The notes below the pieces were generated by a model. The model ran no database searches. It was not told the origin of the DNA and saw nothing but the letters and a program-made list of their open reading frames with translations. From positions 62,001-126,000 of the forward strand of contig CDMY01000312.1 in assembly GCA_001179505.1 (NCBI GenBank): DNA of 64,000 nt, read 5' to 3'. The stretch comes from Vitrella brassicaformis CCMP3155 (taxonomy: Eukaryota > Protista > Chromerida). The translations under genes were made by a program, and so were the position numbers. Positions 1-64,000 of the stretch are shown here, one piece after another; position 1 is the stretch's first letter, and every line of letters begins with the position of its first letter.

Positions 1-1941
1 ACGCACAGCGAGATCTCGAGAGGCACTTCCACAGCGGAGGTCAGCGGAACTTCGACCTCGGCGTCGGTTCCAGGACTTACGAGATTGACTTCAACAACAT
101 GCTGCAGAGAAACAAACACACCGGTAGGTACCTGCCAGAAAGGGCACGTGTCTGTGTCCGGGGAGCTGAGCTTGTCATCGACTGTCGTGTCGTCTTGGTG
201 GTGGGGATGTTGTCATGTTAGGTGTGCAGAGGCGCATCCGGCGGGAGGTGGGCAACTTCGTGTGGGAGTTCGATGCAGGCGGGCAGCAGGGGTGGACTGT
301 GTAAGCCACAAGACACACACACACACACACGCGACGGTGTGTTATGCATGAGCATGGTCCGTGTGTCTGTTTGTGTGTGGCAGGTTTGACGCGCCCACCG
401 CGACTCAGCTGGAGGTGGAGAGCCACCTGTGCGCCAACAACGGCCAGGTGACCTACACCCACCACAACCAGCGCTACGAGGCCAACCTCTTCAACCGCAA
501 GCAGACCAACCTCCACACCAATCAACAGCGCGACATCAGGCGCAGGGACGTCATGCCAGGCGCCGCCCCACACCCCCATGGACATCACCCCCAGTCCCAC
601 CACGCCCGCCAATCCGCCGGCCGGTCTCACGCACAGTCGTCTGGACACCGACACGGACCCTATCATGGCCACGGACACGGCGGCAGGCATTCCGGCGGCC
701 GTCGGAGCGGCCATGCGGCCAGTGCTTCGGCCTCTGCTGCAAGTGGCGGGTCGATCGCGACACACTCATTCGGCAGCGGGCGGAAGATCTACACGTACAA
801 TGACGAGTCGATTCCGCAGGAGGACGTGGACTCGGTGCTCGAGGATGTGCCGGACCGGCCAGAGAGGGAGGGAGAGGGAGAGGGAGAGGAGGGGGAGGGG
901 GAGGGCGGGGGAGAGGCGTGTGCCGTCTGCAGCATATGTCACGACGAGTTGCGTGAGGACCTGGTGAGGTTTGTGGGCGACTGCCCCCACGTGTTCCACC
1001 GGGAGTGTGTACACAATATGGCCAAATACGGCAGCGGCCACCTCAAGTGCCCCCTCTGCAACGCGGTCAAGCTCTACTCACATGGATCGCAGCCCAGTGG
1101 TCAGTCAGCTGAACACACACACACGCGCGCACACACAGACATCTGGATCGTCCACACATCACATCTGCTCGGGGTGTGTGTGTCAGGTGCGATGGAGTGG
1201 ACCACTGGTGACGAGCCGGTCTTGAAGGGCCACGAGGGCACCAAGACCGTCACCATCACTTGGTCATTCCCAGACGGAATACAGGGTGGGTCTGCCCTGC
1301 CCCTCACACACATAGACAAGGAGAGCGCTCACGCATGCCACTGTGTGTGTGCTGGTTTGATCAGGTCGCAAGATGATGAGTGAGGGACACCGGTATCGCG
1401 GCACGAGCCGCACCGGCTACCTCCCCGATACACCCACTGGACGCGCCATCGCACAAATGTTCATCAGATGCTTCGAACACGTACGTTGGTTGCCCCCCAC
1501 ACACACCCACACACCCCCCCACACACCAATGCCAATGCGACGTCTCTGTGTGTTGTGTTGTGTTGTGTGCAGGGTCACATGTTCACAGTGGGGTCGAGTG
1601 TGACGACGGGCGCCGAGAACACGACTGTGTGGAACGGCGTCCACGTCAAAACCAAACCTGTCGGAGGTAGGACCATCACACTCACGCTCACCACTCAGGC
1701 AGCACAGGAGGGCAACCACACCCATTTCCCTCTCTCTCTGTACCCCCCAGGGTCGGCCAACTTTGGATACCCCGACGATGGGTACTTCAAGCGCGTGTTG
1801 GAGGAGCTGGCGGGCAAGCACATTCTGCCCACACAGGAGGAGCGCGACGTGCTTACAGCCCAGGGGGTCATCGAGCAAGCGACGTCCGCCAGCGCATCGA
1901 CGTCCGCATCCACACCCGCAACCAACGCCGTCAACCCGTGA
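1..1941 (+). CDS. DTX: Deltex-like E3 ubiquitin ligase (tandem WWE, RING-H2, Deltex C-terminal domain); 5' end outside window; multi-exon
   Basis: Spliced exons read ...RTYEIDFNNMLQRNKHTG/VQRRIRREVGNFVWEFDAGG.../RFDAPTATQLE...RYEANLFNRKQTNLHTNQQRDIRRR (two WWE-like units). Then CSICHDEL...CPHVFHRECV...CPLC (RING-H2), then DTC hallmarks TITWSFPDGIQ, GTSRTGYLPDTPTG, HMFTVGSSVTTG..NTTVWNGVHVKT, FGYPDDGYFKRVLEEL. Stop TGA at 1939-1941. Confidence 0.88.
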
Positions 1942-3059
1942 TCCTCCCGGCCCACCTGCCTGTTGACATGCGGTGTTATCCTCTGAGATTTTGGTTTGAT
2001 TGCGTTTTTGATACCGATCGGCTGGGCGGTCCGGCGGCGCTTTCTTCTTATGTTTGGGTGGGCCATGAGTAGAGACAGACAAGGGGGGCCCTGCGTGTGT
2101 GAGACGACGGGTGAGTGATGCTGTGGTTGGGCTTTATGCTGAGTTGTGAGGTGAGTTGTGGTGGTGATGTGTGTGTGGGTGTATGTGAGTACACGGCTCT
2201 CTCTCTCTCTCTCCGGTGCCTGCGTCCATCTCTCCATCTACACATTTGTCGTTGTGTCGTGGACATTGCTGCTGGCGGTCCGTCTGGTGTGTTGCCGGCT
2301 TCTCACCCACCTGCAGCGAGGCCGCTGCATTGTGTCGGCGCTCTTGCTGCTGAGTGTCTGATGCAATGAAGAGGCAGCGATGTATGTGGGTGGGAAGAGG
2401 GGACACCGGATGACGGCGCCAAGGATATGAAACAAACACCCACCCATACGTGAAGTCGGGTCATTGTAAGATAGATATTCCTGCTGTCTCTCTGTGGTCT
2501 TCTGGGCATGTTCCCTTCACCAGGGGCGAGTGTGCGGCGGGTGGTGGTACCGACTCACCATCCGCTGCGTGTCTTGTCTTCGGTGATGGCGACATTCAGA
2601 AATCACATGAGAGCGAGTTAGCAGTCGGTTTTCCCATCGTTGGTTCAGACGGCCCGCCTGCCAGGCAGCGGGCGGGCCTTTCCGATTCTTTCTATGTGTG
2701 TGCGTGTGTGTGTGAGAGAGAACGAGAGCGTGTGTGCGTCCCGCCTTGTTGGTGTGTATGTGTGTGTGTGTGTGCGTGTCTTTGTATTGAATACGTGTGC
2801 CCGTCTATAGCATATGCTTTCATACACGTGCATACATTTAGTGGATGGCAGCGGACCGCTGCAGATTGACCTCATCGATTATGGAACCAGCTTTTCACAG
2901 TCGTTGCCTCGGCGTCCTCACGATGTGTCATGAGTGCCCACCGTCACATCCAGGAGACGCATCCACGCAGGAAGTCATACAACACACAGAGAACTTCCCA
3001 ATATACCCCTCCCTCCCTGCCCCCTATACAGGGATACTGGCGATCAGCGACCGGTCCAG

Positions 3060-3817
3060 TCAGTCAAACCACTCCGCAGCACCTGCACCTGTCTCGATGA
3101 GCGCCAGGTCAGCAGCGAAGTCCTCTTCGCTCAGCCGGACGTGCGCCGCCTCAAAGGCAGCCACCTTCCTGGCCAGGTCGGCCTTGTAGGGCTGGTCCGC
3201 GGCCTTTGACTGCTCGAAGCAGGTCATCTTGCCGGTGCGCTTGGTCTTGCGGGTGGTCTTGGACATCTGTTTCGCAGAAGCCAAGCCATCCATCCATCCA
3301 TCCACACACATGACGTCTGAACATCATCCTCCCTTACAGTACATCTGTACCTTGGATTTCTTGGCTATGGCGTTTTTCTTGACGTTCTTGATGCCATCGT
3401 TCTTGCTGTCGTCCTTGTCCCTGCCGTCGCTGCCATTGCTGCCGGTCTGTGTCTTGGTGGAGAGCGACGACAGGCCGCCACTGGAACTCGCCGCGCCCTT
3501 GACGGATGCATCCGAGGCTGCACACGCATACACGGAAGAAATGCGCCATCAACTGGATGGGTGTGTCGGTCGTGTCTCATGAGTGTGAGCGTGCCAGCGT
3601 CATTTGTGTCGTCCTTGTACCCCCTGGACACGTTACGCTGAGCATGTTCGTTTTTTGAAAATGTGCGCTGGGCGACCGCCCGAAATGAAAAAATGCGTCG
3701 GAGACAGCGAGGATTGAAAAAGTGCATCGAGGAACAGCGAGGCGAATGAAAATGTGCAGTCCAGACAGCGGCCATTTGAAATATTGCGGTGGAGGACCGC
3801 ATCAAGGACCTCATCAA
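3060..3817 (-). CDS. Possible small hypothetical protein (Lys/Ser-rich middle exon, charged helical last exon); 5' end uncertain
   Basis: Exons ...KNAIAKKSK|GT...AG|MSKTTRK...AEWFD* join in phase 0. The upstream part overlaps the ~30-bp periodic array, so the start is doubtful. Confidence 0.35.
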
Positions 3818-4031
3818 AAGCCGCCATGGCTTCTACGTACACCTTCCCCCACCATGGATCGCGCTGGGAAATGAAAATTTTCGTTCGTCATCCTCCAAAT
3901 GAAATTTTGCGTTCTGCTCTGTGACCAGCATGCGAAAAAATCCGTCGGCCAGAGCACCGAATGAAAAGGTACGTAGAGGGGTGAAGGAACGAAAAAACAC
4001 GTTGACCAGCTGCGAGTTTGAAATGATGCGC
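3656..4031. repeat. Degenerate ~30-bp periodic array, core YGAAA-N3-T(G)CG, 11 recognisable copies
   Basis: Motif starts at 3656, 3686, 3715, 3747, 3777, 3872, 3900, 3933, 3962, 3990 and 4019, e.g. TGAAAATGTGCG, TGAAAAAATGCG, TGAAATATTGCG, TGAAATTTTGCG, TGAAATGATGCG. Confidence 0.7.
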
Positions 4032-4856
4032 TTTCAGAAGGTTACGTGCCTAGGGGGTACGTCCTTGGGAGGGGGCAGCCCAAACGAAACAGCGGCAAGC
4101 ACCGGGATGAGGACCAGTGGCATCTGCAACACACACACACAAAGACTCCCAGCTGGTCAAGAGAGAGAATGGGTGGTCCATCTCCACCAAATACCTTTGC
4201 AGGTGACTCCTTCTTGCCTCTGAGCATAGTTGGCCCTACCGAATCTCCTCAGTTGACGAAAATGACCACACCAAAGCTGTGCACACAGAGGCAGCACATC
4301 GAGGAGCTCGCATTGCCATTTCTGGGGCATTTTCCCTCAAAGTCGGTGCATGTGGGCTCTTAGTGCCTCTTCTTACCTGACTGCCGGTGCTGAATCGTCT
4401 GCAATTGTCGCTGAGCGGTCCTGGGGCCTTTCTCGCCTGTGGGCAGCTGCTGTGGGGCAATTTATGGGGCTGACACCACCACAGACAAACGAGGCTGATA
4501 CGATAGAGGGTGTTGTGAGCACACTGAGGCTCAGATGTCGTGGCTCCAATGGAGAACGAGGAGGGGGTCCGAAGCTAAGCAATTGAAGCTAAGCTTGCTG
4601 ATTTACATTTGGGTGATGGTCATTGTTTGCCGTAGTGTTGTGGAGATGCATGGTGCTGGCTGATTGTCTGTCGGGGATAGAGAAACAACATCGATCGTTG
4701 CCTGCATTTGTATTGAATTTCAATTTGTTGGCTTGCTATCCGAAGACTGCATTAGACGGAACAAATCCTTTGCTGCATAAGGGCCTGTGTCTCGTTGCAT
4801 TTGATGGATGACCCACTGCACGAACGCACTCAGCCGTCCATCCGCCCATGACCTAA

Positions 4857-4979
4857 TTATTGCTGCCACGAGAAGCCCAACACGATCTCCCCTTTGACAT
4901 CGACCTTGGACCTGACCCCCTCCTTGGCCACCAACCGCTCCACCACATCACCAGTGCCAAACTGACACAAATACATACA

Positions 4980-5011
<32 letters not shown>

Positions 5012-8000
5012 TGCAGGGAATGTGTCTGTGCTGTGTCTGCTGCGTCTCCGTGTCTCCCTCCCCATATGTGTCAATCACCTGGAGGCTGTGTGGCGGCACT
5101 CGGACGGTCATGCAGCCAAGGAAATCATCACCACCCCGCGACTTGATCATGTCATAGTCATACACCTCACACACGCACTCCACGCCCCTCTCAGCAGCGC
5201 CGGGCGGCAGGTCAGTGAAGGTCAGAGACTTGTTCCATTTCGGGTTGAGGTTCTGGCTGATGTGCTCAGTCTGCTGTGTGGGCGACTCCCACCCATTGGC
5301 CCGCAGCTTCACAACCATGTAGGGGTCGCTCTTGCGCATCCATCCGTCGGCCGCAGCGAGGTCGTGAGCCTCCTTGATATTCACTACCAGCTTGCTCGGC
5401 ACCGGCGGTTGTGCAGGCGGCGGCTGCTGGGGTGGCTGCTGCTGCTGCTGGTGTTGTGAGAGGGTGCCGTATGGCGTCTGCATCGTCTGGTAGGGCGTGC
5501 CGGCGGCACCGGTCACCTCACTGGTGGAGTGGAGGGGCGATGCTGCGGCCTGAAATGGGCTGGCAGGGCCGCCCACGCCCGATGGGCCACGGCTGGCGAG
5601 GCCGCCGGCCGATGAGGGGGGAAAGGAGTGGTAGGGGGTGGGCACCGCATGGGACGCCACATCCAAGTCGACCGGTGGCACACCTCCCTGCTTCCGTGTC
5701 TGTGGGGGCTGCTGGGCTNNNNNNNNNNNNNNNNNNNNNNNNNNNNNNNNNNNNNNNNNNNNNNNNNNNNNNNNNNNNNNNNNNNNNNNNNNNNNNNNNN
5801 NNNNNNNNNNNNNNNNNNNNNNNNNNNNNNNNNNNNNNNNNNNNNNNNNNNNNNNNNNNNNNNNNNNNNNNNNNNNNNNNNNNNNNNNNNNNNNNNNNNN
5901 NNNNNNNNNNNNNNNNNNNNNNNNNNNNNNNNNNNNNNNNNNNNNNNNNNNNNNNNNNNNNNNNNNNNNNNNNNNNNNNNNNNNNNNNNNNNNNNNNNNN
6001 NNNNNNNNNNNNNNNNNNGGCTGCAATTGTGGGGGTTGTTGGGGGGGCTGCTGATAGGCGCCGCTATCAGGGTAGGGTGGTTCATCCAGTGGTTCTGGGT
6101 GGAAGGGCGCTGGTCGAGTGGGTGAGGGTGGGCGGTGCGTCACGGTCATGGTCATGTCTCCGGCGGAGGGGGCCTGTTGCTGCGGCATGTGCAGCGGTGT
6201 CCATGTGGTGACGAGGAAGAGCTGTCCTTGTGCTGGGTCGCGGCACTTCTGTGTGTTGGACTGGAGAGAGAGAGTCACCTCCTGCACTGAGGGACGACTG
6301 ATGTCTTGCGGAAGAGGGAACCTGCATACGACATGAGACACAACTACGTGTCTGTCTCTCCCTGTCGATTGACGTGGCGTACGTGGCCTCTCCCAGGAAG
6401 TCCTTGCCGAGTGTGTCTGAATCCCACACCTCGACCAACACGGGCTCGCTGGGACCCTCACGCTGCGGCCAGTTGATTTTGAAGCTCTTGCTCTCCTTCC
6501 ACACGGGGTCAAGCGTCTTGCACTTGACCGATGTCTCCCACACCTGCGCGCGCACAGACACGGGCGTAGAGGATATCTCACTCACGGACAGGCCATCTTG
6601 ATTCCTACCTGAGGTTTGGAGTGCGTCTTTGGCTGTGCGGGGACCAAGAATCGGCAGAAGGGGTCAGATATGGTCAGCTTGCCGAAGCCCCACATGGAAC
6701 GGTCCGCAGCACGCAGACCCTGTGCTGACAGACACTGAACGGAACAATAATAGAGACACAACAGATGGGCGCGTCGGGAAGAGTCCTTCTTTGTCAACCT
6801 CAATCTTGAAGTCGCCTTCGAACGTCTGCGGGGGTGGTGGGGGCCCAGCCGCCATCGAGAGGTCCGTCGTGAGCCCCTTGTCAGGCACCTGCATGACCTG
6901 CTGAGTGACCTCCTCCAGCTCGTACCGTGGCTCCCACTCTATCTCGAGGCTGATGAGGCCCTGTGCCTCCGCGCTGCTCTTCTTTTTGTTGGACTGGAGG
7001 GGCTGCTGGAAGGTCTTCCTGCCACCCTTGATGGGGAAGGGCAGGTGGACCTCGCCAAGGAAATCGTCAGGGCCGAGGTCTGAGTCGAAAACCTCTATCA
7101 GGATGGTCGGCTTGCTCTCGCCGGTCCACTCATTGGGGGACTGCACAGACAAAGACGAGGGCTTTACGAAGACAGAAAAGAAGGCGCGTGGCAGGTTTGG
7201 TTGACCGTTTGTGAGTTGATGTAGAAGCCGTGTTGTTCATCCCAGACGGGGCTGAGGTTCTTCTTGACAACCTTGGTCTGCCATGAGTGCTTTCGGCTGC
7301 CGGGGCCGCCTGTCGCGAGACACACCTGCACAAGTGACAGCCACCCAGCAGTGGACTAACACCTGGTATTGGCTCTAGTGACCTACTTTGGCGTATGGGT
7401 CGGATGTTGTGGGGCGGCCGAACATGGTAGTGTCGGCTGCACGGAGGCCCGACGCCGATATGCACTGAGGCAGACATGCAGGCCATGAGAGTGGCGTCTG
7501 TGTCTGTGTCTGTGTCTGCGTATGTGTGGTGTGTACTTTGATGCGGAGGTTGCCGACGTATGGGAGGCTCTCCCCGTCCTCAGCCAGCACCTCACACTCA
7601 ACTATTTCTGATCAATCACGCCACACAGACTCTTCGTTCCGTGTGTGTGTGTGTGTGTGTGTGTGTACCAGGTTCCTCCTTGTCCATGTCGATGTGGGGC
7701 CTCCAGGTGATATCGATGGCCAGGCTGCCGCCACCGCTGCTCCTGCCCTTCTCAGGGTCGCCCGTCAGCGGCAGCTGGTACCTAGTGGTGCCGCGCTGCA
7801 CAGACACAGACAGACGATGATGATGATAGGTGCATCTGTGATTGCACTTGTTTGGACCTTTGTGGGCGCAGGGAATGCCACTTGCCCCAGGAAGGCGTCC
7901 GAGCCGAGTCTGCTGGCCCACACCTCCACTAGCACGAGAGACTCAGATGGACCCAACTCCTGACACGCACACAGCAGCCCAGGGTTGACAGGGGGCCACC

Positions 8001-11000
8001 CACGAATGCTCACGCACCCTGGGCAGGTTGACGTCCCATTCCTTGTCCTGCTGCCACACGGGCGAGTTGTTGTGCTTGACCACCTTGCTTTGCCACACGT
8101 CGGGCTTCTCAGTCGACGTGCACTGCGTGAACATCTTGCAGTACGCATTCACTGCACACACATGTGCACAACACATATCGATGGCCAAGACAGAGAGACA
8201 GCAGCTGTGTGTGTGTGTACCAGGGTTTTGTTTCTGCTTGGGTGAGTTCTTGGTGGCGCCGGGAGGGACCAAAGCGGTCGCCGCCACACACTAAGGAGGG
8301 AGGAGAGTCAGGAGACACGACGAGCAGACAGGAGGCCGATCTCATTCGATTGCGTAACGTACCACCACGATCAGTTTGCCCGAGAAAGGGGCCGCGGTGC
8401 CCATTTCGTGAAGCACTGCACAAGGAGAGAGAGAGGCAGACAGAGAGGGTTGGGAGAAATGCGACAGGGGCAAGTACATGAAGTGTGTGCTGGTGCACGC
8501 ACGCACACCCGCACCTGTTGGTTTTGCGTCAGGTGCGGCGAGGAAGGGCGCCCACTGCACCTCAAGGCTCAGCTGCCCCGTCACCTTACCCAAGGCCTGT
8601 CCGGCACAAACTCAATGACCTGCCTGCATGCCGCTTCGCATTCTGTGCGATGCTCTCGTACGTTCTTGTCTTCCTTTGCAGGGTTGCCCATCAGCGCCTG
8701 GTGCACGTGGGAGATCGTGGGTTCCTACGTACGCATACGCAGCCACACCCACCCACCAATGGAGACAATGAATGCACGTACATCGCGGTTCCTTTTGTTC
8801 TCACAGTGGCGTTTTTGGGAATGGGCAGCGTGATCTCGCCGAGGAAGTCGTCCTTCTCGAAGTTGACTCCCATGACTGCGTCGGCATCCCACACCTCCAC
8901 GACGTAGCTGCCGGCCTCACCAACGGGCTGCACAAAGGAAGGCATAATGAAACCATCAGAATGCCCTCAATTGTTCCCGTGATGCTGTGCTGCAGCCGGC
9001 GTGCCGACCCTTTGGTTGAATGAGATGAAGAAGTCGTTCGCCTCGTTCCACACTGGATCGAGCGTCTCGTTGATTGTCTTGGTGCGCCATGTGGTGGGCT
9101 TGGACTTCTCGCACTCACTCACGCACACCTGCACACACCACATGCAATGGATGCCATACCATGTTCCCTCCCCTCTCTCCCTGTCCCTGTGTCAGGTTGG
9201 GTACTTTGCAGTAGGGGTCGGAGAGGCCTTTGGACAGGCCCATCATAGTCGAGTCGGCAGCACGGAGGCCAAAGGCAGAGAGACACTGCGTGAGAAAGGA
9301 CAATGGCACACAAATGCATGGTCCCTTCCTCACGGACACACAGCACAATCCTCCGGAGCTCCTCGCTCCCACCTTGACAGTGAGCTTGCCGACGAAAGCC
9401 TGCTCCAGGCCAGGGTCCACCACGACCGACACTGAACACACATACCGCAGTACCAAATGAGAAAGCTTTTCAGCAGTAGCTACCCTCTGGTCTGGCTGGG
9501 AGGATTGTTGCCCCGCCGTGAGCGTCATAGGCTGTCCTTGGCACTATGGCGCTTTCAGCGAGGTTCTCCGGCGGGGACCACAGCAGCTCCACACACAGAC
9601 ACCCCTACAACGAAGCGGCATACAACGAAGAAGCAATCACACTATCTTTCTCCGATTCTCCCGGCTCTTCCACCTCGGCAGCTTCCTTTGCTTTCTGTGG
9701 GTTGGACTGCACGCGCCTCAGCTGTTTTTCCAGCAGTGGCCGCACACCCCCTCTTCGCTGCAGCGTCTCATAGCAGTTCCGGAGGAACGACTGGGGGAAT
9801 GGAATCCTCACTTCGCCCAGGAAGTTGTCTTTGCCCCAGTCGCTGTCCCAGACCTCGATGAGCACCTCGCTCGGGGCGTCGGTGGTGTTGTGTGGTGAGG
9901 GGAGGGGCACCTGGAAGTCTTTGGTCTCCTTCCAGATGGGGTGGAGGGTCTTGACGATAGTCTCGGTGTTCCAGGTGTGGAAGCCGCCTTTGGGAGAGGG
10001 AACCAGCACCTGACGGAAAGAGGTGAAGACATGTTTCGGCGCCTGATCGGGATTTCCGTGTCACTTACTTTGCAGTAGGGGTCAGATGTTGCCTCCCCTC
10101 CCCTGGGTGCAGCGTCAGCAGCACGCACACCAACAGCCGACCAGCAGGTCATACTGAGGGTGCCAATGAGGTCGGGCATCGTCACAGGGGGCGGCGGGAT
10201 GGCCTGTGGTGGCGACACGGGAATGGTCTCGGTTGGTGAAGGGTAGCCCCTCTCCAGCTCCTGTGGCTGCGTGGGCCGGGCTGTTGGGACTGGTACTGGC
10301 GGAGACAGGGGCGGGCCGGCAGGGACATGTGCGGGGGGAGGCACATGGGGAGGCGGCTGAAGGACACAAAGACGGAGGAGAAATGGAGAATGAAGATGGC
10401 ATTAGACATAAGTCAGTCGCTTGCCTCTTTCATTTCAGGGTGGCGCGGAGCTGTTTCCCGCATGCGCAGCTGAACATTTGAAAACAACAGGACGTTCAAC
10501 AAGACGAACATATGAAGTGTAAGCACTTTTGCTGCATCATAGCTACCGTGTTTTGCAGGTCTGCGACTCTTGTCTGTTCCTCCTGCAGCGCCTGTCGCAT
10601 CATGGCCAGCTGCTTCTGCAGCCCCTCGTTGTCCTTGCGCAACGCCGCCAGCTGCTGCTCGAGCGACCGGTACTTGTCGTCACTCGGACCACCCCTGCCA
10701 ACAACACACGCCCGCATCTGATGAATCTGACAATATTGGATGACGCGTACATCTGTCCAGCGTGTTTCTTGAAGTATTCCAGGTCCTGCAGGGCGGTGGC
10801 CAGGTCGCGACGGGCGGCGACTGCACAGACAGACAGAGGGATGGGGACATGAGTCGTGGCTGCCGGTGAAGCTATCTCACTTGCAGCTCCTTCTGCGGCG
10901 CCCTTCTCCTGCTGGACCTGCTTCAGCACCTCCTGCACACTCTCCAGCTGCTGACGCAAAAACTGACCCGGCAGCACACAAGCCCATCCCATCTATGGGA

Positions 11001-13239
11001 ACCTGTCTGTGGTCTGTTCTTAGCTTATTACCTTGAGGTGTGCCTCCTGATTGGCGTACCCCTCTGCTTGCTTCGCCATCATGGCCATCTGCATGCCATG
11101 CATCGCCATCATACACAGATGGATAGTGCTGCGTGTCTCCTGCTTACTGTGTGCACGTGTTGTGACTTACCTTGGTCCTGAGGTCTCCTCCCTCCATCAT
11201 ATGTCTCTGCAGCTCCTCCTGCGTGAACCTCAGACTGCGATCGGCCGCCCTCAGCTGCTGCTCCATGTCCTGATTGATGAAGAGAGAGACACGAGAGATG
11301 GACGGGTGGAAGGGAGATCGCAGGGAGGGGTACTTACTTTGAGGGCTAGTTCTTTCTTGGTGAGCTCCTGTCGCATCCTCTCTGTGTCGTCCCTCACAGC
11401 AGCCACCTCACGCGCATCGAACGATCCCTCAACTTTCGACCTAATGAATTAATGACGCACGCAGAGCAATCGATTCACTCATCGGTAATTTGGTTACTTC
11501 ATGTCTTGGATCGTGTGGTGCAGGTCGTGGATGGTCTTCTTGTGTGCGTCGCTGTCCTTGAGCAGCCGGTCGATCTCCTCAACCATCACACGCTCACGTG
11601 CAGTCACCGGCACAAATCGGGAACGCTCATCTGTCGGCAGGTAGGGAAGACAGCTAGATGAAACAGACTCGAGTGCATCGTCTTGTGTGTATATGGACCT
11701 CCTTTCTGGTCGATCGTTGTGTCTTTGAGTGCGAGAGGGACCGTTGGCAGGGGGCCGAACTGCGTATAGTACGCTGCGATCTCGTGCTCGTCGCCCTAAA
11801 CACACGCAGAGAGAGGGCGGGGGAGAGAGAGGGGGGGAGAGGGAGAGAGGGATGGAGGGCTCCCGCTCTGTATAGGTGCATTTGTGTCACCTTTGATGGC
11901 GGAATGTGCGTTGGGGGGTGCAGAAGGTTGAACACGCGAAGCGCCGTCTCAACAGACGACACCTGCAGACACGCACAAGCATCCTTGTGTCTCCTTCAGC
12001 TTGTATCTCGTGCGACACACACTAGACACCACACCACCTTTGATATGGATGAGAAGAGCTGTTGGTGGGTGTGGATGGCCTCCATCCAGCTGGCGGTGAA
12101 CAGGTGCGGCTGCTTGATGTGCTGCAGGTCGTCAAGGCCGCCCTGCTGCACGCGAAGCATCAGACGCATGAAGCGCTCGCGCAGAGGGCCCGTCGACACA
12201 GACAACGCAGACAACAGGCCTGAACCAACCCACGACACAACATCTAGCTATCCTTCTAATTGCGGAAGACAGTGTTCGACCTTCTTTCGGTCCTGGTCGC
12301 GATGGCTCGACGGCCAGCTGCTGCTCCCTCTCCCTTTTGTCTTCCGCCGGCGGATTGAATGGCTGTTGGGGCATCGTCAGCCGCTGCATGGGGGAGGTGG
12401 CTTGGTCAACGGCGCCTTCAGTGGCCCTGGACTCCGCTATCGGGAGCTCGCCCTTCTGCCCGAGATGACCTGCATATGTCATAGAGACGAGCATAAGGTC
12501 CACCATGCCTCCTCCACAAGCGCCTGTGGATGGATGGATGGATGGATGCTCACTTTTGATCTGGTCTCTGATGAGTGGCGTGGCGGCCATCTGCAGAGGG
12601 CTCTTGCGGCCGACAGTATCCTGTATGTGCGGGTCAGCTCCATTCCTCAGCAGCAATGGGACCACCTTCGACTGACCCTCCTGCAGCCAGCCATATCAGT
12701 GCAAGGGCGTGACGATGGCATCAATGATTTATCGGTCCCCTTCTATCTATACCTCGCATGCGTAATGGAGAGGGGTGCGTCCGTAAAGGTCGCGAGCGTT
12801 GACGTCAGCCCCCTTTGCGAGCAGCAGCTTGGTGATGTCCTGCCCGCTCCAGTGACGGCTCAACACAGCATAGTACAGACCGGTGCGCTCATGCTGCACA
12901 CACAGCAAAGGCAGCTGCACTGCTGTCCTGCTGTCCTTGTCCCCGTCGTCTCTTTTGTCACCTTGTCGGTGGCGTGGATGAGCGATGGCTTCGAGTGCAG
13001 AAGAATGGAAACGACGTTGCGATTCTCCGAGCAACATCCCAGATGGAACGGCGTGCGACCAAGCTGCAACGACACAGAGCCGTGTACAAGACAAATGTGG
13101 TTCTTTCTTGTCCACGTGTACTGTACCCACCCCATCGCGGGCCTCCAGGTTCGCCCCAGCGTGCAACAGACACTCCACAGCTTTCTCGTGCCCATACTCA
13201 CATGCCTGACGGACAGGACACAATGGCGGCTGGGTGTCT

Positions 13240-13273
<34 letters not shown>

Positions 13274-13719
13274 CCGTCCGTCCGTCCGTCCGTCTGTCTG
13301 TCTGTCTGTCTGTCCAAGCGTACCAGGTGCAGTGGTGTCCTCCCGATTCGCTCCCTGGCTTCGATGGCTGCCCCGAGGGTGATGAACAGATGTGCCAGAT
13401 CAGCCGAGCCCGCCTTGGCAGCCAAGTGCAGACACGTCTTGAGCGTCTGACAGACACATATATACAACCGCACACAAACAAAACAATACATATCTTCCTC
13501 GGCAAACGTGATTGTCGCTTCCCATCCCCCTTTGCATGTTGTCAGACTGACTTGATCAGTGGCTTGCATGTAGGGTGCGGGATCCTCTCTCTCGAAGCAC
13601 CGCTGCACAGCTTCATATTGGCAAGTGGTCACGGAGTGAAAGAAGTCGTTGAAGGCGTCGGGCGAGGGCGGACGGCCGCTGCCATGGGTAGAAGGGCGAG
13701 TGAACCGGTTGTCCATCAT
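4857..13719 (-). CDS. Very large ankyrin-repeat + coiled-coil + six tandem C2-domain protein (no C-terminal TM); many exons; N-gap at 5719-6018
   Basis: Ankyrin motifs (LKTCLHLAAKAG, GRTPLHL..ACEYGHEKAVECLLHAGANLEARD, GADVNARDLYGRTPLHYACE). Heptad-rich region at ~10.5-11.6 kb. Six C2 units with A..LRAAD...SDPY/FC(K/R), W.T..(I/V)...L.P.W, EVWDSD..KDxFLG. Ends ...GEIVLGFSWQQ* at 4857. Joining the two halves needs a GC-AG intron at 10357-10424. Confidence 0.8.
5719..6018. other. Assembly gap (300 N); identical 300-N gaps at 41874-42173, 44342-44641, 52724-53023, 54354-54653 and 56000-56299
   Basis: Runs of exactly 300 N, several beside G/C homopolymers; a placeholder size, so true lengths are unknown. 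Confidence 0.97.
13225..13312. repeat. Intronic compound microsatellite (GTCT)n/(GTCC)n, representative of (GT)n, (GA)n and (GGAT)n tracts in most introns of the window
   Basis: Directly visible tetranucleotide runs; similar tracts at e.g. 24625-24660, 36430-36455 and 49260-49300. Confidence 0.9.
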
Positions 13720-14078
13720 CTGACCAGTGACCACACAAGATACGAAGCGTTGTCAAGACATGTCAGTGGGCCTTTGTGTGCCTCTTGCCTTCGTCGCTTG
13801 TGTGTCAGAAGGTGGCGGCGCTGCGATGATGGGGGCCACGATGGGGGCCAGTCTGCATGCGACACCGTGACGGACTCGGAGGACGTGTGTCAGAAAGGAA
13901 AGCGCAAATCGAGCATCTCTCCAAGGTGGTGAGAGTGCTGGCTCGTAAGGGCTCTTGCTTGCAGCGCTTTGCAATGATTCCAAGTGCCGCCACTCGTGAC
14001 CTCGATTTTGCTCGCTGACGCGGTGGCTGATCCCTATCTCCCTATTGTCCGGCTAGGCGCGACGGGTCCAGCTATACC

Positions 14079-14992
14079 ATGCCACCCGTGGTGAAGCCCC
14101 AGCCGCCGAAGGTTGAATCCAGCCAACACGATGGGTGGCAGGAGAGAATCGATGAACGGCTCTCTCGGCTGGAGCTCAAGGTGGACTTCACCATGGACGC
14201 CCTCATCAAGTCGTTCAAAGAGCATCTTTTTCGCCACGATTGCCACATGGCGGAGAACAAACACGCCACTGAGAGCCTGAAGGAAGCCATGATCAAGAAG
14301 GCCAAGGAGGTGCGGGCGGAGATTGCTGGCGTGAAAGAGGCGCTGGGTGGCGTCCAGTCTGTGCAGGAGAGGCATGCAAATCAGTTCAAGGGGGGCAAGA
14401 AGGTCCACGACGAGCTGAAAGCCGATGTCAGAGGGTTAAAGGCGCTCGTCGAGGAAGTCTCGTCAAGGCAGGCTGCAGAAGAGGATGCTCGGAGGAGAGA
14501 CACTAGAAGGCCTTCTCCGCCTCCTGTGCCACCTCTCCCCATGTCCGCCATCGGGGAGCACACGACGCGAGAGAGAAAAGGGTCAGTCAAGCACCGACGC
14601 GGAGAGACACACTGGCATTGTCCGATGGACGTCTGTGTCTCCCTTGTCTGTCAACCAGTTCCGAAGCGCCTCCCTTCCCGTCCCTGCCTCCCGTCTGCCC
14701 CTCCCTGGCCCGCACACACCTGACGCAGAACCACTCATCCAATGTCAACACGTCGGCGCTAACAACATGGAGGGCTCTCACACCAAGGCCCGAGCGGGTG
14801 TCGGTGCTGCCAGCTCCGGCAGCCGTGAAGCATGGCGTTGATGCGGCGGGGAGAATCGTGATTGACGTGGTGGCAGCCCCGATGAGTGCCCGGGGGATAA
14901 ACGAGGTGCAGAAAGCTCACGCATACTTAGCCCAAAGGTATCGCCGTGCGGTATCGGGCAGTGAGGCTGAGGGGGATTGTGTGTTCATGTGA
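14079..14992 (+). CDS. Hypothetical coiled-coil protein, probably 2 exons
   Basis: ORF MPPVVKPQ...LKEAMIKKAKEVRAEIAGVKEAL... with coding-like codon usage, followed after a probable intron by ...SGSEAEGDCVFM*. Confidence 0.55.
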
Positions 14993-15383
14993 GAGAGCTT
15001 ATGTGCGTACGTATGTATTTGACGATTCATTCGCTTGCAAAGCGAATAGAAGAAGGTGATGAATGCTTTCTGTCTTGTTGCTTCATTGCCTGCAGCGGGT
15101 GGAGCCTGTGACTGATGCCTCGATAAGCTATACGCAGACACGACACTACCGAGTTGCATGTCTCATCGATTCGTTCATCTATCCATCGAGTCCGTAGCTA
15201 GTCCTGTCTGGCTTCCCTCTCATCGCCAGCCATGCTAGATGACTTCGTCATTCATATGTGTCTAGCATCCATCGGCCTCCTCTCACAAAGACATCTGGCA
15301 ACGACCGGGTAATGGGGATTCCCTTCGATCGAGAAATGCCCCCCAGTGTTTTCGACACTCTTACATATGGCCTCTTCCTCCCC

Positions 15384-17725
15384 CTAGTCGCGTCGGAATA
15401 TCAAGGTGAAGTGAGGGCAGAAGTCATGTGGCCCCATCCTGCCATATTTGTCTCGGTCGATGGCCACCAGCATCAACAGCGCGAAGTAGCTGATGGGCGA
15501 TAGCCAGTTCATAACCAAGGCGCACACAAATCCCCACAGCCGCCTCCTCACCGCAGTGGGCTCCTTCTCGCTCGACAGTAAGGGCAGGTTCGTCACGCGA
15601 ACTAGAAACTGAAGACAGGGAGACAGAGGCCTTTGTCTGTGAGCCATCTGTTTTCTGCACCAGAAAGAGGCCGCACTCGAGAGTGGCCTCGATTGCGATG
15701 AGGACGAGCATGCCACCGAGCCTCTCGGCTAACCGCTGGGCCGATGGGTGCAACACGTGGTCGAAGGCCAAATGTGAGAGGTTTGTGAAGACCAATGTCG
15801 TGAACTCGGCCAAAGTGTAGACGTGCACCTGCTGAGAGAAGGAGATAGACACATAGAGACACGACATAGACAACGCCGGTGTACGCGCCTTCTTCTTTGT
15901 TACGTCGCTGATGCATCTGAGTATGCGTGGCGACGCGTGGTGGGCCACAAAAGTCGTCTGGACGTCCAGGAAGGTGCTCAGAGACCGCAGGGACGACCGG
16001 CTGAAGGCGGTGCGAAAGCGGTCCACAGACGTGAAGCTGATCATGGTCGACAGGCTGCTCGTCGGCCGGGCCAGGCGCCTCTCTCGCTTGTCTGCTGTCG
16101 CATCATTGCCTTTTGGCGTTGTAACCCCACGCGACTGCCGCTTGGGGGCGTCGATGCTGTCGAACTCGTTGCATTGGTCTGGTGGGCGCTTGCCTGTGTT
16201 GTCAGTGTGCCAGTAGGGTCCAATCGTCTGCATCAGTCGTCTGCGCGCAGCCATGCCCAGAATGGCACCTGACAGACACAAGGGCCGCCGCAATGTGTCG
16301 CTCTTTGTGTCGGTGCGCTCTTGGCCGCTAACTGAAAGGGATTGCCATGTCTGAGAGACACACATCGGCAGATTACAGTACTAATCATGGTCTCGTACAT
16401 TCCCATTCAGTTTTCTCTTCACCTGTGAAGAAGTCGAAGAGGCCAAAGATGAGGGAGTTGAGCATCTGCACTTGCAGTGTGTCCATTTTGGCTTGCAGCA
16501 TCCGGGGCAGCAACTACGTGAACCAAATACGCACAGACGATGAACGAGGCAGCGAACGAGACGGGCAGCATGGCATGCATGCGAGACCAGGTAGGCGAGA
16601 GATACAAAGGAGAGGCCGGGGACAAAATGCAAAAGCGGCCCATCCTGCAATTTGTAAACAGAGAGAGACACCATGCGTTTGCTGGCTGGCTTCTTGCTCG
16701 CTCACTACTGACTTTCACTGATCGTGCGGTGGCCGTCACGAGTGCCACAAGGGGCCAACCCGCCATGAGGGTCATCATCGCCACGCGGGTCCTCTCCCCG
16801 TCGGTTGTCGCAACTATCGCCAGAGGCAGGAAGTTGACACTCCACACCAGTCCTACACTGCAGCAGATCGCCCAGATGAAGGTCATTTGGAGGGCGTACA
16901 CCCGTTTCCGTCTCACGGTCTTCATGTCCCTGCCACAGCTGCGGAAGAACAGGTAAGGGGTGATGAACAGGTAGAAGGGCACCGACGGGTACAGAAACAC
17001 GGCGTGCTGCACCAGAGCCGACCATCCTGCGTGGTGGGCGATGCTGCATCCGAGAGAGGTATAGAAAATGGGCAGGAAGTACACCCAGGTCTTCCGGAAC
17101 CGTCGCCACGACGCGCGCAGATCGCTCTCCACCATCATGGTGAGACACCCGATGTTGCCAAAGGTGATCAAAAGCCGCCGAATGACGTCCAGGATGGCCC
17201 ACGGCACCGTCACAGCTCGGTCCTCACAGGCCCGCCAGTAGCCCACATACACGGCCGCCCCGACAGCACCAATCACGGCTGCGAAGCCCAGCTGCCGCAA
17301 GATAACACGGGCAGCCTCCTCATCGTGCGGGAGAAGGGCTCGGGGGTGAACCGGGCCACCAGCACCTCCACGTCCCCCCTCCGCTCATAGCATATCGTGG
17401 TCTCGAACTCCTGATATGACGCGTGGGGGTAGCCGGCGGCCTCCCGAAACTCCGCCACCTGCGCGATGAGTGCCTTCTCCTCTGCCAACATTGCCCTCTG
17501 ACGCCTGCCGGTCTGGTGCACCTCTTCGTCTCCCACGTCATCGCAGCTGATCTCTGCGCACTGCCCCACAGCCTCGATGGTGTACTGCTGCTGCTGGCCT
17601 CTGCTTTTGCTGCTCTTGCTCTCCTCTTGGGGCTGTGATTCTGCGGCTGTGACGACGTCGTTGGCCGGTGGCGATGACGGCGGCAGTTCCCCAATCTCCA
17701 CCGCGACTTGCTTCTCCGTCGTCAT
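15384..17725 (-). CDS. Hypothetical multi-pass membrane protein with acidic N-terminal region; apparent frame discontinuity at ~17300-17385
   Basis: Several hydrophobic segments (LGFAAVIGAVGAAVYVGY; VFLYPSVPFYLFITPYLFF; TFIWAICCSVGLVWSVNFLPLAIV; LWGFVCALVMNWLSPISYFALLMLVAI). The N-terminal ORF (MTTEKQVAVEIG) is in a different frame from the TM ORF. Confidence 0.6.
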
Positions 17726-17867
17726 CGGAGGGAAGGGAGAAATTGAACGTTGGGCAAACGGTCGGGGTGCAAGCTCAGATCTCTTGAGCGTGATGAATGC
17801 CCTACAATGTCCGCCCGGCCCAGTGAATCTCACCTTGATCTGATCTGATCTCTCTGATCTTCCCTCC

Positions 17868-20671
17868 ATGAGTGCCGCGCTTGCTGCCCCTCCGCCTTTA
17901 TCGCAGGAGCCGCCGACAGCTCAGCAGCCCTTTGTATCGCTGCCTTCCCATCCCCCTCCCCAGCAAACTTCCGAGTCACCCAACAGCTTGCTGCTGCCGC
18001 GCTATCAGTGTGACGATGAGATCTCCTCGACGCACGTGAGGTTTAAGGGTGCCGTGTCAGCCATCACTTGTACGAGCGCACGCACACAGGACACCGACAT
18101 GTGCATGTGAGCGTAGCGGTCAAAGATCTTGTGCTTGCTGCGCTGCACGTGTGTGTGCAGGTACAGACCACTATGTGGTGACGGGCGACATGGCGGGAGT
18201 CATCTGCCTCTGGTGTGTGGTGTGAAGGGGAATGGACGCACTCTCACCTGCAAGCACAACACTCATCTCTCTCTCCTGTCTGCAGGCTGACCACGACTGT
18301 CTCATCTGATGGCGCCCTCCCTGCTGGCTCACTGGGGTCCTCCCCCATCCGCCCGTTCAAGCAGCTGCTCCCCCCTCACGCCTACCCCATCACACAACTG
18401 GCCGCCACGTCCGACCAGATGTACCTGGTGTCCCTCGACCAGTCGGGCCTCATGCGCACCACCGCGCTGCCGGCGCCGGATGAGGAGCAGCAGATGGACG
18501 ATGGTGGTGGTGGCAATGGCGAGAACGAGTGGGACAGGCCTCCGCCGCTGGCTGAGAGGGCGACTGAGGGGTTCTGCATGTGCATGGCCGATGACGACCG
18601 ATCGGTGGTGATAAGGGAGGGAGGGCGGGAAATAGATAGACGTGGGTGTACTCCCTGCCTGATGCGCATACACTTGTCCGTCCGTGTGTGTACGTGACGT
18701 CATTGCGTCAGATCCTCGGCGGCTACCTGGGGGAGCTGACGGTGTATCCCATCGAGAAGGGCGACCAAAGGCTGAAGGTCTCCGGTGAGTGAGTGAATGG
18801 ACGACAGACACAGGCCAGGCCGCCCCGCCACCAGCATCAACCAACAGTGGCGACGCGCTTGTGTGTGTTGTGTTGGCTGTGCCTGATGCATTTCGTCAGT
18901 CCCTCTGCGGACGGGCATGATCACGTGTTTGTCCACAAGCTTCGAAAAGCGCAAGAGGCAGCAGGAAGTGGTCGCCAACACCAGGGTGAGGAAATGGACC
19001 CAAGCAATACGCACAAACATCCCCATGAGCTCTCGTGTGTATGTCTGTGTGTCCTGCCCTGTCAGAGGTTCGAGTCAAGTGAGCAGACAGAAGACACTGC
19101 CAACCAACCGCACAGAGAGCCCAGCCAGCCCACTCACTGATGTATGTGCATTCTTCTCGTGTGTTCGGTCCAGTGGTCGCTTATGGCAGCGAAGAGGGCC
19201 TGGTGAGTGAGTTGATCATGAAACGACGAAAGAGGCCAAAGAAAGAAGGCCGGCCACTTGTGTCTGCCTGCGTCCCGTCGAACAGATCGGCCTTCTGCGC
19301 CTCATGACGCACCGTGACGGCACGCCATACCAGTACACCCCTCTATGCGACCCACAGAAACGTAAGTAAGAATGGCTCCTGCAACCAACCCACAACCCAT
19401 GAATGGCGCTATCTGCCCGCCCACATGTGTGGCATCTGTGCAGCCTTCCATCATCCGATTCGTTCCGTATCGCTGTTTAAGGCCCATCCGGCGGCTGGGG
19501 GGGCCCGGCACATGCTGGCGGCGAGCGACAGCGAGTACGCTGTCTTCCGTCTCGACACGAGGAGGCCCGCACCGGGGGTGGCCGTCGCCGCTGCGTACGA
19601 CATCAGGCAGGTAGGCAACTAACTTCCCGGACCAGACAGACACCCACACCCCGACGGATGCGTGTATGTGTCTGTGTATGTGTCTGTGTATGTATGTGTA
19701 GGTGTCTCTGACCAATGTGTCTCACGGCTGGGTGACGCAGCTGCAAATCCACCCGACGCTGCCGGGCCTGGCATTCGTGACGGCGAGCACTGATGGCCTG
19801 GTGGGCTGGGAACCGCGGAGAGAGGGGGCAGTGAGTGAGCTCGTAGAGGCAGGCAGACACTTCGTGTGAGTGAGTGTGCAGGTGCGTGTGTGGCGTCGGC
19901 TGGACAACCGGTCGAGTCGATATGAGGGAGAGGTGCTCGGGAGGGGCAACAACGCAGCCTGGCATCCAACAGGTACCTACCGACACCACACGCTGCACTG
20001 TGGGCTCACTACCTGCCCACCCACCCACCTCTGTCGGGTATCTATCTTACCTTACCTGCAGGCATGTTCATCGCCGTGTCTGACGACGTGAGCGCGCCGC
20101 ACGGCCCATACACACATGCGGTCTCCCTGGTCAGACTGTATGGGCAGGACGGTAAGTGCGCCACACCACACACACACGCCCACCACACACCGTGTCGTGT
20201 TCTCGCTTCACGTACCTGCCTGTCTGGCTGTCTGTCCTGCCCGCATTCCATTCAGGTGTGAGCGCGACGTTTATCGACTCCCGTGCCGAGCAGGAGGCCA
20301 GGGAGCGGCAGCAGGCTGAGATGATGGCCGCGCAGCAGAGGGCTGAGGAGGAGGATCAGGAGGAGGGCGAGGATGTGGACCTCGACGAAGAGGGAGAGGG
20401 AGAGGGAGAGGGGGAGGCTGCTGAAGTGGAAGATCAGGAGAATGGCGAGATGGCGGGTGGTGATGAGGAGGGACACACACACATGCAGGCCGACAACGAA
20501 GGTGAGGGTGATGGTGGGGGTGAGGGTGGCGATGCAGAGGGCCTCTTCGACGACGAGCTGGAGGAGGGGGCGGGGGCGGGGGCGGCGATGGACAAAAAAG
20601 GCAAGGAGGGGTATCATGATGACCACCATAGTCACGAGCAGTGGCAGGACGCACAGATGACGATGGACTGA
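17868..20671 (+). CDS. WD40/beta-propeller-like protein with long acidic (E/D/G) C-terminal tail
   Basis: WD-like blades (HAYPITQLAATSDQMYLVSLDQSG; VTQLQIHPTLPGLAFVTASTDG..VRVW; AAWHPTGMFIAV). Terminal exon EEEDQEEGEDVDLDEEGEG...MTMD*. Confidence 0.6.
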
Positions 20672-21154
20672 CTGACTGACTGGATCACGGCTAAGGGCGG
20701 GCGGAGTCGCAGTTGTTAGTGCTTCTGATGGTGCGTTAAAGGTACCGCGCGGTAGACACCGTACGTGTGTGCCAGTGACGTCCTGCTCGAGGGAGGCTCT
20801 AACAAGTGTGACCCCGCAAACGCCCTCTCTGCAATTGTTGCGTTGAATACTAGATGTGACGATGAGCGAATGGGGGTGGCCGGAGTGGTCCTCAGCAACT
20901 AATGGTGACAAATTTGACACGAGAACCCAACGAAGCGAGTCAGTCAGTGGTCAGCATCACGGACATAGACATCACACTCATGCAGACTATACCACAAGGA
21001 CACACACACACACACACATCCATCCATCCATGTCGTCGGCTGGCTGACCCGCAGGCTGCGGCTAAGTCGATAGAAGAGCGCCTTGTCTGCTGACAGACCG
21101 GCGCGGCGAAAGTGTCTCAACAACCAAGGTATGCCCCTCCTCCTAACCACCCCG

Positions 21155-23891
21155 CTAAGCCGAGTGCCGGGACTGGCCGCCCCCACTCTGCCGCTGGTCT
21201 CTCTCATCGTCCGTACGACTCTTACCATCCCTCGGTGGTCTGTTCCTCTTGGCCCCTCCCCGCTGCCCCCTCTCCCTTTGTGTCGCTCCTTCATGCTGGC
21301 TGCATGGCGAGGCCTTCCTCCTCCGACCATCGGCCGAACCATCTTCTCTTCCGGGCGGCTTCCTGTGTGGGGCGTTAAGGATGCGGCGCGACCGAATCGA
21401 CGACAGCGGCCGACTCGCCTGGGGTGGGACCTGCTGCTGCTGGTGCTGGTGGCCGTCAGTATCGCTGAGACACACGCTTGCCGCCTCCTCCTGCTCGACG
21501 GGCGGCCGTGTGGTGCTGCTCGTCGCCACATACACCGCACGATGCTCTCCCTTGGCCCCACCGGCGCCCCTTCTCTCTGTGAGGCCTCGCGGGTCGGCCG
21601 TGCAGCCGCTGGTTGGGTGTGTGTGGGGGGGGAGGGAGACGGGAGGGGCTGGCCGATATACCGGGGGCGAGTGATGATGCGGCGGCATGGGGGGAGGCAG
21701 CAAAGGGGGAGGGGGCGGGGGTAGGGCATCACTCTCGGCATAGTGGGGGTCGAGGAAGCCTCCCATCCGCAGCGATGTGCCGAGAGCCGCACCCAGGGCC
21801 CCCGCATGGGCGATGGCCGAGGCCGAATCACAGTGCGATGGACGGCTGACCGGTGGGGGGACTGTGGCTGGGACGCATCGCATCGGCTGAGAAGCCATGC
21901 TCCAATCTCCACACATGGATGGCCCGTCTTCCCACGCCGCAGAAGGGGCGAAGAACGCGCCATTGTCCTGGTGCACCCAGCCCTGCTGCAGCTGCACCGA
22001 CCGCAGTCGTGTTGGTGGCGGCCCACAGAGAGGGGGCGGTGGTGGTGGTGGTGGGGGCGGCACTGGCTGCCGCATCGGGGGAGGCGATGGCCTTCTCCCC
22101 TTCTGCTGCCCTTCCCACCTCCTCGGCCGTATCCTCGCACCCTGACGCGGCGCTGGGCCAGGTGCCTCTGTCTCCCTCTCACTGTGCAGCGACGCCGAGC
22201 GCACGAGCATGGGGAGGGCGGCCTGCTCTGTCGTGGACGGATTGGGGCACAGCAGCACGTCCACATTCGAGTTGACGGAGAGGGTGCGGTGCCAGTCGAG
22301 GTAGAGGTAGGGGCGAGAAGGGGGGGCGGTGGGTGGCGAGAGGGGCTGGATCTCGCACAGGACGCCCTCGTGGATGCGTGTGACGATACTGCAAAAGACA
22401 GGCAGGCAGGCAGGCAGGTTTGTGGTGAGTGAGTGAGCTGCCGTCCGTGGCATTCATTGATATTCCTGCCTTTGTCTCCCACCCTTTGGTGGCGCTTGCG
22501 CGATTCTTGAGGCTGACATGCTTCTTGACGCTGTCGAGTGGCGGTGGAGGGTACAAACTGCACATACAAACGACAAAGCCGGTCATTGTTTGTACCATCC
22601 ATCCAGGTGCCAAAAGATGTACCTCTCGAGCAGCGTCCGCAGCTCCACGCTGACGCATTCGTCATCGCCTTCGCCATCCCCCTGCTGCTGCTCTGCCTGG
22701 CCGTGGTTGCCATCTGATGTAGCCCCTAATGTCCCCGGCGGCAGCCGACTTGGCGGCAGCGGGAGACCTGCGGCACAGGCGGATCGAGAGAAATGGCTTC
22801 ACCCCCATGGCCACACTCAGTGTGCTCCTCACCTAGCCTTCGTGCCAGAAAGCAATACAGGCGATTCCTGCAAACACACACGCCAGGCAGCCCCTTCGCT
22901 GCTGACAACGCCCTCTTGTGTTTTGTCCTTTTGTTCACTCACCATAGGCGGAGGATAGCCTCTTCTCGTGGACTCAGAGACCCCATCAAAGCGGTGGTAT
23001 CGCTGTCGCCCTCAGGGCTCGATGACGAAGCCGCACAAACTGGAAGCTGATCAGGGGACTCAGAAGAAGACGACTCACAAACACTCCCACAGTTTCTGAG
23101 TGGAATGAAGAGCCAAGAGCGCCATGTTTCGTGAATGTGTGCATTCCCAGTGTCTGTCGGCTTTACTTGATGAGTCCAGTGCTGCACGCAGGGCAGAATG
23201 CAATGGTGCCATGGCGCAGCGTCACGGGCTTCCACTTGCGCCGGCACAGCACGTTGCAGCACACACGGTACCCCCTCCCCCCACTCCCCCCACTCCCCCC
23301 TGGCCCCCTGCCCTCCCCAGCACAGTGATCACTGCTCGCGGCCTCTGCTGCTGGTGCTGGTGCTGCTGCTGCTGCTGCTGCTGCTTGGCTACACAGCCAC
23401 CGGCGATATGTGGATGTGCCGCTCATGCGAGGAGGGGTGGAGGGCCCGCTGACGGCCTCCTCCTCCCCTGGCTGACGGTGGTTTCCCTGCTGCTCGCGTG
23501 GCTTCTTGCCGCGACACGCCGGGCAGCGGTATGGCTTCCCAAATCGCACCAAATCGGCCACATCGAAGTCCCGATCGTCCTCAGGCGGGATGCAACGACA
23601 TGCCGTGCACGCCAAGGTCTCCAGAAACACCAACCTCAGCCCGCCCTCCACACTGGCCACGATTGCAGGGTGGCCGCCCACGTCCAGCCGCAGGCCGGGC
23701 TGCAGCGGGAGGCTGACGCCGCCACCTGTGCCCATCAGGCCGTTGCGGGCGGTGCCGTTGACGCTCACCTTTCCCTGGCGGCTGCTGCTGCTGCTGCAAT
23801 GACGGCCGGACTCCTCTCGGCTGACCGGCGGATGGCACATGTTTGTGGAAGGCGCGTTGATGGCTGCTGGGTCGTCAGCTGATGGCTCCAT
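21155..23891 (-). CDS. Hypothetical Pro-rich protein with CxxC zinc-ribbon-like pairs and a possible degenerate KH GxxG loop
   Basis: CTAC...CPAC and CCNVLC...CPAC in the first large exon; RVGDKGRNINE segment; long Pro-rich last exon ending RHSA* at 21155. Start uncertain. Confidence 0.5.
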
Positions 23892-24303
23892 TAGGTTGCG
23901 GGGAGGGATGGGGAGGTATTGGGATGGCTGGGATGGGCATACACCATGATGGAACAACTCTCCTTCCTTCAGATGACGGCTGAACTGTTACACATGAGAT
24001 GAAAGGATAAAAGCCACAATTGATGCATGCCGTTGAAGGATGGATGGATGCCGAGGGAGAGAACTTGCTCGACCGCTCTTGATGCCTCGATTCGATGAGT
24101 ATAGCTCTATCGCCGATGCACTATGGACTCCACGACAGACGCCTCGCCATCACCATGTCACCAGTCGTCTCTTGGAAACCGTCTTGCGATGTGGCTGCCC
24201 TCCCTCCGGCTGCATTCCTCGCTGCATTCAACGCTGCGCATTCCTGATTGTTTACAGATCACCCCTGGAGCTCGCGCGGCAAAGATCTTGGCTCTTGACC
24301 GCC

Positions 24304-27077
24304 ATGACGCAGCAGCTGAGAATTCGATTCGAGCCTGACGGCGAAGATGCCCTGTCCATGAGCCGCCAGCAGGCCGACGGATTCGCGAGTCTATCCTGCC
24401 TGTTCGGCGAGGACGACCCGAAGAACGTCGAACCCGAGGCCGAGAACCAGCCGCTGCACTTCGATGCGTCGGCCATCGGCGTCACAAAGCGAATCGCCAG
24501 GCTGGTGCTGCGCCCGGCGGCTCACATCGCCGCCGCCATCAACAAGTGAGCGTCGTCCCGTCCACGAGGCAGATCTAGGCATCCAATCCATCCAGTGGAC
24601 AGACAGATGGGGCATCAGTGCTCATGGAATGGATGGATGGATGGATGGATGGATGGATGGCGGTCAGGTCCACGTTGGTCGAGTGCCTGCACGCCCTGGA
24701 TGCGTTCGACTGCTCGTGTGTGGGTGAGGTGCTGAAGGAGGTGGAGGACAAGGCCCTCTGGGGCCACTGGTTTGCCGACGAGACCCTCTGCGCAGCCATG
24801 CTCGACAAGCTCGTGGACGGACCCGCCATCTACCAGACCTTCCTAATGCTCCCAGGCATGAAGACCATGGTGGGTGTCAGAGAAGGGGATGGATGTGTGG
24901 CTCGGCGGAGGGCGGTGTGTGTGTCTGTGTGGATGTGTGTGTGTGTGCAGGTGGCCAAGCGCATCATCGACCGTCCCGACGTGGTGGCGCACTACATGCG
25001 GCGCGTCGAGCTGTACCGCAACAAGGCCTACGAGCAGGCCGCCGAGTGCGTGTGGATCAAGAACGTCATGGCCACCACCCTCACCATGGCCGAGAAGGGC
25101 GAGATCGAACTCACCAAGGAAAAGCTCGAGAACTTCCTCGTCAAGGTGACAACACAGATGCGGAGAGAGAGGGGAACACACTCACACACACACACACACA
25201 CGTGTGTGCACATCTGTAGACCTGGGTGTGTGGTGTGTGGTGTGGGTGTCAGTCGACAGATACGGCCACGGTGACCGAGGCGATGGAGAAGCTGTTCTGC
25301 TCGCGTGACATGCACCTCTGCACCACCGAGCTGATCGAGGACCCCTTCAAGAGCGGCACATCCACACACATCGGACAGATGGAAGTCCAGTGCGGCGGAC
25401 AGGTCAGGACAGGATAGCAGCCCAGCCCCCCGACAGACACCCCACCACACACCCCACCCCATCACCAGAGAGAGAAGAACGCCACACTCTCCCTCATCGG
25501 CCCTCTCGTCTGGTGTGTATGCGTGTGATGTCTGTGCACTGCAGACGAAAATCACCCCAGGCAACCACTTCTTCTCACTGGTGAGTTGGTCGCTGCTCTC
25601 GGTTGGTAGTGAGTGGCCCAAGAAAGAATGCGTGTGTGTCTGTCTGCACAGGCGCATGGCGTGGAGGTGAATCAGGGGGAGAGCATGAAGTTGGCGGACA
25701 TCGAGCGGTTCGAGCTGCTCCTCACACCCACCACCGACTATGGCCTGCAGACGGCATGCTTCAACGGTACACACACACCGCCACACAACACCACACACGC
25801 GTGTGAATCATGTACCTCTCTCTCTCTCTCTCTCTCTCCCTCTGTGTGTGTGTGTGTGTGTCCTTATGTTGTTGATATCAGGCCGGGCGGTGTACACCCT
25901 GGGTGGGACTGAGCTCGTGGCCGGCATACTGCCCGCAGGAAGGTGACTGAGCAGCCACAGCTGGCCAACACAAACACACCACCAGCACCAACAGCACCCC
26001 TCCCCGTGTGGTGTGCCCTGCCTGTCTGTGCACACACCAGCCTGTGTGTGTCGGTGGGATCGCACACCGAGGGAGTGTTCCAGGCGACCCGTTTCCAGAA
26101 GAAGGAACAGTACGTCGGCAGCGAGGCCACGCTGGCTGAGGTGGAGGTCGAGGTGACGGTGTACTTCTACCCCATGCGAACCTTCGCTCTGCACTACCTG
26201 CGGATGCTCATCGAATCGGTGCAGAGGGTCACTCACGGTCTTGACGGTCCCTCCTCTGTGTGCGTCGTTCAGCGCTCGTTTGACGTGTTGGGTGAGGTCG
26301 TGCACTGGACGAGCAAGCGCAACTCCGCGCCTGTGAGCGAGTGCCTCTGCATGTTCATCGCATACGCCACCAAGGGTGGGTGGGACCCTCAAGCCACACA
26401 CGCCACACGCACATAATGGCCGCTTCTCATGCCCCTCTCCCCATATGTGTGTGTGGTGTGTGTGTGTGTGTGTGTATGCAGAACTGATATGCCCCATGGA
26501 GTTGCTCACCACGTGGTTCAGCCACTGGGAGGACGTACGCAGCAGACACACAGGCTACAAGTGAGAGTGTCTGTGTCGTGACTATGACGTGTCTGTATGT
26601 CTGCAGACGCTGAGTTCGTGGACGTCGACCAAGGCCGGCCGCCTCATCAGCGGCAGCGACCCCGCCGACATCCAGCCACACGCACTCCGCATCCCAACAC
26701 TCGTCCAGGTCAGGTGCCCTCACTCCCCACCCACACACAGTCAGACATACGGAGAACGAACGCACCGGCCATCCCATCCACCCCTCCCTCTGTGTTGTGT
26801 GCAGTTGCTGAGCCCCACCATCGACGGCAACATCAAGTCGGACCTCAAGGCCACCCTCCTCTCCCAGCCCGTCATCGACACCCTCTTCGACGCCTGGCTG
26901 GCCTCCAAGCCCGGCGAGGACGCCATGGACACCTCCAGCCACGCGCGGAGCACCAATGACAGCAACAAGCGCGCGCTGGACACCTCACAAGCGCCCTCGC
27001 CCATCAGCGACTCGCACACCCCCAACACACCACCGCATGGCGGCGACAAGGATGCGAAGCGCCCGCGATTCCAATGA
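24304..27077 (+). CDS. Hypothetical multi-exon protein with a tentative SKP1/BTB-like N-terminus
   Basis: MTQQLRIRFEPDGEDALSMSRQQADGFASL...STLVECLHALDAFDC resembles the SKP1/BTB pattern. About 9 GT-AG-bounded exons, ending KRPRFQ* (NLS-like). Confidence 0.5.
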
Positions 27078-28320
27078 CCCACCACAGCACACACACAGAG
27101 GCGGGAGGGGAGGGGGGCATTGTCTTTTGGCGCGGCACAGGTAGCAATCGTAGACGTAGACAGAGAAGCCTCGTGTAGATTTGGTGAGGCAAGAAGAGCG
27201 ACAAACGAGTTGACGGTGGATTGGCCTGGAGATCTAGATGGAGGTGCCCGGCCAGTGAGTGGGATACCAGCGGCAAGTCAGACCGATTCACCTAGATAGG
27301 ATAGATCGTAGGATGGCTTCCCAGAGAGTCAGAGAGTCAGACAGACAGACAGACCGACGGCCGGGTGCGTGCCGTGCCGCGTACAGGCGGCTGGCAGGCT
27401 AGATAGGCTGTGTGCAGGAAGGCCTGCATGCCTTGCCCACCGGCAAGCAGCGTGCCGCCCAGGTAGCTAGCTCACTGCTGCTGACTTTTGGCAGACGTGA
27501 CGGACGTATGAGTAGCTTTAGTGTCATCTGTGCTGCTGCTGGCTGGTGTGCAGATGGGCTTGGGGGGGTGGGGAGGTGGGCTGCATAGACCATTGACGAA
27601 TGACAGACAGCTCGATGGCTTGGCTTCACGGCCAGATTCAAACACACATCTCACCACCACCACACACCACACACACCACACACACCAAGATGTCTTATGT
27701 CATAAAATGTCAATCGGATCGGTGTAGAGGCAACGAAACGGCATACGACACAAGCCATCAAGCCATTCCGCTAACGCGTGGATGGATGGATGGATGGAAA
27801 CACACGCACCACGGATGCAGCAAAACTGTCCCCCTCCTCGTCTGGGGTCTGGGGAACGGGGGGCGGTGGAAACACCATGTATGTGATGACAACTATACAG
27901 AAAGTCCCCCTGTGTGTGTGTGCGTGTGGACCCATTGCTGCAGTCTATAACAGGCAGGCACTGAGTGCTACAGCAGCCCCTCCACCAAGCTACGCATCTG
28001 TCCACTCTGTAGCTGACCACCAGAGAGGGAGGGAGGCAGGAATCAGACAGACGTCGCACATGAGGACATGAGACATGACGTTCAGCAGCATCCATCAAGG
28101 TAGGAAGGAAAAATCTCACCCCGCCCAGGCCACGCCACGCCACGCACCCCCACACATGCATCGCATCGCACCCAAGGACCGAACGGACCATTGGCTGGCT
28201 ACACACACCACACCCTCTCCCCATCTCCCATGTGAATATATGGCGGGCCGACATCACTGTCGCCGCAAAACAGCCCTTCCTCTCTCTCTCTCTGCCTCCA
28301 TCCCCCCTCCCTCCACACGT

Positions 28321-28487
28321 TCATCTGTACCTTTTGAAGAGCACGGCGGCGTTGTGTCCGCCAAAGCCCAGGTTGTCGCTCATCGCGTACTCGAGGGGCT
28401 CGCTCACCTCAACCGCCTTGTTGGGCACGTAATTCAGGTCGCAGTCGGGATCTAACACACACACACACACACACACAACACAGGCAC

Positions 28488-28523
<36 letters not shown>

Positions 28524-30012
28524 CAACTCGTGTAAGCCAAGACACGCAGGTGTCTCCTTCCTTCTCTCTCTGTCAGTCACTGTGTGTGTGTACCCGGGTT
28601 CTCGTAGTTGATGGTCGGCGGCACCTGGTTAGTCTCGAGCGCCTTGATGGCCACCACCGCCTCGATGCCGCCCGCCGCCCCCAGTGTGTGGCCCGTCATT
28701 GATTTGGTCGACGATACCAGCAGCTTCTTGGCGCCCTCCTCCCCTGATGGCACACAACACACGGCAGGCGAAACGAATGACACACATGAGACCGCACAGC
28801 TGTATGTTGGGTGGGGAGACAGACATACCGAATACTCTCTTGTAAGCGAGGGTCTCGAATTTGTCGTTGTAAGGTGTGGAGGTGCCGTGTGCGTTGATGT
28901 AGCCCACTTGGCTCTTGTCCTCCACACCACCGTCGGCCAGACACTGCTCCAGACACCTCGCAAGACCTGCATACACACACACACACACTTACACAGACAT
29001 GGATGCCAGCAGGTAGAGAAAGGTTCTCACCCTCTCCCTCTGGATGAGGTGCGGTGATGTGGTAGGCGTCGTCGTTGGCGCAGTAGCCCGCCAGCTCGCA
29101 GATGATCGGCGCCCCCCTCTTGATGGCGCTCTCCTCACTCTCTATGACTATCACACCAGCACCCTCACCCATCACAAAGCCTGACCTGCACACACACACA
29201 CACACACACCTTCCACACACGAGCGCGCACACACACACGGGCTTGTATGATGCATGATTGTGGTTACACACATGACCTCTTGGCGTCGAATGGCCTCGAT
29301 GCGGCCTTTGGCTGGTCGTTCCAGCCGTTGGCCATGGCCTTCATGTTGTTGAAGCCCGCGAAGGACAGCGGCGTGATGGACGCCTCGGCGCCGCCACAGA
29401 TCATGATGTCCGCCTCGTCATTCTGAATATACCGCATTGCGTCACCTATCGCATGAGCACCTGCACACACACACACACACACACAGACATCCAAGCAGTG
29501 GGTGTGAGGGTGTGGGTGCGTGTGCCACTAGTCCACCGGTTGCGCAAGCAGATGCGATGCCGTAGTTTGGCCCGCCCGCGCCGATTTCGATGGCGATGAG
29601 GCCGCTGGCGGTGTTGAGAATCATTGCTGGGATGGTGAAGGGCGACACCTTCTTGTGACCCTTGGTCATGAAATTGTCCTTCTGCTGCTCAAGGGTCTCA
29701 ATGCCGCCAATACCTGGCAGGCAACACACGTTGACACACACACATGCATCACCAGATGTGTGTGTGGCCACCGTACCAGATCCCACGAGGACGCCCACAC
29801 GTGACTTGTCGACTCCCTCCAGCCCATTGGGGTTGAGCCCCGCCCCCTCGACAGCCATCTTGGTCGCCGCCATGGCGTAGTGCACAAACCGGTCGTTACG
29901 CTTGACCTCCTTGGCATCTTTGAAATAGTCCTTCGGCTCAAACATGCCGGGCAGAATCTCGCAACCCACCTGTCACGTCACACATGGATCGGAATGCATG
30001 ACGCCGTGTATG

Positions 30013-30044
<32 letters not shown>

Positions 30045-30449
30045 GTTTCCTCACCCACCCACCTGGCAGGTCATGCCTTCAGGGTCGAACCTCGTGACCT
30101 TGTCGATGCCGCTCTTGCCCGCCACAAGGTTCGACCAGAAAGGGTCCACACCCACTCCCACGCCATTCAGCACACCGAGACCCGTCACGACAACCTTCTT
30201 CTTGTTGGCCCTGTCAGCTGTCATTCGCAGAGACGACGATGCACTGGAGAGCGGCCGCCTTCGCGCATTGCGCAGGAGAGGCAGTGAGTCGACGAAAGCT
30301 GCGTTGGCCGCTGCCTGGAACGGGGAGCGGCGCATCCTGTCGAGGCCTTCGGTGCGGACAAGGTCCATCAGTGATGTCCACAGGGCGGCGATGAGGCCCA
30401 GCAAAGGGCCGATGCCGATGGGCGTCAAGATGAAACTGCTTAGCTTCAT
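28321..30449 (-). CDS. fabF: 3-oxoacyl-ACP synthase II (KAS II), type II FAS, with bipartite plastid-type leader
   Basis: [23 protein letters not shown] (catalytic Cys), [69 protein letters not shown]. Hydrophobic leader [24 protein letters not shown] followed by an Arg/Ser/Ala-rich stretch. Confidence 0.95.
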
Positions 30450-30556
30450 TCTGCAGAACGAAGGACACTGCCTGGACGCCTTTGGAAACGGGACGTTGCA
30501 GATCTCTGGAAAAGCTCGCACAGGCAGGCGCGCGCGGGGGAGAAGAAAGGAGTGGC

Positions 30557-32604
30557 ATGGGCCTTGCGTTGTCACTCATCGTGTGTGTGGTTACGCTGTC
30601 AGCCCATTGTGTTGATCTCGATTCATCGACAGCCCTGTCCTTTGCGATGCATCATCCGCTGGTCTCGAGGATGGAGAGGACGCCGCACTCACGGCTGAAT
30701 GCAGCCAAGAAGGCTCGTGTGAGGAGATCTGAGCCGAAGAAACCGCGGACTCGGAGAGGCGATGGCATTGACGAGCTGCCGTTTTCGTCTGAGTACCACA
30801 CACCGGTGCTCTGCAATGAGGTGAGGAAGATCAAGTGCACTTCACGTTGATGTGACTGACGGTCGTCACATGACCGTGTGTCTGTCTGTTCGCGTGTATC
30901 TTGCTGTCTGTTGTTCTGCAGACGGTTGATCTCTTGGTGTGGGACTCAGATGGTGTGTACGTCGACGGCACGATGGGCGGTGGCGGGCACAGTGCGGCCA
31001 TCCTCTCTCGGCTCACGGCAGGCGGCCGCCTCATTGGCATAGACCAGGACCCAGCTGCGATTGAGGTTAGCTAAGTGGCTGGCTGGGCCGATGATGTGAC
31101 GCACGAGCCTGTGTGTGTACCATCCTCCCCGCCTCCATGCCATGGCTGTCGTCTTCAGTTTTCGTCGCAAAGACTGTCGGATGATGTTGAGAGTGGCAGG
31201 TTTCTGCCCGTGCAGGGCAACTTCGGCGACCTGCCGGCCATCCTTGACTCTGACAATGTGCGACACTTCCTCAGATCCCACAGCGATGCCGGCCCACCAC
31301 CGTTGATCAGCGGGTAGGATAAGAAGAGCACGGCGGCCGCTCACACGGACATGTCAGTCATGGTTGATTGCCTCGCTCTCTCTCCCCCCTCTCTGTCTGT
31401 GTGTCTTTGGCGTGTGCAGATTGTTGTTGGATTTGGGAGTGTCGTCTCATCAGCTGGACGACGGCGATCGGGGGTTCAGCTGGGGCAGGGAGGGCCTGCT
31501 GGACATGCGCATGGACAGGAGGGGCGCAGGGGAGACCGAACCAAGCGACGAGAGCGGGCTGTCGGCATGGCACGTAGGCAGCCACACCGGTGGATGGATG
31601 GATGGATGGATGGACGAACGGGTCACCTCTGTCTTTTTATGTGTGTGCTGCAGATTGTGAATGAGTGGTCTGAGGGGCTTATCGAGGACGTCATCCGGGA
31701 CTTCGGCGAAGACCCGAGGGCAGCGAAGATCGCGTCAAGGATCGTCCAGGTCTGTCTGTCTGTCTGCTTATCTGTCCCGCATCCCTTTGAGTGCGTATCT
31801 ATCTGTCGGTGGCTGGTGGGCGGATGCAGCACCGCCAGCAGCACGGCCCTATCGAGAGCACCAGCGACCTCACGAGCGTCGTGCTCAGGTGCTGCTCCCC
31901 AGTGCCAGCAGACCAGAAGAAAACCCTTTCGCGGGTCTTCCAGGTAGGCCACATGCCTTCTCATCTGCAGCGGCCTTCTTGGTGTGTGTGTGTGTGTGTA
32001 TTGTGTAGGGTCTGCGGATAGCTGTCAATAGAGAGCTGCGTGTGCTGGAGGACGTCCTCATGGCGGCAGCGGCGCTGATGAGGCCTCGTGGGCGGCTAGC
32101 GGTGGGAGAGAGAGAGAGAGAGAGAGACCAGCTTGACGGCTGCTCTGCCTGTGCGACCGTCCAGGTGCTGGCGTATCATTCGCTGGAGGATCGGCGAGTG
32201 AAGCGTGTCATGCGCACCGGCGCCCTCGACGTACTTTATAAGAGATCAAGCAAGCACCACACCGCTCTGTGCGTGCTGTTGCCTGGCTGTGTGCATCAGG
32301 CTGACGACGATGCTGCGGGAGTTGCTGAATCGCCATGGAAGCCACTGACGGTCGGTAGGCAGCACGACACATACACACACGTCCATCCCTCCATCTATAT
32401 GTGTGAGTGTGTGACTGACTGGTGCTGTCGGTCACATCAGAAGGCCATCAAGGCAAGTGAGCAGGAGATATCGCTCAACCCCAGGTGGGCGCGGCGCACA
32501 ATGGACGCAATCGACGTACAGCACCACACCTGAACAAAATGGTGGGTCTCTGCGCTTGCAGAGCTAGGAGCGTCCGCCTCCGTGTGGCCGAGAGACGGCA
32601 CTAA
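30557..32604 (+). CDS. rsmH: 16S rRNA m4C1402 methyltransferase RsmH/MraW family, with signal-peptide-like leader
   Basis: [48 protein letters not shown]...[44 protein letters not shown]. Leader [18 protein letters not shown]. Confidence 0.93.
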
Positions 32605-33036
32605 TCCCGAGCGTTGTCGATAGCGACACACGTGGATGGTGACATACGCACGCACATGGGTGGCGTAGCGTCCAGATGGCCGTGCCGACTTTGTGGATGG
32701 ATGGATGGACGGATGGGCACCCGTGTGTGTGTGTGTGGGTGTCTATAGCTTGCCTGCATGACGGGTGGTATCCGAACCCACTCAAAACCTTCATGCGCCA
32801 TCCATTCATTGTAAGCAGACATCATTTGTATGGCGTCAAAAGATTTGCGCGTCCACTCTGTGCAAACACACACGACATGAGCACTCGAATTACTTCCATG
32901 ACCACACGGCGGCACAGCCATCGACATGAGAGACATACATAGATGTGAAGAGCAGAAGGCCTGCCTCATGCAGTTAACCTATTCATGACTGCACGGTGTA
33001 CTCAGCCATCAAAGCAATTCCCACCGCCTGACCCTT

Positions 33037-34456
33037 CTAACTCTGAGGTCCACCGCCACCCACTGACCCACCCGTCCCCAACTCGCCCCCTCCCAACTCA
33101 CCGTCACACGAGGGGAATCGGGTGACAGTGGACTTCCTCGCCGTGAAACGGCCGAAGGGTACGAATTCTATCGTCAGGTCCCCGAAGAGTGTGTCCTCGT
33201 CGTCGTTGCCCAGCAGCTGGCGGGCCAGCTGGAGGGTCTGGGGGAAGCGGAAGGGGCCCTCCTGATCGGGCTGCGGCGTCTCTGTGGTGTAGAGGTCGAT
33301 CGTGGAATAGTGGGCGAAGCGCGTTATCATGATGCGGGCGGCGAAGGTGTCGCTCTGGCCCTCTCCACAGAGGTAGATGGAGCCGCTCCGCCGGCCGTCG
33401 TCGTCGATGCTGAGCAGCCTCGTCTGGCGACCCCAGGGGATGGCGGCCTGCAACACAAGGAGGTGCGTTAACGGAGATAGCCATCTGTCGAGCCACGCCA
33501 TTAACCTACTTGGGTCAGCAGTTCGGCAGCTCGCTGTGTCTGAGCCTGTGCTCCCCTGTTGGAGATGAAGCGATGACACATCCGCTGCTCCTCGGACGGA
33601 AAACTAGGCAGACACACACAGATCGTCCACAAGGTGGAGAAGTGGCTCCATGGCTGGTGTCGCCTTACCGCTTGACGACCAGCTGTCTGAAACTCATGTG
33701 ATCCACCTCGTTGTTGACTGATGGCAACACACACGGACACAATTGCACCCGTCATCGCCCACACATGAGCTCTTCTGATCGGCCATGTGTATCGTCCCTC
33801 TCGCTCTCACCTCTGACGATGGGGTCCGTCGGGTCGAACGAAGTGGCGAACTCGTGGCCGGCGGGGAGGGTCTGCTGTGTGTAGACGGTCACCACCTCCT
33901 CGCCCAGCTGCTCGATGCCGTCGATCTGTCTGAGGGCCACCACCCCATCTTGCCCCAGCAGGTGGCCGAAGAGGCTGTACTGCTTGAGGCTGTCCGCCCG
34001 GCCGTCAAACACCGCCTTGGACCCCACACGCCGCACGTCCGCCGGCCTCACAGTGATGGGCAGCGACTCGACCAGCCGTCCGTGTCGGGCGATGCGCAGA
34101 GGGCCCATCCACAGACCCCACTGCCCGCCATCCTCCAACACGCACAGCAGCTGCATCAAGTAGGCCATCCGCGGCATGGCCTCACCATCGCCCGGCTGGT
34201 AGCTGGCGTCGAAGGTCAGCACGCCACCTATCTGCTGGTCGGTGATGCACCGGTTGATGCGCTGGACGAGGTAGTTGTCGGTGAGCTGCTGTGTGGCCAC
34301 GCGGGAGGTCAGGCGGAGGGCAGACAGGTCCGCTGCAGTCGTGAAGTCCGCCACCGCACTGCCCGCCTCATCAAGCACCTTGAGGAAGAGGGAGGGGGAG
34401 AGTGAGGCCGCCGAAGCAGCTGATGACGCGCCCTCTGTGCGGGCACGCTTCGTCAT
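33037..34456 (-). CDS. Lineage-specific repeated-family protein, copy A (F-box-like N-terminal motif), 4 exons
   Basis: MTKRARTEG...LFLKVLDEAGSAVADFTTAADLSALRLTSR. Exons join in phase (PIVR/VNNEVDH.../FPSEEQR.../AAIPWGRQ...). Closely similar to 62447-63831 on the + strand. Confidence 0.7.
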
Positions 34457-34792
34457 CACGCCACCTTGTGTGTTTGGGACATATTCGTGTCAGATCTTTT
34501 ACTGCGCCAACGGCCGTCAACCGCAGCACTGCGGTTGAGGGTTGTACCAGAGAGGGATGCAATTATAGAGCCGCCCTCGACATGCGGGTGATGAAATAAG
34601 ACGCAATTCAAGAATGAGCGCATCTCAAAGATCTCCAAATATTTCTTCCAGCCTGACAAAATAGTGAGGAGCCGTTCTGTCGTCGTCCGCCCTGAGGGGG
34701 GGTGCCCGGGTAGAGGTTCACCCCGAGTGCGAGCCGAGGAATAAAGAGGAAAAGAGAGGAAATCAAAAATGAGAATGAGGGAGAGAAAGGCG

Positions 34793-36286
34793 ATGACTGA
34801 GAGCACCAGAACGAACCCAGGTGAGGGGAAGCACTGTCGAGCGCCGGGTTCTACTTGAAGACTAGTCACATTCATGAGGCAATTTGTTGCTTCCTGTGTC
34901 CTTCCTTCTGGGCGCTTCAGATGACAGTCCGCTGTCACAGGGCGAAAGCAACGGAGGAGGGCTTCACCAGGTGAGTGCACCCACGGTGAGGGGTTTCTCC
35001 CAGTACGAGCAGAACACACACATTCATTCATTCATTCGATGGTATCCCTGTTTTGTCTGCAGCTTTGTGTTGAAGAGCCGATGCACTCGACACACCGCAA
35101 GAGAGGGCGAGAGGGGTCAGTCAAGCAAACACCAGTCGCCCGCCCCCGACGTGAGCAGAAACTCCCTTCTCGCTTCTGCAACGACCACATCTTCTCGTTC
35201 GAGGGCTACAGCGCTCCCAAGACCAAGGCCAAGAAGCCAGCAACTGAGGCGGAGTCACGCCGGACACGTGGCAAAGCAACGAGTATGGAGTGGGAGGGGC
35301 CCCCGGGTTTGGAGGATGCACTCGACATGATGGGCGAGTTTGACGACCTGCTCACGCTCGAGCCTCGCCGCAAGACCAAGCGAGCGGCCGGCAAACGCGT
35401 CAGAGCAAAGCCACCGGCCCCGGCCAGTCGGCGCATCAAGAAGAAGACGCCCCCGGGTGTCATCAAGAAGGTCAACAAGGAGGATGGGATCGTTCCTGGC
35501 CCGCCCATCCACAAGAAGGCCGCCAAGAAGCCTGCCGCATCCGATGACGCGCTGGCCCGCAAGCTGGACAAGCTGTTTGCCCAGGCCAAGGAGGACCAGC
35601 GCAAGATGTGCATGGCCCTCGACGCCGGCTCCCGCCCCAGACGCAGAAGCCCATCCAAGCGCTTCACGGCCGACGGCCGCGAGCGGCGCGTGCCCACGTC
35701 ACAGCGCTTCTCGTCGGACACGGAGGCGCTCGATCGGCTGCTGGACGACCACCTGGAGGCTGACGGCACCCCCCGGTGCGGCGTCAAGAGCCTCATGTCC
35801 AACGCACGCGGGGCTGTCTACCAGGCGTGTTTGTCGCGGGGCTACCGTGCGCCCGTCAAGATCGTCTCGTCGGGCGACGCCGGCCTGTGTGTACTGGCGG
35901 GCAAGGACCTGGAGAAGGGCGAGTACGTCTGTGAGTACGAGGGGGAGCTGGTGACGGAGGCCACGGCCAAGGAGAGAGAGCAGCAGTACGCTCAGATGGG
36001 CAAGGGGTGCTACATCTTCACGTTCAGCCTCAACAACAGCCGCTGGTGCGTCGACGCGACCGACGACAGCATGGCGGCAGCGTGGGGGCCGGGGCGGCTG
36101 GTGAACCACTCGATCACCCCCAATCTGGTGGGCCGGGCCTACCTGGACACCAACCAGTCGCCCCCCAAGCCCCGGCTGTGCTTCGTGTGCCGCCAGGACG
36201 TCGACAAGGGCGATGAGCTCCTGGTCGACTACAACGAGCGCGACCCTCAGGCCGTCAAGGCCTTCCCGTGGCTGCTCAGTAGCTGA
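34793..36286 (+). CDS. SET8: SET-domain lysine methyltransferase, PR-Set7/SET8 (H4K20)-like
   Basis: GLCVLAGKDLEKGEYVCEYEGEL, GCYIFTF...WCVDAT, GRLVNHS..PNL, DVDKGDELLVDYNERD...AFPWL*. Two short 5' exons inferred (MTESTRTNP/DDSPL...HQ). Confidence 0.85.
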
Positions 36287-37434
36287 CCGACCGACCGACA
36301 AAGGAGAGGGAGGGAGGGAGGGAGGGAGGGGGACACAACAAGGGCAAGGGAAGGTGTGTGTGTGGGGTGGGTGGGTGCGTGAACGGCATGCATGCCCCCG
36401 CTGGTGGGGATGGGGCGTGAGCTAGTTTAAACGGATGGATGGATGGATGGATGGTTGGGCGCCCGTCATGAGCATCTTTGACTGACTGGATTCTATGCCA
36501 GCCTGCTGGGGGGTGGTTTGGCATGCTGGACGAGTACGTTCGTACGTCAGATGGACGGGTGCCGACTGGCAGGCAGGGGCGGCGATCTGTACGTTAGTTA
36601 TGTGGTGTTCGCTGCGTGTCGAGATGTGTTGCGTGGGTCACCTCTCCCCGGTGTGGACGCGTCGGGGGCGTACCTACGTCACCTAGAGACGAGCCCGCAG
36701 ACTAGAGAGATGACACGCACACGCCCAGACACTTGGGTGAGCGAATGGCGACGGAGAACGACTGGCTGGCGCTGGCTGGGTGCATGCCGTGTGGCGATGA
36801 ATGATTGCATTGGATTGGAATGGAATGGAATGCAATGCCTGTGTGTGTTCACTATCCATATATGTAGCTGCACGCGATGCACGCGCCAGTCAGTGAAGTC
36901 AGTTGGCACATGTACTTCTACCTACCCTACCTCAGTATTTGTTACGCGTTACTTGCTCTCAGAGGCACCTACATGCAATTGCACGTGTGTGAATTTGCAA
37001 CTTGTACAGCGGCGGGCGAGGGAGGGAGAGAGGGGGAGAGCTGCTGTCGTGTTAGCCGTAATGTACCTGACTGCCTGCCTGTCTCCCTGCCTTCGTCGAA
37101 GCCCTGAACGAGACAAAGACTGCCTTACTGCCATACTTAACACTCCAGCTGTGATGAAAATATCAATTAGCCTTGAGTCAGAATCATATGTCTGATCTAC
37201 GGCTTAGCGTCAGATGACAATCCACAGACCGCACGTGCCACATCAACCGCATGCACCTGTACACGCACTTGTGTACCGACCGTACCCAGCATGCATACCA
37301 ACCAGAAGGCTATACATCACATCACATCAAATCACATCCTAGCTAATCATCTGTCCGACTGACTGACCCACCGACCGACCCATCATGATCACAGCGTTAG
37401 TTATCGACAAAACAGACGCGCACGCAGCCTAGGT

Positions 37435-39256
37435 TTAGGCCAGCTGTGTCTCTCTCTCCATGAGCCTGCTCAGCCGCCTGCTGGCGATGGCGGCCCCCAC
37501 GTAGACATCGGCATGGGCGCTGACCACCTCCTGGTAGCTCCGCGACTCAACCTCAAGGTCTCGCGGATACCCACCGCCCATCGTCACCACCTGCACACAC
37601 TCATCCACTCGGATGGCATGTGTGTCTCGTGCAAGAGTGTCTCTCTCTCTCTCTCTCTCCGTGTATATGTGCGTGTGTGTCCTTACCACGGGCACTGGTG
37701 TGTGTTTGTCTGTCATGGCCATCTCGTAAACGAGGCGGTTGCGGGTCTGCAGGCCTCCTCGAGAAAGGCTGAGTTTGCCAAACCGGTCGGTTTTGAGACA
37801 GTCCACACCCGACTGATGGATGGGAGGGAACATGATTGCATCCACACAAACATGCACACATGGATTCTCTTGCCATCACTCACTCTTTTACTGACTGACC
37901 TGGTAGAAGATCAGATCGGGTCTGAACTCCCGCACGATGTCGGGGAGGGTCTTGGCCAGCAGAGACAGATACGCACCGTCACCAGTACCTGAATGAAACA
38001 CACACCAACGAATCGAATGCATGTGTGGGCCACAAAGGCACAGGCATGCTTCTCTGCACCCTCCGGCACTTCAATGTCCACGTGGCTTGCTTCTTTGGGA
38101 GAGAAGTAGTTGGCCGTGCAGTGCACCGACAGCGTGAACACATTGCTCTGGTCCTGGAACAGCACGGCATTGCCGTTGCCCTGATGCACGTCCAGGTCCA
38201 CGATCAAGATGCGCTCAATGACGTCTGCATAGTCTCGCAGCGCCACGTTGGCGGCCACCGCAATGTCAGAAAAGGCGCAGAAGCCCTCCCCACGGTCACG
38301 GAAGGCGTGATGCGTGCCACCTGACACACACGCAGGCAGACACGCATAATCCAGTTTACGGATGCCTGTCGGGTCGGTGCATCTCTCTTCTGCTCACCTA
38401 CCTGCGATGTGTCCGGCAAACAGCGGTCTGGTTGGCTCCTGCCCCTTCCTTTGCCGCCTCAGCGCCAGACAGACGTCGCGTGTGGCGGCCACCGTCCCTC
38501 CAACGGAACTTAGCGCCCTGTTGACGGACTCATGGCCCCTCGGGAAGCCAATGCGGCGGTACTGCATGGGGTCCAGCGACCCCTCACAGAAGGCCCGCAC
38601 GTACGACGGGCAGTGAGTGGTGTGGAGGTCCTCGATGGAGGCCAGAGGGGAAGGGGCGAAGGAGGCCCATACGGCATTGCCCTGGTCTCGGCTGTCGGTG
38701 TTGGTGTTGGTGGTGCGTCCGAGGAGGCGCTGCAGCCTAAGCCGTACCTCTCGGTACTTGGCCTGAGAGTGCACACACGCATACAGATAGTCCGCCTGGC
38801 GGGACCAGCGGGAATCGGTGAATGCATTCATCGATTCACGAAGAGGTGGGTGCATCCATCGTATTATCTATCCTTCGTAAAGATGACTGACTCCGTCTGA
38901 CTTCGTGGTGGTGTGTCGGGTCGGGCTTACCATCGGGAACTTGTGGTCGGGCGGCAGCGTCACTTCGAACAGATCTGCATCGCATTGCATCGCATCGCCC
39001 TCATTGCACAAACAGACAGCCAATCCCCCCACAACCATGCGTCATGCGGATGCTCACCGTTGTAATAGAGGCTGAGGTAAGCAGGATAGAAGCCTGGCCT
39101 CGTTGCCGCTGCCCTGCGCACTTCTCTCGACGACCATCTGGCCGATTGTGGAGCCGCCGTCAGCTGGGATCTAGCAGATCTAGCATCCGCGAGCCCTCTG
39201 CCGACAGTAGCAGCCCAGAAGCTGCTCATCGCCGCCACCCACCCAAACCACGCCAT
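37435..39256 (-). CDS. Zn-dependent HDAC-superfamily deacetylase (class IV/bacterial-like) with Arg/Ser/Ala-rich N-terminal extension
   Basis: HKFPMAKY, GGTHHAFRDRGEGFC, ILIVDLDVHQGNG, PDLIFYQSGVD, VTMGGGY; catalytic and metal residues appear intact. Confidence 0.9.
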
Positions 39257-39523
39257 TCAACAGCAACCATAGTTGTGCACAAGATCTCGTCAAAGATGAT
39301 CTCCGCCTTCGCAGACTTCCGGCAACTGTGTTTCCCTCTCCGGTGCCTTCTTCCAACAGCAGCAGCTTCCTTGCGAGCGCGAGCTGTTCGTTGGTTGACT
39401 GGGATCGAACCGATGTGTTGGCGACTGATCTGAGCCTTCTCGGCTTCAGGCCGCCTTATTTGTGACCTCAGAGAAGAGATCTGAGGGAAATTGCCGAAGA
39501 TGCAGCTCCTGTAGTAAGCGCGA

Positions 39524-42500
39524 ATGGCATTCCGCGACGTGTTTGTGGTGGCGCAGGACCCCTTCTGGTTCGACGGTGCCGTGTTCGACTACTGGCTGCA
39601 CGGCCTGTCCATTGACGAGGCGCTTGGCGAGCGGAGGAAGGCGTTCGGCATCGAGGGCAGCGACTTGATGGGTGGCGTGGGTGTGGGCACAGCGCCGCAC
39701 TCCACGTTCGATGCCTACCACTTTGGGAACCTGCTGTCGCTCATCAAGCTCGACACGGTGAGCATGGAAGCGTGTGTGTGCGTGTGGGAGAGAGAGTGAA
39801 GAAGGGTCATTGTGTGTGTGTGTGTGTGTGTGCCTGTCCAATGCAATCATTGTGTGTGTTCTGCAGGCGCATTTGTATCATGTGTTTGAGCTGCTGGAGC
39901 TGCAGCTGTACAGCCCGCAGAGCTTCCTCAGCTTCTCCACGCTGCAGATCAGGGCGTCCGAGAGACGAACCATACTCAGAAAGTAAGTGGGGTGGCACCG
40001 ACCACACACTGACAGACAGACAGACAGCGACCGCACACAGGGAAGTCGCTGCTCATGGGCGTGTGCGTGTGCCTTTGCGTGTGTTGGTCAGATTCTACTC
40101 GCTGGATCCCCCTGTGGTTCGCGAGGTCCTCAAGACCAGCAAGCCTCTCAGCATCAAACAAAAGGCCATACTCCAGATCGGTACCTATGCCCTCAAAGCA
40201 CCCAAGCCAGTGTGCATCAGTCAGGCACCGCACAATCTCCTCCCTCCTCTGCGTGTCACACTGCCTCTGCCCGTCGCTCAGTGCGTGCCACGGGTGTGCG
40301 TCATCAGTCTGTGCAGCGGCAGGTGCTCCGCTTAAATTGACATAGAGGGAGAGTGCCGCACGCAGTGTGCATCTCTGATCGCTCTACCTCCCTCTCTGCC
40401 TGTGCGTGTGCGTGCAGGTCGAGAACATCCGCCGTATGTGTCGCTGGCTTGACACGGACGACGCCTCACAGCCGCAGACACAGAGGCAGGCCCTCGCGCA
40501 GCTGTCAGAACTTTTCGGAGACACATTGGGCGGGTAACCAACCACATGGAGAGAGAGGGGGGGGAAGAGAGAGAGTCAGTGTAATGTGTGGTTGGTGGAT
40601 GCGTTTGTGGTCAGGCGATACTACCGTATAAACTTCATCATATCCAACAAGTAAGCGCGATCACAATCAAAGCTCCTCTTCCTCAGTGTGTGTGTGTGTG
40701 TGTGTGTATATCTATCTGTCACTTCCTGTGTGGTGTGTGTCATTGTGATTGCCACTCAGGATCGAGGTGTTCGCCAAGCGCACCAGCCACCTGACCTTCC
40801 TGCAGGTGAGTGACGTTCACAGCCCGCGAACCGAACTAACTGCTGTTGGGTGGATGTTCACCTGAGCGTGTGTGTGGTTGGTTGGTTGATGGTCCTGTAT
40901 GTGCTGTGCTCGCAGGTTGACGAGGTGGTGTCGCACTTCCTGTCGTCCTTCACCCCCACGGCCGACAGCTACCTCGACCCGGTGCACCTCGACGCCGTCA
41001 AGACCCTACACAGCTTCTTCAAAAACGTCAGAAATGCTGAAGAATTCAGGTCAAGACACACAAACACCCACCCACCCACCCACACACACACAGTGAGAGG
41101 GGCAAGAGAGAGATTCGTGTTGTGCCGTGTGGTGTGGTGTGGTGTGGTGTCGACAGGCAGCAGCTTCGCCGTGATTGGCTGCGCATATCGGCTGTGCCAC
41201 AGCCAGCAGCCTCGGCGCCGCAACCTACAGCAGGTGTGGTGGTCACGGCACACCAAACACCCCACCCCCACACGCCTCTCTGGTGTGCTCGTGTGTGTGC
41301 GGGCGGTGGGTGAGCAGGTGTTCCATCGGTGGCTACTACCGTCGGCACCTCCCAGTTGGGTGCGCACCCGTTGAGAGTGGAGGCCTCCCGGCAGATGAAC
41401 TCCGCCCTCGTGAAGGGACTGCTGCAGCTCATCGCCACACTGCAATCGGTGGGCAAGAATGCAGCATGACCATTCAGACATCGACCACCCTCTCTCTCTC
41501 TCTCCCTCTGTGTGTGTGTGTGTGGATGGGCGGTTGCAGCCGACTCATTTGACGAAGCTGTTCTCCATGCTGACAGAGTTCGCTGACCGCATCAAAGCCA
41601 TCGAGCCCTCACACCAAGACGTATGCTATGCGTGTGGGTCTAGCATGCAGCCTAGCCCACCTTCTACACACATGTGGTGGTGTGCTGACCGTGTCATTCT
41701 GTCATTCTGCAGCTGCAGGGATTCATCGAGGCAGCCAAGGCGGCCTTCACGCGGCTGACGGACGCCAGGCGCGGCCCCGCGCCCTCTGACGACTCGCCAT
41801 CGCACCCCATCGCCGAGCCACACGTCGAGGCCACATTCGTCAAATGCTGCGACTTCATCGGGTGGGTGGCCAGNNNNNNNNNNNNNNNNNNNNNNNNNNN
41901 NNNNNNNNNNNNNNNNNNNNNNNNNNNNNNNNNNNNNNNNNNNNNNNNNNNNNNNNNNNNNNNNNNNNNNNNNNNNNNNNNNNNNNNNNNNNNNNNNNNN
42001 NNNNNNNNNNNNNNNNNNNNNNNNNNNNNNNNNNNNNNNNNNNNNNNNNNNNNNNNNNNNNNNNNNNNNNNNNNNNNNNNNNNNNNNNNNNNNNNNNNNN
42101 NNNNNNNNNNNNNNNNNNNNNNNNNNNNNNNNNNNNNNNNNNNNNNNNNNNNNNNNNNNNNNNNNNNNNNNNNCCCCACGCGGCCACACTCCCGCCATCC
42201 CACCCGCCCCCCAGCACTGCCAGCGTTGACGAGAGCGGTAGCGGTGCTGCTCATCAGGTGCCTGCCAGTGACGGCGGCCAAGATAGGAGAACGGGGCGGT
42301 TCAGACTCCCCACCACAAGCCTCAGACGATTCCTCAGGCAAGCAAGGGCATGGCAGCCACAGCCACAGACAGCCACACGCAACGCTTCTTTGGGCGTATC
42401 ACATCACACTCATTGTGTGTGTGTGTGTGTGTGTGTGTGTGGCCATTCAGGAGTGGCTCGGTGTCTACTGACGTTGGCCGTCCTGCGATGCGTTCGCAGC

Positions 42501-42557
42501 CCCTGCCCGTGCCGTCGGCCACACTGCCGGTCGATCGGTGTTGACGGAAAGCATTAA
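39524..42557 (+). CDS. FIBP: FGF-intracellular-binding-protein (FIBP) family protein; gap in 3' part
   Basis: DVFV...FDYWLHGLSIDEA, VFELLELQLYSP..F, FYSLDPPVVREVL, QVENIRR, RIEVFAKRTSHLTF..VDEVVSHFLSSFT and TKLFSMLTEF are colinear with my recollection of animal FIBP. 3' end approximate. Confidence 0.8.
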
Positions 42558-42928
42558 TGCTGCACCGCTGCATTAGTCATCTGTCGCCCTGACTGACTCT
42601 GTCGGCTAGAGAGAGGGAGGGAGAGACGGTATGCGTGCATGTCGATGTAATGTATTGAGATGGCCCGATCTCCGTGTCAAAACCAAAATAACGCCACGAC
42701 TTGTGCTTGCGTGTAGCCGTCACAGGGACCGTGGAGGACCGTGGAGCAAATTGCGAGCTCGTGATTACGATTTGTTCAGCTCGCGATGCACACTCGGCTG
42801 AGAGAGATGAGAGTCCTTTGAACAAAGCGTGCCCATCACCTTCTGTCTTTGCATAGCTGTCCCCCATCCTCTCCGTTTCTGTCCAATTGATCTTCCGACT
42901 CCCGCCCACGAGCAGAACGGACGGACTC

Positions 42929-45900
42929 ATGGGGAATCAGCAGAGTGACGGCCACGCCCACCCGGTGACGCACAGCTGCGTGCAGGGGCTGCAGCTCAAC
43001 GAAACTCCCGTAACCACACACACACACACACACACACGATGATCTGCCTCTCACATAGATCCGATGTGTGTGTGTGTGTGTGTGTTTGTTGGTTCAGCCT
43101 CTCGTCCCTCCAGCAAGATCAGCAGAGTAGGCTGGCTGCGTCGAGATCACCAACCATTGCGACACACAGACAGCCCTGATCTCTCTCCCTTGTTGTTTTT
43201 CGTGTGTCAGTGACCCTCGACTGGCTCGCGAGACGGTGCAGCTGGCACGGCCAGAGGGCGAGGCTGCCTCTGCCGCAGACGGGGGACACCCACGCGAGCA
43301 TAAAGACCAGCAAGGAGAGGGAGAGGGGAAGGGCGGCGACGGTGCCCACTCTGAGCCTCCCGACGACGGGTCTCCCAGTGACAGTGCTGCTGTGGCTGTT
43401 GCCGCTGCTGAGGGTGGTGGCACCATCAATGAGGTCCGCGAGGTACAGCGGAAGCGATACGAACAATTCAAACGGTCAGTGAGCAGTGACTGACCAGAGA
43501 GAGATCGACCCTTGTGTTGTGTCTGCTCTGTGTGCCATTCATGAGTGCCATGTCATGTGTGTGTGAGTCAGGTCTCAGCGTGGGTCAGCAGCAGCGTCCG
43601 GAAGTGCGTCCGCGAGCAGCACGGGCGACCCTCCTCCGTGCTACCCCACCACCTACCCCCCGCCCCTCAACAGCCTGCCGCCCAAGCCGGTGCCGGCCGT
43701 GCTGCGGCAGCCAGAGGCAAACCTGCGGGAACTCGACACCCTGTGGATCAGGCCTTACAAGTACGGAAGGAATCGACAGAGAGAGAGAGAGAGAGATGGC
43801 TGGGTGGATGTGTGTGTTGTGATGGTGTTTGTTCAGGACATCTGAGATCGATGCGCTGTTTGAGGACAACCAGCACGACCAGGAGGTCAGTGGGTGAAGC
43901 GAAGGGGAGGAGCTGATGGGATGGAAGACGGCGTGGCGTGATGTGTCGCGTCGCGTGTCGCGTGTCTTTGTGTGTGCAGCGTGTGCAGCAGTACCTTTGG
44001 GACACCTACGTCAAGTCCTTCTTCAGCGAGCAACTCAGATACGTTGAAAGCGGTCAGTACACAGCACACTGCTCAGTGCGTGAGCAGACAGATTCCCACG
44101 TGTGTGTGTGTGTGTGTAGGTCAAAACCTGGAGATGTGTCCGGCGGGTGTCGAGGAGTTCCCCTGCACCTTCAGGATCACATGCTGCTCACCGTGGGACG
44201 GTAGGGAAACAAACCATGTCATGCCGGACACAGCACAGCAGCCACACGTTGGTGTGCCGGTGCCGGTGTGGCACACGCTGCAGGGGTGGTGACTGCCTCA
44301 ACGGTCTTCCATCTCATTGGGTGGGGGGGGGGGGGGGGGGGNNNNNNNNNNNNNNNNNNNNNNNNNNNNNNNNNNNNNNNNNNNNNNNNNNNNNNNNNNN
44401 NNNNNNNNNNNNNNNNNNNNNNNNNNNNNNNNNNNNNNNNNNNNNNNNNNNNNNNNNNNNNNNNNNNNNNNNNNNNNNNNNNNNNNNNNNNNNNNNNNNN
44501 NNNNNNNNNNNNNNNNNNNNNNNNNNNNNNNNNNNNNNNNNNNNNNNNNNNNNNNNNNNNNNNNNNNNNNNNNNNNNNNNNNNNNNNNNNNNNNNNNNNN
44601 NNNNNNNNNNNNNNNNNNNNNNNNNNNNNNNNNNNNNNNNNGGGGTGGGCGCATCTGCGGAAGGAAAAGATGACGATCTACTCGCGCCTTCGTGTACTCG
44701 TGCATGTCTGTGTATGTGTCTGTGTCTGTGTGGCAGTGAGCCCTTGATCCACCAGCCGGCCGAGAGGCTCCACCTGCTGCCCATCGGATCGCCGCCAGGT
44801 CGGTCACACACCACATCCACACCATCATCGACCGACACACCCCTCCCTCCATCGTGGGTGTCTGGCGTCCGCTGTGTACTGTGCCCATTTGCAGCGCTGG
44901 CAGGTGTGCCGGACGACCAAGCGGGCGCGGCGCTGTTTGCGAGATACATCAAGCCCTTCTTCAGGGCAAACACCTGCAGACACCTCATCGAAGGTGAGTG
45001 GCTACACAGGCATCAGTGACAGACAGACAGACAGACAGACGGGCTTCGCGCGTGTGTGTGTGCGCGTGTGTTGCAGGTGAGACATTGGTATGTGACGACG
45101 TGAGGTTCAAGGTGGTGGCCCTGACCCCCCCACAGGGCTTCATCACCCGGGAAACGGTGGGTGCACTGAGCCAGGCAGCCAGCCAGCCGCTTTCAAATGG
45201 ATTGTTGCTGCTCCTTCCCTTTGCCCATCACAGCGCATCCACATGGACGGCACGCCTCTGAGCTATTACGAGCTCGTGGAGTTCCAGCCAATCGACGTAC
45301 GCCAGCAGGGCCACACAGAGCCAGATGATCAGATTGTGTGTGTTGCACACTTGCAGGAGTCGCTGCCTCCGGCGATGAGGGGCGAGCGATACAACGGGGA
45401 CGCGCAGGACCAGGTGAGCACACGCACAGAGTCAGTCAGTAGGCGCGTGACATGCCAGGCTGTCACGGTCTCTTTCTCTCTCTCTCTCTCTTTCTCTCAG
45501 CTGTTCGAGCTGTACCTTCGGCCGCATTACGAGGGCAGGGAGTGCATCGTCAGAAACGGTCTGACACGCCCATGGCCGCACACACAACCACTCCGTCCGT
45601 CCGTCTGTCTGTGTGTGTGTTTGGCTGCCCTGCCAGGTGAGGAGATTGTGATCGACAAGGTCCGCTTCAAGCCCATCACTTTCCTCCCCAGACTCAACGG
45701 AATCGGTAAGGGCAGCCCAGCAAGCCAACGAGCCATTCCCTCTCTCTCCTTCCCTTCCGGGGGCCAATTGATAACTAACGTCGATGTGATGCGCGGTAAC
45801 AGGTGTGGTGGGTGCCAACACGGCCATCACGTGTGCGCAGCACACCATGTCCGAAGAGGCTCTCCGGCAGCTGCAAATCAACGAAGATATGAGACTCGCC

Positions 45901-47463
45901 ATGCAGCTGCAACAAAGAGAGGGTACGGTACCCTACCCTACACACACGCAACCCCCCACACCACACCCTTCTCTCATTTCCCCCATGGTGTGTACCTATG
46001 CATTGCTGCAGGCGGCTTGCGTGGTCTGCGCATGATGGGCCGTGGTCGTGGCGGCCCCCACCCGCCGGCAGAGTTCCCAGGTCTGGTGCGGCTGGGGTTC
46101 CCCGGCAGCTCCAGCGGCATCAGCGACATCGGCGCGTGGCTAAGGGGCACCATACAGGTGCACACACACACACACACTCAGGCAGAAAGGCATGCAGGGA
46201 AGGAGACAATTAATGGGGCCAAACGTATGTCTCTGCGCATCTGTCCTTGTGTGTGTGTGTGTGTGTGTCCAGCAAATGTATGAGACGTTGCCGCGTGACG
46301 ACCCCCGGCGCGCCCGTCTGGCGCTGATACTCGAGGAGTTCCCGGACGACACCAACTTCGATATCGATGTACGGTACACACACACCATCTGACGCCTGTG
46401 ATCGAAGTCGCCCCTGCCCACACGCGTGTGTGTGTGTGTGTGTGCGTGTGTGTGTGGTGCAGACTTTGCAGCGGTTCCGCGAGCGGCTGGAGTTCAGAGG
46501 GGCCTCTGAGCAGGACATTCAGAGGTGGGTGGGTGAAGACGATGATGCGACCAAGGCCATGGCATCTCTGTGTGTTTCTGTTTGGCAGGCGGACCATCAC
46601 GTGGAATTTCGCCAAGCCTGCACACCCGCCTCCATCGGAAGACATCGAATCAGACGACCGGCTCACGTAAGGACAGCACACACACGCGCCCCCCCACCAT
46701 CATTCACTCGGCTGTTGTTCTGTTCTGTCAGTTGTCGCATATGCCTGGCGCCATTTGAGAACGACGAGCTCATCCGCTGCCTCCCATGCTGTGAGAAAAC
46801 ACCTCACAACACACACGCGCCAGAAAGCAGTGCGACACACAAGCGGTCCTCCTTCCCTCTGTGTGGTGTGTTGTCTGTCTGGTCCGGTGTGTTGGGTCGG
46901 TCAGTCCACCGGTTTCACTCGACGTGTGCCACGAGCTGGCTGCGGCAAAGCAAGGTCTGCCCCATTTGCAAGATGGCCATCGACGCCAGCGGCACGTAAG
47001 CAAACCACACCACACCACACCACACCAGCACCCACCCTCATCATTGAGAGTGTGTGTGTGTGTGTGTGTGTTCCACAGTGACACCAATCCCTTCGGTGAG
47101 ACCCCCGACCTCCTCGGCGCACCTGCACCTACAGCAGACCAGCAGCAGCAGCCAGCGGCACCATCAGCAGAAGAAGGAGACGAAGAGGAGGCCGATGCGT
47201 CCTCCGACGACCAAGCAGACTCGCCCCCCAGCTCAGCACCCCACCTCCCCTCGTCGAGCAGCGCCTCTCCCCCTCCCCCTGTCCCTCCGCCGCCACCCCC
47301 ACCACCCGGCCTGCCGCCCACTCTGCCCGACCAGCAGCCATCTGCCGGTGGTGGTCGCCAGGCGCGCGTGCTGCCCGATGAAGAGGTGGCAGCCTTCTTT
47401 GGCGAGGAGCCGCCGGGCATGCCGGAGAGGCGGCGGCCGGCCAGGGGGAATGAGTTCCTCTGA
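42929..47463 (+). CDS. RING-H2 E3 ligase with N-myristoylation motif, three p97/CDC48 N-subdomain-like repeats, MIU-like motif, and NPF/Pro-rich tail
   Basis: MGNQQS start. Repeats of the pattern [ILV]..LPI...L(F/W)..Y(V/I/L)(K/R)..F...G.....F(K/R)....P.....T. EDMRLAMQLQQRE. GASEQDIQR..TCRICLAPFENDELIRCLPC/VHRFHSTCATSWLRQSKVCPICK. Last exon DTNPFGETPDLLG...EFL*. Confidence 0.8.
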
Positions 47464-48158
47464 GAGAGGAGTTGACTGACTGGGTGGTGCAGACAAACTA
47501 CGGCATGAGTGGGCTTTGTTGGAATTAGAGGGTCCCCTCTGTTGGGTGGGTGGTAAAGCGGCTTGATATACATCGATCTGTGATTGTTACAGTGTACGAC
47601 GTATCAGTTGGTGTGTGGCTGGCTGATCTTTCCTCTGGCGTGATCTGTGCACCAGAGGCTCTCCACGCTCATCCTTTCAGGTTTTTCCTCCTGGCTGGCT
47701 GTGCGTGGCGGGGTCGGGAGACGCAGATCAGGCCGGGAGAGAGAGAAAGCAACGGGCTGTAAGTAAGAGCGTGAGGCTGTATTGATCAGATCAGTGTGGT
47801 CTCCCTGACTGTGCGGCTTGTGCCCTTCATGCCTCCTCGCCGTCACCCACCGGCAGTGCAGATGACCGGTGGCACCGCCCGGCTGTCACGCCGGCTGTCA
47901 CGCAGGCACCTGACCTGTCGGGTGGAGACGGCGAGGACACCAGGCTACGGGAAGGAACGCCATCGATGTCAGACGAACAGTGTCATGGTGTGGGGGGTAT
48001 TTTTAACACATACATGTTACAGTACATTTATTTCGTCTTCGGGGCCACACAGAATTAAGCACAGGTGTTACAAAATCGTCGCGGCGATATCGTAACACTG
48101 TGCTTTAATTCGACGGCGTGAATGGCCATAGAAAGGAGAGTCCCGGCTGCAGACGGAT

Positions 48159-48241
48159 GTCAACATGGCCGAGTGGTTCAAGGCGTCAGACTTAAGATCT
48201 GATGGAGCAATTCCGCATGGGTTCGAACCCCATTGTTGACA
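48159..48241 (+). tRNA. trnL-UAA: tRNA-Leu (anticodon UAA), intron-less, long variable arm
   Basis: Acceptor stem GTCAACA/TGTTGAC; D-arm TGGCCGAGTGGTTCAAGGC; anticodon stem TCAGA-CT-TAA-GA-TCTGA; T-loop GGTTCGAACCC. Confidence 0.95.
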
Positions 48242-48401
48242 CTTAGACCTAAAAACACTCAGGACCGTGCGGCAAGTGTTTTGACCCTTGTTGTGCCTCC
48301 CGCTGCTTGCTGTTTTGTTTGAGGCCTCCTCAGCCGAGGAAATGCGCATAGCCGATTCCCAGTCACACACAGAGAGGAGAAGAGGAGAAAGAGCAGACTG
48401 A

Positions 48402-50098
48402 ATGCATGGCCATCCTCGCCTCACCTCCAGCAGCACATCTGTCGGGAGAGAGCAGCACCATCAGTTCATCAGCAGGTCGGGCGGTCGCAGCCACCATCAC
48501 GGCGGGTCATCGTGCTCCATCCAGGACAACAACAGAAAGGAGGACATCTGGCTGGCGTATGGGGCGCTGATGAGTCTGTATGCCAGCCGACATCTGCTTG
48601 TTGATGATACGCATGACGTCGGTGAGTGAGAGAGAGAGATCGTGCGAATGGAGAGAGAGAACGGACAGAAGAGAGAGCTGCTTTGTGTGTGGTCTGTGCC
48701 TGCAGATACGATTGCATCCACAGTTGGCGTCGCGCTGGGCCTCTCTCTGAAGGTGGCGACCATCACGCCCGACACGCTGCCTGCCCACCTCTTCACCACC
48801 TACGCCAACCACCCCCTACCGCAGCCGTCCTCACGGCAGCTGGTGACCGCGTCGTCATCCGTCAGCCACCCGCAGGCATCGCCGGCAGCCAAGAGCGCCT
48901 TCGTCCTGCCGCACGTCCTCATCCTGCTCAGCATCCACGAGGCCTCGTTTGCCCTGCAACGGGCCCTCGTGTCCCTCATCCATGACAAGAAGCTGCGCGT
49001 CGCCACGGACCACCATCACCCGCACTATCGCGATTTCACGCTCCCGGAGCCCTTTCTGCTGGTGGGTGTGGTGCGCTTCCCGGGCCTGCTGCTGCCGCGG
49101 CTGCTGGATGAGTGTTTGGTGTGGGTGCGGGGCGGGGAGAGGGAGAGGGAGAAGGCTCGTCGGCTGCCTGACCTGGGCGTGTTGCGGCAAGACGATAGCG
49201 AGACCGTCAGCAAGATCAGAAGCGTCCATGTCAGGTAAGCACAAAGTAGGGAGGAAGAGATGGATGGATGGATAAATGGATAGATGGATGGATGGATGGA
49301 TGGCGGTCGGTTCCGATTGTCGACGCTCTATCGTGTCGTGTTGATTGCAGCCTTGGGATAACTCAGTACATCCGTGACATTGTCAACCACCTCCTCGTGT
49401 CGCCTCTGGTGAGAGAGAGTGACTGACATGTATCCCGTGGCCAGGAGGGACTACAAGAAGGCGTCTACTTGCATGTGTGTGTGTGTGTGTGTGTGTGTCC
49501 GTCAGGCCCGTGGCGGTCCCCCCCTAGGCACTGTGCGAGCGCTGGAAGTCGCCTCACGGTGGGCACGCAGAGAGAGTGGCTGAACGGGACGCACAGTCCA
49601 TGTGAGTGTATCTATCAACTGGTAGGATCGAGGCCTTCTGTCGTCGGAGCATCTGCGTCACGCCCACACACGTCAAGTCTGTGGTGAGAAAGACTGAAAG
49701 TCTTTCACAAGCCAACAGACTCTACCCTGAGGCTCCCACCTGAAGAGTGCTTTCATATGCAGGCGCCTCTGGTGCTGTCACATCGCATTCAGACCGTCCT
49801 CACCCAGCCGCCCACCGCGGCACAGCAAGACGACGGCATCACCACCAGCACCGACAAGAAGCCCTCGCGCCTGTTCCTACCCCGACAGCGGAGGGGCTCA
49901 CACATCGCTGCGGCCAGAGAGCGGGAGAGCGAGCAGGAAGACTTTGATGGCGACGGCCATGGTGCTGCTGAGGTGGTGACGCATGTAGACGTGGCCAAGA
50001 TGGCGCGAGTAGAGGGGGGTGAGGGCAGTGGCAGCTGGGTGGTTGACCCGAGTGAGGCGGTGCTGTGGACACTCAAGTGTGTGGCACCGCCGTGTTGA
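48402..50098 (+). CDS. MoxR/ChlI-clade AAA+-like protein with degenerate Walker A and B (probable pseudo-ATPase)
   Basis: RHLLVDDTHDVDTIASTVGVALGL..ATITPDTLPAHL; PHVLILLSIHEASFALQRAL; FTLPEPFLLVG; lid motif GTVRALEVASRIEAFCRRSICVTPTHVKSVAPLVLSHRI. Confidence 0.65.
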
Positions 50099-50779
50099 TA
50101 GATGGATGGATGGACGGACGGATGGACGGGAGGGCGGGAGGGAAGGACATTGTATGTCTGCAAGTTGATCGGTCGATAGATCAGACTCTTTCTGTGTAAG
50201 TTAAAAGGTTGGCTGCATTGCATTCACTCACTGGCAGGGCAGTCGCAATACGTATGGATGGATGCGCATACGTACGGGCATACACACAGTCTCTCGACAG
50301 AAGACAAGACGAACGCAACGCAACGAAACAGTCGACATTCCATCATCCCCTTTGTTTGCCCCACTTCTCCCTCTACCCTCTACGCTCACCGCCGTCTGTC
50401 CGTCCGTCCGTCCGCCTGTCTGTGTATCATCTGTGTCTCCGTCCTTGTCCGGTGGGCTCGAGAAACTTTCCCCATCTCTCTAGGGACGACTCTCTAGTCC
50501 ACACACACATGGGGCTGGGCTGCATGACCGTTAGCTAAACCGACAGGTAGGTGCAATGCTCGCCTTCTCCCATACAACGAAACGAAACGAAACGAAATGT
50601 GTCTGTATACCCACACACACGCGCGTAGACATCCACCAAGCACGACTAGTTATGGAAGCGCCATACACAAGCTACCGTCGATGGAGCCAGCAGACAGACA
50701 GGCAGGGAGGAAGATGTGATTTGTATCTTCCGTTGCTTGCCGCTGGTGGCTGGCTGGCAGGTAGGTAGCTCAGGTAGGG

Positions 50780-53329
50780 TCAGCACTGGAAGTAGAGTTC
50801 GTACTCCTTGGGGTGCGGGAGAGTCGCCACCGACAGATACTCGTTGCGCTTCCACTCTATGTACGCCTGCAGACAACCAACCAATCAGGAGAGAGACATA
50901 GGACATCGGACACACAGACAGAGACAGGGACAGAGGTGCGTAGGGGTTCAGCAGTTCACCTGGATGAAGTCCTCCGGGAACACGCCGCCAGCCGTCAGGA
51001 ACTGATGGTCAGCCTCCAACGCGTCCTGACAGCATACCACATGTACTTGAACCGGGCGCGGCGCTCTGCCTCGCTGTGTGTGTCTTGTCTGCCTCACCAG
51101 TGTTTCGGTGAGGCTGCCCGGTGTGCTCTTGAGTCCCATTTTGGCCTTCTCTTCCTCGGAGAGCTCGTAGATATCGAAGTCACAAGGAGGGGGCGGCTCG
51201 ATCTTGTTCTTGATGCCTGCATTGCAGACACACACCCAACCAACATACACACAGGGAGAGATTCTGCATCTTGACCGGCGTCCGGTCCGATGTGGGTACC
51301 CTACCGTCGATGCCGGCCAGCAGCATGGCCGCGAAGGCCAGGTATGGGCAGCAGGAGGGGTCGGGGCAGCGGAACTCCAAACGCTTCTGCTTCGGGTTGT
51401 CCGGCTTGTACATCGGGATGCGCACGGCGGCCGATCGGTTCCCCTGAGAGGCAAAGACAGACAGACAGACAGAGCATACAATCGGGCCACCAGAATGGAC
51501 CAATGATGTGCGTGTGGTGCCTCCTCCGCTCTGGTTTGTCGTCACCTTGGACATGGCGAGGTTGACGGGAGCCTCGAAGCCCGGCACGAGACGCTTGTAT
51601 GAGTTGACCGATGGGTTGGTGAAGGCCAGCACGGCGGGGGCATGCTTTAGCAGACCGCCGATGTAATGCAGGCACGTCTGGCTCAACTTGACATACCTAT
51701 GGAGAGAGAGAGGGAGAGGGAGAGGGAGAGGGACACACTCATGCATTGCAATGGCGATTACATCCTGCGTGTCCTGTGTGACCGTGTGGATGTCTCTGTC
51801 TCTCGTCGGCTCGGCTCGGCTTACTTTCCGTTCTCATCGAAGAAGAGCGGCTTGCCGTCCTTCCAGAGGGACTGGTGGACGTGCATGCCGGTGCCGTTGT
51901 CGCCGAAGATGGGCTTGGGCATGAAGGTGGCCGTCTGGCCGTGCTTCCTCGCCACGTTCTTGATGACGTACTTGTATATCATCATCATGTCCGCGCACTC
52001 AAGCATGGGACGGCACGTGAAGCCCAACTCGCCCTGGCACGTGCTGACATATCAGACACAGACAGACAGACAGACACATACACACGCACACGCACACGCA
52101 TACGCAGAAGGAAAGAGCCAGCCCTTTCCTGTCTCTCTCTGTGATGTGTTTGGGCTTTATTACGCGACTTCGTGGTGGTGTTTCTCGATGGGAACGCCGA
52201 GCTCCCCCATGGTGAGGAGCATCTCGCCTCGGACGTCCATGCCGGTGTCGATGGGCGGCACGGGGAAGTACCAGTTCTTGGGCGGCACACGGTGAGCCAG
52301 GTTGCCCCCTCCCTGCTTCTCAGAGGAGGGTTTGCCCGTGTTCCATGTGCCTTCAACGCCGTCGACTTCGAAGAACATTTTGTTGGGGCTGACGCCGTAT
52401 TTCACGTGATCGAACAGAAAGAACTCAGCCTCGGGGCCAACCATCATCTGACAAGATAAAGTCAGCCCCAAGAGAATCAACCATGTGAGCGCTAGCCCCC
52501 CCCCCCCTTTCCGTCTGTGTCGGTTCCTGTGTTCTCCCTCTTTACCGTGTCGGCAATGCCCGTTTGTTTGAGGTATTCGACGGCCTTGACGGCCATCGAG
52601 CGGGGGTCACGGGCAAATGGCTTGCGGGGTGATGGGTCGTAGATGCTGCACGTCACGTGGAGCGTCTTCTTCTCAGCGAACGGGTCTATCCAGCACGTCG
52701 CGGGGTCTGAGAGAACGGAAGGANNNNNNNNNNNNNNNNNNNNNNNNNNNNNNNNNNNNNNNNNNNNNNNNNNNNNNNNNNNNNNNNNNNNNNNNNNNNN
52801 NNNNNNNNNNNNNNNNNNNNNNNNNNNNNNNNNNNNNNNNNNNNNNNNNNNNNNNNNNNNNNNNNNNNNNNNNNNNNNNNNNNNNNNNNNNNNNNNNNNN
52901 NNNNNNNNNNNNNNNNNNNNNNNNNNNNNNNNNNNNNNNNNNNNNNNNNNNNNNNNNNNNNNNNNNNNNNNNNNNNNNNNNNNNNNNNNNNNNNNNNNNN
53001 NNNNNNNNNNNNNNNNNNNNNNNGGGGGGGGGGGGGGAGAGGGAGAAGCCGCACTTTTGCCCGTAGTTCCGTCCGTTTGTCCGTTTGGCTGACTCACCGG
53101 GCACCATGAGCATATCGCTCTCCATGATACTTCGGAAAAGGCGGATTGAGGAGCCGTCAAAGGGCAGCCCCTGCGCGAGGTCATCCTCCTCGCATTGGCT
53201 TGGCGCGAAGGTGCAGTGGTGCCAGAGCCCCAAAGGGTCGACAAAGCAGCAGTCGATGAGCTCCACCTTCTCCTTCTCGATGTACTGAGCCATGTCCTTG
53301 GCGGACTTGAACTTGCAAAGCTTCGACAT
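50780..53329 (-). CDS. glnA: Glutamine synthetase type I (bacterial-type), no evident targeting leader; intron gap at 52724-53023
   Basis: [114 protein letters not shown]. Confidence 0.96.
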
Positions 53330-53476
53330 CGTTGCAACAGCTGCCGGGCGGGGATGGGACTCTTGAATCACGTGGGGCCTGGAAGGAAAGGGCGAGGGAC
53401 CTTTGGGGAGAGAAGGTTGGGGGGGAAAAGAAAAAAGGGAGAGAGCGTTGAACGAAAGAGGTTGCAAGATTTAACA

Positions 53477-53507
53477 AAACCCTATACCCTAATCCCCGAA
53501 ACCCTAG
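53477..53507. repeat. Short degenerate telomere-like/telo-box tract (AAACCCTA x2, ACCCTAA)
   Basis: AAACCCTATACCCTAATCCCCGAAACCCTAG, about 150 bp upstream of the glnA ATG; repeated in the duplicate at +1626. Confidence 0.5.
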
Positions 53508-53650
53508 ACTAAGTAGGCGTCGGAATACTACATACTGGCTCTTAGTTGAAACCGTATGGTTGTTTTTATGTGATATGATATCCGTCTGAATCGAAATCGT
53601 ACATGAGAAGATTCTTTCTCCTTGCAGTCGCCAACACACGCAGCGGCCAC

Positions 53651-54353
53651 AATTCGCTTTCTTGGCAAACGGACTCTTTCTCAGCGTGAAACGGACTTCT
53701 GTGCTATGTGAACTCATCGGATGCCTCAGATGACTCAGCTGACCATCCTGTGAGTCACCAAAATATGGGCCTTTGCTGCCTTTCAAGCGCGAAGCCGCTG
53801 CTCTTCCGTTCATGTCATCGTGGCTCAAGCGGCGACTGCCAGGTCGCTTTTTCGTCGCAAAATCGAGAATGTTTCATCTCAGAAGATGACAATCAAAATG
53901 TCTGTCTTTCTCCGTGGAGTCACTTTTTTATTTTTCCGCTCTTTCACAGAGGGGTGCTTCATGTGTCTTGCGGTCATTTTGAGCCATGAAATGGTCGCTT
54001 TGGATGGCTGATGAGTGAGTGATTGGTTTATGCGGTTCATTTTGCTTGTGATCAGAGTGATCACAGTCACCAATGGGCTGATTGCTTGACAGGAATGATT
54101 GCTTTGTGGTGATTGCTTTGCCACATGAATGAGACACGCGATAAGCAACCGAGACACGATGAGAATGAGCGATGGTGGTGTGCTGTGCTGCTCTCTGATG
54201 CCGCTCTGTACTCCTCGATCACTCACTCATACATAAACATGCGTATACAGGTGACTGCTTCACTCACTAAGGCCTTAGTGAGTGAAGCAGTCACCTGTAT
54301 ACGCATGTTTATGTATGAGTGAGTGATCGAGGAGTACAGAGCGGCATCAGAGA
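53651..54353. repeat. Left arm and centre of a foldback element; perfect spacer-less palindrome 54192-54353 centred at 54272/54273
   Basis: Centre CACTCACTAAGG|CCTTAGTGAGTG; base-by-base symmetry continues to the N gap. The arm matches the reverse complement of 56382-56988. Confidence 0.9.
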
Positions 54354-54653
54354 NNNNNNNNNNNNNNNNNNNNNNNNNNNNNNNNNNNNNNNNNNNNNNN
54401 NNNNNNNNNNNNNNNNNNNNNNNNNNNNNNNNNNNNNNNNNNNNNNNNNNNNNNNNNNNNNNNNNNNNNNNNNNNNNNNNNNNNNNNNNNNNNNNNNNNN
54501 NNNNNNNNNNNNNNNNNNNNNNNNNNNNNNNNNNNNNNNNNNNNNNNNNNNNNNNNNNNNNNNNNNNNNNNNNNNNNNNNNNNNNNNNNNNNNNNNNNNN
54601 NNNNNNNNNNNNNNNNNNNNNNNNNNNNNNNNNNNNNNNNNNNNNNNNNNNNN

Positions 54654-55910
54654 GGGGGGGGGGAGAGGGAGAAGCCGCACTTTTGCCCGTAGTTCCGTCC
54701 GTTTGTCCGTTTGGCTGACTCACCGGGCACCATGAGCATATCGCTCTCCATGATACTTCGGAAAAGGCGGATTGAGGAGCCGTCAAAGGGCAGCCCCTGC
54801 GCGAGGTCATCCTCCTCGCATTGGCTTGGCGCGAAGGTGCAGTGGTGCCAGAGCCCCAAAGGGTCGACAAAGCAGCAGTCGATGAGCTCCACCTTCTCCT
54901 TCTCGATGTACTGAGCCATGTCCTTGGCGGACTTGAACTTGCAAAGCTTCGACATCGTTGCAACAGCTGCCGGGCGGGGATGGGACTCTTGAATCACGTG
55001 GGGCCTGGAAGGAAAGGGCGAGGGACCTTTGGGGAGAGAAGGTTGGGGGGGAAAAGAAAAAAGGGAGAGAGCGTTGAACGAAAGAGGTTGCAAGATTTAA
55101 CAAAACCCTATACCCTAATCCCCGAAACCCTAGACTAAGTAGGCGTCGGAATACTACATACTGGCTCTTAGTTGAAACCGTATGGTTGTTTTTATGTGAT
55201 ATGATATCCGTCTGAATCGAAATCGTACATGAGAAGATTCTTTCTCCTTGCAGTCGCCAACACACGCAGCGGCCACAATTCGCTTTCTTGGCAAACGGAC
55301 TCTTTCTCAGCGTGAAACGGACTTCTGTGCTATGTGAACTCATCGGATGCCTCAGATGACTCAGCTGACCATCCTGTGAGTCACCAAAATATGGGCCTTT
55401 GCTGCCTTTCAAGCGCGAAGCCGCTGCTCTTCCGTTCATGTCATCGTGGCTCAAGCGGCGACTGCCAGGTCGCTTTTTCGTCGCAAAATCGAGAATGTTT
55501 CATCTCAGAAGATGACAATCAAAATGTCTGTCTTTCTCCGTGGAGTCACTTTTTTATTTTTCCGCTCTTTCACAGAGGGGTGCTTCATGTGTCTTGCGGT
55601 CATTTTGAGCCATGAAATGGTCGCTTTGGATGGCTGATGAGTGAGTGATTGGTTTATGCGGTTCATTTTGCTTGTGATCAGAGTGATCACAGTCACCAAT
55701 GGGCTGATTGCTTGACAGGAATGATTGCTTTGTGGTGATTGCTTTGCCACATGAATGAGACACGCGATAAGCAACCGAGACACGATGAGAATGAGCGATG
55801 GTGGTGTGCTGTGCTGCTCTCTGATGCCGCTCTGTACTCCTCGATCACTCACTCATACATAAACATGCGTATACAGGTGACTGCTTCACTCACTAAGGCC
55901 TTAGTGAGTG
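54654..55910 (-). pseudogene. glnA: Apparently identical direct duplicate (offset 1626 bp) of glnA exon 1, its upstream region and the foldback left arm; possibly an assembly artefact
   Basis: ORF translations at 53181-54226 recur identically at 54807-55852. The copy is bounded by N gaps and lacks glnA exons 2 onward. Confidence 0.6.
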
Positions 55911-56458
55911 TGATGCCGCTCTGTACTCCTCGATCACTCACTCATACATAAACATGCGTATACAGGTGACTGCTTCACTCACTAAGGCCTTAGTGAGTGN
56001 NNNNNNNNNNNNNNNNNNNNNNNNNNNNNNNNNNNNNNNNNNNNNNNNNNNNNNNNNNNNNNNNNNNNNNNNNNNNNNNNNNNNNNNNNNNNNNNNNNNN
56101 NNNNNNNNNNNNNNNNNNNNNNNNNNNNNNNNNNNNNNNNNNNNNNNNNNNNNNNNNNNNNNNNNNNNNNNNNNNNNNNNNNNNNNNNNNNNNNNNNNNN
56201 NNNNNNNNNNNNNNNNNNNNNNNNNNNNNNNNNNNNNNNNNNNNNNNNNNNNNNNNNNNNNNNNNNNNNNNNNNNNNNNNNNNNNNNNNNNNNNNNNNNC
56301 TGTGAAGCAGTCACCTGTATACGCATGTTTATGTATGAGTGAGTGATCGAGGAGTACAGAGCGGCATCACACTCACTAAGGCCTTAGTGAGTGAAGCAGT
56401 CACCTGTATACGCATGTTTATGTATGAGTGAGTGATCGAGGAGTACAGAGCGGCATCA
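55822..56458. repeat. 89-bp units carrying the palindrome centre: two direct copies left of the gap, mirror-image copies right of it
   Basis: TGATGCCGCT...TAAGGCCTTAGTGAGTG at 55822-55910 and 55911-55999; reverse-complement unit at 56370-56458 and a partial one at 56300-56369. Confidence 0.85.
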
Positions 56459-56988
56459 GAGAGCAGCACAGCACACCACCATCGCTCATTCTCATCGTGT
56501 CTCGGTTGCTTATCGCGTGTCTCATTCATGTGGCAAAGCAATCACCACAAAGCAATCATTCCTGTCAAGCAATCAGCCCATTGGTGACTGTGATCACTCT
56601 GATCACAAGCAAAATGAACCGCATAAACCAAGCAACTCACAAACAGACTCAAATCAGCCATTCGGGCCGACCACTCATGGCTCGAAATGACCGCAAGACA
56701 CATGAAGCACCCCTCTGTGAAAGAGCGGACCGATGAAAGAGTGACTCCATGGAGAAATAAAGGCATTTTGATTGTCAGAAGATGAACCATTTTCGATGGC
56801 GATTTGCGACCGAATAGGCGAGTTTGCTTGCCGAGGTTGAGTCACGCTTTCACGCGAGGCAGCAAAGGCCCATTGGTGTCTCACAGGAGGGTCCGCTGAG
56901 TCATCTGAGGCATCTGATGACATTCATCCAGCCCACACCGAAGTCCGTTTCACGCTGAGAAAAAGTCCGTTTGCCAAGAAAGCGAATT
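56382..56988. repeat. Right arm of the foldback element (inner ~250 bp identical to left arm, outer part diverged)
   Basis: The reverse complement matches 53651-54272; substitutions and indels begin outward of ...CGCATAAACCAA (~56630). Homology stops at GCGAATT (56988). Confidence 0.85.
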
Positions 56989-57027
56989 CCACATTTGCAC
57001 TGCATTAGTGCACTTGTCCACATGTAC

Positions 57028-60000
57028 TCACGACTCAATCAAATGCACTGGCTGCAGCTGCCTCAGCACATCTTGCAAGTCAGAGGGCAGTGGGCAGCTG
57101 ACATCCACAGGCTGGCCCTGCACACGCGGACGGAGAGACAACACAATAGATACAGACAGAGAGAAGCACAGATTGCGATTGCGCCTGCCTGCCTACTTGT
57201 AGGTCGCAGAAGCGTAGGTTGTGACAGTGGAGGAACAACCGAGGGACCCATGTCTTGTCATCTGATCGATTCAATTGCACCACATAGTCATGTGTGATGT
57301 GGTCGCGCGCCTCACCTTCGATTTGTCTTGCGGTGGCGTATCTGTTCTCGCCAACTAAGGGATAACCTAACACACATACACCGACATCATCACAACACCA
57401 TCAGTTGATAGCTCACACATGCATCCCTGCCGCCCAGACATCACACATCCATCGATGTGGCGAACCTGTGTTGCTGAGATGGACGCGTATTTGGTGCGTG
57501 CGGCCAGTGATGAGCCGCACACGCACCAGGCTCATCATGGATGCACTGCCCTCTGAGCAAGCACCAGCTGAATCGCTCTCCGCTTCCGTAGGTGTGCGCT
57601 GCAGGTGGCCGAGGCACTCGTAATACGTCACTGCAACACGGCCATCCTCTGCAATACACACACAAACGCATCACGTTGCTTGCTGCCGCCTGTGTGGTGT
57701 GTTTACCTTCGACTGACGTGGTTGAATAGAGCTCGCCACTCTCTGTCTGCACCCGTGCAATGCAGCCAGATGCAAGCGCCGTTGCTGCCTGCTTCGGATG
57801 CGTCTTAGCTTGTGTAACCTTACTTACCTTCAGCTTATCTGCAGCCCAGTGCTGCCCCGCCGGCACTCGACCATGCACCAGACACAGATACTCCTTTGAC
57901 ACCTGCACAAACCAAACACGCAATCAGATACTCACCCACACATAAAACTCCCCTCTCGGCTCGTCTCGCTGGTACCATCTGTGCGTCGAAGAGCATACGC
58001 AGGAAGTGCCATGCGGCAGGGATCTTGGCCACGATGAGAGCGCCTGACGTGTCGGCATCCAGGCGATGGGCAATGCCGTAATCGACATCGCCATTGCAAA
58101 GGATCGGTGAGCCATTCTTCGCCCAACACCACGCACGAGCTGCACACACAAGAAACACAAGAAGGTTCGGTTTGCGTGCATCTCTATCGCAATGTGTCCA
58201 ATCAAGCAGACGGACCCAGCAGCAGGTGCAGTTTCTCTTGTTCGTCGCTCGCGACCATCCTCTTGGCCTTGTCGATAGCCACAGCTGGCTCCTCCGTCCA
58301 TAGGTCAGGTCTCCGCGAGTCCTCCCTTGGCTCGTCTGCCCTGCTGCCCTTCTCCCCTGCGGCCGGTGGCGGCAGCGATGGCAGCACCGTCCATTTCGGA
58401 GGCTTGTAGAGCACCCACCAGAGAGGCGACTCGTACAGCACTCGAGGGACGTCTTTCCCGGGCCCGTCACTCTGCAGGCAAGGACATGGACACATCAACG
58501 CTAAACCCCCCCATCTCGTGGCCATGCCTTATTACCTGATGCGCCCTCATTTCGACAACAGGGGGGCATCTCGCCAGATGATGCGCCATCATGTGGTCAG
58601 CCAGCAGAATCGACGAGGTTGGCGCATAGCGTTTCGTCTCGCCACCCATGAGCCTGACCACCTCATCCCGGCTGATGTTGCCCTCTCGCAGTGCCCGATC
58701 TGTCAGCGCCTCCCACATCTCCGTCGGCAGGCCACCTGCCGTCTTGCCGTACGCCCATGCAACTTTCGATGCCGTCTTGCGGTCAGTGTGAACCAGCACC
58801 TTCTTGTCCGCGACGATTGACCGAATCCGATCGAACACAGGGGCATCGAGGCACCCAGCCGTCACCAAACTCCACACCACGTCGGCAAGGTTCCGCAAAG
58901 TGAAGCATGCGGGGTCGCCCAGTGGGTCAGACGAGTCCATCGCGAGCACGTCAATATCCCTCTCGCCAAGCCTGTGGTCAATCTCGCTGGCGATTTTGTC
59001 ATAAAACTGCGGATCGGTGTGGCCTGTGGATGCGGCGGCCCACAGGAGGGTGGTGAGGGCCAGGGGTGTGAAGGACGGCAGGTGGGAGAGCGACCACTCT
59101 GTCAGCTGTGTGAAGAAGGAGGGATGGCGCAGACCAAGAGTGCCGTATGCCCATGCTGCATTGGTGAAACACATACAATCGTGTGGTATATTCACATGCG
59201 CATGTGCGTGGTGTGGCTCACCGATGGTTGCCAGGTCTCGTGGTGCAAATGTGTCCCAGTCTCTCTCCTCCATGACGTGAGTCGTGATCATCCCCAGCAG
59301 CTCCTCATCACACACACCCGACCGGCCGAATCCCCAACACGTCAAAGCCAATTGCTGGACCACACACACACACACACACACACACGTCCATCCGCACCTT
59401 TGGCCATACAAGAGGCCTTATCATTCATATCACTGACCACGGGAGTGCACTTGGCGAGGTTTTTGGGCTTCCTCCAGAAGAACTGCGACACGAAGAAGAA
59501 CGCCTCCTTGTTGACACACCCGGCCCTCGCATACGCCCACGCAAGGGTCGCTGCGTCGAATGGGGTCGTCTGCACGAGGTAGTCGGGGCCCTTCTCGTGC
59601 AGCAGGCGGGCCACTGCATCGAACAGGGGTGTGGGGGGCGACGGGAGAGGCGCATATGCCGACAGCGATCGGACCATGTCGGTCATGGACATGGTGGGCA
59701 GCCGAGCATGGAGGATGCTGGGACAAGCCGACAGATAGACAGACAGACAGGTAGGTGAGCATGGACTCATGATGTGTGTATGTGTGTGAGCGTACTCTGC
59801 GATTTCATTGAACAACGGTCGTTCCACAGCCTGTGGGCCGTACTTGGACCAGCCCGTGAGAAGGGTCACCACAGACTGACAGTGACAGCACAGAGAGCAT
59901 GCAAACGACGTACATACATGGATGGATCCGTGCTGTCGTCACCTTTGTGTTGTAAGCCGCCACTCTGCATTTGGTCTCCTTTGTGGGGTTGTCGGCCAGC

Positions 60001-62281
60001 AGAAACGCAGAGAGCGTCTTGCAGTAGCCAGGGGGATAATACCTGCACTCATCCACACAATCAAAGAGACAGAGAGAACAGGAGCGATCTCCTTGAACGG
60101 TCCCTCTTTCCCTTCTCCTTCTCTCTGGTCTCACCCAGCCCTTGCGAATGCCATGACCATCGACACAGTGTCCCGCCTGTTCGGCTCGCTCGTGTCCCCC
60201 ACCCTCTCCCTCTCCCTCTCTCTCATGCGCCCAAGATGGTACGCCAGCCGCCTCTCGGCCTCGTCGGCCGCCCTCTCATACAGCACAGACACACTGTCCT
60301 GATGGCCGCCTCTCGCGTAGCCGTATCCCAGCACAGAGAAGCCCCACACAAGGTTCTGCAGTGGCTGGTGGTGGAAGGTGGAGAGCATCTTGGTGCCGTC
60401 CCGGGCAACGCGCTGGCACAGGTGGCCGACGGGGCCGTGCTTGAGGGACGCTAATTGGCCGGGCGAGAGGTGGCTTGCGAGGACGGCGAGGCCCCATATG
60501 GTGTTAGACATGTTCTGGGGGATGGCGCCTTCCAATGGGTAGACGTCAGAGCTCGCGAAGGACGCCAGCCTGCACACAGACACACACAGGGGTGCAGACA
60601 TACATACACGCAATGCAAGGAGGTTGGCTGGTGCGCTCAGACATACCAGTTGACGAGATGGGCTGGCTCGGCCCATTCTGGCGGGTCTGCCGGGTTGACG
60701 TCCTCGATGAGCCTGCCGTACGCCCACATGGTGTTGGAAAAACACTGGGGGGTGAGGGAGGCGATTCGCGTGAGCAATGATGACTGGATCGCCAGCAGCA
60801 GGGACGGATGGCCCAGATACTGTGAATGGCCAAACGACCTGAGCCAACAAAATAGGATGGACAGATGGTTCCCGGCGATTCAGTTTCACCTCACCAAAGA
60901 AAGCTCGTGAGGCTTCTTGTCGAGAATCCGTCAATCAACGGCATGGCGGCCTCGGCCATGCGGTGGTAAAGCCTCTCCCCTACCTCTCCCGTCCTTCGAC
61001 ACACACTGAGTCGCGCCAGGCCCCATGCAGTGTCGGTCAGCTGCATGTGGTTGAAGACGATCGACGGCAGCAGGGCGTCGAGGGACCGGCAGAGCGATGC
61101 GATCGACGTCGGGGCAGACACGGCCTGACACGGACAGAGATGGGAAGGAGAGCATGTCATGGCTGCAATCGACGTGTTGCTCTCTGTCATCCTCACCCGA
61201 TATTTGTAGTCCGGGTCGTCGTCATCTTGCTTCGGTGACAGGCAGTATCGGAACTTCCCCAGCCCCCACACCATCGTCGACACGTCCAATGGCTTCACGC
61301 CACCACGCCCATGTCTTTCCCTCTCCACATCTCGCAGCGTCGCCGACACCTTCTCCGTTGCCCACCCACACGCGTCGACCAGTGCGGCCTTTCCCTCGTC
61401 TGCCTTGGTGTCCTTGTGCCACTCGGCCACCTTCGCCAGCGCCCACACGAGGTTGGCCGCATCACGAGTGTCCCACCGAGAGTCTTGTGGACGGCTCTCG
61501 TCCATCTTTCTGAGCAGTGCAGTCGCTTCCAGGAGGATTGCCGTGATGGGCCGCCTCCACCCATCGAGGGAAGAGGATGCCTGAAGGACGGCCGTTGCCG
61601 ACCGGTCGAAAGGGGGATGACGGTCGTTGTGGGGCATCAGCGGCGAGCCATAGAGCCGCACAATCCCGTATACACAGCGGATGACCGCCCCTCTGCTGAC
61701 CGAAAAAGCGCTGCCGACCCGTTCACACGAATTCTCCAGGGACCGATGAATCGCCAGAAGCAGTTCAGCCATGCTCTCTTTATCACGATCATCAACACGC
61801 TGAGCTGACGCCGACAGCTGCATTAGCCGATGCAGAGCGGATGCAGCAAAGGGCAGGCTGAGAGGGATGGTCGAGGCTGGCGAGAGGTTGCCCGACAGGT
61901 GGTCAAAGACCTGGTCGATGGAGGAGGCTGCCGAGAGGTCAGCTTTTGGCCGCAGAGCCCGCCCATCGATTCTGCGTTTGCTGCCGCCGTTGGCAAAGGC
62001 TGGGCGGCGGTCAGAGAGGACCGTGACAGGGCGCCCCTTTGGCGCGTCGAGGACATCTGTTGCATTCATTGACACACACACCAGAGACCACTCATCCACG
62101 CTGCAGATCTTTTCATTCATGTGTCAGTGTGGGTGCTGTTTATGTCAGTCCATCCATGCGCACCTGTGATCTTTGGCTGTGTGTGGAGATCTGCATGAGC
62201 AGAACTTGATGACGATGCGAAGGCGCGATGTCGCGAAGCAGAAAGACGGAAAGAACGTACAGCTGGACGCAATGGATGCAT
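57028..62281 (-). CDS. Mitochondrial-leader + HPR/OPR-like helical repeat array + C-terminal RluA-family pseudouridine synthase (single spliced gene)
   Basis: Leader MHPLRPAVRSFRLSASRHRAFASSSS. At least 11 repeats like LTPQCFSNTMWAYGRL and FAPRDLATIAWAYGTLG (period 37-38 aa). A phase-0 64-nt intron at 58472-58535 joins these to VLYESPLWWVLYKP, IAHRLDADTSGALIVAK, KEYLCLVHG, LITGRTHQIRVHL, YPLVGENRY, RLFLHC. Confidence 0.85.
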
Positions 62282-62446
62282 CCTTCCCCTCGAGCGGGTC
62301 TGCTTTCCCTCAGATGCGCCGATGGCGAAAGACCGTGAGCTCAGCGAGCTCAAAAAAACGGTGCAAACATTTCAAGTCGACGACTGACGTAATGCACATG
62401 CATTCAGGCAAGGAACATGAATGCATGTGAAACCGCTTCCGCTGTG

Positions 62447-63831
62447 ATGACGAAGCGTGCCCGCACAGAGGGCGCGTCGGCTGCTTCGGCGGCCTCACTC
62501 TCCCCCTCCCTCTTCCTCAAGGTGCTTGATGAGGCGGGCAGTGCGGTGGCGGACTACATCTGTGCAGCGGACCTGTATGCCCTCCGCCTGACCTCCCGCG
62601 TGGCCACACAGCAGCTCACCGACAACTACCTCGTCCAGCGCATCAACCGGTGCATCACCGACCAGCAGATAGGCGGCGTGCTGACCTTCGACGCCAGCTA
62701 CCAGCCGGGCGATGGCGAGGCCACGCCGCGGATGGCCTACTTGCTGCAGCTGCTGTGCGTGTTGGAGGATGGCGGGCAGTGGGCCGGGTGGGTGGGCCCG
62801 ATGCGCATCGCCCGACACGGCCGGGTCGTCGAGTCGCTGCCCATCACTGTGAGGCCGGCGGACGTGCGGCGTGTGGGGTCCAAGGCGGTGTTTGACGGCC
62901 GGGCGGACAGCCTCAAGCAGTACAGCCTCTTCGGCCACCTGCTGGGGCAAGATGAGGCGATGGCCCTCAGACAGATCGACGGCGTCGAGCAGCTGGGCGA
63001 CACGGTGGTGACCGTCTACACGCAGCAGACCCTCTCCGCCACCCATGAATTCGCCGGTTCGTTCGACTGAACGGACCCCATCGTGAGAGGTGAGAGCGAG
63101 ACGAGAGGGACGATGCACATGGCATAGCAGGGCGATGCTCCTGTGTGGTCAATGATGTGTGTGCGTTTGTGCTGCCATCAGTGAACAACGAGATGGATTA
63201 CATGAGTTTCCGACACCTGGTCGTCAAGCGGTAAGGCGACGCCAGAAGCCACCCCCACACACATATGGATGATCCGTCTGTGTGCCTCTCTGCCTAGTTT
63301 TCCGTCTCACGAGCGAAGCATGTGTCATCGCATGATCAACGGCGCGTCAGCACAGGCTCGGTGGCAGCGAGCTGTCGATCTGCTGACCCAAGTAGGTTAA
63401 TGGCGTGGCTCGACAGATGGCTATCTCCGTCAACGCACCTCCTTGTGTTGCAGGCCGCCATCCCCTGGGGTCGCCAGACCAGGACTGTAGACAACGGCCG
63501 GCGGAGCGGCTCCATCTACCTGTGCGGAGGGGGCCAACACGACACCTTCGCCGCTCTCATGTACATCGACAACTTCTACTACGTGGCGACGATCGACCTC
63601 TACACAACTGAGACGCCGCAGCCAGACCAGGAGGGCCCCTTCCGCTTCCCCCAGACCCTCCAGCTGGCCCGCCAGCTGCTGGGCAAAGACGACGAGGAGA
63701 CCCTCTTCGGGGACCTGACGATAGAATTCCTGCGCTTCGGCCAGTTCCATTCACTTCTTCATTTGGAAGCCAAATTGGTGGAAGAAGCCGTGATTAGATA
63801 CAACGCGCGACGAAATTCATCTAAGCATTGA
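62447..63831 (+). pseudogene. Repeated-family (F-box-like) copy B with an in-frame TGA at 63068-63070; inverted paralog of 33037-34456
   Basis: Same exon structure as copy A. Codon CCG (Pro) of copy A is TGA here, 6 codons before the first splice donor; downstream exons remain open. Confidence 0.65.
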
Positions 63832-64000
63832 TTCGGGGAGGTGCTCTGCCAGGTATGTGTCCGTGTCTGTCTGCCTCCCCTCCTCCTGCCAGTTCCGTGT
63901 GTCAGCGAGGAAATCCACAGGGGCTCATGCGCGGTTTGGTCAAGGCCAAGGGCAAGGCAGCCTAGCCAGATGCGATGCATGTTGATTATGCGGGCAGTGT

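What the first reader, a model, noticed from the sequence alone, without database searches (positions are those of the whole stretch)
42929..47463. RING-H2 ligase with three tandem p97/CDC48 N-subdomain-like repeats
Seen after splicing by eye: R1 LDTLWIRPY...YLWDTYVKSFFSEQLRYVESGQNL...TFRITCCSPWDGVVTASTVFH; R2 AERLHLLPI...ALFARYIKPFFRANTCRHLIEGETLVCDDVRFKVVALTPPQGFITRETRIHMDGTP; R3 LVEFQPID...QLFELYLRPHYEGRECIVRPGEEIVIDKVRFK...GVVGANTAITC. Established (from recall): the p97 N-domain C-lobe reads KRIHVLPID...NLFEVYLKPYF...RPIRKGD...VEFKVV...P...IVAPDTVIHCEGEP. Inference: a stand-alone, triplicated CDC48_2-like module on an E3 with no ATPase. It may mimic p97 to capture UBX/UBXL or SHP/VIM cofactors, or bind ubiquitin as in UFD1-like folds.
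Basis: partly seen in the sequence, partly recalled or inferred. Interest (0 to 1): 0.75.

Follow-up and report, generated by a model that had tools for sequence, protein, structure and literature searches.

The report
RING ligase with three Cdc48 N-lobe copies
A transcribed gene of the alga-like alveolate Vitrella brassicaformis joins three tandem copies of the small C-terminal lobe of the Cdc48/p97 N-domain to a RING-H2 ubiquitin-ligase domain, without any ATPase. The middle copy still has the surface that p97 uses to hold SHP-box cofactors, so the ligase may dock those cofactors.

Summary
Window 42929-47463 (+) is one 23-exon GT-AG gene. My spliced model is letter-for-letter the database protein P0001 (775 aa, Vitrella brassicaformis CCMP3155).

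- **Assembly gap:** it lies inside intron 8. Spliced cDNA contigs from three runs confirm 13 junctions. Their lengths leave no room for a hidden exon, and the frame is kept across the gap.
- **One transcript:** overlapping cDNA contigs link the repeats to the RING.
- **Repeats:** they are real (shuffle z about 10 and 12.6) and share intron positions.
- **Pfam:** it sees only the RING.
- **Homology to Cdc48/p97:** a profile of the three repeats hits only Cdc48/p97, at N-domain residues 126-189 (E 1e-7). An AlphaFold model of repeat 2, built from the three repeats alone (pLDDT 82), matches only p97 N-domains (E 6e-7, TM 0.70).
- **SHP site:** repeat 2 keeps 8 of the 10 p97 residues that contact the SHP box. 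Repeats 1 and 3 keep 3 each.
- **Relatives:** no near relatives or paralogues were found. One ESM Atlas cluster of 582-aa RING proteins has the same shape.

UBX or VIM capture is unlikely, because the Nn lobe is absent. SHP docking is plausible but unproven. The scan had noted this same stretch before (s1-233309).

The parts
42929..47463 (+). Whole coding region: 23 exons, 775 codons plus stop. Exons: 42929-43009, 43098-43126, 43211-43474, 43572-43760, 43837-43885, 43980-44052, 44120-44200, 44284-44320, 44737-44798, 44895-44993, 45077-45156, 45234-45296, 45357-45413, 45501-45558, 45637-45705, 45803-45922, 46012-46157, 46273-46368, 46463-46524, 46589-46666, 46732-46790, 46905-46995, 47079-47463.
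   Evidence: Frame and GT..AG check. Identical to P0001. 13 splice joints seen in cDNA contigs of runs X1, X6 and X7, and none in DNA run X3.
42929..42946 (+). Start codon and the N-terminal peptide M-G-N-Q-Q-S. It has the G2 and S6 pattern of N-myristoylation signals.
   Evidence: Read directly from the sequence. It is the first in-frame ATG after a stop, and cDNA contigs start at or before 42800. That the motif means myristoylation is from general knowledge and was not tested.
43711..44318 (+). Repeat 1 (aa 172-267), the most diverged Cdc48 Nc-like unit. It spans exons 4 to 8.
   Evidence: Alignment A1. R1/R2 z = 10.3. Shares the phase-1 introns in the two invariant Gly codons.
44321..44736 (+). 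Intron 8, which holds the assembly gap 44342-44641 and a poly-G run at its left edge. Its true length is unknown.
   Evidence: GT..AG ends and phase. cDNA contig length arithmetic. DNA contigs of X3 do not bridge it.
44319..45242 (+). Repeat 2 (aa 268-351), the most p97-like unit. It keeps R278, H280, L282, F303, F311, V335, I350 and H351, which equal p97 R113, H115, L117, F131, F139, V166, I182 and H183. I344 stands for V176.
   Evidence: The contact list comes from PMC5042407.
45243..45840 (+). Repeat 3 (aa 352-443), a Cdc48 Nc-like unit spanning exons 12 to 16.
   Evidence: R2/R3 z = 12.6. Alignment A1. Shared intron positions.
45850..45918 (+). A helix-type motif, ...N-E-D-M-R-L-A-M-Q-L-Q-Q-R... 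(aa 447-469), that resembles MIU/UIM ubiquitin-binding helices.
   Evidence: Read by eye only. No Pfam family scores aa 440-600, and the MIU consensus could not be checked in the paper I opened. Treat it as a lead.
46665..46972 (+). RING-H2 finger (aa 598-640), split by intron 21. It has the C-x2-C-x14-C-x-H-x2-H-x2-C-x10-C-x2-C pattern.
   Evidence: zf-RING_2 43.7 bits against cut-off 27.3. Ligand pattern found by regular expression at aa 599-639.
47079..47463 (+). Last exon: an acidic and proline-rich tail (23% Pro, with a run of prolines at aa 711-730), then the stop codon.
   Evidence: Composition. No family match above noise.

Best explanation
This is one expressed gene for a 775-aa RING-H2 ubiquitin ligase.

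Shown:
- The gene and its splicing.
- The RING.
- Three tandem beta-clam domains homologous to the C-terminal lobe (Nc, CDC48_2) of the Cdc48/p97 N-domain.
- No Nn lobe and no ATPase.

Inferred from shared intron positions: the three units arose by tandem duplication of an exon block, long after an Nc-coding piece separated from a Cdc48 gene.

Inferred mechanism:
- The N-terminal M-G-N-Q-Q-S probably carries a myristoyl anchor.
- The RING recruits an E2.
- The beta-clam array is the partner-recognition module.
- Repeat 2 keeps the surface with which p97 holds the SHP box (F-x-x-F-x-G-x-G-x-x-L) of Ufd1, p47 and Derlin-type cofactors. So the ligase most likely docks SHP-box proteins or SHP-like peptides. 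It would then either ubiquitylate them or work beside them on shared clients.
- The MIU/UIM-like helix after repeat 3 may hold ubiquitin.
- Repeats 1 and 3 have lost that surface and probably bind something else or act as scaffold.

I put about 0.9 on the architecture and homology, and about 0.3 on SHP docking specifically.
For: Gene and transcript:
- GT..AG model identical to P0001.
- 13 joints in cDNA contigs from three runs and at least two studies, with a contig chain from exon 1 to exon 23.

RING: zf-RING_2 43.7 bits and a full C3H2C3 pattern.

Repeats:
- z about 10 and 12.6.
- A phase-1 intron in the same invariant Gly codon in all three repeats (introns 6, 10, 14). A second phase-1 intron in another invariant Gly is shared by R1 and R3 (introns 7, 15).

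Homology to the p97 Nc lobe:
- Profile A1 against 177,635 PDB sequences: all 60 best matches are Cdc48/p97, at residues 126-189, E 1.3e-7 to 3e-6.
- AlphaFold2 model of R2 from the three repeats only: pLDDT 82, pTM 0.72.
- Foldseek against PDB: the top 50 are all p97/Cdc48 N-domains, E 6e-7, TM 0.70, 28-30% identity.
- ESM Atlas's own model and my model: TM 0.74-0.77 to CDC48_2-bearing clusters.

SHP surface:
- The contacts R113, H115, L117, F131, F139, L140, V166, V176, I182 and H183 are from PMC5042407.
- R2 is identical to Vitrella's own Cdc48 at 8 of these 10 positions, against 33% identity overall (hypergeometric p 0.0014). R1 and R3 match at 3 of 10, which is background.
- The genome encodes SHP-box proteins, a Ufd1-like and a p47-like gene.
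Against: - Pfam's CDC48_2 model does not score the repeats, so the units are diverged.
- Four of the eight conserved SHP-site residues are hydrophobic. They could be kept for folding rather than binding. I also chose the site after seeing the alignment.
- Only the best of the five AlphaFold models is confident (82, 62, 54, 52, 42). The three-repeat region did not fold from a single sequence (pLDDT 33).
- No orthologues could be aligned, so conservation of the surface across species is unknown.
- Myristoylation and the MIU-like motif rest on reading motifs only.
Confidence: 0.65

Rival explanations
1. The beta-clam array is a ubiquitin or ubiquitin-chain reader, as the Ufd1 N-domain is. Together with the MIU/UIM-like helix it would make the protein a chain-extending (E4-like) or ubiquitin-primed ligase. 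The kept SHP-site residues would then be only inherited structure.
For: The feature search places the repeats near UFD1_N2 and PEX-1N clusters as well as CDC48_2 clusters. A ubiquitin-binding-type helix follows repeat 3 (by eye). From general knowledge, the Ufd1 N-domain binds ubiquitin.
Against: All significant sequence and fold matches are to Cdc48/p97 itself, not to Ufd1. The selective retention of the SHP contacts in one repeat only is not explained. There is no Nn lobe, and Ufd1's ubiquitin sites involve its two-lobed domain (from recall, not checked).
Confidence: 0.15
2. The three units are a generic substrate-recognition or scaffold module with a partner unrelated to the Cdc48 system. 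For example they could bind a lineage-specific membrane or cytoskeletal protein. Their resemblance to p97 Nc would then say where they came from, not what they do.
For: The units are diverged enough to escape Pfam. R1 and R3 have lost the SHP contacts. No relatives were found that would show a conserved surface.
Against: Repeat 2 keeps the three surface polar contacts (R, H, H) as well as the hydrophobic ones. That is more than fold maintenance would need.
Confidence: 0.18
3. The architecture is an annotation or assembly artefact. Two genes, one with the repeats and one with the RING, would have been joined across the gap or by read-through.
For: There is a 300-N gap inside the locus. No single listed cDNA contig covers all 23 exons. 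A 135-nt contig shows intron 14 unspliced.
Against: The gap lies between exons 8 and 9, inside the repeat region and not between the repeats and the RING. cDNA contig lengths fit a direct exon 8-9 join in three runs. Contigs overlap through the exon 14-15 joint (45557>45636) on to exon 23. There is one open frame throughout with no stop.
Confidence: 0.02

Closest known systems
N-domain C-terminal lobe (Nc, Pfam CDC48_2 PF02933) of Cdc48/p97/VCP
   Same: It has the same beta-clam fold and detectable sequence homology. Repeat 2 keeps 8 of the 10 SHP-box contact residues.
   Different: Here the lobe is triplicated. It stands without the Nn double-psi barrel and without the D1 and D2 ATPase rings, and it sits on a RING-H2 ligase. 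It falls below Pfam's detection. The Nn-Nc cleft used by UBX, UBXL, VIM and VBM partners does not exist.
RING-H2 E3 ligases of the zf-RING_2 type, with a ...G-x-S-x-x-x-I... linker before the finger as in the RNF38, RNF44 and Praja-like ligases (that comparison is from recall)
   Same: It has a canonical C3H2C3 finger with the usual Ile, Trp and Pro E2-contact positions.
   Different: The recognition part is a Cdc48-derived beta-clam array. I found no paper describing this in the library I could search.
Ufd1 N-domain (UFD1_N1/UFD1_N2) and PEX1 N-domain
   Same: They belong to the same fold superfamily. They appear among the language-model neighbours.
   Different: Those proteins carry both lobes, once each. 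None has a RING. No significant sequence match to them was seen.
Another Vitrella gene noted by this scan: Cdc48 N-D1 fused to a coiled coil and a RING (note s1-231075)
   Same: It is in the same genome and also joins Cdc48-derived parts to a RING ligase.
   Different: According to that note it keeps the N-D1 half, with dead ATPase residues, and has an IAP-type RING. I did not examine it. The profile of my repeats finds no second locus in the genome.

Membership tests
CDC48_2 (PF02933), the Cdc48 domain-2-like beta-clam | Scores above the gathering cut-off of the Pfam model | tested here: not met
   No CDC48_2 hit at E <= 10 on P0001 or on each repeat alone, nor on exon pieces. The genome search with PF02933 hits only the true Cdc48 locus.
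CDC48_2 (PF02933), the Cdc48 domain-2-like beta-clam | Significant sequence homology to the Nc lobe of Cdc48/p97 | tested here: met
   The profile of the three repeats against PDB sequences gives 60 of 60 best matches to Cdc48/p97 at residues 126-189, E 1.3e-7 to 3e-6.
CDC48_2 (PF02933), the Cdc48 domain-2-like beta-clam | Beta-clam fold: strand, long helix, then four to five strands | tested here: met
   The AF2 model of R2 has pLDDT 82 with elements E-H-E-E-E-E-E. In Foldseek the top 50 are all p97 N-domains, TM 0.70. The Atlas searches give TM 0.74-0.77. These are predicted structures only.
Cdc48/p97-type AAA+ unfoldase | Nn double-psi barrel before the Nc lobe, and AAA D1/D2 domains after it | tested here: not met
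   No CDC48_N or AAA family matches on P0001. Residues 1-171 are low-complexity.
RING-H2 E3 ligase (zf-RING_2, PF13639) | Pfam score above the cut-off, and eight zinc ligands in C3H2C3 order | tested here: met
   43.7 bits against 27.3 at aa 598-640. Pattern match at aa 599-639. Catalytic activity was not tested.
SHP-box binding site of p97 Nc | Contact residues R113, H115, L117, F131, F139, L140, V166, V176, I182 and H183 (PMC5042407) | tested here: inconclusive
   R2 has 8 identical plus V176I. R1 and R3 have 3 of 10. Binding itself is untested, and the complex prediction gave no verdict.
MIU/UIM ubiquitin-binding helix | Match to a curated motif model, or a tested consensus | tested here: inconclusive
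   No Pfam hit in aa 440-600. The resemblance of ...D-M-R-L-A-M-Q-L-Q... to the MIU is from recall, and the consensus was not found in the paper I read.
N-myristoylated proteins | Gly2 with a small or uncharged residue 3 and Ser/Thr at residue 6, plus an attached lipid | not testable with these tools
   M-G-N-Q-Q-S is present. No predictor or experiment was available.

The most novel reading that the evidence does not exclude
This is a lipid-anchored 'Cdc48 decoy' ligase. A free-standing p97 Nc lobe with an intact SHP pocket lets a RING E3 capture Ufd1, p47 or Derlin-type cofactors away from the unfoldase. It would then ubiquitylate or sequester them. Adaptor supply to Cdc48 would thus be regulated by molecular mimicry of the Cdc48 N-domain itself, a control layer not described for the p97 system.
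Probability: 0.2. Interest if true: 0.8.

Novelty: new variant of a known kind. Interest (0 to 1): 0.58.

Why it matters
Cofactor choice at the p97/Cdc48 N-domain is central to ERAD, organelle protein extraction and chromatin work. Every known SHP-box receptor is the unfoldase itself.

A ligase that carries an isolated Nc lobe with that pocket would be a natural minimal SHP-binding module. It would suggest direct cross-talk between an E3 and the Cdc48 adaptors. It would also be a clean example of a domain lobe being cut out, triplicated with its introns, and reused.

Earlier unchecked notes of this scan report several other unusual Cdc48-related fusions in Vitrella, a free-living relative of apicomplexan parasites. 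If those hold, this lineage has been reshuffling the Cdc48 toolkit.

The protein is in databases only as an unnamed RING protein. Pfam sees none of the three domains.

Tried and rejected
- **Exon-by-exon Pfam scan:** only a sub-threshold split RING. The pieces are too short for CDC48_2.
- **Exon-piece searches of PDB sequences:** only noise (PRP19-related protein, gamma-crystallin), driven partly by translated intron.
- **Word-seeded protein searches:** only the protein itself, even at E <= 10. This covers proteins of 426-1356 aa (217-691 aa) that share 5-residue words, so it is not proof of absence.
- **The one exhaustive HMMER job:** I spent it on a 157-aa stop-free stretch that was half translated intron. 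It returned the protein itself and one low-complexity hit. It says little about distant relatives.
- **Metagenome scans:** no confirmed relative.
- **Search of the own genome with the repeat profile:** only this locus.
- **AlphaFold on aa 165-450 from a single sequence:** pLDDT 33, so I did not use it.
- **Complex prediction of repeat 2 with the last exon of the Ufd1-like gene, which carries F-D-L-F-S-G-S-G-H-H-L:** no verdict (score 0.02, and the alignment was not used). It counts neither for nor against binding.
- **Paper searches:** nothing on a RING plus Cdc48-Nc architecture. The Toxoplasma ligase CSAR1 (PMC10083718) is an unrelated 1822-aa RING protein.
- **Joined model:** I handed no typed or joined spliced model to any search tool. 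Once found, the stored record P0001 served as the reference. Exons were joined by coordinates only inside local scripts. I used that to check phases, to test identity with P0001, and to align the repeats with each other and with Vitrella Cdc48.
Full report
**What is there**

The window has 58.5% G+C and six 300-N gaps. It belongs to a 72.7-Mb, 1064-contig assembly. The database record for the encoded protein names the organism as Vitrella brassicaformis CCMP3155.

From 42929 to 47463 on the + strand I built a 23-exon model. Every intron is GT..AG and there is one open frame.

My first guess for intron 3 was corrected by cDNA to 43474/43572. The final model has 775 codons. It is letter-for-letter identical to P0001, the only true hit of the exhaustive protein search.

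**The gap**

The scan's program asked that continuity across 44342-44641 be tested first.

Exon 8 (44284-44320) has a GT donor just before a poly-G run and ends in phase 2. Exon 9 begins at 44737 after an AG and supplies the third base. The protein therefore reads ...FHLI-G-EPLIH....

Three runs hold spliced contigs, so they are cDNA: 13 GT..AG joints match my exon borders, and DNA run X3 shows none.
- Contigs X6#10 and X7#13 run from exon 1 to beyond exon 10. Each has exactly 299 letters between 43760 and 44892, which is the sum of exons 5 to 9.
- Contig X1#2, from another study, fits the same count.

So the gap is intronic and hides no exon. The joint itself is not listed because the poly-G edge was masked. 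No DNA contig bridges the gap, so the length of intron 8 stays unknown.

**One gene or two**

- Contig X6#10 covers exons 1 to about 14.
- The joint 45557>45636 links exons 14 and 15.
- Contig X6#12 (3307 nt) covers exons 15 to 23 and beyond.

The repeats and the RING are therefore chained on overlapping cDNA contigs, although no single listed contig spans everything. A 135-nt contig shows intron 14 unspliced in some molecules.

**The repeats are real**

- Local alignment against 300 shuffles gives z = 10.3 for R1/R2 and z = 12.6 for R2/R3. R1/R3 is weak on its own.
- MAFFT gives eight invariant columns.
- All three repeats carry a phase-1 intron in the codon of the same invariant glycine (introns 6, 10, 14).
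- R1 and R3 share a second phase-1 intron in another invariant glycine (introns 7, 15).

This points to tandem duplication of an exon block at the DNA level.

**What the repeats are**

Pfam finds only the RING (zf-RING_2, 43.7 bits at aa 598-640). It finds no CDC48_2, CDC48_N or AAA, even at E 10.

Other tests do show the relationship to Cdc48/p97:
- A profile of the three repeats against all PDB sequences returns Cdc48/p97 for all 60 best matches. They align at N-domain residues 126-189 with E 1.3e-7 to 3e-6.
- Repeat 2 also aligns with Vitrella's own Cdc48 exon (BLASTP E 4e-4 for the single comparison).
- AlphaFold2 on repeat 2, with only the other two repeats as alignment, gave a best model of pLDDT 82 and pTM 0.72. 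The other four models were poorer.
- Foldseek placed that model on p97/Cdc48 N-domains for all top 50 hits (E 6e-7, TM 0.70, 28-30% identity).
- The ESM Atlas's independent model of this protein gives the same answer (TM 0.76-0.77), as does the shape search with my model.

The fold claim rests on predicted structures. The homology claim rests on the profile E-values.

**Relatives**

- Word-seeded searches found only the protein itself.
- Two metagenome scans found nothing.
- The repeat profile finds no second locus in the genome.
- Vitrella has three ordinary Cdc48-type Nc exons elsewhere, at 100%, 81% and 54% identity to each other.
- The Atlas holds one cluster of 51 RING proteins of about 582 aa. 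Its model superposes on the whole three-repeat region (TM 0.70 over 251 residues). A small family therefore probably exists in environmental data, but I could not retrieve its sequences.

Absence of distant relatives is not established.

**How it may work**

The RING-H2 has all eight ligands in canonical spacing. The N-terminus M-G-N-Q-Q-S looks like a myristoylation signal, which is a reading of the motif only.

UBX, UBXL, VIM and VBM partners of p97 bind the cleft between the Nn and Nc lobes. The SHP box binds the far side of Nc alone. It contacts R113, H115, L117, V166, H183, F131, F139, L140, V176 and I182 (PMC5042407).

This protein has no Nn, so only SHP-type docking is structurally possible in the known manner.

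I aligned the repeats with Vitrella Cdc48 and compared the ten contact positions:

| Repeat | Identical at SHP contacts | Overall identity | Hypergeometric p |
|---|---|---|---|
| R1 | 3 of 10 | 28% | 0.58 |
| R2 | 8 of 10 (plus V176I) | 33% | 0.0014 |
| R3 | 3 of 10 | 31% | 0.67 |

The one clear mismatch in R2, at L140, is also not Leu in Vitrella's own Cdc48.

The genome encodes SHP-box proteins:
- A Ufd1-like gene with ...L-F-G-G-T-G-V-R-L-D-G-K..., followed downstream on the same strand by a terminal exon with F-D-L-F-S-G-S-G-H-H-L. I did not show that this exon belongs to the same gene.
- A p47-like SEP gene with ...M-F-T-G-E-G-R-T-L...

This makes SHP docking by repeat 2 the most specific hypothesis. 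It remains inference, for two reasons. Half of the kept residues are hydrophobic and could serve folding. The site was also examined after the alignment was seen. The one complex prediction gave no verdict.

**Comparison and novelty**

The parts are known: a RING-H2 and a Cdc48 Nc beta-clam. The combination is the unusual feature: an isolated Nc lobe, triplicated, on an E3, without an ATPase.

I found no description of this in the searchable literature. The databases call the protein only 'unnamed protein product' or 'RING-type E3 ubiquitin transferase'.

Earlier notes of this scan report the same stretch (s1-233309). They also report another Vitrella gene fusing Cdc48 N-D1 to a RING (s1-231075) and an SHP+UBX exon-shuffling case (s1-246551). 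I did not test those two, and they are context only.

**Verdict**

The 'p97 mimic' idea narrows to SHP-box docking and is unproven.
- It is a new variant of a known kind, of moderate to good interest.

Noticed in passing
window 43633-43644 (aa 146-149): There is a P-P-C-Y (PPxY-type) motif in the disordered N-terminal part. Such motifs bind WW domains of NEDD4-type ligases (general knowledge). It could equally be chance in a proline-rich stretch.
   Followed up: no
window 44319-44341: A run of about 20 G borders the left edge of the assembly gap. Neither DNA nor cDNA contigs were laid there (masked), so it may be a real G-tract or a sequencing artefact.
   Followed up: partly
window 45531-45665 and 45592-45624: A 135-nt contig in runs X6 and X7 covers intron 14 unspliced. 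Many unrelated contigs of the DNA run end or start at 45592-45624, so this (GTCT/GT)n stretch in intron 14 is a dispersed simple repeat.
   Followed up: no
introns throughout window 42929-47463: Many of the introns carry a (CA)n/(GT)n microsatellite. Apart from gap-bearing intron 8, introns are short and uniform (60-115 nt).
   Followed up: no
L022 (G000:C480:16457-19543), minus strand: The Ufd1-like gene has the canonical SHP position (L-F-G-G-T-G-V-R-L-D-G-K). A second, complete SHP box (F-D-L-F-S-G-S-G-H-H-L) lies six residues before a stop in the last exon downstream. I did not show whether both belong to one gene.
   Followed up: partly
G000:C603:79215-79370, C22:74972-75127, C275:248399-248521: The genome has three Cdc48-type Nc exons (100%, 81% and 54% identity to the C603 copy). 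C603 looks like the canonical cytosolic Cdc48, with intact Walker motifs in L001. The other two were not examined.
   Followed up: no
window 47464 to beyond 47600: cDNA contigs run at least 360-395 nt past 47600, and one runs 2063 nt further. This is either a long 3' UTR or an overlap with a neighbouring transcript.
   Followed up: no

What the first reader, a model, noticed from the sequence alone, without database searches (positions are those of the whole stretch)
57028..62281. Helical-repeat (HPR/OPR-like) RNA reader fused to an intact RluA-type pseudouridine synthase, with a mitochondrial-type leader: candidate site-programmed organellar pseudouridylase
Seen: an Arg/Ser/Ala-rich, acid-poor N-terminus (MHPLRPAVRSFRLSASRHRAFASS); at least 11 repeats with the F/L-x-P-x-x-L-x-x-x-x-W-A/G core and measured periods of 37 and 38 aa; a canonical phase-0 GT-AG intron (58472-58535) that removes the stop of the repeat ORF and joins it to a pseudouridine synthase with catalytic HRLDxxTSG and GRTHQIR motifs. 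Established: OPR/HPR repeats bind organellar RNA sequence-specifically, RluA-family enzymes make pseudouridine, and myzozoan mitochondrial rRNAs are highly fragmented. Inference: a repeat-guided writer analogous to plant PPR-DYW editing factors but installing pseudouridine, possibly on fragmented mt-rRNA or mRNA. I do not know of a characterised example, but cannot exclude uncharacterised homologs in related genomes.
Basis: partly seen in the sequence, partly recalled or inferred. Interest (0 to 1): 0.85.

Follow-up and report, generated by a model that had tools for sequence, protein, structure and literature searches.

The report
Helical-repeat array fused to pseudouridine synthase
One intron-rich gene of this alga (Vitrella brassicaformis according to earlier notes of this scan) joins a long chain of mitochondrial-type RNA-gripping repeats to an apparently working enzyme that turns uridine into pseudouridine; I found no paper on this design, though dinoflagellates have many unstudied copies, and the claimed mitochondrial address tag is doubtful.

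Summary
The core observation holds. On the minus strand, 62281..57028, sixteen exons joined by fifteen GT-AG introns of 56-107 nt give a 1365-aa protein. It has about 13-16 HPR/FASTK-type helical repeats followed by a complete RluA-family pseudouridine synthase with catalytic HRLD(D1153) and GRTHQIR motifs.

The junction intron (58535..58472, phase 0) is as described.

The fusion is supported by collinear homology to single-ORF proteins with the same two parts. These come from Polarella, Alexandrium, Durusdinium and from poly(A)-tailed mRNA contigs.

The synthase is closest to bacterial RluC/RluD, but the repeat array stands where their S4 RNA-binding domain would be.

Two corrections:
- The "mitochondrial-type leader" (exon 1) has GC3 of 0.33 against 0.72 for the rest of the gene. 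It may be 5' UTR or the antisense of a neighbouring gene's first exon, so targeting is inferred from family precedent only.
- The architecture is not unique. HPR-PUS and abundant PPR-PUS fusions exist, uncharacterised, in dinoflagellates, and this scan has already noted sister loci in the same genome.

I found no transcript evidence for this locus and no paper describing the fusion. Whether the repeats programme the modified site is untested.

The parts
57028..62281 (-). Whole gene model: 16 exons, 15 GT-AG introns (56-107 nt), 4098-nt CDS, 1365 aa
   Evidence: Model assembled. CDS GC3 is 0.71 against intron GC 0.52. tblastn hits of fused homologues fall on the exons in protein order and in changing frames.
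62164..62281 (-).
   Evidence: GC3 0.33 against 0.72 (p 5e-7). Codon LLR -0.20 per codon, in the off-frame range. A plus-strand exon model 62209-62334 overlaps it.
62057..62120 (-). Alternative 5' end: in-frame ATGs at 62120 (MNEKICS...) and 62069 (MNATDV...), continuous with exon 2 if intron 1 does not exist
   Evidence: This is the start of the 409-aa ORF 60891..62120. Codon LLR +0.14 per codon over 21 codons.
58701..61517 (-). HPR/FASTK-type helical-repeat array, residues about 220-985, 13-16 units, spread over exons 2-9
   Evidence: Unit HMM and shuffle control. Pfam FAST_1 26.9 bits on exon 9 against a cut-off of 27.4. phmmer gave 748 repeat proteins, best 4e-34. AF2 of exon 9: pLDDT 79.7, alpha hairpins. 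Fold matches to mitoribosomal, RESC and FASTKD4 repeat proteins. Profile hits RESC6 at 8e-50 and T. gondii mitoribosomal RAP proteins at 3e-14.
58536..59155 (-). Exon 9: the last five repeat hairpins plus a linker of about 55 aa with no S4 or RAP match
58472..58535 (-). Intron 9, the junction intron: 64 nt, phase 0, GTAATA...CCTGCAG; contains an ATG at 58525 in frame with exon 10
   Evidence: The ORF 58202..58525 is listed.
57043..58453 (-). RluA-family pseudouridine synthase domain, residues 1047-1361, exons 10-16
   Evidence: Pfam PseudoU_synth_2 on exon 14 at 30.8 bits (cut-off 26.8) and on exon 11 at 23.5 bits. The profile of fused-clade PUS domains matches positions 2-247 of 250 at 176.8 bits. 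That profile is nearest to RluC (4e-39) and RluD (3e-33) among solved structures.
58042..58068 (-). Motif II HRLDADTSG; the catalytic Asp1153 codon is at 58059..58057
   Evidence: Sequence; alignment.
57485..57505 (-). Motif III GRTHQIR
   Evidence: Sequence; alignment.
57707..57746 (-). 40-nt micro-exon 13 (TESGELYSTTSVE), needed to keep the frame between exons 12 and 14
   Evidence: The frame breaks without it and is restored with it. It fills the homologous segment without a gap.

Best explanation
This is a single nuclear gene. Its product is an organellar, most likely mitochondrial, RNA pseudouridine synthase. In it, an alpha-solenoid of about 16 HPR/FASTK-type repeats takes the place of the S4 RNA-binding domain of bacterial RluC/RluD-type rRNA synthases.

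Shown:
- the exon structure;
- the repeats;
- a complete catalytic domain with every family motif;
- the same two-part design in single-ORF mRNAs of other alveolates.

Inferred:
- The solenoid binds a stretch of single-stranded organellar RNA, as related repeat proteins do on fragmented mitochondrial rRNA.
- It thereby holds the C-terminal synthase next to one or a few uridines, which Asp1153 isomerises.
- The likeliest substrate is a piece of the fragmented mitochondrial large-subunit rRNA.
For: Gene model:
- 15 canonical introns of uniform size; CDS GC3 0.71 against intron GC 0.52.
- tblastn hits of P0158, P0153, P0161 and P0162 fall on exons 8-16 in protein order.

Fusion:
- BLASTP gives single HSPs across the junction to P0158 (6e-50, window residues 690-1358), P0010 and P0153.
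- Pfam finds FAST_1 plus PseudoU_synth_2 in P0010, P0084, P0027, P0056, P0153, P0158, P0163 and P0167. The named sources are Polarella glacialis and Alexandrium monilatum.
- L004 and L005 are poly(A)-tailed contigs carrying one 919-aa fused ORF.

Enzyme:
- All motifs align.
- The clade profile is nearest to RluC and RluD.

Repeats:
-. The nearest structures are all mitochondrial RNA-binding repeat proteins: T. gondii, Polytomella and Chlamydomonas mitoribosomes, RESC6 and FASTKD4.

Precedent:
- Human FASTKD2 assists 16S rRNA modification by RPUSD4 (PMC12687428).
- HPR proteins sit on T. gondii mitoribosomes (PMC11652630).
- Chromerid mitochondrial rRNA is fragmented (PMC6723311).
Against: - I found no transcript of this locus. 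The only public contig found (Logan ERR558149) is unspliced and colinear with the genome.
- No near-identical protein turned up in the protein collections or in JGI metagenome contigs.
- The presumed presequence fails codon tests, so the compartment is not shown.
- The ML tree does not group this PUS domain with the dinoflagellate HPR-fused clades, so a shared origin of the fusion is unproven.
- Exon 9 alone has no PDB sequence hit, and FAST_1 falls just below the Pfam cut-off.
- No binding code for HPR repeats is known, and RNA binding, catalysis and target are all untested.
Confidence: 0.55

Rival explanations
1. The fusion is real, but the repeats do not programme a site. The protein would be a mitoribosome assembly factor or structural constituent, with the solenoid clamping rRNA fragment ends. 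The synthase domain would either make one conserved rRNA pseudouridine by recognising structure, or act mainly as an RNA chaperone independent of catalysis.
For: - The nearest solved repeat proteins are integral or peripheral mitoribosomal proteins and RESC scaffold subunits.
- The PDB search also hits trypanosomal pseudouridine synthases found in mitoribosome assembly intermediates, such as mt-LAF3 in 6yxx.
- Chlamydomonas Raa2, a synthase homologue, acts in a splicing complex with OPR proteins (PMC7912774).
Against: - Every catalytic motif is kept, which argues for selection on catalysis.
- Dinoflagellates hold many paralogues with different arrays, both HPR and PPR. That pattern suits many targets better than one conserved site.
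Confidence: 0.25
2. These are two adjacent genes wrongly joined. A repeat protein would end at the stop at 58467, and a stand-alone RluA-type synthase would start at ATG 58525.
For: - ATG 58525 lies in frame with exon 10 inside the proposed intron.
- No transcript or annotated protein of the fused form was found for this locus.
Against: - The two reading frames would overlap by 59 nt, leaving no room for a promoter.
- The intron has the form and size of the other fourteen.
- Homologues carry both parts in one ORF on mature mRNA, and alignments run across the junction.
Confidence: 0.1
3. The protein works in the plastid, or in both organelles, rather than the mitochondrion. This could come about through a first exon not recognised here or through an ambiguous presequence.
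For: - The 5' end is unresolved.
- An earlier first-stage note reads a sister locus in this genome as plastid-targeted (s1-205554, unchecked).
- One Symbiodinium PPR-PUS protein is named 'chloroplastic' by automatic annotation.
Against: - No hydrophobic signal-peptide core exists in the exon-1 N-terminus: the maximum 9-residue Kyte-Doolittle mean is 0.47. For the ATG 62120 start I get about 1.2 by hand.
- Chromerid plastid import needs a bipartite signal (PMC6723311).
- A plus-strand gene begins within 140 nt upstream, leaving little room for another exon.
Confidence: 0.12

Closest known systems
Uncharacterised HPR(FAST_1/RESC6-type)-PseudoU_synth_2 proteins of dinoflagellates: Polarella glacialis CAE8626030.1 and CAE8660970.1, Alexandrium monilatum, Durusdinium trenchii, and culture or environmental transcriptome contigs
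   Same: They have the same order of parts, with a repeat array N-terminal and an RluA-family synthase C-terminal, and no S4 or RAP domain. They share clade hallmarks in the synthase: KPP.W, W.PR.FLH and CPLP.DL.
   Different: Identity is only 23-26% over the full length and 29-32% in the synthase. The tree does not place the window's domain with them. Some carry an extra C-terminal SAP domain. None has been studied.
Bacterial RluC and RluD (23S rRNA pseudouridine synthases, RluA family)
   Same: These are the best-scoring solved relatives of the synthase clade (4e-39 and 3e-33). The catalytic core and motifs are the same.
   Different: RluC and RluD use a small N-terminal S4 domain. Here about 1000 residues of helical repeats stand in that position and no S4 match is found.
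Human FASTKD2-RPUSD4 partnership in mitochondrial RNA granules
   Same: A FASTK/HPR-type repeat protein and an RluA-family synthase act together on mitochondrial large-subunit rRNA (PMC12687428; PMC5377769). The fusion looks like a covalent version of that pairing.
   Different: In humans they are two separate polypeptides, and FASTKD2 also carries FAST_2 and RAP domains. RPUSD4 is a weaker match than RluC/RluD (3e-11).
Plant PPR-DYW RNA editing factors
   Same: The logic is the same: an organellar helical-repeat array fused to a base-modifying catalytic domain at the C-terminus. This comparison rests on my own knowledge of the family.
   Different: The repeats (PPR) and the enzyme (cytidine deaminase) are different. 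The PPR code is established, whereas none exists for HPR. This is an analogy, not membership.
PPR-PseudoU_synth_2 proteins of dinoflagellates (Polarella, Symbiodinium, Effrenium)
   Same: The same synthase family sits at the C-terminus of a different organellar repeat array. There are many paralogues per genome. The window's synthase reaches its highest pairwise identity, 37%, with one of them.
   Different: The repeats are PPR, not HPR. These proteins are also uncharacterised.

Membership tests
RluA family of pseudouridine synthases (Pfam PF00849) | Profile match above the curated cut-off | tested here: met
   The exon 14 piece scores 30.8 bits against a cut-off of 26.8; the exon 11 piece scores 23.5 bits. 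The spliced domain scores 176.8 bits against the clade profile, positions 2-247 of 250.
RluA family of pseudouridine synthases (Pfam PF00849) | Motif II HRLD with the catalytic Asp, followed by TSG | tested here: met
   HRLDADTSG, Asp1153, at 58068..58042.
RluA family of pseudouridine synthases (Pfam PF00849) | Motif III GRxHQIR and the K-x-Y tyrosine | tested here: met
   GRTHQIRVH and SKEYLCLVHG align with the invariant columns.
RluA family of pseudouridine synthases (Pfam PF00849) | Pseudouridine synthase activity | not testable with these tools
   Needs an enzyme assay.
RluC/RluD subfamily | N-terminal S4 RNA-binding domain | tested here: not met
   No S4 match at E up to 10 on any exon piece. 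The repeat array occupies that position.
HPR / FASTK-like helical repeat proteins | Tandem units of about 37-38 aa, each an alpha hairpin, with a ...L..xxW[AG]x[AG]... core | tested here: met
   13 units found by HMM against 0 in shuffles. Spacing 37-40 aa. AF2 hairpins at pLDDT 79.7.
HPR / FASTK-like helical repeat proteins | Pfam FAST_1 match above the cut-off | tested here: inconclusive
   26.9 bits against 27.4 on exon 9 alone. The whole spliced protein could not be submitted. phmmer links it to FAST_1/RAP proteins at 4e-34.
FASTK family proper / RAP proteins | C-terminal FAST_2 and RAP (PD-(D/E)XK-like) domains | tested here: not met
   No FAST_2 or RAP match on any piece. The synthase stands at the C-terminus instead.
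OPR (octotricopeptide) proteins | 38-aa unit with a recurrent PPPEW motif (criterion from PMC6212722) | tested here: not met
   Only one PPEW, at residues 480-483. The other units have P-x-[FLM]-[FWY] instead.
Mitochondrial matrix proteins with a cleavable presequence | A coding N-terminal basic, acid-poor presequence | tested here: inconclusive
   The composition fits: 5 Arg, 8 Ser, 6 Ala and no Asp or Glu in the first 30 residues. Codon usage argues that the exon is not coding. No targeting predictor was available.

The most novel reading that the evidence does not exclude
HPR-PUS and PPR-PUS proteins could form a protein-guided, site-specific pseudouridylation system of myzozoan organelles. 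It would be the pseudouridine counterpart of PPR-DYW editing.

Each repeat array would read an RNA sequence and place its synthase on a defined uridine in fragmented rRNA or in mRNA. The many dinoflagellate paralogues would then mark many programmed sites.

Because the product leaves a mappable mark next to the binding site, the family could be used to work out the still unknown RNA-recognition code of HPR/FASTK repeats.
Probability: 0.3. Interest if true: 0.85.

Novelty: new variant of a known kind. Interest (0 to 1): 0.6.

Why it matters
Stand-alone pseudouridine synthases are thought to find their sites by RNA structure, and guided pseudouridylation is known only with snoRNAs. A synthase permanently joined to a long organellar sequence-reading array would be a third way of choosing sites.

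It would also be a natural covalent version of the human FASTKD2-RPUSD4 pairing.

How FASTK/HPR repeats recognise RNA is unresolved. Pairs of array and modified site, as with PPR editing factors, could make that question directly testable.

The gene also bears on how ribosomes are built from fragmented mitochondrial rRNA in relatives of malaria parasites.

Tried and rejected
Searches that found nothing:
- Single-exon PDB searches with exon 11, exon 14 and exon 9: no hits.
- A search for the locus's own protein or close kin. The representative library gave nothing above 37% identity. The word-indexed search with the 314-aa ORF gave nothing. The JGI metagenome scan gave nothing.
- Exact look-up of the neighbouring 217-aa ORF: not on record.
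- Literature searches for HPR, OPR, PPR or FASTK combined with pseudouridine synthase fusions: no paper describes the architecture. One search was badly formed and useless.

Results that did not help:
- AF2 of exon 2 without an alignment: pLDDT 44, uninformative.
- Exact look-up of the 409-aa ORF found only an unspliced, genome-colinear Logan contig, so it gives no splice evidence.
- The ML tree of PUS domains leaves the window sequence unresolved, so I make no claim about one or several origins of the fusion.
- A DinoSL search in the homologue contigs found no convincing spliced leader.
- The N-termini of the homologues are mostly truncated, so there is no family-level targeting evidence.

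Not possible or rejected:
- The spliced 1365-aa protein could not be handed to Pfam, structure or database tools, because it has no reference.
- I rejected OPR membership, FASTK-proper membership and an S4 domain (see the membership tests).
Full report
**Gene model**

The feature lies on the minus strand. ORF listing and reading of the sequence show a string of open frames. They can be joined only by splicing. I assembled a model of 16 exons and 15 introns:
- Exons: 62281-62164, 62056-60895, 60838-60647, 60569-60135, 60042-59943, 59875-59796, 59717-59438, 59354-59222, 59155-58536, 58471-58216, 58139-57976, 57902-57828, 57746-57707, 57648-57466, 57366-57197, 57117-57028.
- All introns are GT-AG and 56-107 nt long.
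- The CDS is 4098 nt, giving 1365 aa.

A first attempt without the 40-nt micro-exon 13 broke the frame.

The CDS has GC3 of 0.71, while the introns have 0.52 GC. Eleven of the fifteen introns shift the frame, and six carry an in-frame stop within the intron itself.

Independent support comes from tblastn. Homologues P0158, P0153, P0161 and P0162 hit exons 8-16 in protein order and in changing frames.

**The repeats**

- Sixteen W-[AG]-x-[AG] cores can be lined up. Adjacent canonical units are 37-40 aa apart, others 43-81 aa.
- An HMM built from 8 units recovers 13 units, 8 of them at 31-49 bits. Thirty shuffles gave none at 5 bits or more.
- Pfam FAST_1 scores 26.9 bits on exon 9, just under its 27.4 cut-off.
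- An exhaustive phmmer search with exon 9 found 748 proteins, the best at 4e-34. The sampled top hits are FAST_1 proteins, with or without a RAP domain.
- AlphaFold2 on exon 9 with a 30-row alignment gave pLDDT 79.7 and a run of alpha hairpins.
- Foldseek's best matches are weak in E-value (from 2e-3), but they are all mitochondrial helical-repeat RNA binders: RESC subunits and mitoribosomal proteins of Polytomella, Chlamydomonas and Toxoplasma.
- VIA-align gave Z 14.5 for a T. gondii mitoribosomal RAP protein and Z 11.5 for human FASTKD4. The tool warns that helical repeats have a high background.
- The alignment profile hits RESC6 at 8e-50, Chlamydomonas mL115 at 5e-24 and T. gondii mitoribosomal RAP proteins at 3e-14. 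Exon 9 alone hits nothing in the PDB.
- Only one OPR-type PPEW motif is present, and there is no RAP, FAST_2 or S4 match.

I therefore file the array as HPR/FASTK-like. It is not OPR and not FASTK proper.

**The synthase**

- Pfam PseudoU_synth_2 is met on exon 14 at 30.8 bits.
- A profile built from eleven long alveolate PUS domains matches the spliced window domain over positions 2-247 of 250 at 176.8 bits. No part of the domain is missing, so seven exons are validated together.
- HRLDADTSG (Asp1153), SKEY, GRTHQIRVH, W.PRLFLH and CPLPSDL all align with invariant or near-invariant columns.
- Among solved structures, the clade profile is nearest to RluC (4e-39), RluD (3e-33) and RluA (1e-29). 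The trypanosomal assembly-factor synthases and RPUSD4 lie far behind.

**Is the fusion real?**

For the fusion:
- The junction intron has the same form and size as the other fourteen.
- There is no intergenic space between the repeat part and the synthase part.
- BLASTP gives single alignments running from the repeats through the junction into the synthase: P0158 at 6e-50, P0010 at 6e-47.
- Pfam confirms FAST_1 plus PseudoU_synth_2 in eight such proteins. Named sources are Polarella glacialis and Alexandrium monilatum; a Durusdinium trenchii protein has precomputed RESC6/RESC8 plus PseudoU_synth_2.
- Two Logan contigs end in poly(A) directly after a 919-aa fused ORF.

Against the fusion:
- ATG 58525, inside the intron, is in frame with exon 10.
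- I found no transcript of this locus. The one public contig is genomic in structure, and protein and metagenome searches found no near-identical sequence.

I put the fusion at about 0.85.

**The leader**

Its coding status is doubtful:
- Third-position GC is 0.33 against 0.72 elsewhere, and no other 39-codon window of the gene comes near that value.
- Its codon-usage score sits in the off-frame range.
- On the opposite strand, a plausible first exon of the neighbouring gene (62209-62334, then a 73-nt GT-AG intron, joined in frame to the 217-aa ORF) overlaps it. That exon scores slightly better.

Alternative starts at 62120 or 62069 remain open. Mitochondrial targeting is therefore inferred from what the repeat family does elsewhere, not from this sequence.

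**Context and novelty**

Earlier notes of this scan name the genome Vitrella brassicaformis. I did not verify this independently. The short GT-AG introns and roughly 60% GC seemed to me in keeping with that organism, from memory only.

The same notes record sister HPR-RluA loci in the genome (s1-226923, s1-205554). So the scan has seen this kind of gene before, on other DNA of the same genome.

My own searches add that dinoflagellates also carry many PPR-PUS fusions. At least ten distinct Polarella entries turned up, plus Symbiodinium and Effrenium entries.

The ML tree does not resolve whether the window's domain shares the fusion event with any of them.

Eight literature searches and look-ups inside the most relevant papers found no description of a helical-repeat-synthase fusion.

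The closest functional precedent is non-covalent: human FASTKD2 assisting RPUSD4 on 16S rRNA (PMC12687428; PMC5377769).

**Verdict**

This is a real and probably expressed fusion gene. It is a new variant of a known kind: a modular organellar repeat protein with a catalytic tail, or equally an RluC/RluD-type synthase with a swapped RNA-binding module.

The guided-writer mechanism is attractive and testable, but it is unproven.

Noticed in passing
window 62209-63070 (+): The neighbouring plus-strand ORF (217 aa, no Pfam match, GC3 0.85) can be extended upstream by an exon at 62209-62334 and a 73-nt GT-AG intron, joined in frame.
   Followed up: partly
window 59355-59437 (-), intron 7: A (GT)n microsatellite sits inside intron 7. 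The public Logan contig ERR558149_12424 breaks exactly there (its end is at 59364).
   Followed up: no
window 55997-56305: A run of N (an assembly gap) lies about 700 nt beyond the 3' end of the gene, inside the stretch that another first-stage note calls a giant palindromic element (s1-233328).
   Followed up: no
P0170, P0176-P0199 (Polarella, Symbiodinium, Effrenium): There is a large uncharacterised family of PPR-PseudoU_synth_2 fusion proteins in dinoflagellates. Some members carry further domains: PpiC rotamase (P0180) and PP2C phosphatase (P0191).
   Followed up: partly
P0171 (Cyclospora cayetanensis, 1547 aa): An apicomplexan protein combines an rRNA adenine dimethylase domain (PF00398) with a PseudoU_synth_2 domain, so two rRNA-modifying activities sit in one chain.
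   Followed up: no
P0160 (Logan, 869 aa); P0164 and P0168; P0153, P0010 and P0159: Other odd architectures occur among long alveolate synthases. P0160 has two tandem PUS domains, one with degenerate motifs (HPMD and GHKHQSR). P0164 and P0168 combine UBA with PUS. P0153, P0010 and P0159 carry C-terminal SAP domains.
   Followed up: no
window residues 477-485 of the model (exon 3, about 60700): A single OPR-like 'PPEW' motif lies in an insertion after one repeat unit. It may be a trace of the kinship between HPR and OPR repeats.
   Followed up: no
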